From the NCBI GenBank assembly GCA_009859145.1, contig VRVR01000011.1, positions 74,097 to 138,096 of the forward strand: a stretch of 64,000 nt of DNA, written 5' to 3'. Numbering within the stretch: the first letter of the stretch is position 1; every line of letters starts with the position of its first letter. The notes beneath the pieces were generated by a model, which was not told the DNA's origin, searched no databases, and was given only the letters and a program-made list of their open reading frames with translations. Of this stretch, positions 1-64,000 are shown one piece after another. The position numbers were made by a program, and so were the translations under genes. The stretch comes from Andalucia godoyi And28 (lineage: Eukaryota; Protista; Jakobida).

Positions 1-153
1 CTTTTCTTTTCTTTTTCGTTTATCATCATCATCATTTTTTTAAATTTCAATTTAATGATATTTTCCCGTGCTTTATTATTCCCGTGCTTTTATTGTCTTC
101 TCGAGTTTCGCCACTGACCCGCCCACACACATTGTATATACCAGTTCGGAAGA

Positions 154-1353
154 TTGACGATGGGAGCGACGGTCCATGAAGAAGCATGGATCACTGCCCT
201 TTGTTTTGTGATCCTTGCGGTCTTCTTGAGCGTCCATTTGATTCTTCAGCATTTGCGGCACTTTACTCAACCGTCATCTCAGAAACACATTGTACGCATC
301 ATCATGATGGTTCCGATCTATGCAATTGACTCGTGGTGTGCCTTGCGGTTTCCGTCGCTGTCAATGTACCTTGATTCGATTCGAGATATGTACGAAGCGT
401 ATGTTTTGTACTGTTTTCTAGCCTTGATGATTGAATTTCTCGGAGGGGAAAATGCCCTGGTGTATCTGTTGTCGCAAAAGCCACCGATGAAGCTCCCTGT
501 TCCATTGGGACGAGTAACACCGGTTCAGCCAGGTCATCGGTTTCTGATGGTGTTGAAGATTGGGGTGCTGCAGTTTGTGCTGATCAAGCCGCTGCTTGCG
601 ATCCTTACGCTTGTCGCGGAAATGCATCACTCGTTTGAAGAAGGGCAGTTTAACCCTGGATCGCTGTATCTGTGGGTGACTACTATTGATAACGTTTCCA
701 TCACCGTAAGCATGTACTGTCTCATTGTGTTCTTCAAGGCCACACACGCAGATCTCAAAGCGTTCCATCCGTTGTTTAAGTTTCTTGCAATCAAGGCGGT
801 CATTTTTGCAACGTTCTGGCAAGGAGTCCTCATCGCCTTCCTTGTCTACTACGGTGTGATCACGGATATTGGAACGTGGTCCGCAGAAATGGTGTCGCAG
901 TCGCTGCAGGACTTTCTCATTTGCGTAGAGATGTTCATTGCATCGGTGTTCCATCTTGCGGCGTTTGATTATCACGAGTTTGTCACGGAAGATGAATCGA
1001 TAGCGAAGCGGCCGGTACTGCATTCCGTCCGCGAATCGTTTGGCATGCATGACTTCTTCACAGATGTGTTCCAGACGTTTGCTGGACTCCGCAGAGGCGC
1101 CGAACGGACGCGCGAGTTGCGCGAGTTCGAGCTGGTTTCGAGCGTTGAGGACATCCCAGAGTCTCCCGTGTACAATGCGGAAGACGGAGAGGTCAGTGGA
1201 TCGTACTACAGTGCCTATCCCTCTGGTCATGCAACCGTGGCCATGACCACAAGCTCGAGTTATGACTCTCAGCCGATTGCGGGCGGCAACCCTTCGCCTT
1301 CCGAACACGCATCATCATCTTCGTATGTCTCTCGCTCTCCCCCGTTCTCCTGA
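154..1353 (+). CDS. TMEM184: TMEM184 / organic solute transporter alpha (OST-alpha) family multi-pass membrane protein
   Basis: 399-aa ORF with about 7 hydrophobic segments and family-typical strings IVRIIMMVPIYAIDSW, RDMYEAYVLYCF, LQFVLIKP, KFLAIKAVIFATFWQG, QDFLICVEM; low-complexity Ser-rich tail. Confidence 0.88.
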   Translation: MTMGATVHEEAWITALCFVILAVFLSVHLILQHLRHFTQPSSQKHIVRIIMMVPIYAIDSWCALRFPSLSMYLDSIRDMYEAYVLYCFLALMIEFLGGENALVYLLSQKPPMKLPVPLGRVTPVQPGHRFLMVLKIGVLQFVLIKPLLAILTLVAEMHHSFEEGQFNPGSLYLWVTTIDNVSITVSMYCLIVFFKATHADLKAFHPLFKFLAIKAVIFATFWQGVLIAFLVYYGVITDIGTWSAEMVSQSLQDFLICVEMFIASVFHLAAFDYHEFVTEDESIAKRPVLHSVRESFGMHDFFTDVFQTFAGLRRGAERTRELREFELVSSVEDIPESPVYNAEDGEVSGSYYSAYPSGHATVAMTTSSSYDSQPIAGGNPSPSEHASSSSYVSRSPPFS

Positions 1354-1777
1354 AGGATCGTTCCCCCGCCCTTTTTTTAATTGAATTATTTTCAGTTTCT
1401 TTTTATCGCGTCATCGTTTCTAATTTATGCTTTCCAATATTCGTGTTCATGCAGGAATCGTGTTCTTAGCAGGTTTCATGTTGGAGGGTCGTCCTCGAGA
1501 TGACGAAAGAGATTCCTGATTTCGGTTTGTCCTGCTGTCCTCATAGTCTCTGCTTGCTTCTTCTCAGCATCCCCCCTAAGTCATGAAGTGTTTTCGACGG
1601 CGTCGTTTCCACCGCGCTGATCGCGCGCGCACCACCTTGATTTTTTTGATTTGTACTGTGTTACTTCGTATTCTAGATTTCTGTAAATTAAATTATGACT
1701 GTTTTGAATCCGTGCGTCCTGCTGCGGGAGAACGAGTAACGACACCAATCCTCTTGACGTCGTCGCCGTCGTCAAAC

Positions 1778-1868
1778 CAATCCAATCCAACCCAAATCAA
1801 ATCAAATCAAATCAAATCAAATCAAATCAAATCAAATCAAATCAAGCCAAAACGAAACGAAACGAAAC
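1778..1868. repeat. Pentanucleotide microsatellites (CAAAT/CAATC)n followed by (AAACG)n
   Basis: Read directly from the sequence, 3' of the minus-strand RRM gene. Confidence 0.9.
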
Positions 1869-1879
1869 AGGGTCCATTG

Positions 1880-2343
1880 TCATTCTGCCAGAAAATGCGA
1901 CACTTCGGACCGGGTGCTGTAGCGAACATGGACCTCTGCGCCACTCCACTCGGACAAGTGCAAGTTCTCAATCGCCTGGAATGCATCGTCAGCATCATCA
2001 AACGCAATCAAAATAGCCCGTTTTGCTAATCGCCGTCACAGGAAGGAAAAAAAAAAACCAACAAAAAACAACAAGACAAGACAAGCAAACGTGTGAGTTT
2101 CAAGCCGTGTTTAGAGAAAAAAACAAGCGATGTTGGCGTGCGCTCGAGAAAGCGAAAGAAAGAATAGGAGAAAAAAAAGTAAAAAGGAATTATAAAATAT
2201 AAAATAAAATTCATACGGGTGGGAATCACGACGACGTGACTGATGGGGCCAAAGGGCAATGCCAAATTGTACGCCGAGGTCTCGTCCAGTTCTTGTTTCG
2301 CATTTCGCAGCTTGACGACTATCACCCTCTTTTCGTCCAACAT
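1880..2343 (-). CDS. Two-exon single-RRM protein resembling the cyclophilin E (PPIE) N-terminal RRM; exons 2343-2217 and 2025-1880
   Basis: Manual splice: donor GTATGA at 2216, acceptor ATTAG ending at 2026, phase 1. Product MLDEKRVIVVKLRNAKQELDETSAYNLALPFGPISHVVVIPTPKRAILIAFDDADDAFQAIENLHLSEWSGAEVHVRYSTRSEVSHFLAE. PFGxI and DAxxAIxNxxxSExxG resemble PPIE-type RRMs. Confidence 0.7.
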
Positions 2344-2694
2344 TGCCACGGTACTCTCGTTTCTTCGCGAGGCTCTCTGTCCGCTGTCGTGCCTGCGTGC
2401 GTGTGAGCTTCTTTTCTGCGAGGAGAACAAGACAAAGCAAAACGAAAGATGCTTTTTGTCAAAAAGAATTAAAAAACGGACTGTAGTGCGAAGGCCCCGG
2501 TGACATGCAGCATCAATTGCGTCTACAAGGCTGTGCTCGCTGAATCTCGTGTCTCCTCCTCGAGCAGTTTCTGCATTTTGGATAATTTTTGTTGTTTGGA
2601 TTTATTTTTCGTGATCTACATCGTGTCTAAGCGATTTTGATATGAAGAGAGAGAGAGAGGGAGATAGGGAGAGAGTGTGAATGGGAAGTACCGG

Positions 2695-4767
2695 ATGAAT
2701 AACGCACCTTTTGAGTTTCCCTTTCCTTTTCCTCATCATGAAGATGTAGCACAAATCGGAAAAGGTTTGAAGGCTTCATTTGGTCTCCGAGCGGTCGGAA
2801 GTGTGCAGCTTTGCGGGACAGTGCCATCGTTTCGCCGTTTCTCCCCGTGTTTCGAGTCCAGTGCGGTCCATCAGTTTATGCACGTGACGAAGCGGGACGA
2901 AATTCCATCCTTCCTTCACTCTATCCCAAGAGAAGCGATCGAATACTGTGAGAAGGCGGTTTTGGCATCTGTGCATGCTCCGAAATTGCGCTTCTCAAGG
3001 AATTTTAGAGGCAAGAAGCTTGCGGTGTATCCAGATCCGCACAACGCTTCTGTTCCAATATGGACGACTATCCGCGGTCGAACTGCGAGGACGGAAGGAT
3101 CGCTGTGTCGTTTCCGACAGGGCTGCAAGTCTTCCTTGAAGCCGTTGTTCGTGGGCTCCGATCTCTGTTCCGTCAGTGCGGTGCAGTTTTACGACCATGC
3201 TCCGTTTCTGGCAGCTGAAACGTTGGGTGGAGCCGTGCTGGTGGCAAAAGACCAGTCCGTATGCCCCGTCGACGAGATGGACATGGAGGCCGTCTACAAG
3301 CCCAGGCTTGGGTCTTCTACAGAAATTGCGGTGGATCTGGCGATGAATCCCGTATTTCCAGAACTGTGTCTTCTTACGTCTCAATCAAAGTTGATAACAA
3401 TGCCATTGGATGCATGTGCCACTTCGTTTTCGGCTCGTCTGAATCTCCATCAGGATGCTCAGAACCGAGATGCGGCGGTTCTCTACGGCTCCCATCCTCG
3501 GTCGGTGTACATTATGACGCGCAATAGCCTCGTGGAGGTGGATACGCGGGTTGCCAAACTCACGTCTGCTGTCCCGAGAATGTCCCACTCTGGCATGGAT
3601 GCTCTCCAGTCTTTTATCCGTGCCAAACAGAACCCGTTTTTGCTTGCTGTTTCCCACGACAACGGCGTGTCGGTATTCGACACAAGGTATTGGTCTCAGC
3701 CCCTCCACAAATTCGCTGGCCATTTGCATGGCATCGAGCTCCTTGCATTTGTCGATACGGATCGCGTCGTCGTCGGCATGAATGAGAAGTCGCAGCTTTT
3801 TGGGATCGGACTTTCTCCCGCACTGCCTTTCCTTTCACCCACATTTCCACCTCGTACCACCCTTGAACTGGACCGTGCTGCAGGCTCGTGTGTATTTTCA
3901 GATCCATCAGATCCGAATGGAGCATTCGTGGTGGGCGTTCTTCTTGAAAGCGGAATGCTGTTGTCGCAGATGCTGTCTGTGGACTTCGATTTGGACAGCC
4001 AGCAAATGGATTTGGAAACTCCAGAGCTGTCGATTGAAGTTCCTCAGTCGTATTTGTTGGATCGCAATGCTTCTAAATCCTCCGTTCCGGATGCTCGCTC
4101 GACCTCCTCCGATGCATGCGTTCCGCTTCACATCGAAACTGATGTGCTTGACAAAGTTCTGACGGCCACCAGTGGGTGCGAGTCCTTTCTTAGTTCAGAG
4201 AGCGATGTCAGTGTTGGAGACGACATCCTTCTTCCTGTTCCGCAGGAGATTGCCCAGCAGATGTCGCCCGAACCCCGCAGTTCCTCGTGGGCTTTCGACG
4301 GATCCAGTCGCTTGTGGATCCCTCCGTGCTTGCTAGGTTCCGCGGAGGTACCGCCGATGATCGATATCGCCCAAGAGACGGCTCCTCCCTTCTCTCACCG
4401 TGTTGTTCGTTTAGCGGCTCGCGACTTTTCTTCTGAATATCAGAGACGCAAGATCAAGTCTGGGGGAACTACTTCTGGTTCGGATTCTGAACGTCGGCCG
4501 GGTCAGGCCCTCGAGAAACTTCGTTCGGAGCGCCGGCGCAGGATTGGAAGCAGGTACGAGACGAGCGATGCGTCACACCTTCTGTTGGGCCAAATTCTGC
4601 ATTCCCAATCCGAAGGAGCATACGACTCTGCATCCGATCCCAATCGGAATTCTCCGCGCACCCTGGCTCCAAAACGCAAGCGCAAGCGTCCAGAGCGGTC
4701 TGTTTTTGACGCCGATGACAACAATCTTCTTTCCTCGTCCTCTACATCAAAGCCGCGTCGTCGATGA
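2695..4767 (+). CDS. Putative TAF1C/Rrn6-like RNA polymerase I initiation factor (beta-propeller plus low-complexity C-terminus)
   Basis: Long ORF, first in-frame ATG at 2695. WD-like segments YGSHPRSVYIMTRNSLVEVDTR and NPFLLAVSHDNGVSVFDTRYWSQPL resemble the TAF1C propeller; basic C-terminal NLS PKRKRKR. Confidence 0.5.
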   Translation: MNNAPFEFPFPFPHHEDVAQIGKGLKASFGLRAVGSVQLCGTVPSFRRFSPCFESSAVHQFMHVTKRDEIPSFLHSIPREAIEYCEKAVLASVHAPKLRFSRNFRGKKLAVYPDPHNASVPIWTTIRGRTARTEGSLCRFRQGCKSSLKPLFVGSDLCSVSAVQFYDHAPFLAAETLGGAVLVAKDQSVCPVDEMDMEAVYKPRLGSSTEIAVDLAMNPVFPELCLLTSQSKLITMPLDACATSFSARLNLHQDAQNRDAAVLYGSHPRSVYIMTRNSLVEVDTRVAKLTSAVPRMSHSGMDALQSFIRAKQNPFLLAVSHDNGVSVFDTRYWSQPLHKFAGHLHGIELLAFVDTDRVVVGMNEKSQLFGIGLSPALPFLSPTFPPRTTLELDRAAGSCVFSDPSDPNGAFVVGVLLESGMLLSQMLSVDFDLDSQQMDLETPELSIEVPQSYLLDRNASKSSVPDARSTSSDACVPLHIETDVLDKVLTATSGCESFLSSESDVSVGDDILLPVPQEIAQQMSPEPRSSSWAFDGSSRLWIPPCLLGSAEVPPMIDIAQETAPPFSHRVVRLAARDFSSEYQRRKIKSGGTTSGSDSERRPGQALEKLRSERRRRIGSRYETSDASHLLLGQILHSQSEGAYDSASDPNRNSPRTLAPKRKRKRPERSVFDADDNNLLSSSSTSKPRRR

Positions 4768-4810
4768 CACACACACACACACACACACTCTCTCTCTCTC
4801 TCTCTCTCTC
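4766..4810. repeat. Compound (AC)n(TC)n microsatellite
   Basis: Directly visible just after the stop codon at 4767. Confidence 0.9.
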
Positions 4811-5000
4811 CGCGGACACACACTTGCCCGTCCGGCGTTTGTTAAATATTGGGATGTCGTTTGTTGTTTGCTTCCCCATTTTTGTTCCCCTCCTCTTTCA
4901 CGGGTGGCCTTGAAATGTATCTGATTGAACGACACGATATTTTAAAAAATGAAAGTAAAAGAAAATTTACTGTATTCGACAAACAAAACATGCATTGTAT

Positions 5001-5294
5001 TCAATTTTTTGGAAGATAGTCTTTTAGGATCGTATTCACCTTGAGAAACTGGCTCTTGTATGCTTTGATGCAAAAAAACTGCTCGGGAGTGTACTTGTAT
5101 CCGGATCCATGGACGAATGGTGCGTCAAACGTCGTCCATACTTGCTGCTCGTTGAAAAACAACGTCTCGTCTCTCCACTTAAACTGAAAAACACACCGAT
5201 TATCGCCATTATCAAACACAATATCAAGGATCTTGTCTGCTCCTGACGGTGTGATCGTAACCGTCAGTGGACCTTCCGTAATTATCTGACTCAT
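5001..5294 (-). CDS. Small hypothetical protein (97 aa), no recognisable family
   Basis: ATG-to-TAA ORF with ordinary globular composition (MSQIITEGPLTVTITPSGADKILDIVFD...), occupying an otherwise empty interval. Confidence 0.55.
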   Translation of the reverse strand: MSQIITEGPLTVTITPSGADKILDIVFDNGDNRCVFQFKWRDETLFFNEQQVWTTFDAPFVHGSGYKYTPEQFFCIKAYKSQFLKVNTILKDYLPKN

Positions 5295-5512
5295 CCAGTT
5301 TTTTCGTCCGTCCTACCTGCCTTGAATACTGAAACGCTCCTTGGTCCTTACTGATTGATTAGGTTTGACTTCTTTTGGGAGGCTGCGGCAAACCGGTGGG
5401 TTCCTCGACGAGCTGCCGGACTGCGCTTCTTTGCGGCCGTAGTCATATCGCAAGTCTCTTGATTTTCCTGTTCAGCTTTTTGAGCGTCAGTGTTTTCTCT
5501 CTTTTTCTGCTT

Positions 5513-5821
5513 CCGCTCGCCCAAAACATGAATCATGATTGGTCATCGGGCAAAGCGACAGGTCCAAGCCACATGTATTTATTTATTTATTTAAATATTT
5601 AGAGCGAGCACCAACTCTTCAATGCAGATTGCTCTGCATCAAAGAGCTATCGCAACCACGAGTTTCTTGGTTCTCAGCATCTTCGGGCATGGTCGGTTTG
5701 AGCTTGTTGGAAAGACCCCTCTTTGGAACCATGGGATGTTTTGGTTCCGATGAAAGGTGCTGCTTGGGGGGGTTCGACAATAATAATAAAAAAACTCAAA
5801 CAGAAAGTATGATGGAAAGAA
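5513..5821 (+). repeat. Dispersed ~310 bp structured element, copy 1 (candidate ncRNA gene or non-autonomous element)
   Basis: Near-identical to 21896-22202; differences seen are 4 substitutions and a 2-nt change in a G run; several perfect hairpins. Confidence 0.9.
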
Positions 5822-6001
5822 TAATAGAAAGGGAAAGAATGAAAGAAATTCTGGACTTGACCTACTGTAAGGAAATCGCGTCTCCCATAAGTCCAAGAGT
5901 AAAAAAGCTTCCGGTATGATGTTGTTTGTTTGACGTTCGTTGTTCGTACACAAAACGGTCAACCGTTGCATAAGAGGGAGCACTTGTAGTGGTGGGTTGA
6001 A

Positions 6002-9000
6002 ATGGATTTTCAAGCTACGCAGCTCCAGTTTGAAGAAGCGTCTCGTGGTGCAGCGGTCCAGTCCTCGAGTCGTGAAAGTTTTGAGCGATACTTGCTTGAA
6101 TGGCGTCATGCACGCCGTGCAGATTCGTTTTGTCGACATATTCTGGAGAATTCTCAGGTTCCAGAAGCTCTCTTTCATGCTGCACTGACCTTGAATTCGT
6201 GCATTGTGCGAGAATGGCCGTTGTTCTCTAGTTCAGAAAAACAGGAGTTGAAGCAGTTCTTGATCATGTACCTGTTGCAAAGGTCTGCGCTGGTTCCTTC
6301 ATTTGTTAAGTCACAGGTGTACAGGGTCTTATCCGTCATGATTAAGCGGTCGTGGTTTGAAGAGTCGGCGGAAGCAAAGAATGGATTCTTTATGCAGCTG
6401 ATGAGTGCGCTTTCAGGATCCGATATCCAAACCAGAAATGTCGCTCTCGGAGTATGGAATTCGCTGATTGACGAGTTTTCGTTTCGAGGAGCTTCCGCAC
6501 TTGGACTCTCCCTCGAATTTCACGAGCAATGTCGATTTTCATTCCAGGAAGGCTGTCTGCTTCCGCTGTTTGTTGCGCTGGCCGAGCTGCTGTCCGCTGC
6601 AGTGCAGCCAACGAATCCAGGAACTGTCGATTCGTCTGCGGATGTGATCGCGTCTTATGTCAATTTAATGTCGAATATCCTCCAGTGGGAGTTCATAGAA
6701 AACACTCAAAAGGCTGCGTACCTTCGAATGCGAGACCGCGGATCGACGTATGCATCGGCGTCGACTGCTTTAACTGCGAACGCCGTCGTGCGACCTCCGC
6801 AGTCTTGGAGGGCTGCGCTGGTGAACGCAAAGACAGTTTATGCACTGTGGTCTGCGCACCAGATTCTGTTTTCTTCTCCAAAGCATGCAGAGATGCCATC
6901 GCATCGCGTGCGAGAAGCGATCTTTCAGATGTGCTCCGTACGCGATGACTTTTTCACACAAGAGAGCAGCTTGTCGTTTGCAACAATGTACGTCGAGCTT
7001 GCACTCTCTCTTGGAGCGCTGTTCTTTGGGTACGCCAAGGCGAACGCAGATTCTGACGTCTGTGGATCCCTGCTCTATGATTCTGCTTTCCTGCTACGGA
7101 AAACATTTACGCACTTCCGGATTAATAAGAGCATGCTGAACTTGCTCGGTTCTGTGCGAGACTTTGCTGTGCAGTTGGTCAACTTTAGGCTAACGGACCA
7201 GACGTATGTGGACGACTCCGTGATTGGCGATGCACTGGAGTTGATTCTGGAAGCATGGGGAGAGATCGTCGCAAGTTACATGAATGTGCACTACCAGACT
7301 CACCGGTCCGTGCTTAATGAAGATCTGTACCAGCAGTTGCGCACTACTCTCCCGACGTACTGCGGCGATGTGTCCAAATCGTATTTGATGATGCAGCTGA
7401 GTCTTGGTCGCAAGGAGGTTCTCGAGTTACTTGGTGTCACGCAACGAAAGCAGGATTCGTCTCGCAGAGAAAAGGAGTGTGACGTGAAGGACGAGGAAGA
7501 GGATGCAGAAGAATATGTTATCGAAGATCGTTTGTCTTCCGTAGCCATTCTCGCGCGCCTGGACCCAGCAGGGATATTTACGTGGCTGGATCAAGCGTTT
7601 GGTCAAGTGACCACATCCTTGCTGCGTTTTTCAGAGATGAAAGTCGAGGATTCGACAGAGCTTGTGCTCTCCCAAGAAGATCTTTACTGGTGCATCATGT
7701 TTGCAGGGCATATCTTTGCGGACGATTGCGATGGCGAGACCCCCTCGCTATCGGACAGTTTTGTTTCATGGGCATCGCAGATCCCTGCATCGGAGGCTGC
7801 GACTTGCCCCATGTTCTCCGTTTTTGCGCGAATTCGGCAACTGGCAGAGTGGGAATTCTGCGGTCACTGCAACGGCCTTTCCTTTTCCGCACAAGCACCC
7901 CCAAACCCCTTTGTTTTAAATTACATTTCTCCTCGAATTTCCGAGGGTCTGTCTTGGTTCTTCGCAAGATGGATTCCCACGTATTTGCATGTTGATTTTG
8001 ACGAAATCATGACGTCGTCTGTTTCTCGCGAGTCTCTTCAGTCTTCTGTGTTGTCGCTTTTCACAGCTTCATCTCCGTATTCGTTTGAATTGGTCAACTG
8101 TCTTTTGGTCCGGTTGCTGTTTTGTCTGCAGACGATGCCGATGGAACCCGCAATAATGGACGCCCAGTGTTCGCTGCTTCAACGCTGCGCATCCAATTCT
8201 TCCATTGCACCGGTGATTGTGCGACTGCCTCTCTTTTGGTCAATTGTCGACAATGTGGCATCGAGCCGGGATGCTCACACCTTGGAAGTTCAACGGCAGT
8301 TGTACCGTGCCTTCGTAGAAATGTGCTCCAGTACTGGCTCGATTGAGGAAACCCAGCAGGCGCTCCAACGATGCCTAGCGCCTCTCCGACAGTTGGTAGA
8401 GACTGCGATATTTGGTGCACTTGGTGTTCAGGCAGACGGCACGTTCTCAGTTGTGCCTTCTGTGGAGACGATCGCGCGCAAGAAGGCGGTGGTTTGCATT
8501 GGCTTGGAACGGCTGCGTGGTGTTTGCCGTGGGTTTAATATGTTCCCTCGTCTGCAAGCATACCTCCCTCTGCTCGCCGGCCCGCTCTTCCGACTGTATC
8601 GCGATGACACCATGGTGTTGTCGTCCATCTCGCGGTTCTTCAAGGATTTTTGCGATGTCCAAGTCGGCTTTCTGGAGCCACAAGAATACATGTACACATG
8701 CAAGATCGTGTTGTCTCTCTTGCAGACGGCCCGTGATTGTGGGGTGGGGACACGCAAGAGCAAGGATGATACGGCCGATGATGATGTCATGATTCTCACG
8801 TCGTTTGTCGAGATCTTGTCGCATTTGTCGTCGAAATTCTATTTTGATGGCTCGTCGTCTGGAAACATTTCGGATGCAGAAGTCGAGGCTGTTGAGAAGG
8901 CGTCGACAGACGTGTTGTTTGAAGGTTTTGCATTGCTGATCCCGGTCCTTCGGTCGTCAAATCGATTATTGTTTGAGCACCTCGATCTGTCCTCCAGGTT

Positions 9001-9529
9001 TTTCGAGCTCCTGAATCAGACCCTTGATGTCCACACTGACAAACTAGCATCCATTTCCACTGGGTTGTTCTCTGCTCTGGTTGACACGGTGCACAATGCC
9101 TTGAACGTCCCGAGCAAGCTGATCGTCTCCAACAGCTTGGATGCTTGGTATGCTTTACTCAAGCATCACATCCAACAAGGCAGCCTTGCGCCGCAACTGG
9201 AGTACAACCCGCTTTTGTTCGAGCAATCCATGAGCGTCCTCATGCGCTGGGCAATGTTTGACGATTTGGATGCTTACCTCGTGAAGTCTCTTTCCCAGTG
9301 CATTCTGGCCCTTATGGTGTGCAACCAGACTGCCTTCCAACGATTCGCAGAAACCATGGTCAGTCAGGAGCAGTCGTCGCCGTACCGCGACCGAATGCTG
9401 GGTGCATTTCAGCGCATTGCCTCTGTCTCGGGATTCCGGCTTTCGATTGACAAGGATTCCCGAGAGAAGTTTGGGAGTGTCTTTGCGGGATTTATGGAAG
9501 AGGTCCGTGCGTTTGTCCGCACAAACTAG
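6002..9529 (+). CDS. XPO4: Exportin-4 family karyopherin
   Basis: 1175-aa helical-repeat protein; N-terminal importin-beta-like region (LFHAALTLNSCIVREW, VLSVMIKRSW, EFHEQCRFSFQE) and C-terminal FxxFxxEVRAFV typical of XPO4. Confidence 0.82.
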   Translation: MDFQATQLQFEEASRGAAVQSSSRESFERYLLEWRHARRADSFCRHILENSQVPEALFHAALTLNSCIVREWPLFSSSEKQELKQFLIMYLLQRSALVPSFVKSQVYRVLSVMIKRSWFEESAEAKNGFFMQLMSALSGSDIQTRNVALGVWNSLIDEFSFRGASALGLSLEFHEQCRFSFQEGCLLPLFVALAELLSAAVQPTNPGTVDSSADVIASYVNLMSNILQWEFIENTQKAAYLRMRDRGSTYASASTALTANAVVRPPQSWRAALVNAKTVYALWSAHQILFSSPKHAEMPSHRVREAIFQMCSVRDDFFTQESSLSFATMYVELALSLGALFFGYAKANADSDVCGSLLYDSAFLLRKTFTHFRINKSMLNLLGSVRDFAVQLVNFRLTDQTYVDDSVIGDALELILEAWGEIVASYMNVHYQTHRSVLNEDLYQQLRTTLPTYCGDVSKSYLMMQLSLGRKEVLELLGVTQRKQDSSRREKECDVKDEEEDAEEYVIEDRLSSVAILARLDPAGIFTWLDQAFGQVTTSLLRFSEMKVEDSTELVLSQEDLYWCIMFAGHIFADDCDGETPSLSDSFVSWASQIPASEAATCPMFSVFARIRQLAEWEFCGHCNGLSFSAQAPPNPFVLNYISPRISEGLSWFFARWIPTYLHVDFDEIMTSSVSRESLQSSVLSLFTASSPYSFELVNCLLVRLLFCLQTMPMEPAIMDAQCSLLQRCASNSSIAPVIVRLPLFWSIVDNVASSRDAHTLEVQRQLYRAFVEMCSSTGSIEETQQALQRCLAPLRQLVETAIFGALGVQADGTFSVVPSVETIARKKAVVCIGLERLRGVCRGFNMFPRLQAYLPLLAGPLFRLYRDDTMVLSSISRFFKDFCDVQVGFLEPQEYMYTCKIVLSLLQTARDCGVGTRKSKDDTADDDVMILTSFVEILSHLSSKFYFDGSSSGNISDAEVEAVEKASTDVLFEGFALLIPVLRSSNRLLFEHLDLSSRFFELLNQTLDVHTDKLASISTGLFSALVDTVHNALNVPSKLIVSNSLDAWYALLKHHIQQGSLAPQLEYNPLLFEQSMSVLMRWAMFDDLDAYLVKSLSQCILALMVCNQTAFQRFAETMVSQEQSSPYRDRMLGAFQRIASVSGFRLSIDKDSREKFGSVFAGFMEEVRAFVRTN

Positions 9530-9981
9530 ACAAGACAGATGGGTTTCCATTTTTGTACATTCACTCTTACAAATGTCTCCGAAATGACGGTGACGATGAT
9601 GATGAAGGAAAACGAAAAAGTAGAGAAGGAACGAAAATTTTACCCGAAAACGAGCCAGTGGCAGAAAGAAATAATAAAAGACAACAGAAACACCCGCAAC
9701 ACGATCCTTGCAACAGCACAACATCACGTTTCATGAACCTCATTTTTCTGTTTCCAGAGGAGTTTTCTCCTTCTCTCTCCCCTCCATCTCTCTCCCTCTC
9801 TCCCTCTTATCTCCCACACCCCTTCCTTTCTTTCTCTTCATGTCATGGTTCCGCACTTTGCATGCGGAGTGAAATCCAAAAGCCACGACGTTAAAAAAGG
9901 CCGGCGTCTACATCTTCTGTCAAGAATCTACGCATCGTCTTCGCTTCTTCAGCACCCAAAATACGGCAGAGAACAGGGCCC

Positions 9982-11061
9982 TCAGTGCCGACCTGAATAC
10001 GAGTGCGAAGAAGCGGAAGAAAAATTTGCCCCATTTGCATTGCGCCCGGACGATGCAGCGCTGCGATGCGTCACAGAAGAAGCTGGGGAAGAAGATGAAG
10101 ATGTGGAATGCCTAGCGGATGCACTGGAGTGCTGCACCGCATCTGCATCGTTGGGAGCAGGAGACGCATATGTGTACGCCTCAGCATGGTTCGATGAACG
10201 TTGGTGGTGTGAGGCCACTTGGACTTCGTCGTCGTCTTCGATTTCTTCAATGATTGGCACAGATCGACTGGTCAGCGCAGGTCGCGCAGGATCCGACGGA
10301 TCTCCAACGGTGGCAGATAACGGCAGCCTCGCTCTCTTCCCAATGGGTCCCAAACGCTCGTCTGCAGCACGTTGCCACTCCTGATCGAACTGGTCCGCTT
10401 CTTCTTCCCGGACGTTCCGCAGCTCGCGCTTTGTCTGCTCGACCCCGGTTGCATCTCTGGTCTTTTCCACCGCTTGCATCTTGGAGCCCAGTCGGCGCTC
10501 CACTCGCACTTTTTCCTTCCCGGAGGAGTCGCGGACCGTGTGATGCACTTCAGTGACCCCACCAGGTCCCGTCGTGCTTGAAAACGACGCCGAATAATAG
10601 AACCCCTCATGCCCCGAGTTGCGATGTCGATTCCGCTGCTGGTTCACCGTCTGAACATCATCTGGATCTTCAATAATGGGACCGGAATTGGGAGCTCGAC
10701 GCGCATACATACCGTCATTTCCAAACTGTTGTTGCTGGTGCTGGTGCTGGTGCTGGTGCTGGTGCTGGTGCTGGTGCTGGTGCTGGAGAAACGGTCCGGT
10801 ACCCATGAGCTGCGGCATCATCGACATCATGCGAGACGCTCCCATAAACGAGGCAAATGGATCTCGAAAGAACGGATCATCAAAGGGGGCGCTGCTCATG
10901 CCCATGCCCATGCCCATGGGAGGACCAAACATCGACCCTCCAAAGAATGCATCCATTATCGACTGCGGCCGGCGACTCTGACCTGCATTGCCATTGTTAT
11001 TGCCACTGGCGTAGAAGCCGTTGTCGCTGCGATTCTGGCCATTGTAATTGTTGTTGTACAT
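9982..11061 (-). CDS. MLF: Myeloid leukemia factor (MLF) family protein
   Basis: Likely start MYNNNYNG at 11061. Core FYYSASFSSTTGPGGVTEVHHTVRDSSGKEKVRVERRLG...RELRNVREEEADQFDQEWQR matches the MLF domain; Met/Phe-rich N-terminus and an (HQ)n tract. Confidence 0.8.
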   Translation of the reverse strand: MYNNNYNGQNRSDNGFYASGNNNGNAGQSRRPQSIMDAFFGGSMFGPPMGMGMGMSSAPFDDPFFRDPFASFMGASRMMSMMPQLMGTGPFLQHQHQHQHQHQHQHQHQQQQFGNDGMYARRAPNSGPIIEDPDDVQTVNQQRNRHRNSGHEGFYYSASFSSTTGPGGVTEVHHTVRDSSGKEKVRVERRLGSKMQAVEKTRDATGVEQTKRELRNVREEEADQFDQEWQRAADERLGPIGKRARLPLSATVGDPSDPARPALTSRSVPIIEEIEDDDEVQVASHHQRSSNHAEAYTYASPAPNDADAVQHSSASARHSTSSSSSPASSVTHRSAASSGRNANGANFSSASSHSYSGRH

Positions 11062-11400
11062 TCTTTGTCTCTCTCTCTCTCTTTGTCTCTCTCTGTCTGT
11101 CTGTCTTTTCGTATCCAAAGTAACAGCCTCCAAAAAACCCACCTCGAAAATACGAATAACGGGAAGAGAAAGAAAAAGAAAAAGAAAAAGAAAAAGGAAA
11201 GAAAAATTCAGAGCGACGAAAAAAAAACCGAGCATTTTTTATTAAAAGAAAATGGAGTTCAATGGAAATGAATTTTGGGGTGCTTTTGATGGTGACGTAA
11301 TGCTGGACAAAAATGCCCGACAACTACGGTAGGCACACTCTGCCTGTCTGAATTGTTTCACAGAAACGACAAACAGTCAATAAACAGAATGCTTATTGGT

Positions 11401-11477
11401 TATGGTTATGGTTATGGTTATGGTTATGGTTATGGTTATGGTTATGGTTATGGTTATGGTTATGGTTATGGTTATGG
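11401..11477. repeat. Perfect hexamer tandem repeat (TATGGT) x about 13
   Basis: 12 perfect units at 11401-11472 plus a partial unit. Confidence 0.95.
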
Positions 11478-11632
11478 GGATTCTTTAAGATTAGTAAAAT
11501 AAAATATAAAAGAAAAAGAAAAGATAGACTGTTTTAAAATGAAGAAAATAGTAATGATAGGAATAATAATATACAATAAAATAAAAAATAAATGAATGAG
11601 GTAGCGGGTTCAAAACGAGGACTTGCTCACAT

Positions 11633-12601
11633 TCAGATGGATCCGTATCCGCTACCGGATGCTGGTCGGTTTTGATTGGGAGAGACGTGGGCGCTTGGCG
11701 CTTCTGGATCTCCAAAGAGGCCGTCGTCTGGCGAAGCAAACTGGTGGTTTCTGCCTTTTCTTGAGGCGTAGTGCGGAGACGAGTCTGACCCGTCTGCACC
11801 GTCCATGAGCTTCTGCCCGTCTCCCTTACCCGCTTTTCCTTTTGCATTTTCGTCCAGTGGCGAGGGGGATGGCGATGGGGATGAGGCGGAGACGGTTCGC
11901 AGGATCAGAATTGCTGAAATCATGGACAAGATGGAGATGCATCCAGCAAACACGGAAATCACAGTTGCAAGGATAAGGGTCCGGAACCCCTCGCCTGGTC
12001 CCCATGAATAGCCCTGGCCATTGTACGTTTTGGAACCTTGAAATGTGGTCGGGGAAACACAGAACGTGTTGGTCGAGATCGGATCGACATCTGCGCCTGG
12101 AAGTGCACAGATCATGTCGTCGAGCAACTGAGCAGAATAGTGGCCGGCAAGCGAGATGGTCATGATCATTCCAACGAGAACAATGGAAAAGCCAGCGATC
12201 ATCACGAGAATGCACCATCGTGTTGCGACAATGCGGAAGAAGAGAAGTCCGTGAGAGACGAACATCCATCCAATGATCAGAACGGAAATGCATGCCCAGA
12301 GCAAGTTGGTCATATCCTTGGAAAACGTCCTGGCAGAGTCCGCAGCTCCAATATTATCGGTCCATGCATCGGACCAAAACGGAGCTGCAACACACATGTT
12401 GGATCCCGTGTTGGGATCTGTGCTGCATGACTCGAATCCGTTGATGTGGACCGAGATGCTTTGGTTCGGTGATGACAGCTTCCAGTATGGAGTCGATGCA
12501 GAACCTGCAAGCGCAATGAACGTGATCAGATTCAGAACAAGAACAACAATGGACGACACGCGGAAAAACGACGCTTTTCCAATCAAACTCAGAATAACCA
12601 T
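11633..12601 (-). CDS. Four-TM claudin/PMP22-like superfamily membrane protein
   Basis: TM1 followed by TPYW...GFESC...C (W-G-C-C pattern in loop 1), TM2 and TM3, a Cys-containing loop 2, YSWGPGEGF before TM4, and a Ser/Pro-rich tail. Confidence 0.55.
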   Translation of the reverse strand: MVILSLIGKASFFRVSSIVVLVLNLITFIALAGSASTPYWKLSSPNQSISVHINGFESCSTDPNTGSNMCVAAPFWSDAWTDNIGAADSARTFSKDMTNLLWACISVLIIGWMFVSHGLLFFRIVATRWCILVMIAGFSIVLVGMIMTISLAGHYSAQLLDDMICALPGADVDPISTNTFCVSPTTFQGSKTYNGQGYSWGPGEGFRTLILATVISVFAGCISILSMISAILILRTVSASSPSPSPSPLDENAKGKAGKGDGQKLMDGADGSDSSPHYASRKGRNHQFASPDDGLFGDPEAPSAHVSPNQNRPASGSGYGSI

Positions 12602-13364
12602 GATTTACTTGGCTGTCGACGCTGCTGATCTCGAACGTTGGGTGTTTTAGGGGTTTTCGAGAGCGAGTGGGATTTCGGACAAGCCTTGATGTGATTGCTC
12701 TTCTTTGTGCGTGTATGTGTGTGTGTAAAAAAGAGAGAGAGAGCAGAGAGAGAGCAGAGAGAATCCCAAATAGATCCTGGTCAGGTGTTAGGCGTTGAGG
12801 CGGAGACCCGGTCCGGCAATCCATGCTGAAAAGTGATGTGTCGGCGTTTGGCGGAAGCGGGACTTGAATGCGCAAACAGCAGGCGGACATGTCGCAAGTC
12901 GCAAGTCGCAAGTCAAGGGGGGGGGGGGGGGGAAAGACTCGTTGGTGAACCTGCGCCGCAGAAAGCACACACGATTTTACATGATATGAACTGCTTTCCC
13001 AAATTCACGCAGCAAAAAAATGGATTGGAGAAGAGAACACGTTGCACATGAAATCTTTCCACACCGAGCAGCGGAGGGTGCTGACTGCTGAGCCTGTTCA
13101 TCGTATCAACGAAGGCAACCTGCGGCCTGTAGATTAATACTCTATAGAACACTGCGCATCTTGGTACAATCCGAGCGGTTTCTGAAAAGCAATGCTTGCA
13201 CAGCAAATCGACGAAACACCGAACTCATGGTAAGAAAAAGAGCTAAGAAAAGCATGTTGAAGACCACATCTGCTGTCTCCGCTTCGTTGTTCAAAAAAGA
13301 AAGAACATCACAGAACAGAACAGAACAGAACAGGGCTGCAGGATCGACGCTGTATCCACGTTGA

Positions 13365-14782
13365 TTAGCCGTGGCTCTGCTCAATCAAGACAATGCTGCC
13401 AATGATGAAGGACGATCCGACCAACCGCAGCAGCAAATTCGGCCAATAGAACATGGTCTTCTTTTCGTGCTCCGATGTCTGAATCCACTTTGGCAACAGC
13501 AAGACGAGAACCAAGGATCCTATCCAGGAGATAACGATGCGAAACAGCGTCAACTGCAGATACACCTTATTCATGTCGTACCACACCGCGAGATAAAAGT
13601 AGATGATCGCCCGTCCATTGATGAACAACCGGTACAGGAACGACTCGACGATCCTCATTTCCTGCCACATTTTCACAAAAGATTCGTCGAGAGACATTTG
13701 TTTGTCTTCGGGAAGCTCAAACAATCTGCGAACAGGAGAAACGTAATCCAAAATGAAAAGAAATGGAACAATAAAGACCGGCAACATTCCTTGATCCAGC
13801 GACGTGTACCCAAACACATTCTGGTGGTAAGTGTCGTTGAAGTACTTCATGGCAACAAACCACATTGCATATGTGAACGACAAGACGAGGAAAGGAAGCA
13901 GAATGCCAATCGCAGACCACGCAATCGTTCTCCAGTTTGGACGATCCTTGTACTCGACTGTCTTTGCCGACCCTTCTCCATTGATGGTCGAATCGCTGGG
14001 ATGGCCAAGCAAGGCGGAATGCTCCTTGGCATTGATACGCACGAGTTCGGTGTGTCTCGGTCGAGCAGAAAGCTTCTTGGGAATCTCTGCAATGCAGAAG
14101 AAGGATCCAATGATCCCCAATGCAATCACTGTGGCAGAATTTGTGGATCCGCCATCAATCCCAAAGACGGAACACAGCGGTTTAACAAGAAATGCAGAAA
14201 ACAAAGATGCCAACACAAGAAACACAAGAGCGAGCGGTTGCTGATACATGGCTGCCTCGCCCATATAATACAGCAATCCCAGGCACCCGTTCAGCAGCAG
14301 CTGTGGATGCAAACCGATTCCATTCATCATCGTACCAGGCCCCTGTCGCCTACATTCAATCTATGTAAATGCGGGATCACCGAAAAGCGGGAAAGCACAG
14401 CGGCACAGAGTTGTTAGATCAACGCTTTCTCTGCAAGTCAAAAACTGATAACTGAAAAATAACAAAAAAAGGCAAATTGAAGGAAACATACAACATCGCA
14501 AGAAGACGCTGAACAGTGGCGATCTTCGCCCAGAACATCGATTTCGTAGTAGCAGGTAATGGACTTTCCTGAGACGTATACTGGGGCAACGACATCTCTT
14601 GGAAAAGCAATCTGTGCAATGCCGAGAATAACTGCAATCTGAAGTGACGAAACAATTGCCAGATCCAGCATGAAGCGGCGTCGAGAGCCCTTGTGATGAA
14701 CTCGCGCAACGCGTTGGCCGAACGCATCTCCAATAACCGAAAGCACTTGCGCAACAAGAATGATACCAAGACTGGAACTCAT
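13365..14782 (-). CDS. Two-exon multi-pass membrane protein, possibly drug/metabolite transporter (CRT-like); exons 14782-14492 and 14360-13365
   Basis: Donor GTATGT at 14491, CTAAC branch-like motif inside the intron, acceptor CATAG ending at 14361. A phase 0 join gives about 428 aa with about 10 hydrophobic segments in two halves. Confidence 0.62.
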
Positions 14783-15040
14783 TTTTTCATATCGAAAAAC
14801 AGCCGTCACAAATCACAGGAAAGAAAATATTAATCAAAAGAAGGAAGAAATGGAAGAAATGGAAGAAATGGAAGAAGACAGACAAACAACTTCCTATTGA
14901 AGAGGCTTTGCATTTTCGCGGGTCACAACGGGAAGCTGCAACGTCCCTACTCCATCTTTCGTTAATCCTTGATCGTTTTTTTAAAGCTTTGGATTAATGT
15001 TTTTCCTCTGATTTTTCTTCTTCTTTAAAAAGTAAATTAT

Positions 15041-15703
15041 TTAATGAAAGACATAGGTGGCGACCGTGTGATGACTGGATGTCAGACTGACGACAAGCGG
15101 GGACGATGCAATAACAGTGTCGACACACGACTGGACCAGTGTGGACGCAACTGCTCTGCTTGACAAGAACGAAATGGCCGGAAGAAACCAGTCTCCAGAA
15201 TGTGCTCCGCTTTGGAAGCTGAGTGGATTGCTCTTATAAAAGAACATTACGCAAGGGTCGTTCTCAGGAAGCCCATATCGCTTCACGAAATTCCCGCATG
15301 CTGAGCTGAGCGCACGAAGACACCGAATTCCACTCAGTCGAATCGGACTCTTTCCTGCATGATCCACTGTTTTTTGCACAACGCCCCTGTACTCGACCTC
15401 CTTTTTCAACCTGGAACAAGCGGAAGTAGTCGCTTTAGGAGAAGGAGAAGAAGAGGTGGCGGTGAAGCCATACAGGCTTTTCCAAGCGGCGCAAAGATTG
15501 TTTTCAAACATGTCATCCAATTCTAATGCTTGAGGATGGCACGGAGAAGGTACAAACAAGACACATACAAGCTGCGTTTCGGACCATATCAGCTGCGTGA
15601 GCTGCTTCTCGACAGTATACCATGAAGATGCAGAAGACGATGGGTGTTTCTCTTGCTGAATTGCAAGACGCAGTGATAGCGGATTCCAAGAAGAATCTAT
15701 CAT
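15041..15703 (-). CDS. Hypothetical protein (about 220 aa)
   Basis: Open frame from the ATG at 15703 (MIDSSWNPLSL...) with coding-like composition; no family recognised. Confidence 0.5.
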   Translation of the reverse strand: MIDSSWNPLSLRLAIQQEKHPSSSASSWYTVEKQLTQLIWSETQLVCVLFVPSPCHPQALELDDMFENNLCAAWKSLYGFTATSSSPSPKATTSACSRLKKEVEYRGVVQKTVDHAGKSPIRLSGIRCLRALSSACGNFVKRYGLPENDPCVMFFYKSNPLSFQSGAHSGDWFLPAISFLSSRAVASTLVQSCVDTVIASSPLVVSLTSSHHTVATYVFH

Positions 15704-16296
15704 GTTTTTTTGCTTTAAATAATACGCCTTTTCCTCTTTTCGGTTGTGCTTTTGGGCAAAGATAGGAAGACCAGTGGATTGGTTGAATTGCAATTGCAAT
15801 CTCAGACGGAGACGGGAACGGGCGAAGGACAACGCATCGGGAATTTTGCGGGGTCATTTCCAAATGCAGTGCAGAAGCGTTGGTAGAAAATACTCTGGAA
15901 AAAGGAGTTGAGTTTCAGTTGAGGACCACTATGTTTTACATCGCAGTCCTCAGCAGGACACACTTTTTTTATTTATTATTTCTTTGTCGTTTTCTGAATG
16001 AACCTTTTTTTCTTTTTTTTTCTTTCTTTTTCTTCTCCTTTCTTTCTCTGGTGCTCCATCGCCTCCTTCCTCCTCTTCCTCTCGTTTTCATTCTTGCAGA
16101 CAAGAGAAGAGTATCACAAAAACACAAACATATATAAGATGAAGGGTGGACACCAGTGGGAAAGAGAACTCCTCGACCTCGACCGCAGTCACAACAGAGA
16201 TGGTGATGATGATGCTCAGTTTCAGTTTCAGTTTCAGTTTCACAACAGATCGTGCGGAGGAAGGGAGAGGCAGCTCTTTCTTCCATAGTGCTTGTC

Positions 16297-17946
16297 TTAT
16301 TGGTGTTTGCCGGTGGTATCGAGGGCCGCAAGCAGAATGGACGTATCCTTTTGCGCACCAGCTTGTGAAGTAGAGCCGGCTCCCTCGGGCATTTGGACTT
16401 CGTGGTCATGCGCCTGCTGCAAAAGCGTGCTCGAGAAGACAGTCTGTGACGAACCGATAAAGAACTCGATCGACGCAAGCGCAACGACGTCGTTCTCCTT
16501 ATCGGCAACAAAGAAATTGAACACGGTGCATGCCCGTGCATATCGTGGATCGTCAATCAACAGCGTTGCTCTGTCCTTGCTTTCTGCAACGGAAAGCATC
16601 TCGTCTGTCAGCTCGAATCCAATATCTGCATACGCCGTCGCAACTCGTGAATCCGGGATGTTCTGCAACTCAAAATCAAGAGTGAATAAATGGATCGTTC
16701 CTCGTCGACCAAAGTATGCCAGAGGCTGTCCGGCTTTGTCCGAAATGGCGACAAGATATCCTGGCCCATGCCCCTTTGCAGTTGCATGACCAATTCCGAA
16801 AACCGTGTTTCGGAGAAGAACCGATGCGACCGTCTGTCCATTCGATCCGCACACTTCTATTCGCAGCTTTCCGGTTGAGAAACGGACATCTCGAGCGAGA
16901 TCATGGGCCGTGAACAACGATCCACCGCCGTCGCCACCAATCAACTGTGCACCAACAACCTTTGCAGGCGGCATGAAGCAGCCCTCCAGCCTCTCATTTT
17001 GGTTTCCTGGTTTGAGCGTTGTGTCGATTCCCACAATCGGAGTCGCAGGCTTTATGCGCTTCTTCAGATTGGAATTCCAGTGGTTCTTGATGAGATTGTC
17101 CGGGCGTCCTGGGAGCAGCTTGGCAATCTCCGCCCATTTGTTTCCAATGCGCGCTTGTGCTTCGATGATGATTGCATCTTCCTCTGCAGAAAACGGAGCT
17201 TTGTTCAGACCAGGGTCCAAATGGTTGATCCAGCGCTCGCGGCACTGCTTGCCTTGTCGATGGGTGGGCATTTCTTCTGCAATTTTCGTCCACGACCGTC
17301 CATACTTTTGCACCAGCGAGAACAGCATCACGTCTTCTTCCTGCGTCCACTTCTGCGATGCGGAGATCCCAGACATGTTCACTCCAGATGCATTGCCGCC
17401 AGTCATGTTCATGTCATCATCGTCGTTATCATCATCGTCGTTATCGTCCCCGCCATCATGCTGCTGCTGCTGCTGCTGGTGATGGTGATGGTGGAGGTGT
17501 GGCAGCCCCGAATGTTGGTGATGATGCACATCATCGTCGTCGGACACGGACGGAACTACATTCGGCCCATCTTTCGAACCCCCAGATGCAGAGGCGGGGT
17601 GACCATTGCTCGCATTCGCATGGGAAGACCTCGATGGGATTGCATGTCCAATTTCTGGTTGATGACCAGCCTGTGGCCCCGATGGCAACAACGACGACGA
17701 AGACGAAGACGAGGAAGAACCAGAAGAAGAGGAGGCGGAAGCAGAAGAAGGAGCGTCTAAACCTGAAGAGTTTGGAATTGAAGAGGAAGAAGAAGAGGTG
17801 GTATTCGAAGGACCGGAAACAGAAGGAACTGTCATTCCTTCCACATAGTCGGAAGATGCCAATTCATCGGAAACCGATGCCGAGCCACCTCGAGTGCGTT
17901 TGGCTGGCCGCTCAAATGCAGAGCTGGAACTGGTTGAATCCTGCAT
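16297..17946 (-). CDS. Two-repeat Myb transcription factor with an unassigned C-terminal domain
   Basis: [47 protein letters not shown] and [47 protein letters not shown] are canonical Myb repeats. Confidence 0.92.
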
Positions 17947-18482
17947 GCAAAATCGTGAAAAACAGAATATGTGAGCTCGATGATAAGACGAAGAAGAAAT
18001 ATCTTGGCAGAAAAGTGACAAAAGAGAGGGAGAGAGGAAGTCGATTTAATAATAACAATAAAAAAAAAGGAGGGAAACGAAAATGGGCGGGCGTAGTGAC
18101 TTGCAGAAATGCGACTGTTGTGGGTTTTTGGGCTTGTTTTTCCTCGGGGCCAAACGGTCTACGATTAGCGGCTAACCACCAGGTGTGCGTAAACACTTGA
18201 CGACGGAATGACTCATGTCAGCCCGCAGACTTGCACGGGTACAGCAGTCGGTCAATTGAACAGTCGACTGTTTGGACTGACGACTGACGAGTCACGGGTC
18301 ACGACAGACCTACAGCGGGAAAAGAAAAACAAAAAAGGGAAAAAAGAGAACGTGTAGTTTTTTTTTCTTTTTTCTTGTTTTGGTTTGTTTTTGTGGGTTG
18401 TTGTTCAACAAACGATTGGGAGTTGGGATAGGCTCTTCGCGAGAAAATCTTCAAAAGCACCGACCGATTGCCGTTGGTTGTT

Positions 18483-20120
18483 TTACAAGAGTCTGGCAGA
18501 AGATGCTGTGTAGGCAGCCATGACTTCGTCTTGGATAAACGACTGCGAGTTGTGAATCGTGTTGCCTCCGAGCAAAATCGAGCAACCCGGATTGGATGAT
18601 TCAAGCCTCTTCAGAGCGGCTGCCTCCTCGTATGTTGCGCCTCCGACAATAAAAACAATGATTTCCGAATACTTGTCCTTGGCCAGGGTATGGCCCACCG
18701 CATACGGGAAGGCGGTGTCCTTGAGCTTGCTCTTGATGGCCTGCTCAACAACGCTGACCACCAGTGGTTCATGTTGGGTATACACATTCTCAACACCCTT
18801 GACATTTCTCTTCATGGAGGTCTTGAACGAGGACAAGATGTTCTTGGTTCCAAACAAATCGCCGTTCTTCACAGACAGCGCCGCATAGTTGATGATCTCG
18901 GTGATGACCTGGAGTTCTGCAGCTGACACTCCGTTCTGCGCCAACAAATCCATAAACTGGGATGTTTGGTTCCTGGAATCCCGCTGGTATCGCAACGTGT
19001 ACAGCAACACGAGCTTCAGCCTGTCGAAGTTGTCCGTCCGGGAAGAGTCCAATGCATCACGGACTCTTCTCACGGCGGTGGAATGATCTTCTTGACATGC
19101 GAGATCCTGCTCAATTGCAGAAATATCAAACAAGTTTCGATGCCCCACAATCTTGTTCAGTTCCGACATGATCGTCACATGCTTGTGTACCATAGAAGCC
19201 TTTGTCTTCAAATCCGGCATGCGCGACACCATCGCCTGGATGTCCTCCACAGTTTCCAGCCGTGAAGTAGCTTGTGTTGTTTCCTGGTGTTCCATCACAA
19301 GCTGCCGGACTGCATCTCCCAAATCACCAAAGTTGTCAAACATGTGCTGCTTGAAAAACGAATCAAGCGTCTCCGACACGACAAACTCGTCTTCCTCAAT
19401 CTTGATTCTGTTGTGATTGATCCCCACCAATTCATGAGCCATTGCCTGATAGAACCACTGATTCAACAGCGGCGTCACGGGGTCTTCTCGGCGATCCAGA
19501 ATAAGCAACAGCGGAGTTCTAGAAGCGCGGAAGTCAAACAGTGAGGCTTCCTGGTCCATCCGCAACGTAAGCTCCGTCGCCAGGCCTTGCGCAAGACTGG
19601 ATCCTTTTGAATATCGCACGTGCGGCCGCTTTTTCAGCCCCAGAAGCGCAGCAACAAGCCCATCAGCCATGGAAGTAATCGCGGTGTTCGCCTGGCCGAG
19701 AGAGAACAACTGCCCATTGATCGCGTAAATATCGGCAAAATACTCGTGGACCTCCTTGACAGCTTGGTGCTCTGCATCCGACTCGGCAAGCTGTGAAAGC
19801 AGATTTTGGGAAAGCATGTTTGAAAAGAAGAGGTGATAGGATGCAAACTTCGGCGGACCGGAAAGAGTCGATGTCAACACGGAAATGTTTCGAGAAGTCG
19901 GTCTGCAGAACACCAGCGCTGCACAATGCAGCATTGGCTCACGCTCCGCCAAGGCCTCGAGTTTTCCAATCAGAAACACCTCCTTGGATAAAATGTCATT
20001 GAACGAATACGTCATTCCGACAATCACAGACGTCTCCTCATCGAGAATGATTGCTTTTGGACCACTCACTTGGTTCACAAGCCTGTCCACAAAGCTGCGA
20101 ATCGTAGCCACTATATCCAT
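18483..20120 (-). CDS. VPS45: Sec1/Munc18 family protein VPS45
   Basis: KAIILDEET, YHLFFSN, EVHEYFAD, LLILDRREDPVTPLLNQWFYQAMAHEL, KHVTIMSEL, IVFIVGGATYEEA; start MDIVATIRSFV at 20120. Confidence 0.92.
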   Translation of the reverse strand: MDIVATIRSFVDRLVNQVSGPKAIILDEETSVIVGMTYSFNDILSKEVFLIGKLEALAEREPMLHCAALVFCRPTSRNISVLTSTLSGPPKFASYHLFFSNMLSQNLLSQLAESDAEHQAVKEVHEYFADIYAINGQLFSLGQANTAITSMADGLVAALLGLKKRPHVRYSKGSSLAQGLATELTLRMDQEASLFDFRASRTPLLLILDRREDPVTPLLNQWFYQAMAHELVGINHNRIKIEEDEFVVSETLDSFFKQHMFDNFGDLGDAVRQLVMEHQETTQATSRLETVEDIQAMVSRMPDLKTKASMVHKHVTIMSELNKIVGHRNLFDISAIEQDLACQEDHSTAVRRVRDALDSSRTDNFDRLKLVLLYTLRYQRDSRNQTSQFMDLLAQNGVSAAELQVITEIINYAALSVKNGDLFGTKNILSSFKTSMKRNVKGVENVYTQHEPLVVSVVEQAIKSKLKDTAFPYAVGHTLAKDKYSEIIVFIVGGATYEEAAALKRLESSNPGCSILLGGNTIHNSQSFIQDEVMAAYTASSARLL

Positions 20121-20537
20121 CTGTGAAACAAACGAACAATCAGAAAAACACACTGCTACACGCACACCGCAACGCGCAGCAGAGAAGAAGAAAAATTGCA
20201 GACGACTGAAGGGGGGGAAAAAAAGAAAAGCAAACAGGAGAAGAATAAGAAGAAGAAGGAACGTGTGGGAAAACGCAGAATGAACCCTCCAATTAAGAAA
20301 AAAAGAAAGAGTGTGTTAAGATATGTATATTATTACACTTTCTCCTTTCATTTCAACGCTGGGAAACTTTCAGGGAAGAGAGAACGACGTTGTACGACAG
20401 ATGGCACTCGAGCTCCCGCCCTGTGTACTCCAGGATCCTCTGGCGTATTCCAGTTTCAAATGGTTTTCCAAGTCCCAACAAAAACCAGAACTTCCTCTTC
20501 GTTATTGCAGTGCGCCTAGTCTTTTGTGGTTATTGTA

Positions 20538-20596
20538 AGTGTGTGCGTGTGTGCGTGTGCGTGTGTGCGTGTGTGTGTGTGTGTGCGTGTGTGTGA
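20538..20596. repeat. (GT)n/(GTGC)n microsatellite
   Basis: Directly visible upstream of MAF1. Confidence 0.85.
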
Positions 20597-20744
20597 ATTG
20601 CGAACGTCCAGCATCCGTTTCATCTTGTTCTTTTTTTTAATTTATTTAATTATTTAATTTAAATTTTTAAAGGAGAACAAGAGAAGAAGAATCTTCTTTA
20701 CCGCTGTTTAAAAAAGAAGTTGGACATTGGAAACAGCGAGGAAC

Positions 20745-21662
20745 ATGAAGTTTCTGGAAAACGCAGAGCTGTCTGCAATTGAATCGCAGCTTGATGGGCG
20801 TCCTTCGTTTCATTCATCCAGCACACTTCGCTGCAAAATCGAGTTGTATTCATGCAAGGCTGCCGGTGTGGATAAGAAGCTGGAAAAACTCCTCGACGAA
20901 AAGTTCCTTTCTGCAACCGTCACTACTGGAATATCACCGCCATCCACTACCTCACACTCGTTTTTGACAAGCACGTCGTCCACAGGCTCCAACTCTTCTG
21001 CATCCTCGTCATCCTCGTCATCGTCTTCATTAGCAGCCGCAGCTTCTGCTTCTGGCTACTCGTCGTCGTCCTGTTCCATAGCACATCCTTCATACTCGAA
21101 TGCCAACAACTCGATTTACAGTGCTGCGGCAAGCAGTAGCGGCAATGTAAATGCGCTTTATGGAACTTCGCCGTTTGGGCCACTGATGCTTTCGTCGAGC
21201 AGAAAGACACTGATTTATCTGATTTCCACGCTGAATGCGTCGTATCCAGACTATGACTTCGCGAATCTGAGACCTGACGACTTTGAAAAGCAGGTCGGGG
21301 TGGAGGCAGTGCGAAACACCGTGGCATGTGAACTTGTGGGGAACTTCATCACTGAAGACGAGGCACATTCGTTGTGGAGTGCGGCCGATGCAGCCGTGCA
21401 GTGCTCCGAGTGTGATGTATATGCGTTTTCAACAGATGACGCTGCTTTTGGGATTGAGGACGACGGGATTTGGTCGTATCATTACTTCTTCTATAACAAG
21501 GCGCAGAAAAAGGTGCTCTATCTGGCGCTCCAAGCGGTCGATGCCCACGAAAGATCCAGAGAGCTGATTGACGATGATGATATCGACGACAAGGACCCTT
21601 ATGCTTCGCAGCGCTCATTCGGGTTCGATGAAGATCTCAACGAGTCGATGGATATGGATTAA
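20745..21662 (+). CDS. MAF1: MAF1, repressor of RNA polymerase III
   Basis: MKFLE start, ELYSCKAAGVDKKL, SPFGPL..SSRKTLIYLISTLNASYPDYDF, WSYHYFFYNKAQKKVLY, acidic tail. Confidence 0.95.
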   Translation: MKFLENAELSAIESQLDGRPSFHSSSTLRCKIELYSCKAAGVDKKLEKLLDEKFLSATVTTGISPPSTTSHSFLTSTSSTGSNSSASSSSSSSSSLAAAASASGYSSSSCSIAHPSYSNANNSIYSAAASSSGNVNALYGTSPFGPLMLSSSRKTLIYLISTLNASYPDYDFANLRPDDFEKQVGVEAVRNTVACELVGNFITEDEAHSLWSAADAAVQCSECDVYAFSTDDAAFGIEDDGIWSYHYFFYNKAQKKVLYLALQAVDAHERSRELIDDDDIDDKDPYASQRSFGFDEDLNESMDMD

Positions 21663-21728
21663 TCTACAGAAAGCAGCTTCCTTGCCCCGTGTCCGCTCGT
21701 TCGCCTATTCACATGCATACGCACACAC

Positions 21729-21771
<43 letters not shown>

Positions 21772-21895
21772 TGATTGCGTGCTGTTGAAATTGTCGTATT
21801 CCGTACTGTTGGTGCTGCTGGTCGTGTGTTTCTGTTATTTCACATGTGATCGATAAAAGTTTGTACAGATTGCTGTTTGTTATGGTTTTCGCGAG

Positions 21896-22202
21896 CCGCT
21901 CGCCCAAAACATGAATCATGATTGGTCATCGGGCAAAGCGACAGGTCCAAGCCACATGTATTTATTTATTTATTTAAATATTTAGAGCGAGCACCAACTC
22001 TTCAATGCAGATTGCTCTGCATCAAAGAGCTATCGCAACCACGAGTTTCTTGGTTCTCGGCATCTTCGGGCATGGTCGGTTTGAGCTTGTTGGGAAGATC
22101 CCTCTTTGGAACCATGGGATGTTTTGGTTCCGATGAAAGGTGCTGCTTGGGGGTTCGACAATAATAATAAAAAAACTCAAACAGAAAGAATGATGGAAAG
22201 AA
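21896..22202 (+). repeat. Dispersed ~310 bp structured element, copy 2
   Basis: Near-identical to 5513-5821, same orientation. Confidence 0.9.
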
Positions 22203-22552
22203 AATGAACGTCAAGAACGAAGCAATTCTTTACAGATGAACAAACTTCCGATATAATGTTTGCTTGTTTGGTGTTCATACACAAAGCTGTCAACCGTCGT
22301 CTCTCACCTTCTTTTTCTTCCACCTTCTTCATCCATGCGTAGCGTGGCGCGTCTCCATAGTGTAGCAGACAACCCTTTACTGTTTGTTGCAACACGCTGT
22401 AAACGCGCACCATTGAACCACAGCTGCGTTTTCGCGGGTTTTTCTAGAAGGGGGAAAAGTCTCGAATCCCAGCGTGTCCATTTCCATTTTTCCTTGCATC
22501 TGTTTTTCTAGCTAATCCGAGGAGGTAGGGAGCAAAGAATCAGCCTGCGGTG

Positions 22553-23290
22553 ATGCTTGCGGTTGTCACTGGGGCGAGCCGGGGGATCGGGAGGAGCATA
22601 TGCAAGTCTCTTTCAGAAAGTGGGTACGTGATAGCTGCTCTGTCAAGATCCAAAGATACTACAGAGCAAATAGCACAAGAAGTGAAGGGGCATGCAGTGA
22701 TCTGTGATGTGCTCTCGTCGGTCGAAATTCAGCAATCGTGGAGCCAAATTGACGAGCTGAAGATCCCGCTTGGCTGTCTGGTCAACTGCGCCGGAATCTC
22801 AAAAGACGGACTGTTGGTCCATGCTTCAGAAGCCGATATCCTAAAAACTCTGCAAACAAACCTCGTTTCCTCCATGCTGATGTCTCGAGAGTTTCTTGCT
22901 CGAGCGATTCGTCACGCCGCGGACACGTCGTCCGTTCATCCAAAGTCCCGTAATCGCAGCATCGTGAACATAGGATCGGTTGTCGGTCTATGCGGAAATG
23001 TAGGCCAGTCGGTCTACGCGACGTCGAAATCCGGTCTTATTGGATTCACAAAGTCCCTTGCGAAGGAGTATGGATCGCGAGGAATTCGTGTGAATGCAGT
23101 GTTTCCAGGGTGGATAGACACCCAAATGACGCACGCAATACAAGCCGCCAGACGCCAAGAACTCGAAAAGCATATTGCGCTGAAACGATTTGGCAGTCCG
23201 GAAGAAATCGCCAGCGTTGTTCGATTCCTGTGTTCTGCGGATGCAAGCTATGTTACGGGACAGATCATCTCGGTGGATGGCGGATTGTAG
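22553..23290 (+). CDS. fabG: 3-oxoacyl-ACP reductase (FabG/CBR4-like short-chain dehydrogenase)
   Basis: TGASRGIG NAD(P)-binding motif, NCAGI, active-site YATSK (YxxxK), VNAVFPGWIDT, YVTGQIISVDGG. Confidence 0.9.
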   Translation: MLAVVTGASRGIGRSICKSLSESGYVIAALSRSKDTTEQIAQEVKGHAVICDVLSSVEIQQSWSQIDELKIPLGCLVNCAGISKDGLLVHASEADILKTLQTNLVSSMLMSREFLARAIRHAADTSSVHPKSRNRSIVNIGSVVGLCGNVGQSVYATSKSGLIGFTKSLAKEYGSRGIRVNAVFPGWIDTQMTHAIQAARRQELEKHIALKRFGSPEEIASVVRFLCSADASYVTGQIISVDGGL

Positions 23291-23434
23291 GAGGCGAAGA
23301 AAGAAACAAAACACAGAGGAGGGAGGGGGGGGGGGGGGGGGTGGCTTTACTTGTACAGAATGATTGGCGGGAAAAGTGTGGGGAAATAGATAAAGAATGC
23401 AGCGACGGAAGAAGCCTTGGGAAGGAGCGTGCAC

Positions 23435-25003
23435 TTAGACGGACGGGCAGCGGTGCAAATACGGGAGCAGTGATGGCTGTTTTCTTCGTTCTTCAATCAG
23501 TTTTCTCCGGTCCGCAGCATCATCGGACGGCACGGAACCTGCCGAATGCACTGCGATCGTGGGCTGCACGTGGAAATTCATCGCAGCTGTATCGGTGAGC
23601 TTCAATTGCTTGAGCATGTCTGCATTCACAGAGCGATGTGGCTTGTCTTCTTCAGAGGCTTGGCCAACCGCAAATGCGACCTTGGCCAACGACTGCTTGC
23701 TGTGCACACGAGACGCTGTTTTCGACTTTGAGAAGACAGACTTGACCAGGTTTGCCAGTTCCTTCTTGCGCTCTGCCTCTGATGCCTTCTCTGCATCCGC
23801 ATCTGCCTCTGCCATTTGTCCGTTCCTGCTCCGCCTCTTCTTTTCCACAAGTGCCGCAAGCATGCTTCTCTGCTTCTTGAGCTTTTCAAGTTTCTGTTTT
23901 CTTTCCAGCGTCGACTGCGGTGAGCTGATGGCGTCCAATGCAGGGTTGTGAGCAATCTTGACATTGTAAGAGTCGGTGTCAAGCCCGCCGTTCTGCACCA
24001 CAATCGGTATTTCACCGCTATCAGACACAGACGCAAAATCGGGATATGGAGACGAGGCTGCTTGTTCGGAATGTACGCCAAGCACCCGTTCCAACGACAC
24101 AATCTCGGCATCCAACGCGGAAATCTTGGATTCAAATGCATCGTATTCATCCACGAATGCATCATAGTTCAAACCTCCGACAAACTCCAGCAGATTTTGA
24201 ACATCATCTTCTTCAAACTCAATGTCCAAAGCAGTCGACTGCGCCGTTGACGGCCTATCTTCCTCGTCCGCGGCCCCAGCAGCGGTTGTTGATTCCGCTT
24301 CTTCTTTTGACAATGCCCACGCTGGCTTTCCTCTGCGCGTAGTTGTTGCGCTCGACAGGTTGCGCACTTTCTTGGCTTGCTTTCCCGAGAACGCACTCTT
24401 CTTCTGCGGCTGCTGCTTCGAAAGGTTTTGTGAAAGACTGCGGTCCGCAGCAGAAGACGGGCTTCCAGAACCCTTAATGTACTGATCAACGACAACGGAG
24501 CGTGTTGCAACTTCTACTCCTGCAACCGAATCTGGATCCCGGACGGCATTCTTGAGCACTTCGGCACCATTCTCCAAAAACACTCGACGCAAGCGTGCCT
24601 GATGTTCATAAAACCGTTTTCTTTTCTCCATCTTGAGCTGTCTTTCTTCCTCGGTAAGCTGCCCATGGGACTTTTGCTGGACTCCATTCAGCCAACGTTT
24701 ATGTCGCTTTGTAATGCTGTCCGTCGACTTGGATCTCTTAATTGTGTCCGATCGCCGAGTCATGGACTCGCGAGACTCACGAGAAGGACCCAGTCCATTG
24801 TCCGTTCGTTCCCACGAAGCACCAGCGGGAATAAACACATTCCGCAAAGGGTCCGAAACCGACGGTGCATTCCCGGATGATGTATTATTGTGAAGCATAT
24901 ATTGCGGATAAGAGTCGCCGGGACGATTGGACAGCATGACACCCTTGAAATGATCAAAGGGAGCCGACGCAAAGTCGTTGGAAGATGTTGAGCTGCTCGC
25001 CAT
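23435..25003 (-). CDS. Hypothetical coiled-coil/low-complexity protein with conserved-looking motifs (HKRWL, KPAWA, C-terminal LPYLHRCPSV)
   Basis: Long ORF, likely start MASSSTSS at 25003; no catalytic family recognised. Confidence 0.7.
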   Translation of the reverse strand: MASSSTSSNDFASAPFDHFKGVMLSNRPGDSYPQYMLHNNTSSGNAPSVSDPLRNVFIPAGASWERTDNGLGPSRESRESMTRRSDTIKRSKSTDSITKRHKRWLNGVQQKSHGQLTEEERQLKMEKRKRFYEHQARLRRVFLENGAEVLKNAVRDPDSVAGVEVATRSVVVDQYIKGSGSPSSAADRSLSQNLSKQQPQKKSAFSGKQAKKVRNLSSATTTRRGKPAWALSKEEAESTTAAGAADEEDRPSTAQSTALDIEFEEDDVQNLLEFVGGLNYDAFVDEYDAFESKISALDAEIVSLERVLGVHSEQAASSPYPDFASVSDSGEIPIVVQNGGLDTDSYNVKIAHNPALDAISSPQSTLERKQKLEKLKKQRSMLAALVEKKRRSRNGQMAEADADAEKASEAERKKELANLVKSVFSKSKTASRVHSKQSLAKVAFAVGQASEEDKPHRSVNADMLKQLKLTDTAAMNFHVQPTIAVHSAGSVPSDDAADRRKLIEERRKQPSLLPYLHRCPSV

Positions 25004-25656
25004 CCTATCTTTGCTCAACGAGGGATATCCAACTTTCTTGTGGACGAAAATAATAATCCACGCGAGTGCAATGGAGTTTTTTGAAAAAAAGGAATACACA
25101 CAACACACAGCAGGCAAACACGAAAAGAAGGAGAATAAAAGTGAAAAGATCTCTCCTCAGTTGGCAAATGATCCGGAACCCGAATGCGATGAAACAAACG
25201 GCTGCTCTACAGCCGATTTCTGAACCTTGCAACCACCCTCCAATCCAAACCTCGGTTCAGTACACGGGTTGCGTCGGATTCTTACATTCTTTTCTTTCGT
25301 TTTTTATGCATTTTAAAAAGTTAAAAAAAAGCAAAGAACATCAGTGCTGGCAGTGCGGAGGATGAAAGGGCCGTGCGTGTACGAACAGACTACCCTCACA
25401 ATCTCCCCGCAAGGTTATCGATGATGTGAGACACGTGAACTTGGAGTAGCGCAGAGGCAGAACATTTGGGGGATGCGGGGAGCATATGTGGAACACCATC
25501 GCATGCACACGAAATTCTTGGCGGATTTTGGCGGAGCTACCTATCAAATAATAATAAAAACAACCGGGGAAAAAAAAACAATGTAACCTTGGGGCGAGTG
25601 GGGCCACCATTGGGAGTGGGAGGCGGAGTGCGTGAAGATAGCAATCAGCAGTACAA

Positions 25657-25947
25657 TCAGGCGCGTCTCCACAGAAAGACCCGTGCAGCAGTCACCAATG
25701 CGATGCCTAAGCTAACAAACGAAAGATACCACATCCGGTTCAGCTGCCTCTCCGAGTCTTCCAGGCATTCGGTAACGTGCTCCATCTGCGCCGAAAGCTC
25801 CACAACTCGTCTGCGAAGCCGACTTAGATCAGACTGCACTGCCAGAAGATGCTGTCGCGCCACAATTTGCAGTTCGTCAACAGCAACCACATCGCCCCGG
25901 ACCATGCTTTGCGGCGCATCGTCATTCGACACACAACTCGGAGCCAT
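25657..25947 (-). CDS. Small tail-anchored coiled-coil protein (SNARE-like architecture)
   Basis: 96 aa; heptad-like segment LQIVARQHLLAVQSDLSRLRRRVVELSAQMEHVTECLEDSERQL, then C-terminal TM MWYLSFVSLGIALVTAARVFLW and basic end RRA. Confidence 0.5.
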   Translation of the reverse strand: MAPSCVSNDDAPQSMVRGDVVAVDELQIVARQHLLAVQSDLSRLRRRVVELSAQMEHVTECLEDSERQLNRMWYLSFVSLGIALVTAARVFLWRRA

Positions 25948-26430
25948 TGCGCTGTTCTATCCCTATTTTTCAACTGCTAAAACACGTCCGTATGGGCCCT
26001 TTCTTAAAGTGTGTACAACTCTTGAGAAGGACAAATTCCTCACAGGACGTTCCCACATGACTTCTCAGACTGAGTTTTTTTTTTTTTGGAGGGAGGGAGG
26101 GGTCGACTCTGTTGAGGTCTGTGTTCACTGTTTTTTGGCGTCGCAGCAGACGGATCCAAATTTGAGGATTGTGCGTTTACCAGGAAGTGCAAGCAATCCT
26201 TGCTCTGGTTTGTTGGTGGGTTTTCTCTTTTCTCTTTTCTCTTTTCTCTTTTCTTTTTTCTTTTTCTTTTTCTTTTTTTTCCTTTCAATCCTGGACAACA
26301 ATCTGCGCATGAAAATCGAAAGACATGCCGGGATAAACTCCAAAATCTAACGAGCGTACTTTGTTTTGAAACTGGATAGAAATCATTGTGGAAGAAAAGA
26401 CCTGAGACAGCGGCATCCCGTGTGTTTTTC

Positions 26431-29109
26431 ATGATAAAGAATTCGCGGGTTGCTTGCAGAGTGCGACTGCTGCTGCCGTTGTTGTTCTTTCAGTGCTGCT
26501 TCGTCGTTGTGCACGGACAGGTACCGTATTATCCGGGACAGTGTCCCGGGACATCCGAGTCGAGTTGTCTCTGTGCATTTACTTCTGGATATGCCTGTGC
26601 ACCAGGGTTTTACTGCCCTAACGCAGCGCTGCCGAATGTCTCGCATCCGTGTCCAGTTGGGTTCCTGTGCCCCCGAAACTCTGCGCAGCCGACGTTTTGT
26701 TGCAAAGGATATTACTGCCCTTCTCCCAATGAAATATACGAATGCCCAGCAGGATCGTTTTGCAAGCAGGGACAGGCAAAGCCATTCAACTGCGGCTGGC
26801 TCACTCTGTGTCCCGCTGGAACATCGGAAGGAATCAAGGTCGGTGCATATGTCATATTCTTCCTTACACTGGTTGTGATTTTTGGAATGTACCAACTCAA
26901 GGCGTATCAGGAAAAACGAGCCGGTCTGAAACGAGCTGTGTATCTTGAAACCTTGACGGAGCAAAATGAAGAAGTGTCCGATGTACATTCTCGTTCTGCT
27001 TCTGAATCGAGTGGCGCGAAACCGGCATCTGGAGACTCCGAGAATGGAGACGTGAACGTAGAAGCTGGCGCAAGTGCGGGGGTAGGCGTCTCGGTGCTGG
27101 AAAAGATGGACATCGAGTTCCAAGACTTGGGGCTGACCCTCCACAACGGAAAGACCATTTTGGCGAATGTTTCTGGTGTGCTGCGAGCTGGGCGTGTGGC
27201 GGCTATCATGGGTCCTTCAGGTGCTGGGAAAACAACGTTCTTGTCCGTTTTGAGCGGCAAGGTTAAAAAATCCAAAGGTGTCATTACGGTGAATGGAAAA
27301 GAAGAGAACAACGGGATTACCCGTTTTCGATCGTTGGTTGGGTACGTTCCTCAGGAAGATGTGATGATCCGCACAAGCACGGTGTACTCCATCTTGCGCT
27401 TCTCGGCGAACTACCGACTGCCCAGGAACGAATCGAAGGAACAGCGAAAACAAAAGGTATTCGATGCAATCCAGCTGCTCGGTCTGTCGAATGTCATGGA
27501 ATCTGTCATTGGAGATGAGAAAACGAGGGGTATTTCAGGGGGGCAGAGAAAGCGCGTGAACATCGGTATTGAGCTGGTAACAGATCCGAAAGTGCTGTTC
27601 CTGGACGAACCCACGTCGGGACTGGATTCTTCGTCGTCTCTCGATGTGTGTATGGCGCTGAGGCGCCTCGCTAGAACGAAGAACGTACTCGTCGCAGCCG
27701 TTCTTCATCAACCCCGATATGAAATCTTTGCTGCATTCGATGATTTGCTAATTCTCGGAAAAGGCGGAAGGACCATCTACATTGGAGCAGGGGAGGACGC
27801 ATTGCCGTACTTTGAGAGTCTCGGCTTCCATTGTCCACCTCGTGTTAATGCCGCCGACTTTTTGATGGACATTGCATCTGGAAAGGTTTGCAGAGAGCGC
27901 GAGAGCATACCATTTGACTCTTGCCTTCTTCCGTCACTGTGGGAAATGCACCAGTCGAACAAAAACCAGCTCGAGTCGAATCCGAAGACTGCAAAGGATT
28001 TTAATGGTGTCGAAAACGTCGTTGTCGAAATCCCCGGGACTTTGCAGTCGGCTTCTGCTGCAGTGACTTCTGATCGGCCTTCATCCACCCCACGAAAGCG
28101 AATGTCCGCAGAGAAGTCGTGGCTCCGTCGCCGATGTGATTCGCTTCGCGAATTTGTGAGGGACGCAAAGTCTGATGTTTCCGACTATGCTTCTGATCTT
28201 CGAGACAGTCTGAAGACTATGTTTACCAAGGATGAGTTTCGCCAAACTCCTTCTGCATTTGTCTTGCTGTGGCTGTGTTTCAAGAGATCTATGAGCTGTG
28301 CGTATCCTGGTTGGGGAAGGTTTCTTCGAGAGAATTTGTTGCATATCATGATTGGGCTGTTTCTTGGAGTCGTTGCACGACCCAACAAGTACCTTGGTCC
28401 GCTCCCGCAGTCCATGTCGATCGATCTCTGTCCATTCATGCTCCAGCAACTGTGCACTCTGCCTCTTTCCGACGGATACGAGCTCCTAGCTCTGTTCCTT
28501 TGCTGGGGTCTGTCCTTCGCGGGGGCCGCAACTGCAGTGAGCACTTTCGGCTTTGAGGAAGCAAACTATTTTAGAGAGGTCGGGTCTGGAATGAAAACCC
28601 TTCCGTATTACATTGCCAAGGCCCTCTCGGACATTCCGCGCGTCGGTCTTGCAGCGTTCTTTTTTGAGCTAGCCTATCTTGGAGTCTACGATACGAGTGC
28701 CAATATATTTGTACTGTACTCGATCGCACTGCTGCTTTATGCCAACGGCATAGCCATTGGATATGTGCTCACCACCGTCATTGGTGTGGGCCTGACGCCA
28801 TTGTTTTCCGTGGTGGTTACGCTGCTGTTCTCCGCCGTCCTGTCTGGCGGAACGAACCGCTTGCCAACCGTTGATTCCGAGTGGATGTGGATGTTCTCTC
28901 TTTCGTATGCGCGGTGGGGCATGAACGCGTATTATGTCTTGGAAGTCGAAAATTATGATTTTTACGATGTGGAGCGTGGCTACGAACTGTATGGCTACCA
29001 TTCCACCGATATTCCACGGTGTCTTGGCTACATGACCCTGATTGCTCTTGGTTGGCACGTGATAGCTTACTTGGTCATGGTCATGACAAACCGGTCCAAA
29101 AAGAAGTAA
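26431..29109 (+). CDS. ABCG half-transporter with signal peptide and Cys-rich extracellular N-terminal domain
   Basis: Walker A GPSGAGKT, signature ISGGQRKR, Walker B VLFLDEPT, C-terminal TM domain; N-terminal CPVGFLCP and CPAGSFC repeats followed by a TM helix. Confidence 0.93.
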   Translation: MIKNSRVACRVRLLLPLLFFQCCFVVVHGQVPYYPGQCPGTSESSCLCAFTSGYACAPGFYCPNAALPNVSHPCPVGFLCPRNSAQPTFCCKGYYCPSPNEIYECPAGSFCKQGQAKPFNCGWLTLCPAGTSEGIKVGAYVIFFLTLVVIFGMYQLKAYQEKRAGLKRAVYLETLTEQNEEVSDVHSRSASESSGAKPASGDSENGDVNVEAGASAGVGVSVLEKMDIEFQDLGLTLHNGKTILANVSGVLRAGRVAAIMGPSGAGKTTFLSVLSGKVKKSKGVITVNGKEENNGITRFRSLVGYVPQEDVMIRTSTVYSILRFSANYRLPRNESKEQRKQKVFDAIQLLGLSNVMESVIGDEKTRGISGGQRKRVNIGIELVTDPKVLFLDEPTSGLDSSSSLDVCMALRRLARTKNVLVAAVLHQPRYEIFAAFDDLLILGKGGRTIYIGAGEDALPYFESLGFHCPPRVNAADFLMDIASGKVCRERESIPFDSCLLPSLWEMHQSNKNQLESNPKTAKDFNGVENVVVEIPGTLQSASAAVTSDRPSSTPRKRMSAEKSWLRRRCDSLREFVRDAKSDVSDYASDLRDSLKTMFTKDEFRQTPSAFVLLWLCFKRSMSCAYPGWGRFLRENLLHIMIGLFLGVVARPNKYLGPLPQSMSIDLCPFMLQQLCTLPLSDGYELLALFLCWGLSFAGAATAVSTFGFEEANYFREVGSGMKTLPYYIAKALSDIPRVGLAAFFFELAYLGVYDTSANIFVLYSIALLLYANGIAIGYVLTTVIGVGLTPLFSVVVTLLFSAVLSGGTNRLPTVDSEWMWMFSLSYARWGMNAYYVLEVENYDFYDVERGYELYGYHSTDIPRCLGYMTLIALGWHVIAYLVMVMTNRSKKK

Positions 29110-29295
29110 CAGTGGAGACGCGGCTTCTCAATTCGATATTCACAGAGATAGATTACACGATATGCGAGTAGCGATAGCCTTGTTTTACTGTTCTTTTGTT
29201 GTTGTTGTTGTTGTTGTTGTTTAACTATTATTTTTTTTTTAAATTTTTAAACTCATTTTTATTTGCTGCTGTCATTCATTCTTTCATTCATTTAT

Positions 29296-29860
29296 CTAGG
29301 CTTTAATTCCAAGGAGCGATTGAACAATGTCAGAGGATGTTTTTCCCTTGACGCTGATCACTTGTTCTGCCCCGGAGGTAAACGTGACTTTGAGCTGAGC
29401 CTCTGCATTCGCAGCAGTGGACTTCAAAGGCGACAGCGCCACATTCGGATTGTGGAAGCGCAACGGAGCCAAGAATTCATACAGGAATTTCCTAGTTCAA
29501 TATTTCGCATAAAAAATCAACAATCAATCGTGGTTTAAATGGGATGGAAGAAAAAAGTAAGTCAGTGAAATGCTTGGAACGGGTGAAATGGCATCCTTGA
29601 ATGCATGTCGTGCTGTTAAGAATAATGATAATAATAGCAGTAGTAGTAGCAACAACAACAACGACAGCAGCCGCAGCAGCAACCATCATTGTAATAACAG
29701 TTATAGTAATTTGATAAAGAAACACAAACCTTGCACCGGTGTTTCCAGCGCCTTTCTTCGCATAGACAATCTGTACGGATTGGATGGATGACGGCAATTG
29801 TACCTTATTTGCAACAAGGTATTCAAGAGTTCTCGGGATCGACAACCTTCCAGCACTCAT
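29296..29860 (-). CDS. MRPS25: Mitochondrial ribosomal protein mS25 (L51/S25/CI-B8 family); exons 29860-29730 and 29491-29296
   Basis: Manual splice (donor GTTTGT at 29729, acceptor CTAG ending at 29492, phase 2) gives MSAGRLSIPRTLEYLVANKVQLPSSIQSVQIVYAKKGAGNTGARKFLYEFLAPLRFHNPNV...VISVKGKTSSDIVQSLLG, matching the mS25 pattern RTLxYL...GARKF...xNP. Confidence 0.85.
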
Positions 29861-30041
29861 ACTCGAGATCCAGTGCGTTTTCCAACCCAAAATTGCAGAC
29901 AGAACACAGAAGGAAAAAAGACGTCGAAAAAGCGTGTTCAGCCTCGCAGAAGGACTCGGATTTCACAAGCATCAAGAACGGAAAACGAGTTGCAAAAGTA
30001 TCAAGCATCAAGCCAAAGGATTCCAAAGTAAATATGCGACT

Positions 30042-30262
30042 ACGCCTACATTGTACACTAACCACGGATAATCATCGCTGATCACCCATAATCAATGCTG
30101 CAACCCAACAACATGCACAGCATGATCGAGAAGGGGGGTAGGCCCCAACACGCCCCTCGGCATGAGAGACGTTCTTAAGATAGATGCTACGTTGCATGGA
30201 CAATAAAAATAAAAAATAAGAAATGAGTGTCGCTGTGCGAGAATGCAGCGCGGCGGCGTGTT
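30042..30262 (+). ncRNA. Candidate structured ncRNA, locus B (homologous to 59021-59398 in the opposite orientation)
   Basis: Four collinear motifs shared with locus A plus hairpins; strand tentative; no known RNA class recognised. Confidence 0.45.
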
Positions 30263-30642
30263 TATAGGGATTTCATGATCAAAATGGGGCGAAACGAATC
30301 GGGCATCGTGTGACAGAGTTGCTAAGATAGCAAATGCATGCGGCATGGCGCGTGGCAGTGTTTTTGGTTTGCGTGCGCTTTCGATTGCTTCACCATATCG
30401 CAATAAGTGGCAACGATATATGAAAGAAGGATTTGTTCATTGTTTATTTTTCTTGTGGGGGAAACAGCAACTGGACGACTCAAACAAATTTATGATAGGT
30501 GAGAAAGAACGCAAGGGGGGAGAGAGAGAGAGAAGAAACATCTCAGTACCCAATCGGCATTCAATGGGGAAAAATGACAAAATGAAAAAAAAGCCAGAAG
30601 CCAAAAGACAAAAGACTCGAACATACGGCGCGCTTCAACAAG

Positions 30643-33600
30643 TTACATCCGTGTACTCTTCGCGCGCGACCGTGTATCTGTCTTCAGTGGTTGCAATCCA
30701 TCCTGTTTGGATGGTGCTTGTAGAGTTTCGGATTTGCGGTTGGATGATGGTTTGCTAGCCTCCAACGATGCCTGGAAATCATTCCATCTTCGAGGCTGGA
30801 TTTTGATCCGCTCAATCGCCTGGAAGAGCATGGAAGCCTCCAAGTCAATGAAACGTCCTTGCAGCAGCGTAAGAGCCTCTTCTCTTGTGCAATTTTCAAG
30901 ACGGTTCGACAAGACGTACAGGATGCCATAAGCAGTTCTGAAAAGAGCCATTTCGCCTTCCAACAAGAACCAGTCCCAGATTCGGGTGCAGATCTCGAGT
31001 GGAAGTGCTCGTGCAAAGACTGTGGTGAACCAGTCCGCAAGATACATTTCAGGACGGATATCCAAGCGCTGGAATTGCGAGTGCAAGGACGGCATTTCGT
31101 CCTTGAGAGCACGGTCAAAGAATCGGACCCGTGCTTCGACAAGAAGTTGGTTACGAGTGATGAAACAGTCCAGGCAAGGCATTTGCAGCATATTTGCCAT
31201 TGCCATGAATGATTCAAATTGCTTGTTGTAAATCAAAAAGATGGAAGCAACAAATGCCAGACCCTCCACATAGCCAACTTCGGGGCGGTAGATGATCCAT
31301 GCGTCCAGCACGTCCAAGACTTCCTGTGAAACAGTTTGTGCACCCGGCTTCTCACTGGGATCGCCTTCGGAACTCTCCGACTCTCCCTGCAGATTGACCA
31401 CAATGTCCGGAAATGTGCTTTCGACATCCCGCTTCATACGAAGCATAGAGTCGCCGAACCCGGTAATCTTCTCACCAGGCTGCAGAAGAGCAACAAAGGA
31501 GCGCAAAACACGAGCCTGTGCAACGCAATCTGTAAAGTCGATTTCCGAAAGCCCGCAAGCGTTTCCAATCAACTTCAGCCAAACGCGTCCACGCACAAAT
31601 GTCGGAACACCTTGAAGAATCAGCTGTCTCAGGTACACCGTATCATTGTACTGATCCCAATGTGCAAGAATATCATCCTCCCACAGCGCCTTTGCTCTTG
31701 CATACGTCTTACCGCGCTTGTGCATAAGCCGCTTTCTTTCGCGAGCCCGGTTCTCCAAGTGGTTACGCTGGACAATCAGAGCAAAATGTTCACACCATAG
31801 ATCCCGAATGTTTTCCGACGGGGCTTCAAGATCCAGAGTGCGTTTCTTTCCAATCAAAGACAAGCAAAGCTTGTTCTTTCGGTCGATGTCAGCTTGTCGT
31901 TTGAACACCGCCGTCGACGCTCCTTTGTGCACTCCGACAACTTCAGACAAACTCATCTCGCGAACACCCGAAGTCGATTGGGGAATTTTCCATTGAACCT
32001 TCTTGCCGTCCTCAGAAATGCAGATGTGCCGCGGATGCGGTTTCCCTCTGCGGCCGTGCTTGATAAAGTCTGTTCCATTGATGAACATGTTTCGGTACTC
32101 ATCCTCGTCCAGCAATTCCATGACATCCTTCATTCTGATTTCGTTAGCAACAATACGATCATAGATTCCTTCCAAAAAGGCACGGTCAAGATCCTCCGAG
32201 TTATTCACGCCTCGAAGATTCCTGACAAAGTCCTCTCTTGTCATGCGACGCTTGATCTTGGGATTGTGGGCATCCGTATTCAGCATGATGATGGCAAAAG
32301 CAAGCAGATATCCTGCATCCTTTGTCTTGAATGCATGACTGTTCTGCTCGTAGTAGCGGTTTGCAAACTGTTCAATGACACGATCGATCTGCTGCGCTTC
32401 GCCTGGCAGGACGAAGTAACTCAAAAACTTCCGCAGCGCGTCGTCGATTTCCTCTCCCGCAAACTCCAACGAATGTAACATGCAGGTCAAGACAGCTTGA
32501 TTGAAAGGGTTCGCATCTCCGAGCAGCCTGCCTATACGAGACTTTGGCAGCCCTTGCACCTCCAGCAAGATCCGTGCGACATCCTCGGGTGCATCCTCTC
32601 TGCAGATTTCATTGGAGATCAGCCATTTGATCGCCTTGTTTGGAGAGTCTCGGAACAGCTTGAAAAACTCGTCCGGTGCTGCAGCATCTGTGTTTTGCGG
32701 TGGCGTCTGCGTTGTCTGCAGAACAATGTTGGGATGAGGCGAGGCAGGAAGCTCCTTGCCACCAGGCTTTGTCGATCGGAGGGTAGCACTGGGTGAGAAG
32801 TGTACATGATGCTCGCCGACCGCCTTTCTGTCCGCCACGGAATCCGGAACGGACACGACAAGATCACTCGCAGGCAGACCGGCCGGTCGAGATTCTCCTG
32901 CTGAAACAGACGCTGATTTTCCATGAGGTGGAGCCGGAGAGGAAACTGTCAGCGAGGGTGTGGCAGCAGCAGCAGCAGCAGCACCGGAAGCGGAACCACC
33001 AGTAACTCCCGAGTGTGCAGGCGGCAGCGGCGGCGGTGGTGGCGAAGATGCGTTGGAACGTGTTCCAGACGTCGGAATTATCTGCATGGACAACTGCGCC
33101 TGGTGAGACCGCTCCAGCACATGTTCGTTCAGACTCGAGGGCATCGACGAAGATCTCGGGAGCTGCGAGCTCACCGAAAGCGTCGAGGAGCTCCGCTCCA
33201 CATTGTTATTATGTGCCGTGGATTGGAAGGGAGACATTGCAAACTGCTGCTGCTTGAGGCTCTGTGCAAGGTTACAAGCAGCTATGAACGACGTCAGCTT
33301 TGCCTTAGCCTTTTCTCTCATGTCCACGGATCGCATTCTGCGATGCATGCCCACAGGTGTCGCCTTTACCACCGGTGCATCCGCTGAGCGCATGTCGACG
33401 TAGTTGGGTCCGGAAACCATAGGCGAGGACAACACGGACGGCATTCCTCTCATCGACGGTCGTTTTTCAAGCCCGCCCTCCACGTCCAGTTTGTCCTTAT
33501 CCTTCCCAGAGTTCTTGTCATTCTTCTTCTTGACGTCCTTGGATGGAGCCTTCTTCTTTTTGCTTGGAGAATCATCTTCATCCTCTGAATCACCTCCATC

Positions 33601-34230
33601 GTTCTCCGAATCGTCCTCTGAGTCGTCATCGTCCTCCTCTGCTGGCACAAACACCACTTCTTCATCCATGCGAGCGTTTGTCGCTGCTCTTCCGGACACC
33701 AGCGCATCATGCAGCGAATCCGGCTTCGCAGAGAATGTTCTGCTGAGCGCACCCGAATAGGAATGCACAACATGGGCGTCGTCATCCTGGTCTTCTTCAT
33801 CCTCGGAGTTATTCGCAGAGGGCGACGACGGAGGCGAGTTTCCTGCAGACGAAACTGGCGAAAACACTGGGTCTCCATCGCCAACAGACGGGACCATCAG
33901 CATTTCGTCTCCGGTGTTACGATGATTCAATTGCGATGAGGTTGACGGTGGAGTGTGAAACCCCGCTTGCGATGAGATTGACAATAACTCCGAGCTTGTT
34001 GGAGTGGATGATGATGACGATGATGCGCCTGTTGAAAACGAATTTGACCCATTCGACGAGGACGATGATGAGGATGCGGATGACACCGAGATCTGAGAAG
34101 ACGATGAAACGGCCAACGTCGCGGCTCTTCGACGCTGGATCTGCCGCGGAGAATCTGTCGATGGAGTTGGCGATCCGTTGCTCGATTCTCCAGAAGGAGA
34201 CGAAATGCGAACTTGCGGATCAGCGCTCAT
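30643..34230 (-). CDS. Sec7 Arf-GEF / PH / TBC-domain fusion protein
   Basis: Sec7 motifs FVLPGEAQQIDR and IIMLNTDAHN; PH domain (FIKHGRRGKPH...RTLDLEAPSENIRDLW); TBC fold (GVPTFVRGRVWLKLIG...MYLADWFTTVFARALPLEICTRIWDWFLLEG); long disordered N-terminus. Confidence 0.92.
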   Translation of the reverse strand: MSADPQVRISSPSGESSNGSPTPSTDSPRQIQRRRAATLAVSSSSQISVSSASSSSSSSNGSNSFSTGASSSSSSTPTSSELLSISSQAGFHTPPSTSSQLNHRNTGDEMLMVPSVGDGDPVFSPVSSAGNSPPSSPSANNSEDEEDQDDDAHVVHSYSGALSRTFSAKPDSLHDALVSGRAATNARMDEEVVFVPAEEDDDDSEDDSENDGGDSEDEDDSPSKKKKAPSKDVKKKNDKNSGKDKDKLDVEGGLEKRPSMRGMPSVLSSPMVSGPNYVDMRSADAPVVKATPVGMHRRMRSVDMREKAKAKLTSFIAACNLAQSLKQQQFAMSPFQSTAHNNNVERSSSTLSVSSQLPRSSSMPSSLNEHVLERSHQAQLSMQIIPTSGTRSNASSPPPPPLPPAHSGVTGGSASGAAAAAAATPSLTVSSPAPPHGKSASVSAGESRPAGLPASDLVVSVPDSVADRKAVGEHHVHFSPSATLRSTKPGGKELPASPHPNIVLQTTQTPPQNTDAAAPDEFFKLFRDSPNKAIKWLISNEICREDAPEDVARILLEVQGLPKSRIGRLLGDANPFNQAVLTCMLHSLEFAGEEIDDALRKFLSYFVLPGEAQQIDRVIEQFANRYYEQNSHAFKTKDAGYLLAFAIIMLNTDAHNPKIKRRMTREDFVRNLRGVNNSEDLDRAFLEGIYDRIVANEIRMKDVMELLDEDEYRNMFINGTDFIKHGRRGKPHPRHICISEDGKKVQWKIPQSTSGVREMSLSEVVGVHKGASTAVFKRQADIDRKNKLCLSLIGKKRTLDLEAPSENIRDLWCEHFALIVQRNHLENRARERKRLMHKRGKTYARAKALWEDDILAHWDQYNDTVYLRQLILQGVPTFVRGRVWLKLIGNACGLSEIDFTDCVAQARVLRSFVALLQPGEKITGFGDSMLRMKRDVESTFPDIVVNLQGESESSEGDPSEKPGAQTVSQEVLDVLDAWIIYRPEVGYVEGLAFVASIFLIYNKQFESFMAMANMLQMPCLDCFITRNQLLVEARVRFFDRALKDEMPSLHSQFQRLDIRPEMYLADWFTTVFARALPLEICTRIWDWFLLEGEMALFRTAYGILYVLSNRLENCTREEALTLLQGRFIDLEASMLFQAIERIKIQPRRWNDFQASLEASKPSSNRKSETLQAPSKQDGLQPLKTDTRSRAKSTRM

Positions 34231-35019
34231 TCAAACACAAGACTGCGTGTGAAAAAAAAGACGAGAGAAGGGTGAAGGGGAAAAACACACACACACACGC
34301 ACGCACGCACGCACGCACGCACAAAGAACAAGTGAAAGAAACAAGAAGAGAATAATACAAACGAGAAATTAAAAACAATAAAATAAAATAAGATAAAATT
34401 ATTAAAAAGACGTCATTTAAAATGAAAGGATAATAAAATGGGGGAATTATTTCATTATTATTATATTTTTTTTTTGGAGGAATTGGAGAAAATCCGAGCC
34501 TTGTGAGAGATTGTGGGGCGCCCATCGGAGTCCAGACGGGGGGAAGAGCAGGGAAGGGAAGAGAGAAAACGTGCCTCTCTTTTCTCTTATCTATTTTGTT
34601 GTTGTGTACAACCGCTTGGAAATGGGGTGGGTATGGTCTGGTTTTTTCCTGAAGCGTGCGCACAAAAGATACTGCACGAATTTTTAATATCATTATCATT
34701 ATGATTATTATTATTTGTACAGTTTCATTTTTCAGATCTGCATTCAACAGTCATTTCGTCTGCATACAAGATGCTTTCTGCGACAGGGGAGACGGAAATG
34801 TCTTAACACACAAGGGCAAGCAGGCAGAGAAAGGCGGGGAGTCCAGTTTCCCAGAATCCGGAACTGACGTACAGTGGGTCGTAAGCAGGCCGAGATTGCC
34901 TACGTTTTCACGGAAACGCACATCGCTGCTCGCTGCTGGCCTGTTTTCCCACCTTCACGTTGTCTGCTTCGAGGAAGGAACCGCTGGGAATATGGTACTT
35001 GGAGGGCAAATGGAGAAGA

Positions 35020-36780
35020 ATGGACGTAAAGGGAAACGATGCAATAATCGATTATATCGTCCGAATTGGAAAGGATGCTATACGTACTGAACTGTTGAAT
35101 GCAGCGGAAAAGAATCTAAGAAGCGAACTGCACACAATTCGCGTTCGTTGCGACGAAATCAAAGCTACCGTCGACCGCAGTTTCCAAAGGACATCCGAAT
35201 GTATGTTTTCAAAGTATGTCCATTGGAGAATGGAGGATCGACGGCTCGGGGTTGCGCTGCGTCGGATTCTCAATCAAATTCTGGGAAAGTACGGTGTTTT
35301 TGCACTGGGGTTTGAATCTGTCTTGGCAATATCAATCATCAGAGCTTCCGGCATATCGTGGAACCGGGTCGTTCTTTCCGCACGGTCCGCCCGCGATTTT
35401 ATGATTGTTTATAAACAATTGGAATTCCTGAAGAACCATCGGAAATTCATCGAGCGCACGCTAGATGAGCTTGCCGTTGTCGTTCCTTCTCTCTGTATCG
35501 AAGCCGAAGAGTTTGCCAGTGAAATGCAGACGAAGAAGAACAGACACGACAAGGAAAAAGCAGAAGTCGTGGTTTCTGCAACTGCTGAGGCTTCACCACT
35601 GTTGATCAAAATGAGTGCCGACGAGGTGCTAGATGCGTTTGATTATCAAGCCGTGGATGTAGGGACATTATACGAGGATCTGGAGTACGAGTTTCAAGCA
35701 TCGCAGCGTCGCAAGACCCTGTCAAGGAAGCACGGTTCCGTCTTGCTGTTGGCGGGAAACGGGGCAGCGTCTTCCATTGCATTGCAAGCCGAGTCGATTG
35801 GCTTGGAGGATCAGTACATGTCGCTATTTCCTTCGTCGGCCTCGTCCGAATTGATGCATGTTTTGTCAGGGAATGCTCCCTCACTGCCATCTGAAGAACA
35901 ACAGAATGCTGTGAAGAATGCACTGTGGGCCGTGTTCAATTCGGTGCTTTTGCAAATCGATTTCCTAGTGTCTGAATACGAGTCAAGACTCCAATCGGCA
36001 CTGATTCCTCTTGGATTCATGTGCGGTGCGGATCTGGCATTCGAGTGCCTGGCTTGTTTGCCACTGTTGACGGATTCATACGTATCGCAAACTGTAAGAA
36101 TGGTCGATTGTCGCCGCTCGTGCATGCTTCGCAGGCACTTGGCAAGCTTGAAGGTGGACATCAACTACAAAATGTCGCAGGTTCGCAAGCATCTGAAACT
36201 TGTGCAGGCAGCAAGAAGCAAGGCTTTCGATGCGATATCCGTGGAGGACACCGTTCTGCGCGCAGCACCATCGTACTCGGACCTGAAGAGCATGATGTTC
36301 TTGCACATTTACGACAATCGGGAGAGGAAACGCTTGCAGAGAATGCAGGAAGAACAACAGCGGCTGATGAACTTCCTTTCCTCTTCTTCTTCTTCTTCGT
36401 CGTCGCCGTTGTCGAGCATTGTGCTGCCGGGCGCATTGGATGCCGGGCTTTCTCTGCTGCAGAGTTTAGCTGCCTCGAAGTTTTCTGTGAACGTTGGCTT
36501 GCCGGTTGCAGAGGATGATGTCGCACTCGGAGAAGACTGGGTGCAGTCTCTCATGGACGGGTTGTCCGTGCTTTTCGCGAATGAAGTCATCCAGGAAGTC
36601 TCCCACATTGCTGGGAAAGAGAATGCCAAGATTGTATGCGAATTTTGGAAAGACGATGCACGTCGCATACATTCTGCGATTCAACAATTCGCGCGTCTTT
36701 CTGAGCCATGGCGATCCTCCATGATCCTCAAGAAATGGTACCGTCATTTGCAAACACTCCAAGAATCGTCAGCATTTTAA
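35020..36780 (+). CDS. Hypothetical helical/coiled-coil protein
   Basis: Long ORF, first in-frame ATG at 35020; no family recognised. Confidence 0.7.
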   Translation: MDVKGNDAIIDYIVRIGKDAIRTELLNAAEKNLRSELHTIRVRCDEIKATVDRSFQRTSECMFSKYVHWRMEDRRLGVALRRILNQILGKYGVFALGFESVLAISIIRASGISWNRVVLSARSARDFMIVYKQLEFLKNHRKFIERTLDELAVVVPSLCIEAEEFASEMQTKKNRHDKEKAEVVVSATAEASPLLIKMSADEVLDAFDYQAVDVGTLYEDLEYEFQASQRRKTLSRKHGSVLLLAGNGAASSIALQAESIGLEDQYMSLFPSSASSELMHVLSGNAPSLPSEEQQNAVKNALWAVFNSVLLQIDFLVSEYESRLQSALIPLGFMCGADLAFECLACLPLLTDSYVSQTVRMVDCRRSCMLRRHLASLKVDINYKMSQVRKHLKLVQAARSKAFDAISVEDTVLRAAPSYSDLKSMMFLHIYDNRERKRLQRMQEEQQRLMNFLSSSSSSSSSPLSSIVLPGALDAGLSLLQSLAASKFSVNVGLPVAEDDVALGEDWVQSLMDGLSVLFANEVIQEVSHIAGKENAKIVCEFWKDDARRIHSAIQQFARLSEPWRSSMILKKWYRHLQTLQESSAF

Positions 36781-36979
36781 GACTGGGTAAAAAAGACAGG
36801 GTGAAAAGTGCTATGATTTACAAATCCTGCTGCTCCTGCTGCTACTACATCAAACCCATGTGCATTCTCGCGAGAAGAACTTTGCGAGTCTAAGAAAGAA
36901 TTGCAAAAAGAAGAAGGAAAAACGGTTGAAGAGAAACAGAGGAACAAGAAACTAAGAAAACCGCAGAACCCGGCAGGAT

Positions 36980-39157
36980 TCATCGCAGGTTCGAGGACCG
37001 CAAGCTTGACGACGTACCATAATTACCGTGTGCTGAAGATGGTCTTGCGCTGGACGGCATAACAGAGTGCTGCTGAGCCATTGATGGAGGTGCTCCTTGA
37101 GTGTTTGCAATGTTACGTTGGAGAAGCTTGGAAGTGATTTCGTACGAGGACGTTACGTCCATCGCTGCCATCATGAGCTCTCGATCTCCCAAGTTGCTGG
37201 CCACTTTCTGTTGCACGTTTTCACGTCTCACCTGCACCGCGTCTGCTTCCAAGCGCGCCTTATCCACCTTGAGAGAGCGATTCTCTTGGAGGAGTTTTTC
37301 CATAGTTCGCATGACATCCAGACGTTCGTGCGTCAGAGTGCCATTGTTAGCGGTACCAAGGAATTTCTGGGTGAGGCGCAGCTGCTCGATTTCGTCCTTG
37401 AGCTTTTGCGCAGTCTCTCTGGCAGACGACAGCTCTGCCGCCAACACTGCTCGAGCAGATTGCTCCCGTTCCAAATCGGCTCGGAGGCTGTCCAAAGAGC
37501 GCTCTCTCGTGGAACTTTCGTCGCGTGCAAGCGATGCTTCTCGCACATACGCATCCGCACGAGCCTGTGCATCTTCCGCTGTCCTTTTGGCATCCTCGAG
37601 CTGTCTTCGCAGGGTATCCATGCGCTGCGTATACAACCGTTCAAGTTCTTCCACTTCGTCACGCATTGCAGCTCGCTCAGCTTCCAATTTCTTTCCAGCA
37701 TCTGCGTTCGACGATTGCGCAACCGCCGAGCGGTTTGCCAACCTTTCAACCTCTGCTTTGAGCGCAAAATTCTCCTCTTTGAGTTTCTGACGCATCATGT
37801 TGAACGTTTCAATCTTGGCTTCGACAACCAAACGCAAGAGCTGGGTGGTCCGTTCAATCCGGCCGACAGCAAATCCAATCCCGAAAGAATCTTCTGAATC
37901 TCCAGAAGCAACTGCAGTCGCATCTTCCATGGCAGCCAGCTGCGGAGGGACGTAGTTCGGCAACAGATCACGCGTGTACTTCTCCAAACCATCCGCAAGC
38001 TGTTGCATACGAGAACCTGCCCGCACAGCCTGTGTTTCCAAAGCCACAGCAAAGTGTTGCTGCGACTCCTTGTCATCCGACGACCGTCTCGCAATGTCTT
38101 CGGCAGAATGCTTGATTTGCACTGCCCTCGCGAGTTCAGACTGCGAAAGAGCAAGTTCCCTTCGAAGAGCCTCAATCTCGGATTGCTTTTGTGCATCACG
38201 AGCACGCAGCGTCTCGTTGGAAAAGCTCTGTTGTTCCGTTTTCAGCCGCTCCATCTCTCGACGCAGCTCTCGATTCAAGCTGGACATGGACGACAGCTCA
38301 GCTCTCAGTAGTGCATTCTCTGACGACAACGTCTCCGAAACGGGCCTCAGTGCCAGATTCTGAGAATGCGTATGAAGAGATGCGCTGCCCGTTGGTGCTG
38401 TGGCGTATCCATTCATCCGTGCACCCCCGTAAGCACTGCCTGTCGCAGATGGGAAGTTCCCGGTATTTCCGACACGACTTGCATTGAGGTTGTTGAAATG
38501 GTGTTGCGATGCTCCAATCTGAGTCGAAGAAGGAGCGTTGGTAGTTCGATGTGCAGGTCCAGGAGTCCAGCGGTACTCCTGCTGCGACTGTCTTTCCTTT
38601 TCATATGGTCGTGCACTCATTGGCATTCTGGCAGTCGCGGCCCCTGATGAATATGGATAGAACGGATTCATTTTTGAAAACGTCGATGGCGGGGTGTGCA
38701 ACGGGGCGTCTTTCAAATCAAAGTCGTTCAGCGCCGGTCCTTTCGGTTCTGGAATCAGCGGAGAGGCAGCAAGGAATAACGAAGAAGTAGGAGTCGATGA
38801 AACCGAAGTTGACGACGGATGCAGACTCTGACTCTGGTTCTGAAAAAGGCTATTGTGCTGTTGAATCCTGGAGTTTCGATATCCAGCAAGCTCAAAGTCG
38901 TGCTTTCCCAGTTCAAATTGCTGAGATGCAGAATTAGGATTCGCAGAGGACGAAGAACCAGAAGCTGTCACCAAGTCTTGAGTAGAATAGATGTGCTGTT
39001 CCCCGACCTGCTGATGCTGATGCTGATGCTGATGCTGACGTTGCTGCTGCTGTTGTTGCTCTTCCAGTTGCTGGAGCTCAATCTTCAGTTTGACTGCTTC
39101 GATGTACTGTTGGATTTCAGGATCCACGTCGGGTTGAACGGCAGCGGGATCCGACAT
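36980..39157 (-). CDS. Hypothetical long coiled-coil protein with Q/H-rich N-terminus
   Basis: About 725 aa; extended heptad E/R/L/A-rich region; centrosomal or cytoskeletal-like composition. Confidence 0.75.
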   Translation of the reverse strand: MSDPAAVQPDVDPEIQQYIEAVKLKIELQQLEEQQQQQQRQHQHQHQHQQVGEQHIYSTQDLVTASGSSSSANPNSASQQFELGKHDFELAGYRNSRIQQHNSLFQNQSQSLHPSSTSVSSTPTSSLFLAASPLIPEPKGPALNDFDLKDAPLHTPPSTFSKMNPFYPYSSGAATARMPMSARPYEKERQSQQEYRWTPGPAHRTTNAPSSTQIGASQHHFNNLNASRVGNTGNFPSATGSAYGGARMNGYATAPTGSASLHTHSQNLALRPVSETLSSENALLRAELSSMSSLNRELRREMERLKTEQQSFSNETLRARDAQKQSEIEALRRELALSQSELARAVQIKHSAEDIARRSSDDKESQQHFAVALETQAVRAGSRMQQLADGLEKYTRDLLPNYVPPQLAAMEDATAVASGDSEDSFGIGFAVGRIERTTQLLRLVVEAKIETFNMMRQKLKEENFALKAEVERLANRSAVAQSSNADAGKKLEAERAAMRDEVEELERLYTQRMDTLRRQLEDAKRTAEDAQARADAYVREASLARDESSTRERSLDSLRADLEREQSARAVLAAELSSARETAQKLKDEIEQLRLTQKFLGTANNGTLTHERLDVMRTMEKLLQENRSLKVDKARLEADAVQVRRENVQQKVASNLGDRELMMAAMDVTSSYEITSKLLQRNIANTQGAPPSMAQQHSVMPSSARPSSAHGNYGTSSSLRSSNLR

Positions 39158-39803
39158 ACACGGCTGAAAAAGCGGCAAGAGAAGAAAAAAAAATCAGAGT
39201 GACGGTCAACGACGACGACGATGACGACAACCAATAATAGCAACAACAAAGAAGAAGTCTCCTGTTTTTTCTGCTGAATGCGTAAAAAGCCAAGGTTTCT
39301 TTGACTTTCACTCACTCACGCTCTTATTCACGCCGACAAACCCACGACAAGAGCAAAAAACAGAAAAAGACGATTCTTAAAAAAGAAAGAAAACGATAAC
39401 AACAACGACAACAACAGTACTTCGTGGTACTGAGCTTGGCGGAATAACAATGAATCGGAAAGAAAAGGAGTAGGGGGAGAGGAAGAAAAAAACGATGAAG
39501 CTTAGGAAAACTGGGTTTTGGAAAGAAGATGGCTTTTGAGATGCACAAAAGACCTTTGGGGATTTCAAGGTGGTCGAGAGGGAATTCAAAGGACCTTTTA
39601 TGGTTTGCGAGCGTTGGGTGACTTTGGGAACCCCGAGAGACGGAATGTCGACGATTGTCAACTGCACATGGCGTCACTACAGTCGAAAAAGCTGTAGAGC
39701 TGCGCGGCTGAAGAGAGATGAGAAGACGAAAAGAGGAAGAAAAAAAAAAATTGAGGAAAAAGTCGGTCGGGCGGACGTGGTGTTGCAGCGGCGGCGGCTA
39801 CTG

Positions 39804-40748
39804 ATGATGCCGGATGATGATGTGAGTCAAGCTTCGGATAGCAAAAAGCGTGCCGTGTCTGAAATGACAGGCAGGAGCGAATCGGATCCTCTAAATCAGC
39901 CGTATCCAAAGCGGAAGCGAAACACGAGTCATTTACGTTCTGCAGAAGAGACTGAATTGCAAGACATTTGTTCGACGTTTGTGAAACGGAACGCGGTTGC
40001 AGGTTCCCAGCAAGAGCGATGGGAAGTAGAGACACTGCGGAAATTGCAATCCATCAAAGTGGCATTGTCAATTCCGTTTCATGAACACACGAAATGCGTT
40101 GCTGCATGGGATCCGCTGACTCGACGTGTTGCTGTGGAGAGGGTGAAGGGAAAGTGGCATGCTTGTATGGGATACTTTGAAAACAAAAGAAGATTCTTCT
40201 GGCCGGAGGAGACCGCATTTCTCTTCATCAAGGGGTTTTTAGACTTTCAAGAAGACGCCAATCCGCTGGATGAACCGTCGTTGGCACATTTCGTCCGGTT
40301 CATGTTGCAAATGCATCCTCACGAAATGATCATCGAGCGCATTCAGCTGTATGCGTTTCTGCGACATCAGGGATTTGATGTCAAGGTGAGGACAGCATCG
40401 CTGTGTCAAGAGATCCTTGTTCCAAACGTGGACTCTATGGTGCATCCATTCCACGTGGTGTACGAGTGCAAGGCCGCAGATGCGGACCGCAAGAGCGAGT
40501 ATTCATGCGTGATGTTTGATGATAATGTTTTGCCGATGCAGGCTTTGGCATTCGTTCATTCTCGTATGCCCTCGCAGGACGCCAGTGTCTTGGAAGCCGT
40601 CGATCTTGCATTCAATCCGGATCGTGCGTTTCAGCGAAGCAAAGACTCTGTCTGGAAAATGGCGCATGTCTCTGGAGCTTGTGTCGCGGTCTTCGATGCG
40701 CTGTCAGTGGATGTTTTGTCGCCCCGCGGACTCAAAATTGCTTTGTAG
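39804..40748 (+). CDS. TSEN54: tRNA-splicing endonuclease subunit Sen54-like
   Basis: CVAAWDPLTRRVAVERVKGKWHACMG...FWPEETAFLFIKG and QLYAFLRHQGFDV match the Sen54 N-terminal domain pattern. Confidence 0.75.
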   Translation: MMPDDDVSQASDSKKRAVSEMTGRSESDPLNQPYPKRKRNTSHLRSAEETELQDICSTFVKRNAVAGSQQERWEVETLRKLQSIKVALSIPFHEHTKCVAAWDPLTRRVAVERVKGKWHACMGYFENKRRFFWPEETAFLFIKGFLDFQEDANPLDEPSLAHFVRFMLQMHPHEMIIERIQLYAFLRHQGFDVKVRTASLCQEILVPNVDSMVHPFHVVYECKAADADRKSEYSCVMFDDNVLPMQALAFVHSRMPSQDASVLEAVDLAFNPDRAFQRSKDSVWKMAHVSGACVAVFDALSVDVLSPRGLKIAL

Positions 40749-40879
40749 CGCTTCTGCGAGGGAGAAGAAAACAACGGAGGATCGTGTTTCACAAGTATTC
40801 ATATGGAAGTTCTTTTGGACAACACACCGTTCGTGTTGGAAGGGACTCTGGAAGAGAAATGCAAAACAGCTGGCGTTTA

Positions 40880-43800
40880 TCAATTGTGGATGGAGCGCGG
40901 AGTGAAGCCTCCGTGGTCCAAACGAGGGGTCATCCCCTGTGTGCCTTGTCGGATACCTGCCATGGGAATACCCGCCTGCGCACGAGATGCGACAGAGCGC
41001 TTGAATTCGTTAAGCACAGACTCCACGTTAGGATAATACTTGTCGGAAAATCGATATTCCTTTTGAGAGGCGTAGAAACCGGTCTGCGTCAACTTACCTT
41101 GGTACAAGAAATAAATGATAAACCGCCCGGGTCGATTGTAATCAATCGTAATGAAGTACGGAATTTGCCCGCCAATCTGGGCCAAACGCTCCAACGCCGT
41201 GTCCTCATTTACGACGTCAATAAACTTCCTATGTTCGGTCACGGCCTTGAAGCTGCGAAGCCACGGCTCAATGTATTGTTGAGCCAGATCATCCAAGTCA
41301 CCAAACTCAAGGACGCCATGCTCGGCTGTGCGCACCGTGAGTCTCCTTCCCAAACCGAGTTGCGCTCCCAGCTTGTCGTGCTCATCAATGTCGAAGCTGT
41401 ACATAACTGGCTGGTGCTGGCCATAGAATCGGATGGTGCAGGACAGTTGATTCACCGATTTCCTGGACGGGCGGAAAACATACTTCCCAGACCCGCGATT
41501 TGCGAGATACGCATGCGCCTCTGGTCCAGAAATATTGGCAAAGTCTGGGTGGTCAATATTACGTCGGATTAGACGGTTCTTGGAAGCATCCTTCCTGCGA
41601 TTCGCTTCTTCCGTCGCAACATCAATGCGCACCAAGAACGGATCAGGCGAATACAGCTTGTCCAGGGACTCGCTGTCAAATTCAACATAAACTTCGTCAC
41701 TCTCTACTACCCGTTCCCTTGACGAAAGAGCTTCCGATGCAAGCTCCCTTTGTTGACGATCAAAATTATCCACCACGCGTTGCTGAACGCTCCGCAACGG
41801 AGTATCGGGAGTGATAATACCTCGCAGGGTTCCAAAAATCATGAATCGATCGAACGCAACCCGTTCAATCACAATGCTCGTCAATGAATTCGGGGCAACT
41901 CCGTATGAGCCGAGGAAACGGATGTAGTTATCGTTCTCATTCACGAACGCTGCATCGTCTCTCACCATATCTTCCGGCAAGCAAAGTTGGTCATAGCCTT
42001 CCACGACAACACGAACATGAGAGTTCAGCATGTGTCCACTCAATCCTGGTCGGAAACGTCGGATATCGCTCCTGTTCCCGTCCGTTGGCATGAGAGGTCT
42101 CTTGAAATTATCCACATGCACTTTCACAACACCACCAACCTTGATGAAACGCGGGGATTCTCGGGAAACGTGCCAAAACAGCATGCTGGAAGACATCGTG
42201 CGAAGCGGCTTGCGATGATCTGTAAAAGAATCGATTATTTCTTTCACTACGAATTGCAAGCGAGAAGCAGGAACTCCGATGGCAGACGCAAAGGTTTCCA
42301 AGCGATCCTGGCTCTCCTGCAGCCGAAGACAATTTCTCTTTCGTTCCAACTCCTCCTTCACATATGCGGCACAGGACGCCAGAATTCTCTTATCAGACTC
42401 TGTCAAGGAGTGCCAGCCGGCAATTTCTCCATCCTGCGATCGAGCGACCACAATACGCGGATCAGTGCTGGAATCCATGTCATCAAGATCCTTCGCAGCA
42501 GCAATGCAAGCAGCAATCGCATATTGATCTGGGTGGATTCTTGTTGTTTCCAGACCACCAAAAAGCTCCGATTGACTCACTCTGAAAAACCCCGCACACG
42601 ATTGATACACAACCGGGCCGACATGGAAATCCGGTGTATTCAGCAGATCTTCGCGAGCCTGCAATTGCTGTCGAGCTGCAGAGACGCGCATGAACTGTGC
42701 CGCTTTGCGAGGACCGAATCCAGCGATGAACTGCAGCATAGACGCGGAAAATGGATGTGCAAATATGCGGTAAAAGTCGACGCCAACAGTCGAAACAAGT
42801 CGGCACATGACTTCATCAAGTGTCGACTCAACTTCTGCTGCAGTGACGTACGATAGCATATTTGGAGAGCACACCAGCCCCTGCTTTCGAACAAGAAGCT
42901 CGCGGTTAAAACGCTTGATACGGTAATCATTCTTCCGCGTGGGATCCACCATCTGCTCATAGTACGGGTCGGCTTCTTGCGTTTCGTAATTCGCAAGATT
43001 CGACGGGGTGTCTTCTGCCAACGGAAGCAATTGGTAAGTTCGATCTTCATCCCACAAGCCCGATGACTCTTCAAGCGGATCTTGAAGCCGTCGCCCCAAA
43101 GAGATGGCTTTCCGTATCTGCTCGCCATGTTGAGGAAATTCCTTTTGAGAACGTGAAGACTGCGCGTACAGACGGGCAACATCACAAGGAAGAACATGGA
43201 TAGGAATGTTCTTGTTCTGATTCTGAATCCACACGCGAACGTACTGCAAAATAGAACTCGTTTCCATTGACTCTGCTCCAACGCACACGACATCAATGCG
43301 ATTCGATTCCACAAAATCACGGAACTGCGCAATGAACTTCTCTTCGCGAGCCTTGGAGATGCCACCGGTCGGCCTCTCGCCAGCACGCTGCGAAACCCAC
43401 TCTTCAAACACGTGGAAATCACGAACTTCGCCAGCCTCGTTCAGCAAAACCATAGCGCAAGGTCTGTTTTCCTCCTTTGGAACAATCGACAAGACCGAAT
43501 ACGTCCTGATAATCGTTCGATCAGATTCGGTGACTTGGAGAGGACCAAATGCCACAATCCTTTGCAAGGATTGTTGAATACGTCGTAAAAATCTCTTCTT
43601 GGACACTCTGTGCAGGAATGACACAACTTCTGTTTGGAGCTGTGGAATGACATATTTGTCCAGTGCCTCTTCCATAATGAGCGTGCGTTCTGCATTCCAC
43701 GCCGCGCTAACTGCGTCAGATCTTCCGGTCTGCACCATGGACAGCAAATTGACGGGGACGTTCGCCGCATCCAGGATTTCGCTTTCCTCCAACAATTTCT

Positions 43801-45998
43801 TGGTGGATGACGAAAAATGCAATCGAATGGTTAACAGTCCTTCGTCAGCCGCACGCTGGATCAAAAGAAACGTTTCATCCGTTGCGTTTCGCCGATCAAA
43901 GTTCTCCACCAATCGACCGTCGAGAGGAGTTGACACGAAAGTACGGATCGGCTTTCCAACCAAATGATGGACAGAGAAGAATTCATGGGAAGGATCAGTG
44001 ATGGAGTTTCGGCCCTTTGGTGTAGGATCCGTCGAAATGAGCCCGTGGAACAGCATATGTCGACGAAGGATCGCGCGCAACTGCGGCACGCAACTGTAGT
44101 CACGCGCGAAAATCGTCCGCGACGTGCGAAGCACGTCTTCTGATGAAGAAAGTCGTCCACCGAATCCCTTTTCCGTAAAACGCGACGCCAGAATCAGTGG
44201 CATGTCCGTCACGGTATCGCTCACAGTGTTCTGCGCGAACATTAACTCCAAGTTCTGCGAGAAAAGATTCACATCAATAGACAAGTAGTTCAAGAAGCGG
44301 CGAAGACGCGGGGTCTTCATTTGCTCAAACGCATCCTGCCGCTTGTTCTTTCTCAAGTGCTCTGGCAAGTGCTCTGCAAGATCTGCAGCTGAGATTCTTT
44401 CTAAACAAAGGAGGAACTGCATGACATCCTCAACTTGCTCGTGGCCACTGGTGCCGATGAGACGACCGAACAATTCGTCACGAGTTTCAACCATAAACTC
44501 TGGGAGTCTCCGCAAACGATCTGCGATTTTGGACCGCTGATGCGAAAGCTGCACAAATTCACGATGATGTGAAAGAAGATTCCAGACGGAGCCTTCCGAC
44601 AGCTCGCCGATCTTCTCTCGTCGATACAGGCAAATAAAAGGAACGTCAAGATGTTCCACGAGGATTAAATGCAGAGCTCGTGCCATGCACCGTGCGAGCT
44701 CATCGAGTTGATCCGTCGATGTTGACTGCGGATCAACAAAGTCCAGTTTGAAGTCCGTTCCGTATCGAGAGATCAAAAAATCAACTTCTTCTGAAATCTC
44801 TCGCGAAGAAGGATTCGTATTTTCGTGGATTCCTGCTTGCTGCAGACGCTCGGGAACATCCGCAAACGCAAGTCGCAAATCGGAGTCCGTGAGCAGTTTT
44901 TTCTTTAGCAATTCCGGTTCGTACTGCAACTGCATCCGACGGACATTCGGGTCTAAAACAAGTTTAGGCAGCGCCGCTACGGCTTCGTCCACCAGACCAC
45001 TCACACGACGGGACTCCTCTTCGCCTCCGTCTGCTTCATCAGCCGCCCGCTCTTCATCTTCTTCTTCTTCGTCATACTGCTCAAACGAAGGAAACTCAAA
45101 ATCATCACCAAATACCTTGTGATGCATCCTCGTGTATTCATCCTGAAGCTCGTCGCCTAAGTAGTCGTCCGCTTCCTCGACTTCCTCGACTTCCTCCTCC
45201 TCTTCTTCTTCGTCATCATTATCTGCAAGGCCCGGCTCTGTAGGCTTCGGTCGACTTTCTCCGGCCCCGTCCTCGTCTGAAAAATCGGTTCTCAAAAGGT
45301 CTCTGGCTTCCTGTGCAACCTCCTCGATCATTCGTTTCTGCCGTTTTGCAGCCTTCTTACGAGACAACTTCTTCTTTGGTCTAGATTCCCTCTCAGCCTC
45401 TTCATCATCTTCTTCAGATGCTTCCTCGTTCCCTTCCACAATGAATCCAGCCATTTCTTTTCGGAACTGCTCATCCTCGTCGCTTTCCTCGGAATCAGAG
45501 TCCTCCTCTTCAGATTCCGATGTGCTCACTTCAGCAACGTCTTCCAACATTCGCTTTCTTGATGGCACAGACGACCCCGACGCAGAGCCCGAAGCTAAGT
45601 TTGCAGTCGCGGAGGACGACGAAACAGGCTTATCCTTCCTTTGTTTTGGCACAGCAGCGCTCTTCTCGGCGCTCTTCGTCTTCCTCATCTTCAACCGCTT
45701 TTGCGACTCGGTCTCAGAAGATGACTTCTCTTCGTCATCACCAACTCGTTGAACCTCAACGCTGTCATCCTCATCTTCATCCAATGCAACGCGCGAGCGA
45801 GCTTTCTCTGAAAGGAAAATAAAAAGGCGATGAACAAGTTAGATAAAGAAGCTCTCCCTTTTTCTTTTCTTTTCTTTGTGTGTGTGTGTCGTTTTTTTGT
45901 CTTTTTCATTTTTAAAAAGAAAAAAGCTTTCCCTTCCTTGGAATGAGACGCAGACATAGTTGGGGAAAAAACATACCAGGCTGTTCAGAATCGGCCAT
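40880..45998 (-). CDS. SPT6: Transcription elongation factor SPT6; 22-nt first exon 45998-45977 and main exon 45807-40880
   Basis: Acidic N-terminus, ADVPERLQ, YqgF-like and HhH region (SLGRRLQDPL, QFIAGFGPRKA), tandem SH2-like C-terminus. Donor GTATGT at 45976, CTAAC branch, acceptor TTTCAG at 45808; in-frame join MADSEQPE-KARSRVALDEDEDD. Confidence 0.93.
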
Positions 45999-46497
45999 TT
46001 CTATTTGCACCACAAAAAGACAACTCGAATAATAAAGAAGGTGAACTGCAGCAAAGTTTAAAAAGGGGGGATTATAAGGTAAAGGCGAAAAGAAGAAGAA
46101 AGTAAAGCAATAACAGAATATTTTGAAAAACGCGTCGAAAAGGCGCGTCGAAGGGACACAGGAGCTTGAAGAATCGACTCATGCCAAGAGGTTTGTTTTC
46201 TGCACGCGCCCTCCTCCACCTTTATTTTCTTTTAAGTTATTTGTGTGCTTCGTTTTGAATATCGAATTTTTCCGATGCCCTTCTCTGTGTGCGTGTGTGT
46301 GGGTGTGCCCGTCGTAGAACAAGCTGCAGGACACAGCGCTTGTCATCGTGAGCCAAACCTCCAACAAACTGCAGTGGTTGTCCTTTCTTCGCCGTCCTGC
46401 TCCGCATCTTTCTTTTCCTTTCTTCTTCCTCTTCTTCTTTTTCATTCTGACTCGGTCTTCACTCCCCCTCTTTTTAAAAAATAGTGTTTGGGGGCGC

Positions 46498-47849
46498 ATG
46501 TCGATAGCGCAAAGGAGGATGAATAACATCAAACAAGAAGGAGATGTTCAGAATCAAGAAGAACAGCCACTGTTCTTCTCTGTCAAGCACACGGTGAATA
46601 TTCCAGACGACTTGAAAAAACCGACGCTGTTGTGTATGTCCATCTGCTACAATCATTTCTTTTTGTTCTGTTTGTTTGGGTTGGTTGGGTGACGGGTATC
46701 CTATGAAGCAGTAGAAAAAAGGCTAATTTTTGTGTTCTTTTTTCCGCTTCCATGTTGAAATCTTTTCTTTTTACTTTTTTGTGCGTTTGTGCGCTTGTGT
46801 GTTTGTTTGTTGTTGTTGTTGATGATGATGATGATGATGATGATGATGAGTCCACCTGCGCAGATCTCCATGAAGTTCCACAGTGGTTTGAGGATAGATT
46901 CCGGAAGTTTGATGATACGATCATACGATCTTTTCAAAGCGGGGTTTTCAGCTTGAAGTTTTTCAAATACTTCAGCTTAATGTTGACACTGCTGACCACA
47001 ATTGAGCTTGGCACAACCACCCCACTTGTGCTTTACGTCCTTGGTTATGATACACAAGCGTATCATGCTCTGTTCTTAGGATTTACTGTTGCGTTTCTGT
47101 CTCAAATTCCAAAACGCTTTTTGTGGCGATACCGGCCGTATGTGGTGCAGCGAGCGAGAAAAGTTCGCAAGGACAAGACGTCGTCATTTCCTTCGCGGGC
47201 CGTAACGTGTGCTGTCGTTTACGCATTCTTCATCTGCCAAGCTGCGAGCGGACAGTACGTATCTGCGGCCACGATTCCGTCAATCATGTTTGCTGCAGTC
47301 TGCTCTTCGTTTGCCCGGATCAATCTTGGAGTCCATTATCCATCAGACTGCTTGTTTGGGTTTCTCCAAGGTATTGTGTCTTGCATCCTCGGATCTCTTT
47401 TGGCGCTTTCTTTCCCAGAGCCGTTGTATTACTCTTCCTCGACGGGTGATGCCCGTCACCGGATTACATCATGGTCTGGAGACTATGTGAATTGGAAGAT
47501 CATCTTCGTTACGCTGATCATTGCAGAAGTCGTGGCCGTCCTGTCCGTTCTTCGGCCGTTGCGATTTTGGGTCAAGTCCCATCATGTGTTTGGGATGCTC
47601 TTCCCTTCTGCATGTTTCCATTTGGCATTCGTGAATCCGAAGTGGTCACCTCACGAGGGTGCCTTGCAAAGTCCCGTTTTGGCGCCTCCTGCTGCTGCTT
47701 TTGCTGTTGCAGGTGCGCTTGCCGTATATTGTACTCTTGTCGGGTACGTCGTCAAAGGAAAGGGCGTGCTGACATGTGTTTTTGCGATTACATTGCTGTT
47801 CGGGTCCGTGTTTGTGTGTGTGGGATCCTGGAGAATTCATTCTCAGTAG
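46498..47849 (+). CDS. PAP2 (type 2 lipid phosphate phosphatase) superfamily membrane protein; exons 46498-46633 and 46864-47849
   Basis: C1 KRFLWRYRP (KX6RP), C3 ARINLGVHYPSD, C2 variant FPSRA; donor GTATGT at 46634, acceptor GCAG ending at 46863, phase 1 in frame. Confidence 0.82.
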
Positions 47850-47980
47850 AATTTGGAGCTTTGCTCAATGAACCCAACAAAGTTGGAAGGACATCCCAAT
47901 ACCTTTATACGGATGCCAATAGATGGAGAAGGGAAAAAGATACTCTGACCACTCAAATACCGTGTCGAAGTAAATCGCAA

Positions 47981-49633
47981 CTACGAATGAGATGTTTGTG
48001 AATGTGAATATGCATGAGAAGACGACGAAGGCGGCACAGGAAGTGGGGGGGCAGTGTTGTTTCTCGGTGGAGACGCTGGGTTCATTTCCGGGAGCGTGCG
48101 AATGTCCGCAAGCAATCGGATCTCGTCGTAATTCCTCTTCCATTGCAGAATTTCACGTTCATGCCGCGACTTGAGGGTTTGAATTTCGTGCAGCAGGAAT
48201 TCGTTGCTTTGCAGAAGAGATCTGTGCGTTTCTTGGAGCATAGTCATCACCGAGTCTGAGCGGGAGCCGTGCGATTGCGTAGCATCCAGCTTTCCTTTCA
48301 GCTCTGCAATTTCTCGCGCCCCCTTATCTCGCTCTTCGTTCACTGCTTGTTTTTCTCGTTCGACCTTGAGCAGCTGTTGTTCCAGTTCCCGCTCTCGAGC
48401 CAAGCTCTTTTCGACAAAGAGCTGGGCATGATCTTTCTCACCACGCAATTCTTCAGTGATTCGCACAAACTTCTCTCTGTCGCTCTGTCGCTCTGTTTGC
48501 ATCCCCACAAACACCGATCTTAGGTTCGCCTGAAACGTCTTGTTATTGCCCAGCGACAAACCCGTGTACTTCTGATCTCGCAGAGCTTCCGTGGTGTAGA
48601 ACAACACTGCCTTGACGAACGAATCGGCGTGGTCCACGATCGCCTCTGGCCGCGGTAGATCAATATCAGAGTCCAGAATCATTGTCGTCGCGGCCGCTGC
48701 TGCTGCAGCAGACGACGATGATGATAGTGATGACGACGGGAGAGGAGGTTGTCGAGGAGGGAGCCCCGAGACTGTGGAGTACGACTTGTTCAGCTCGGAA
48801 GCCGAGAGCGGATGTGGATTGGGCCCAGTTGACGACTGCCTTTTGGACTGATCCGCGTAGTCCGTCTTGTTGTAGTTGTAATAGGCTTCATTCTTTCCGT
48901 CCTCTGAGTCCGAGTCACTGATGATCCCGCGCCGAGGAGACCGAGACTCCGCGGCAGCAGCTTCATTTCGAGCAGCGGCCTTTCTCGATGCCGATGAATT
49001 CAGCGATTCTTTTGCAGATAATACGAGTTGTCTGAGCATTTCAGTTGAAATCTCCAGCTTGGAAGCACGCTTCTTCTTTTCCAATTTGCGATCAGTACTA
49101 ACAGACGATGACGACGACGCTTCCGAACTCTCACTTTCCGATGCACTCGACGGCGTCCCGAACCGATCCACTGTTTCCGGCGATGATTGCCCCGCAGCAC
49201 CCGCAGAAGTTTGTTTCATATATCTGAGACTCGATTTCTTCTTTGGCGAAGAGGACGACGGCGGAGACTGCGCATGTCTGTGCTTCCTACTACTACTACT
49301 ACTACTCCTACGACTACTGCTATTAATGTTGGCAGTAGCTGATGTTGCAGCGACACCGATGTCGCTGTTATGGACACTGCTTGCGTGATTCGCGGAAACA
49401 TTTTTCTTTTCTTTCGGAGCGCTTTCAGGTCTTTTTGGATTTGAAATCCGTGGAATCGCCATTCGCTCGGGGTCCGCAGACGGTCGCATGATACCTGCAG
49501 TTAACGGCCGAGACAGAGACGACGAAAGATACGAAGCTGATGCAGCATTGGACAGTGTTCGCCGACGAGTCTTTTCTGATTCCCGCACAAACTCGGAAAA
49601 CGAAGGAACCCGAGATGAAAATTGTTTTGGCAT
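47981..49633 (-). CDS. Hypothetical Ser-rich protein with C-terminal coiled coil
   Basis: 550-aa ORF; coiled coil EKDHAQLFVEKSLARERELEQQLLKVERE...HEREILQWKRNYDEI. Confidence 0.72.
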   Translation of the reverse strand: MPKQFSSRVPSFSEFVRESEKTRRRTLSNAASASYLSSSLSRPLTAGIMRPSADPERMAIPRISNPKRPESAPKEKKNVSANHASSVHNSDIGVAATSATANINSSSRRSSSSSSRKHRHAQSPPSSSSPKKKSSLRYMKQTSAGAAGQSSPETVDRFGTPSSASESESSEASSSSSVSTDRKLEKKKRASKLEISTEMLRQLVLSAKESLNSSASRKAAARNEAAAAESRSPRRGIISDSDSEDGKNEAYYNYNKTDYADQSKRQSSTGPNPHPLSASELNKSYSTVSGLPPRQPPLPSSSLSSSSSAAAAAAATTMILDSDIDLPRPEAIVDHADSFVKAVLFYTTEALRDQKYTGLSLGNNKTFQANLRSVFVGMQTERQSDREKFVRITEELRGEKDHAQLFVEKSLARERELEQQLLKVEREKQAVNEERDKGAREIAELKGKLDATQSHGSRSDSVMTMLQETHRSLLQSNEFLLHEIQTLKSRHEREILQWKRNYDEIRLLADIRTLPEMNPASPPRNNTAPPLPVPPSSSSHAYSHSQTSHS

Positions 49634-50415
49634 ATCTTTCTCTTTCTCTTTCTCTTTCTCTTCTTCTTATTCTTTGTGGCTCTGTGCTTTCTTTTTTTGG
49701 ACTTTTGTTGGGAATCAACAAACATCAATAGAAGAAAGACCATAAAAGAACCAAAACAAATAGCAAAACAAAAAAGAAAAACGGGCGCGCACACACGCAC
49801 GCTAACGGTGTTGGCTTATTATTTTTTTACAGCAGACGGGTGAAAAAGAAAACCTTTCCTCACAAAAAAAGGAAAAAGAAAAAAAGAAACAGCCGGTCGT
49901 AGTGACTTTCTGATGACCGCCGCGCCCTAATTTTCACAGCGGGAAAACAGGCCGCGCAATCTGTCCGTTTTTGCTGCATAAAAGTGCGCACTGCCCGTTT
50001 CAATTGCAGCTCAGTCTTTCCCTCCCTTTCCTTTTCCCAGTCTTCCTTTTACCTTGTTTCGAATTTTTCTTCTTCTTCTTTTGCATTTCTTTAACCATTT
50101 TCCCTCCTTTTTTTTTCTTCTTCCTCTCCTTCTTCTTTTTCCTTTCTTTTCCTTCATTCTTTATTCTTTTTGTGAGTGGACAGAAGCTTATTTTTGTTAT
50201 TGTTTTATTTAAATTGCTATTCCTTTTTATTGCGGTGTTCTCTCTCGGGTACTCTGTGATATTATATATATATATACATATATAACTTTTCAGAGATTCT
50301 AGGTTGTTCGTGTTGCTTGTTGTGGGCTGCGTTTTGCGTGTTGTCAACCGGTTCTTTCGCAACGTTCTCTCTATCTCAGGAAGAAAAAAAGGGAGGGAAG
50401 AAAAAACAAGGCAGA

Positions 50416-51399
50416 ATGTCGCAGGAGTCCATTTCTTCGCTTTTGGCAACCGCAGACGACATGATTGCGTCTCAACCGCTGTCACAAACGATTGTCGGAA
50501 TGGAAATGACTATGCACTCGAATTCCAATTCGCAGCTGGCGCTGTCTTCGATTTCCAATCCCGTTCACAGCTCATTGGCAGCTTCCGCGACCAACAGCAA
50601 CAACAGCCAACCTTGTGCTTCGGCGTTTTCCACGGTTAGAAGACCGGTCCCTAGACCGGGGGTCGGCACTTCTGTCGCTGCCATCCCATCGACACTTTCA
50701 CAACTTGCTAGTTCCAACAAGAGCAATTCGTCTACCGTGTCTGCTTCGGCGGCACTGCTGACGAGAAAGCGAGTATACAGTGATGTTGCATATGACGACT
50801 CGATGGAAAACAAGGAGAATGCAATCATTCGACGATCTCCAGACATGAAGGAAGAGGAAATTGCGGATAACGCACTCACGATGCTGTCGCATGAAGCCAT
50901 GAAATCTCGGAAGCCATCCCCGAAAAGCAAGCTCCAGACGGACCCGAATCCAATGTCCGTTACGCCAAAGCCTGTTGCGATGGATCCGAGAAGCCCGCAT
51001 GCCTTCCAGCCGTCAAGGATCAGTGGCAGAACTCCAACAGATGAACTGTCGAGTGTGCTGAGGTTGACAACAGATGGAACCAGCACCAGCTCTCTGTTCA
51101 GGAATTCTTCCGAGATTGCACCGATCAAGAAGTCGGGGTTGAAGGGAGCGGATTTCGAAAAGCTCAACAAAAATCTTGCGATGAAACCCGTTGTGGAGGA
51201 GGCCCCGATCGAAGAAGTCAAGCTGGAAGCACCAAGCACTGCGCTCAGCGCAGGACCGGCGTTCCAAGCTTTTGTTCCTGATGCGCAGCGAGTTAGAAGA
51301 GAGAAGGATCTGGCAAAGGTAGCAAAGGTCACAATTCTACCACCTGGAAAGCGCAGCAAACGCGACCCTGTTGAACCAATCACGACGTATTTCTTCTAA
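50416..51399 (+). CDS. Disordered protein with KEN box and C-terminal PIP-box-like motif
   Basis: Start MSQESISS at 50416; NKEN at about 50809-50820; several SP/TP sites; ends VEPITTYFF*. Confidence 0.65.
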   Translation: MSQESISSLLATADDMIASQPLSQTIVGMEMTMHSNSNSQLALSSISNPVHSSLAASATNSNNSQPCASAFSTVRRPVPRPGVGTSVAAIPSTLSQLASSNKSNSSTVSASAALLTRKRVYSDVAYDDSMENKENAIIRRSPDMKEEEIADNALTMLSHEAMKSRKPSPKSKLQTDPNPMSVTPKPVAMDPRSPHAFQPSRISGRTPTDELSSVLRLTTDGTSTSSLFRNSSEIAPIKKSGLKGADFEKLNKNLAMKPVVEEAPIEEVKLEAPSTALSAGPAFQAFVPDAQRVRREKDLAKVAKVTILPPGKRSKRDPVEPITTYFF

Positions 51400-52173
51400 C
51401 TACATCCTTTTTTTTTATCTCGCCTGGTGGAAGGTGTGTGCATTTCGGTTTTGCTTGCCGTTTTCCGATCCTTCCTTTCTGATTCTTCTTCTTTTACGGT
51501 TCTCCTCGTGTTCGACGAACGGATCTCTTTGATTTTCTGCACTCGTCGCTTCGTTGTGTTTCCAGCAAGAAGCTTTTTGGTTGTTGCTGTTGTTTTCTTC
51601 TTTTATTGGAGTCGTCCTGGACCATTCTTTATAATTCACGTTTCGTAGCGTGTTTTTTTTTTAAACTTCCTCTGTTGACGGAGTTCTTGACACGGTCTTC
51701 GCTGTGGCGTCCACACACAGCTCCTTTTCCCAGCTCTACCCTCAACCCCTTTCTCGTCCATTTCATTTTTCACCACACCCTCTGGTTCTGCACATGGAGG
51801 AATCAGCAGAGGCCTATTTGTCTCCATCAATAGTAGAATCACCATAAAACGTGTACCATAATAATTGCTTTGTCCTGTATCTACCCGGAACCGAGAACTG
51901 AAGCAAATCTGCAAATCACGCAGAAGAGAGGCTCTTTGCTTCCGATTCTCCATGCGGACCCTGAGCTGGAACTGCTGTCGTAGTCCAAGTGAACATTAGG
52001 AGTTCCGACAAACGAGTGTGAGAATAAATAGCCTTTTTGTTTTGTTTTTGGCGACACCAAAATGAATGCATCACTCGCATACCAGCACATTCGAATTTAC
52101 TTGCCGACAAAAGTCTTGTTAGGTTGTTTGATTTTGGCGAGAAAGAGTGCGAAAAAACGAAAAAGAATATCAA

Positions 52174-53289
52174 ATGTCTGAATCAGTGCCGTCTTCTGAT
52201 GGATGCCCCTTTATGAGTGGAAAGGTGACTGCGGAGGGAACGCCGATTCCCGCGGCATTCAAGCCATTGGATGTTACTTACTGGGACTACATCGCAACGG
52301 ATGTGCTGTTGAACTCACAGACGCCTGCATCGGGTCTCCATCACCATGATGAGCATTTGTTTATTCTTGTTCATCAGGTGTTCGAGCTTTGGTTCAAGCA
52401 GATCATTCGAGAGATCGAATCGGTTCGAGAATTCATGATTGCATGTGCGTCGCAGAAGACGCCGAGCATCTCGCCCTCCATAGCGCTCACTCGGCTGAAC
52501 CGTGCGGAAAAGATCCTCCGACATTCCCACTCGATTTTTGGAGTCCTTGAGACTATGCATCCTGCCGAGTTTGCGGAGTTCCGGGACTTCATCGGCCCTG
52601 CCTCCGGATTTCAGTCTGTGCAAATGCGAGAGCTGGAGATCCTTCTTGGCATAGGAGAGAAGGATCGCATCCAAAAGGATGGTAAGTCGTATACGTTTGC
52701 ATTTGGAGAGAAGCAAAGGCAGACGATTGCGTCCCGAGAAGCCGAACCAAAGATGAAGGATGTGTTGCAAGATTTCTTGGCTTCGTTCCCGGTTCCGGCG
52801 CGCTTTGAGCAGGAGTTCTTGAAGGCAAAAGACAAGCATTTAAGAGACCAAAAGATGATGTGGTTCAATGGAGACCTTCCGCGAGTGCAGGAGGCAGTTG
52901 CGATGGAATTGAAGCCTACCCAGGATTTCTTGGCCATGGAAGGGGTATCCGAGGATGCTCGCAAGGCACGAATTGCGGCATTGTTCATTGAGTCGTACCG
53001 TGATTCAGGAGACGCAACCATGTTTGTGTTTGCACAGATTTTGGATGCCGTCATTGCGTTTGAAGAGGCTATGATTCTATGGCGTCACTATCATGCTCGG
53101 ATGGTGGAGCGCATCATTGGTCGCCGCGCTGGAACTGGTGGCTCGTCCGGCGTCGACTACCTGGACAAGACGTCTCACTATCGCATCTTTGTTGATCTAT
53201 GGCGGGCACGTGCCGTCCAAGTGAGGCCGTCGCTTCTGCCTCCGTTGACGGAAATTCGTGCCGCCACGGAGGTAGATTCTGCAATTTGA
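52174..53289 (+). CDS. TDO2: Tryptophan 2,3-dioxygenase
   Basis: HDEHLFILVHQVFELWFK, FRDFIGPASGFQS, WRHYHARMVERIIGRRAGTGGSSGVDYL. Confidence 0.95.
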   Translation: MSESVPSSDGCPFMSGKVTAEGTPIPAAFKPLDVTYWDYIATDVLLNSQTPASGLHHHDEHLFILVHQVFELWFKQIIREIESVREFMIACASQKTPSISPSIALTRLNRAEKILRHSHSIFGVLETMHPAEFAEFRDFIGPASGFQSVQMRELEILLGIGEKDRIQKDGKSYTFAFGEKQRQTIASREAEPKMKDVLQDFLASFPVPARFEQEFLKAKDKHLRDQKMMWFNGDLPRVQEAVAMELKPTQDFLAMEGVSEDARKARIAALFIESYRDSGDATMFVFAQILDAVIAFEEAMILWRHYHARMVERIIGRRAGTGGSSGVDYLDKTSHYRIFVDLWRARAVQVRPSLLPPLTEIRAATEVDSAI

Positions 53290-53595
53290 TTGCCTTTTTG
53301 GTTGGATGTGCCGTGCTTGTTTGCATCATCCATTTCTGTTTGCTGCTGATAATAAAGCGTTCGTCAAATGCGAAACCCGATTCTCTAACAGACAAGATTT
53401 TATCCATTTCCGTGAATGTGGTGGGGAGGCAATCTGCAGACTTTGGACATTCAACAGAAGCGCGAAAAGGGCGGGGGGAAAGACGTACAAACAGAAAATG
53501 ATGATCAAAGCATACGAAACAAAAACAAAAACAAAAAAGAAAAAAAGAAAAGAAAAGAAAAGAGCGAACGAGATCATGAATAACGATACCTCGTT

Positions 53596-54216
53596 TTAGA
53601 TCTTCCACATGCTTCTTCGGTCGTCCTTGTACTTCATCCAGAACCAGTACAACGAAACGCCAAACAAAATCTGGAAAAGGAACACATACACCCAGAATCC
53701 CCAAGAAGTTGATTCTTTGATGTCTTTTCCGAATGTGTGAATGCGAGTGCGGACATCCGACATTCCTTCGCCATATGTTGTGTGCATATTAGCTATCTCG
53801 ATACGCATTTTGTCGACAGCAGACGCGAGTCGAGAGACTTCCGATTGGATGCCAACGTTTGTCTGCGAAAGTGCCTGGATGTTGTTTCGGAGATCCGTAA
53901 TCTGCTGCTTGATGAGCACTACGTCATTTGATGTCGCCGAGGACTTGGTGTGAACATCATGCACAGCCTCCGAGGTTGACTTGACCTGCGATCCCATGGT
54001 CGCCAGTCGGTTATCATGCGCCGCAGATAGTTCGGCAACCGTTCGAATCATGCCTTCCATGGATGACAAACGATCCGTGACCTCGCGCAAACCCGGAACC
54101 GGCCGATCTAACGGATACTTTGACGATAAATCGACGTCTCCGTTGGAAGACGGTGTCACCGGAGTCGGGGAGGCAGGCGTCTTGTTTGTCTCGGGCACCC
54201 TTTGTTGTTGTTGTTG

Positions 54217-54257
<41 letters not shown>

Positions 54258-55341
54258 CTTGAACGCTGGAAGGGGTGCTCGAACCTGATTCTGTGTTTGT
54301 GTTCGCATTGCTGACGCCCGGATTGGGAGTACCGCTAGGTGATGCATCGACATCGCGCGTTCTGGTAACCTGCCTGTTCCTCAATCTCTCCAAGAACTGC
54401 TTCTTATAGTCCTCAAAGTCAAACTTTTCATTCTTTGCCTTGGCCTCGGTCGTTGCGGACGTGTCTGTGACTTGTGCGTCCGTATTCTCTTGCGGAGCGT
54501 CAGACACACGCAGTCCAGTTCCATCAAGAGTCTCCACACGAAACCCATGCACATCATGGTAATCCGAAAACCCGCCCGTCGCGGCCGTGAGCCCATAATA
54601 ATATCCCAATGGGAGTTGCAGATTATCAACAGAAAAGCAGTCTTGATATTTTCCCTTTCCTTCGGTATCCATCATCACAACAAGTTGCGAGTTCTGGTAC
54701 TTGATGTACACATGAACAGTTTCGATGGTGTTTCGGAACCGCGCCGTACAGCGTCCAATTGACGACTGCAGCCCATCGGTGTCGTGGTCGAACTTGAGAG
54801 AACCGTCCTTTGAAACGACAGCCATGACAATGGGACCGTCTCGCGAACCGTCATTGTCAAACGAGTCAAAGATGACACCAAGCCCTGTAAAATCATCCTG
54901 GTTTCCAAACACCCCGCCAGGAATCATCCTGTCTTTGGTGTACCAAAATGCCATTCCGTCTGCTCCAGGAGACCGCACATTATGAACCGAAATGTCAAGG
55001 AAAACTTGCCAGCTCTGCGCCATGACGGGCTCCGAATTCCACACATACCCTTTGCGAGACTTGATTGCCGGCACCAGTCGGATAAAGTTATCTGTCGGGA
55101 CTGCAGAGCCTCCATACTCCCAAAACGGAATCGCCGCCGTCGCCGAGTGCACAAACGGCTTTTGAAGCGAATGCTGCGGAAGAAGCGTCCCACGAGGAAG
55201 CTCGGAATCCAAAACTATCGCAAACGAAGTTGCCACAAGCAATGTCATCATCACTACCATCACCATCATCATCCTCGTCAAAGGAACAGGATGAGACCTG
55301 CACGGCTGACACGCAAAACATTGTGCCCGTCCAAACAGCAT
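53596..55341 (-). CDS. LMAN1: L-type lectin cargo receptor (ERGIC-53/VIP36 family)
   Basis: Hydrophobic signal, lectin domain (WEYGGSAV, GADGMAFWY, FTGLGVIFDSFDND, GLTAATGGFSDYHDV), coiled-coil stalk with poly-Q, C-terminal TM and short basic tail. Confidence 0.88.
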
Positions 55342-55786
55342 TCTCTTCTCCAAAAACAAGCCAAACCAGCAAAGGGAGATCTGTCCTTTTAAACGAATAA
55401 TGACCAAAGTTATGAAATAATAAACAAAATAATATAAACAAAGAAGGAACTGAACATATAATTCAAAAGAAGAAAAAGAAAAATTAACAGAAGAGACGAA
55501 ACATGGTCAAAACATGCCAGGTCATCATCATCCATCTTCCCATCTCCATCGAGAAAGTGGCATGCTCCAAAGACTGGGTGGTGTACAGTCGCTTATGTTT
55601 TTCGCTGCTTTTTTCTTTCTTTTTCTGTATGAATTGCAGACGGCGACTGTAAAACAGCAACAAGCAAACACGAAATATGGACAGCATAGGAGAATGAAAT
55701 GTTGGTGCAAACTGCTGGATGCAGCACTTGTTAGGGATTAGAAGAGGACGGTGGAGCAGCACTGAACGGAAAATCATAATACGACA

Positions 55787-56417
55787 ATGTCCATTTCGCT
55801 TCATACGTCGCTTGGTGATCTGCGGATTGGGTTGTTTTGTGAAGATTGTCCGGAAACAAGCCTTAATTTTCTCCGGCTTGCGGCGTCTGGAGCGTACAAT
55901 GCAACCAAGTTTCATCGCAACATTAAAGGGTTCATTGTTCAAGGAGGCGATACCACCACCGGGAATGGAAAGGGCGGTCAGACTGCTACCGGAGAACCAC
56001 TTGTTGATGAGTATGTACCAAACTTGGTTCACGACAAGCGCGGAATTGTCAGCATGGTATGATGATTTGGTTGGCGATTCTGATGTTTTTCCTTTTTCTT
56101 TTCTCTCTCTCTGTCTGTCTATCTGCGAACGAACACTCACTCACTGTTACAATTTCATGTATTACTGTTTGCGGTTGTTGTATGAACAGGCTAATTCAGG
56201 AAAAGGCACTGCGAAAAGCCAGTTCTTTATTACGTATGCAGCACATCCCAATCTCGACAGCAAATTTGTTGTTTTTGGACAAGTGTTGGATGGATTTGAC
56301 ACGCTTGAAAAAATGGAAAATGCTCCTGTGAATGACAAGAATCGTCCGATTTCTGACATCTGCATCGAAGCAATCACAATTCACGAAAACCCATTTGCGT
56401 TGCGCGGAGAAGCATGA
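55787..56417 (+). CDS. PPIL3: Cyclophilin PPIL3; exons 55787-56056 and 56190-56417
   Basis: MSISLHTSLGDLRI, FHRNIKGFIVQGGD, HDKRGIVSM joined to ANSG...SQFFITY..HPNLD; donor GTATGA at 56057, acceptor ACAG ending at 56189. Confidence 0.93.
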
Positions 56418-56456
56418 GTGATGAAGTCAGTGGTGGAGAAGGAGGAGTCTGAATCC

Positions 56457-57188
56457 TCACCGTCTGTGCTGCGACAAATGCTTCAGCAGCATGGATGACT
56501 TTGACGGAAGGACATGCGGAACTCGTCGCAGTGTCAGAGATATCCGATCGGCATGCTGGTCCGACCCATGGATTCCATGCATCCAGTCCTGGTACAACGA
56601 ATCTGTAAAGATCAACAGGGATCTTCGAGGAACATCTACTCGGTAGGTTTTCTGTTGTTGTTTTTGTTCCTGCTGCTGCAGCTGCTGGTCGCGGTGCTGG
56701 TGGTGGTGGTGGCTATGGTTCTCCAGGCCTTCTGGTACATCCTCCTGCTCAATGACCGGTTTCGCAAAATGAAATGTGGTGCTCGAAAGAAGCGACAGAA
56801 TCAAAACCACTGGTTCATAAAGCGGGCCATCTTTGTGATCGAGGATTCCTTGTCCTGCTTGATACCAATTGATCAAGACATGATTCAGAGATGCAGAACA
56901 CGGTTCCAAGACTCTGGATTGCGCAACGGACAACACAGACCTTAAAAATGCCGGAATCGGCTCTGGAATCATCCCTTTTTCATGTGGTTTCCCACCAACC
57001 TGCAAAACTCGGCGATTCGACAAGCTGACCCACGACGCATTTGCTGTATACTCCCGAATGTCAGAAACCAGCTGCGTTTCTTCATCTTCGGTGATAAACT
57101 CTGGCACGATATACACACACTCGGGGAGATCCGTACTCCTCGCTGCCAAAAGTCTGTCCTTGCTCAACAAAATCCCAGTTTGGCTCAT
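56457..57188 (-). CDS. ALKBH6: AlkB family 2OG-Fe(II) dioxygenase, ALKBH6-like
   Basis: YIVPEFITEDEE, WVSLSNRRVLQVGG, NHVLINWY..GQGILDHKDGP (HxD), WMHGI (His), RISLTLR; start at 57188. Confidence 0.88.
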   Translation of the reverse strand: MSQTGILLSKDRLLAARSTDLPECVYIVPEFITEDEETQLVSDIREYTANASWVSLSNRRVLQVGGKPHEKGMIPEPIPAFLRSVLSVAQSRVLEPCSASLNHVLINWYQAGQGILDHKDGPLYEPVVLILSLLSSTTFHFAKPVIEQEDVPEGLENHSHHHHQHRDQQLQQQEQKQQQKTYRVDVPRRSLLIFTDSLYQDWMHGIHGSDQHADRISLTLRRVPHVLPSKSSMLLKHLSQHRR

Positions 57189-57458
57189 AGATTCGAAGCT
57201 GTGACAAACAAAAAGTAACAGCAAGATGAACGAACAAAAGGAAAATGTATGAACGAACGAAAAAGAGAATGTGAGGACAAGAAGAAGAAAAAAAACGAAA
57301 GAACACATTGCATGAAAGACCACTTCGTTTGTCTTGAGAACTTTTTGAAAACTTGGGAGCCTCAACTGTTCAGTAACCACAGCAAGAACTGTGATCTTCG
57401 ACGGAGAAAGGTGATACGAGAGAGGTCTGTTCAAAGAACCGTGTGGGCTTCGTTACAC

Positions 57459-58676
57459 TTACGAAAACAGGAAAGAAGCAATGTCATGAATGGACGATTT
57501 CTCATCCGTGTTCTTTTGTTGAGCCGAGTTGGTTGTGGCTCGTTTCGAAGAACTCGAGGTAGCGCATGAACCTGCCGTTGTTGTGAGCACTGACGGCTTC
57601 ATAGTCGGAGAAATCGTCTTCGCCACCTTTGATGGTTGTGCTTCATTGGAAACTCTGCAATCGTCCCGCTGTCGCTTCCTCGAATTCTTGTGCTTGCTTT
57701 GCAGGACGTCTCGAAGTCTGAACTTTACAGGGCCGCTCGAGGTGTCCTCCTTTGGAGCCTTTCCTTTGGAACACTCCGATGGCTCGACGCAGCTACTAAG
57801 TAAAGGGTCATTCAGCAATCGCAGATTCGAGGACGACGATGATGGTGGTGGTGATGATGATGCTGTTGCTGTGTCTCTCGTCACACGTGCTCCAAAAACC
57901 GGCTTCACAATCTCGTCCCATTCGGAGCTATCCGAGTCCGAGGTCACCTCGAATGGGTTCTTCGTGTCCCCGAGCACCTGCAAGCCCCCATTATTCACCT
58001 TTCCAAGCAGTCTGGCCGCGGAATCAGACAATGGCAACACTGCTTCTTTCGCACCAACAACGCTATCCACTGCAGCGTTGGAAACGAGGAACGTGCTTGG
58101 ATCGGCCATGGGGACACCGAGCAGACTATCCTCGCCAACGACCCCAATATCTTCATTGCGCTGCATCATTCCGCCGCATTGGAGACCGGAGAGCAGCCGT
58201 GATCGAATGGAAAGCGTGCACAAAGGAGAAGAAAGAATGCTCTTCGAAATCACACTTTGAGCTGCAAAAAGGTAGTGGTGCATTCTCGCAAGAACCGCAA
58301 AAATCGAGGCGCAGAAGCTCATGAACAAAGATTGCGACAATGTTGCAGCGACATACGTCCCGCATCGCGTGATCTTCTCCAAAGCGGTTGCAAGCTGCCG
58401 TTCGACGTTGCACAATATCTCAAACACTACACACGCATCCGGCTTCTTTGTGGATGTTGCAGAACGGTCAGATCGGATGATCTCCTCAAACAACCGGATT
58501 GGCTCTCCACTAAGCAGAACTGCTACGTGCCTTCGAACAGCATTGCACGACTGAAAGAACCCCAACTGCCGATACGAATTCCAGTTTCTCGCATACAGTT
58601 TTCTGAACAACTCGAATTCCGCCAAGAATGATTTATGCTTCCAAGTTTGAAAAGGGAGCAACTGCAGCTGCGACAT
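57459..58676 (-). CDS. NEPRO/Rmp1-like protein (DUF4477-type N-terminal domain; putative RNase MRP-associated factor)
   Basis: EFELFRKLYARNWNSYRQLGFFQSCNAVRRHV and FMSFCASIFAVLARMHHYL resemble the helical NEPRO/Rmp1 domain; disordered basic tail ending IHDIASFLFS. Confidence 0.6.
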   Translation of the reverse strand: MSQLQLLPFQTWKHKSFLAEFELFRKLYARNWNSYRQLGFFQSCNAVRRHVAVLLSGEPIRLFEEIIRSDRSATSTKKPDACVVFEILCNVERQLATALEKITRCGTYVAATLSQSLFMSFCASIFAVLARMHHYLFAAQSVISKSILSSPLCTLSIRSRLLSGLQCGGMMQRNEDIGVVGEDSLLGVPMADPSTFLVSNAAVDSVVGAKEAVLPLSDSAARLLGKVNNGGLQVLGDTKNPFEVTSDSDSSEWDEIVKPVFGARVTRDTATASSSPPPSSSSSNLRLLNDPLLSSCVEPSECSKGKAPKEDTSSGPVKFRLRDVLQSKHKNSRKRQRDDCRVSNEAQPSKVAKTISPTMKPSVLTTTAGSCATSSSSKRATTNSAQQKNTDEKSSIHDIASFLFS

Positions 58677-59020
58677 GGTCGTGTAGCTCAGGTTTTCCAC
58701 CAAAACACCACAAACGACCAGAAATCCACTATCGCAACCACAATCTCAATGGAAACCACACGCTGATCAGCAGCCGTCAAATAGAAACACGTCATTGTCA
58801 TGCATACGGAAGGAAAGTATACATAAACAGACACGGTCAATACTGGCCGACACTAGCACGTTTGCTTCACAAGAATTCGTGCTTACGCACGCTCGGCCAG
58901 AATTCAGCGTGCGACACAGGTCCTGCATTTTCGACACTCTTTAACGCAGCATCCGTAGCCATCTATTCTATCATTCGTTGGTTCCGCTTTATTAATTCAA
59001 ATATGGGCGTGAGCGCGCAC

Positions 59021-59398
59021 GGATGACGCTACGCCGCTCGACACAGGGCCTCCTAGGTCCCGCAGACCTCCTAAGAAACCACGTGTCACTACGCCTGCCG
59101 CCTCTTCCTCTCGTATCTCCAGGTGCATCAATCGCTGCAACTGAGGACACGAAAGCGCCTGCTGCTGCTAGGGCCGTCAGCATCAAAAAATGCACCCTTC
59201 TCAGGAACAACGTGTCACGCTGAGAAGGTGGCTCACAGATTGACCGAGATTGGGAACGGAGCGCGGAACATCTATCTGAAGCGCGCCGTGAGGCGTGTTG
59301 GGGACCTATCCCGTTCCCGGCAACGGGATGCAAGATTGAACATGCATGTCTATACGTAGATATGCAGCATGTTCAGTGCATAATGTAAGCGTCATTCC
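59021..59398 (-). ncRNA. Candidate structured ncRNA, locus A (homologous to 30042-30262)
   Basis: GC-rich intergenic segment without a convincing ORF; three 8-9 bp local hairpins, a terminal long-range stem, and four motifs shared with locus B; strand tentative. Confidence 0.5.
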
Positions 59399-59766
59399 TC
59401 AGCTTCACCTGATTGCGCGGAGCTTCAAAGCACGGAAAAGCCAGTTCACTGCCGAAACTTTGTGAGAAATCCATCTGAACAGGAGACAGTCGTGCGGCAG
59501 AGGCTCGTAATCATAATGACGACGACGACGATGATGATAACAACAAAACTTTACATAAAGACGGGAGATAGAAGCCGCGGAATACGCGCAAAAACCCCAA
59601 CGCTAATAAAACGATACATATTGCAACCCGCAACCCACTACTTTCGCAAGACTTCGCAACGTCGGAAACACCACTCGAAAAAACCAAGACAAAGCACGAA
59701 CACCATCGAGGCACACCAATGCAGATGACGGCAAGGCTGTTGCATTGCCCTGCTCGGATTTTTCGA

Positions 59767-60708
59767 TCAGTCGAAGAAATAAGTCTGTTCAAAGTCAATG
59801 ATAATTCGACCTGTGAACAGCGGTTGGTAATTATAAATGAGAGCATTCGTCTCGTCCACAGGATTTGCAAACTTGTGGTTGGACTGCCGAGCCTGGGCCA
59901 GGAAAAAGTTGGCAATGTACTGGTTGGCATAAATCGCATTGGGTGTGTGCGAAGTGACTTCTTCCGTTGTCCACTCAAATTGCGGCTTCTCGGGGTGCCA
60001 TTGCGTGCCGTACAGACCGTACGTCGGTGCTTCGATTGTTGAGACAAACGTTCTTCCCTCTCGATCCTGGTTCAGAGATGTGACCTGGAAGACATCTCCA
60101 AGACCTTTTGTTTGATTGAACGTCGATGGACTGATTCCATAGCCGTGATTGTTCATGGTCACCGCCTCCGAGCCCAAAATGTTCACAATGTCCTGCGGAG
60201 CAGAGCTTCCAAACATTGCTGATGATTTTGCCGCAGGCGTAAACGAAAGCGGGAGAGTGATATTTTCAGAGTCGAAAGATTCGAGAATCTCGGGATTTCC
60301 ACACATGACCGAAATAAGCAGCTCAAATCCCATGCACGTCCCATGCAGTGGGAAGACATCTCCTTGCGAGTTCATCTGCATAACTTTCTGTACAATGTAA
60401 TACGCAGTATCATACAACGTGCTGTGGTCCAAATCCGCTCCGCCGCCAGGAAATACGATTCCATTCAACGACGCAAGATAGAAATCAAGTTCCGTTGGCG
60501 TTGCGTCATAGGGAACAGGCACTACACGCGCACCTGCAGACTCGATCCATTTCACATACGATGCAGCGATGTACGACTCGCCAAACGGCGCGAGGATATC
60601 TCCAGTTGGCTGCGTCAGGATGCCAATGATAGGCCGCACATTCACCGCAGACAATGTTCCAATACAGCAAAACAACAAGCAAAAACTACACAGCAGAAAC
60701 CGAAGCAT
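59767..60708 (-). CDS. GGH: Gamma-glutamyl hydrolase (peptidase C26)
   Basis: Signal peptide, RPIIGILTQ, YIAASYVKWIESAGARVVP, catalytic GTCMGFE and QWHPE. Confidence 0.95.
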   Translation of the reverse strand: MLRFLLCSFCLLFCCIGTLSAVNVRPIIGILTQPTGDILAPFGESYIAASYVKWIESAGARVVPVPYDATPTELDFYLASLNGIVFPGGGADLDHSTLYDTAYYIVQKVMQMNSQGDVFPLHGTCMGFELLISVMCGNPEILESFDSENITLPLSFTPAAKSSAMFGSSAPQDIVNILGSEAVTMNNHGYGISPSTFNQTKGLGDVFQVTSLNQDREGRTFVSTIEAPTYGLYGTQWHPEKPQFEWTTEEVTSHTPNAIYANQYIANFFLAQARQSNHKFANPVDETNALIYNYQPLFTGRIIIDFEQTYFFD

Positions 60709-60802
60709 TTTCTTTTTTAACAGCAACAACAACAGCTCGGACCAAACGCAACTTGCGGAGGAAAATCCGTGTAATGTGACAAGCCGAGGTCCGATGACGT
60801 GC

Positions 60803-60846
60803 CTAAGAAGAGAAGAAGAGAAGAGAAGAGAAGAGAAGAGAAGAGA

Positions 60847-60893
<47 letters not shown>

Positions 60894-60975
60894 GAGAAGA
60901 GAGAGAAGAGAGAGAAGAGAGAGAAGAGAAGAGAAAGCAGAAAACAGAAAAGAGAAGAGAGAAGAGAGAAAGGAG
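60803..60975. repeat. Purine-rich compound microsatellite (AGAAG)n/(AG)n
   Basis: About 170 nt of almost pure A/G on the + strand. Confidence 0.9.
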
Positions 60976-61214
60976 AAGAGAAAAACGAAAAGGAGCGGAA
61001 AATGGGAAAGTCCGAACAATGACGAGATTTCCCGGCGGAAATTCAAAAGGAAAGGTGCTTTTTCCTCATCATCTACAGCTGATGGCGGTCGAATTGCATT
61101 TCGTTCTTTCTTCTTCGTTTGTTCGGTTTTGCTTTTTTGATTTGCTTTTGATTGATATTTTAATTTTTCCTTTCTGTTTTTGTTTTCCTCGTTTAAGATT
61201 TTGACTTTTTTTAG

Positions 61215-61442
61215 ATGACCGAGGAAAGGCAGTTGCAGCAATGGGCTGTGTTTGACAAGGTCAGACCGCTTTTTCAGCAGAAACAGTCCCGAAAGCACTT
61301 TCCTATTCAGTTTCACTTGTTTAATCTCGGTCTTGCGGTGATTCCGGCACTCGGTCTCATTGCGTTCTTCTCCGTCTTGCGCCAGAATAGAGCCGCCGCG
61401 CTTCGAGGTGATTCGCAATCGGAACTTCCTACAAAGTCCTAA
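61215..61442 (+). CDS. Small single-TM protein (75 aa)
   Basis: ATG follows an AT-rich spacer; hydrophobic FHLFNLGLAVIPALGLIAFFSVL; occupies the otherwise empty GGH-CDC16 interval. Confidence 0.45.
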   Translation: MTEERQLQQWAVFDKVRPLFQQKQSRKHFPIQFHLFNLGLAVIPALGLIAFFSVLRQNRAAALRGDSQSELPTKS

Positions 61443-61883
61443 TGAAGACCGGGGCTTGGAATCCCTCATTCAATGTATCACGTTGCCGCGTTGTCCCAAC
61501 TGTTCATCATCGTCCCTATTATTGGTTGCAATGCTGTTGTCTTTCTCAGATGATTCGATGCGGGGTTCATGACAAGCTCCTCTGTGTCGCTGCATGCTGG
61601 ATGGAATGCCAACGACTCCATCGTCCAGCCTCGTTGTGAAATGTCCCTTGTTTTTGTTTCGTTTTTGTCGCTTCCGGGAAGAAGAAAGAGGAGGAAAGAA
61701 CACGTCACACTGTGTCCCATTATTATGCGTGCAGTGGTGGGAATTCAGCATCGCGGTACAATGTAAAATACATTTTTTTAAATGAAAATAAAAAACAAGG
61801 AAAACGGCTGGGGGGGTTCGGTGAACGATGCCTTCATTTCAATATTACAAAAGAAGAAAGGGGGGGGGGGAGAAGCGGCAACG

Positions 61884-63779
61884 TCATCGCTTGGATATTC
61901 TGTTATCGACGCCGTACTGTTCCGACGCAGATTCCATGGCAGCCCGCAGGAACTTTGCGAGCGCAACGTTTTCGAACTGCGGCTGAATGCTCTGCGCCTT
62001 GTGGTACATGAGAATCGCCTCATCGATGCTGCCCTTGAGATGCAGCGCGATCCCCAATGCGAAATACACATCGACTTCCAGGGGACGGACCTGAATGCAT
62101 TGCCGATACAGCTCGATCGATTCATCAACCTTGGCAAGGCTCCGCAGAGCATGTGCTGCGTTCATTGCAAATTCGAAACTCCCATCGGTAATGCGATGAC
62201 CAGGGGACTGGGCGAGGGCCAGTGCTAAGGCCTTTTGGAAGAACATGGATGCATCCGCCAACAAGCCTTGCCGATATTTCAGCACTCCCAGTTCGTTCCA
62301 GACACATGGATCCGATGCACCGTGTTTGCAAGCCGTATCTAAATTCATTTCAGCGAACGGGAAATTATCGGCAGTCATGTACTCTTGCCCCAGGTACAGG
62401 AGAGGTACATGCGATTCGGGACACAAACGCTGTGCTTGTCGGTAGGCCGCGATGGCTTGATCCGACTCGTCCTCCATGGTATAGGAATGACCAATCGCGA
62501 TGTGTGCTTCGGGAAATCGCGAATGCTTGCTCACGGCTTTGATCAGCCACTTTCGAGCCTTGTCGCATTGCCGCTGCGCAAGACAGTACACTCCAGAGAT
62601 GTAAAACCCCACAGCTTCCGCTAACGGTCCTTGCACTCCTGGTGGATTCTTCAGATTGTGTGATGCAAGAACGTACAGGTCCTGGATCCTCCCAAGAGAA
62701 AAGAGAATCGAAACAAACAGCAGCTGTGCCTGGGGATTCGACACCTCCAAGAAAGCTTGGTACGGCGAAGGCTGCAGAATTGCGAAAGCGTCGGGGTTCA
62801 CAAGTGGAACATCAAAAGCATCCACGGCTCCGAGTTCCTTCTTCCGTCTTCCATCCCTTCCCACGAAGGACGCTACGAACGAATGGGACAGCCCAGATCC
62901 ATGGCGAGAAAACGACAGGAATGGCACGGAAGACGCAGATCGACACGAGTGAATGACTGCCAACGCTTCATTGAACTGCCGTTGCTCCTCCATTTGTCTG
63001 GTCTGCGCGAGTACAACACTCGAACTGAGCTGCAGCCCGTACACCTCTGTGCAGTCCTGAATTGCCGATGCCCTATGTTTCATGTTTTGAGATGAGAGTC
63101 CGTACACCGAACGCACAAAGGGAGGCAGTGACTCTAGCAGCGCAAACTCGTCGTCCGCGCTGGTCTGCGCCATCTCCTGCAGTCGACGGAACGCCTCATG
63201 CTGAAACGGGTCTGCCTCCAGCGCACTGGCATACCAATGTGCAGCTCTACTGAAGTTTTCAAGCGCCTCATAAATCCTCCCTCTGCAGAAGAAAAACGCA
63301 GCAAGCGCCGTGGGACTTGTCGTCAATGCACTTTCAGCAGCAGAATCTTCTCCAAGCAAGTCAAAGGCAGCATCCCAATCCTGGATTTCAATCATCGCTT
63401 GCACGCAAAGCAAACGAGCCTCTACATTGCGCTGCGCAAGGCGAAATTGTTGCCGCAGCAGAAATGACACTCTTGCAAACTCGCGACTGTGAAACAAACT
63501 GGTCGCAAGCATCAGCACAGCGTGGGTAAACTCGGCTTCGAAAAAATCTTCCTTCTTATCAAAACTAGCATTGATACTGGTTGTGGACCGCTCCGCGTGC
63601 TCAGCGTGACACCCTTCATGAATATGCGATGCAGAAGCCTGTAGTTGACGGTCGGATTCATGTTGCGCAAGCATCAACGACACCAGTTGATCTGCAAAAA
63701 ACGTCGCACTTTTGAACTGTCGCGAATCAATAAGCGACTGAACAGCTCGCCGCAGCTGATTCAACGACCCAGAATCCAT
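61884..63779 (-). CDS. CDC16: Anaphase-promoting complex subunit CDC16/APC6 (TPR protein)
   Basis: N-terminal RQFKSATFFADQL, then TPRs with AHIAIGHSYTMEDESDQAIAAY, LYLGQEY, DPCVWNELGVLKY; ATG at 63779. Confidence 0.88.
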   Translation of the reverse strand: MDSGSLNQLRRAVQSLIDSRQFKSATFFADQLVSLMLAQHESDRQLQASASHIHEGCHAEHAERSTTSINASFDKKEDFFEAEFTHAVLMLATSLFHSREFARVSFLLRQQFRLAQRNVEARLLCVQAMIEIQDWDAAFDLLGEDSAAESALTTSPTALAAFFFCRGRIYEALENFSRAAHWYASALEADPFQHEAFRRLQEMAQTSADDEFALLESLPPFVRSVYGLSSQNMKHRASAIQDCTEVYGLQLSSSVVLAQTRQMEEQRQFNEALAVIHSCRSASSVPFLSFSRHGSGLSHSFVASFVGRDGRRKKELGAVDAFDVPLVNPDAFAILQPSPYQAFLEVSNPQAQLLFVSILFSLGRIQDLYVLASHNLKNPPGVQGPLAEAVGFYISGVYCLAQRQCDKARKWLIKAVSKHSRFPEAHIAIGHSYTMEDESDQAIAAYRQAQRLCPESHVPLLYLGQEYMTADNFPFAEMNLDTACKHGASDPCVWNELGVLKYRQGLLADASMFFQKALALALAQSPGHRITDGSFEFAMNAAHALRSLAKVDESIELYRQCIQVRPLEVDVYFALGIALHLKGSIDEAILMYHKAQSIQPQFENVALAKFLRAAMESASEQYGVDNRISKR

Positions 63780-64000
63780 CTCCAGAAAGCCAAATCCCGC
63801 CACGCAACGTCCAAATCCCCGCACACCAACAAACCCAGCAACGAAATCACAAATGCTAAATTAAATGAATTCGTCCAAAAAGCAACCAGGATGCACACTG
63901 AAAGCTGGAAAAAAGCGTTTTGGGGGGGCGCCACAAACTACGGCAGTTTTCCGCGATTGAGTATATTCACCCACTTGAAATTTGAGTCGTGTTTCGCACA

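Follow-up and report, generated by a model that had tools for sequence, protein, structure and literature searches.

In the jakobid Andalucia godoyi, a block of about 310 bp is present in two nearly identical intergenic copies and is tentatively regarded here as a lineage-specific gene for a small structured non-coding RNA, with at least two copies and a strand assignment that leans towards minus. Among the readings that were compared, this one is ranked first. It is preferred because the identity between the copies falls sharply to the right of the block, the core contains an excess of secondary structure, the AT-rich tracts beside the core are promoter-like, and the hallmarks of coding sequences and transposons are absent. 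Signatures of Rfam families are absent as well. That the element would be transcribed, from which strand, with what role for the AT-rich tracts and to what function, if any, is what we infer from these properties. The AT-rich tract on one side would act as the promoter, and the structured body of 160–173 nt, with its stable three-way junction, would be the RNA itself. The near-identity of the copies would be kept by purifying selection, gene conversion or both.

Genomic Setting and Extent of the Duplication

The window, i.e., the whole 64-kb stretch of contig VRVR01000011.1 of assembly GCA_009859145.1 that was analyzed, contains 31 long ORFs with about 100–800 bp of spacer between them; 26% of its sequence is intergenic, with a GC content of 44%. 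This gene layout matches that of the A. godoyi nuclear genome, which is approximately 20 Mb in size, poor in introns and densely packed with genes (Gray et al. 2020, PMC7050145). The recognizable genes are ordinary housekeeping genes, including those for an importin-beta-like protein, Maf1, Sec1, Myb, an ABC transporter and Cdc23, and no mitochondrial-looking gene was found among the genes at the ends of the window.

Copy A (5513–5821, 309 bp) and copy B (21896–22202, 307 bp) are 98.7% identical and lie in direct orientation, 16,383 bp apart on a single scaffold, neither block being assigned to a strand. Both intervals had been located correctly in the preliminary description of this DNA, and the duplication is real. 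Copy A is located in a divergent spacer of 707 bp (5295–6001), between a 97-codon ORF on the minus strand without a Pfam match (5001–5294) and the importin-beta-like gene, which starts at 6002 on the plus strand. Copy B is located between the stop codon of Maf1 (21662) and the plus-strand SDR/FabG gene (22553–23290), with another 255 bp of upstream sequence, T-rich and of ordinary character, between the block and the SDR start codon. Without the blocks, both spacers would have about the lengths given for closely packed gene pairs (PMC7050145), and each block therefore looks like an extra unit. When the whole protein collection was searched, the best non-self relative of the SDR was 43% identical, and therefore no close relative of Andalucia is apparently present in that collection. 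A role of the element in supplying an N-terminal targeting exon for the SDR was considered and rejected, since stops occur in all three frames from the acceptor candidate near 22512 to the ATG at 22553.

The copies differ by four substitutions (A5676>G, A5711>G, C5716>T and T5817>A) and one 2-nt indel, which sits in a G run at 5768–5774. The first three substitutions had been listed before, but the fourth and the indel had been missed. By segment, the copies agree at 90 of 90 positions in 5513–5602, at 168 of 173 in 5603–5775 and at 45 of 46 in 5776–5821. On the left, the homology ends abruptly; the identity is high up to its very limit, without any diverged zone. On the right, weaker homology of 65–75% reaches 5966 in copy A and 22297 in copy B. 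This extension had been overlooked when the element was described as about 310 bp long, although that length is correct for the high-identity block. Within the extension, 5822–5852 is 65% identical between the copies, the next 43 nt are present in copy A only, and the diverged right arm of copy A (5896–5966) is 75% identical to, and collinear with, that of copy B (22234–22297).

The whole duplicated unit is about 450 bp, of which the first ~310 bp are near-identical and the remainder has drifted. Identity falls from 303 of 309 positions in the block to 74 of 103 aligned columns to its right (Fisher p=5.6e-14). This sharp drop argues against a single neutral duplication. It is the pattern that would be expected when a gene and its promoter are kept while the flank drifts, and it fits a first 310 bp that is either constrained or continually homogenized. 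Within the 64 kb, no third copy was found with blastn at low stringency (word size 7), and no further copies were found with a covariance model of the minus-strand core with the filters off. Exact DNA matches elsewhere were not found either, using a 24-mer against the JGI metagenomes and a 26-mer against IMG/VR.

Anatomy and Coding Potential of the Block

The block starts with CCGCTCG and ends with GTCAACCGT. Its left arm (5513–5575; 63 bp, 54% GC) is 100% conserved between the copies and contains a predicted hairpin (5514–5557); folded by itself, this arm is not unusually stable (z −0.70). It is followed by an AT tract of 27 bp (5576–5602; 3.7% GC), which is T-rich on the plus strand (TATTTATTTATTTATTTAAATATTTAG) and is similar to an AT tract that precedes Maf1 at 20640–20672 (85% over 33 nt, blastn). 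Next is the body (5603–5775; 173 bp, 51% GC), and then an A-rich tract (5776–5852; 25% GC, 45 A in 77 nt), which is T-rich on the minus strand. The A-rich tract opens with the 18-mer GACAATAATAATAAAAAA (5776–5793) and reads TTTTTTATTATTATTGTC, also given as TTTTTTTATTATTATTGTC, on the minus strand. The copies diverge in it by indels, and their identity drops past 5821. All three features noticed previously, namely an AT-rich tract, the hairpin on the left and an A-rich tail following GACAAT, are present.

In both AT tracts, the T-rich strand is the one leading into the body, and similar T-rich strings are found in sense orientation upstream of several genes of the window. Those similar to the minus-strand reading of the A-rich tract lie 100–340 bp upstream of several minus-strand genes. 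The AT-rich tracts flanking the core are promoter-like, and either of them may act as a promoter. The right-arm motifs GTCAACCG and CTTCCGRTATRATG are not enriched in the window and are thus not general promoter motifs there.

The body contains an ATG ORF of 43 codons (5622–5753 in copy A, 22005–22136 in copy B), which was not mentioned in the preliminary description. The ORF is intact in both copies and is flanked by a TATA-like tract upstream and by the poly(A)-signal-like sequence AATAAA downstream, as would be the case for a tiny protein-coding gene. However, its codon score is 0.123 per codon, a value reached or exceeded by 34% of the intergenic ORFs, compared with a gene median of 0.271, and its codon usage is indistinguishable from that of intergenic ORFs. 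ORFs of at least 43 codons also appear in 27.5% of shuffles, and the changes between the copies, two of them non-synonymous and one synonymous, are those of the neutral expectation. AATAAA is missing from several short convergent spacers of the window and is therefore probably not a general poly(A) signal in this genome. A longer frame, of 126 codons, is broken in copy B by the indel in the G run. No protein relatives of the element were found among 5.8 billion proteins, which were searched with a six-frame translation in which stops were written as X. The 43-codon ORF looks like a chance occurrence, and the block shows no sign of coding, in agreement with its previous characterization as non-coding. 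A micro-gene is ranked last among the readings and is regarded as highly improbable.

Predicted Secondary Structure

Based on folding z-scores and the window scan, the core of the block is predicted to form a three-way junction, tentatively on the minus strand (5603–5764 in copy A). The corresponding core of copy B, supported by folding and RNAalifold, is found at 21986–22147, again tentatively on the minus strand. The predicted core consists of the closing stem P1 (5603–5612/5756–5764), a near-perfect hairpin of 14–16 bp, P2 (5615–5646), and a long irregular arm of ~105 nt, P3 (5648–5752), which includes the helix 5676–5684/5711–5719. With the core boundaries placed at the closing stem, which flatters the z-scores, the 173-nt body has z-scores of −3.87 for copy A and −4.98 for copy B on the minus strand, where the centroid and the MFE structure coincide; on the plus strand they are −1.64 (copy A) and −2.64 (copy B). 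For 5513–5775 (263 nt), the minus-strand z-score is −3.35. Folding of the full 309 nt gives a different predicted structure, with z-scores of −1.70 on the plus strand and −2.13 on the minus strand.

The structure was also compared with the rest of the window by folding every 173-nt window of the 64 kb in 25-nt steps on both strands and regressing the MFE on composition. After the removal of low-complexity artefacts, the minus-strand windows of the element occupy ranks 5 and 12 of 5108 (quantiles 0.0002 and 0.0016), and the core falls in the top 0.1–0.3% of windows. The core is thus predicted to fold well beyond the expectation from its composition, mainly on the minus strand.

Much of this structure is shared by the two strands. 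Approximately 49 of the ~55–60 predicted pairs are Watson–Crick pairs, which are identical on either strand; G·U pairs add 10 on the plus strand and 6 on the minus strand, and the native fold energies of the two strands are nearly equal. The stronger minus-strand z-score is partly due to the plus-strand shuffles, which fold better because the plus strand is G+U-rich. Folding with DNA parameters gives z-scores of −1.92 (plus) and −2.89 (minus), and the predicted fold could equally be a set of inverted repeats at the DNA level.

The preliminary description had assigned the element to the plus strand, on the basis of six helices drawn by hand. Every one of the named segments is complementary as claimed. 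The terminal stem and the hairpin 5622–5639 are predicted with a probability near 1 and the AAAGA hairpin with about 0.6, although this holds only when the core is folded alone. In contrast, CTCA/TGAG, which carries A5676, AACCA/TGGTT and the GGAACCA hairpin have probabilities of 0.00, 0.02 and 0.03, respectively. The hand-drawn structure has an energy of −28.3 kcal/mol, compared with −59.5 for the MFE structure, in which the AACCA and TGGTT segments, two of each, pair crosswise and form the single arm 5648–5752 instead of four small hairpins. The differences between the copies had been taken to preserve the plus-strand fold. This argument is without statistical power, because three random transitions break no pair of the MFE structure of either strand in 33–40% of trials. 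The accompanying claim, that two of these changes would produce mismatches on the minus strand, is true of the hand-drawn fold only, since the minus-strand fold takes all three changes from G·U to Watson–Crick pairs.

Both copies share one minus-strand MFE structure, and the three core substitutions all fall in the helix 5676–5684/5711–5719, in which three G·U positions become G-C, A-U and C-G in copy B. Three random transitions would all fall in pairs and keep them with a probability of 0.03–0.05, and the location of the three substitutions at G·U positions of one predicted minus-strand helix is suggestive at best. The RNAalifold energies of the two strands are equal for practical purposes: −60.05 kcal/mol on the minus strand, with three one-sided changes and a covariation term of −0.75 kcal/mol from two sequences, and −59.75 kcal/mol on the plus strand, with two one-sided changes and a covariation term of −0.5 kcal/mol, also from two sequences. 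Compensatory double changes were found on neither strand with RNAalifold, for which the two copies offer three informative substitutions. The folding energetics, together with an analogy to the locus 30028–30225, lean towards the minus strand, opposite to the earlier assignment.

A Second Structured Locus in the Window

The 18-mer that opens the A-rich tract recurs with 17 of 18 positions at 30199–30216 (BLAST), with a score of 31 compared with an intergenic 99th percentile of 26. This match adjoins the locus 30028–30225, whose structured stretch lies downstream of it on the minus strand. The locus is among the most structured windows of the 64 kb, and its predicted fold is strongly strand-specific, with a minus-strand energy of −66.9 kcal/mol (z −3.71) and a plus-strand energy of −35.7 kcal/mol (z +0.21). 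Homology between its body and that of the element was not detected (6.8 bits and E=3 with the covariance model of the core), and the similarity of the other flank, CAAGCCA...TAAATAT, is not significant against the intergenic background (P=0.51). Rfam searches at E≤10 around 30028–30225 gave nothing credible. The link between the element and this locus is a post hoc observation. If the T-rich 18-mer were an upstream signal of minus-strand structured RNAs, it would orient the element on the minus strand too. It is doubtful that the element and the unrelated locus 30028–30225 would together represent an undescribed jakobid class of small structured minus-strand RNA genes, with the shared T-rich signal TTTTTTATTWTTATTGTC and no Rfam counterpart.

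Comparison with Known RNA Families

At gathering thresholds, Rfam 15 gave no matches in the whole window. At E≤10 over 5400–6000 nothing credible was found, the sole match being that of the miRNA-precursor family mir-2059 to the hairpin 5615–5646, with 17.6 bits and E=1.4, where the threshold is 90 bits. No tRNA was detected with ARAGORN, and no 5S or 7SL match was obtained in the Rfam searches. The Sm site RATTTTTGR, allowing up to one mismatch, and the U1, U2 and U5 signatures are absent from both strands, and the closest sequence to the U6 motif ACAGAGA is ACAGAAA, in the tail. These results agree with the preliminary description, in which no hallmark of U1, U2, U4, U5 or U6, U3, SRP, RNase P/MRP, 5S or tRNA had been recognized. 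For C/D snoRNAs, there is no exact C box (RUGAUGA) on either strand and only one CUGA, on the minus strand. For H/ACA snoRNAs, the 3′ hairpin of the minus strand is not followed by a conserved ACA; an ACA at 5777–5779 is located 12 nt beyond the closing stem. The only string that resembles the CR-I of P/MRP is GAAAGACC, without support from the models. A Pol III A box was not found on the plus strand, and a weak B-box-like sequence, GGTTCGACAAT, has two mismatches, including the terminal CC.

A parallel in organization is offered by multi-copy snRNA and snoRNA genes that have compact upstream promoters, for example the snRNA genes of plants and protists with their upstream element and TATA box. 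As in those genes, at least two near-identical copies are present, a flank of ~90 bp with a TATA-like tract is found beside a structured body of 160–190 nt within the block, and the identity collapses in the flank beyond the body. The sequence GTCCAAGCCACATG may resemble the upstream element of plant snRNA genes. However, the element differs from these genes in that it has no Rfam match at E≤1, no Sm site and no C/D or H/ACA box. A likeness to miRNA-like and other hairpin precursors can be seen in the 14–16-bp hairpin 5615–5646, the ~105-nt arm and the weak match to mir-2059, but the 17.6 bits of that match are far under the 90-bit gathering threshold.

Alternative Explanations

The second-ranked reading, which is considered unlikely, is that of a non-autonomous mobile or dispersed repeat of the SINE, MITE or foldback type, which would have been active recently, would form hairpins at the DNA level and would belong to a larger family elsewhere in the genome. 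The two copies are 98.7% identical and both intergenic, their A-rich, purine-rich tail decays between them as the tails of retroposons do, and the many internal inverted repeats are mostly Watson–Crick and thus the same on both strands. A density of two copies per 64 kb would also fit a family that numbers a few hundred, and transposon- and virus-like subtelomeric scaffolds of A. godoyi are mentioned as omitted from the assembly (Gray et al. 2020, PMC7050145). Nevertheless, the SINE or MITE alternative that had been proposed before finds no support in the hallmarks of such elements. The element resembles a SINE or short retroposon in its length of ~300 bp, its abrupt 5′ edge, its degenerating A-rich tail and its intergenic position, but no target-site duplication of at least 6 nt was found at either copy (30 nt upstream of each copy against 200–230 nt to the right of the tail), there is no tRNA-, 5S- or 7SL-like head, and no A box accompanies the B-box-like sequence. 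Beyond the A-rich tail, the homology continues at 65–75%, unlike a sharp-ended insertion or a uniform decay of the copies. With MITEs and foldback elements, it shares a small size and a strong self-complementarity that is mostly Watson–Crick and equal on both strands. However, its inverted repeat of 9–10 bp (5603–5612/5756–5764) is internal, with the identity between the copies extending 90 bp beyond it on the left and about 57 bp on the right, and no inverted repeat connects the block ends, whether 5513 is taken with 5821 or with 5966. The block ends also lack TG...CA termini, and neither a reverse transcriptase nor a transposase gene was recognized in the window. A solo LTR or a pair of LTRs was rejected on the lack of TG...CA termini and a target-site duplication and on the 16 kb between the repeats, which consist of ordinary housekeeping genes.

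Somewhat less probable than a mobile repeat is a neutral local duplication of ~450 bp of intergenic sequence, the left 310 bp of which would have been homogenized recently by ectopic gene conversion, with the fold being incidental. The short distance of 16.4 kb, the direct orientation and the location on one scaffold would favor this reading, the identity drops at a low-complexity purine tract that would halt a conversion tract, and a function for the element is not demonstrable. Yet gene conversion is inefficient between partners that are ~75% identical, so that homogenization would be needed continuously from the start. In addition, high identity and homology end at exactly the same point on the left, without a diverged zone, and the position of the core in the top 0.1–0.3% of structured windows would be an unexplained coincidence. 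It is improbable that the block serves as a duplicated module for the cis-regulation of the importin-beta-like gene, the 97-aa ORF and the SDR/FabG gene, for instance as a promoter or a nucleosome-free region. Each copy precedes a plus-strand gene, and both have the same orientation. Copy A is in a divergent spacer, where its right arm ends only 35 bp before the importin start codon, and the AT tracts resemble other upstream regions in the window. An identity of 98.7% over 310 bp, however, far exceeds what regulatory modules need, and the neighboring genes are unrelated to each other. Moreover, the block of copy B is 255 bp of T-rich sequence away from the SDR start, and the motifs of the block were not found upstream of other genes in the window. 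Set against these alternatives, the original proposal of an unannotated non-coding RNA is still reasonable in view of the duplication, the absence of coding signs and Rfam matches and the excess of predicted structure, although the evidence that had been offered for it, i.e., the pattern of substitutions on the plus strand, fails.

Significance

Andalucia godoyi is a key organism for the reconstruction of early eukaryotes, and its published annotation is centered on mitochondrial proteins. To our knowledge, the non-coding RNA genes of jakobids are essentially uncharted. If the preferred reading as an RNA gene is true, a multi-copy, lineage-specific structured RNA would be a modest but real addition to the picture of non-coding RNAs in jakobids. 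The element might also represent a universal RNA that has become so divergent that the covariance models miss it. If it is a short mobile element instead, it would join the few repeats that have been described in the compact genome of A. godoyi. Either outcome would be of local interest, with no new principle indicated.

Predicted RNA structures elsewhere in the window

An intergenic region at 30028-30225 is predicted to fold very stably when read on the minus strand, with a minimum free energy (MFE) of -66.9 kcal/mol and a z-score of -3.71. The z-score of the plus strand is only +0.21, so the predicted fold is strand-specific, and it includes a 20-bp hairpin. Read on the minus strand, this structured locus is immediately preceded by the motif TTTTTTATTTTTATTGTC (30199-30216), which matches the flank of the duplicated ~310-bp element at 17 of 18 positions. 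No credible match for 30028-30225 was found in Rfam. The region may be regarded as a candidate unannotated structured RNA, located upstream of the L51_S25_CI-B8 gene.

The stablest window in the entire composition-corrected fold scan is found at 9053-9225 on the plus strand (MFE -69.4 kcal/mol, z-score -4.77), where the centroid structure is identical to the MFE structure. This window is located within the 3' portion of the importin-beta-like coding sequence. The extremes of the scan at 60750-61030 are artefactual, since a purine-only (GA/GAA) microsatellite of approximately 200 bp is present there, in or beside the ORF 60717-61469.

Genes and repeats around the two copies

To the left of copy A of the element (5513-5821), an ATG-initiated ORF of 97 codons is present on the minus strand at 5001-5294. 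Its codon score is modest (0.144 per codon) and no match was found in Pfam. If this ORF is a real gene, copy A would lie in a divergent promoter spacer. Compound (CA)n(CT)n microsatellites are observed at 4767-4810 and 21711-21770. In each case the repeat is located at, or within 50 bp past, the stop codon of the gene upstream of one copy, namely the WD40/EIPR1-like gene for copy A and Maf1 for copy B. Their presence at both genes may reflect chance, a common 3'-UTR feature, or the remnant of an older, larger duplication.

The short-chain dehydrogenase (SDR, FabG-like) gene at 22553-23290 is among the few genes called on its GenBank record. In the protein collection, no close eukaryotic relative was found; the top non-self matches are 43-46% identical, and the named ones among the best are bacterial 3-oxoacyl-ACP reductases. 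This gene and a convergent gene of 522 aa are separated by a 144-bp spacer (23291-23434), in which a homopolymer of 17 G (C on the opposite strand) is observed.

Intergenic composition and polyadenylation

In the intergenic regions throughout the window, both upstream and downstream gene flanks are T-rich on the sense strand, and the sign of the AT skew flips with gene orientation (-0.17 at plus-strand genes and +0.17 at minus-strand genes). Because AATAAA is missing from several short convergent spacers in the window, it is unlikely that this hexamer serves as the usual poly(A) signal of A. godoyi.
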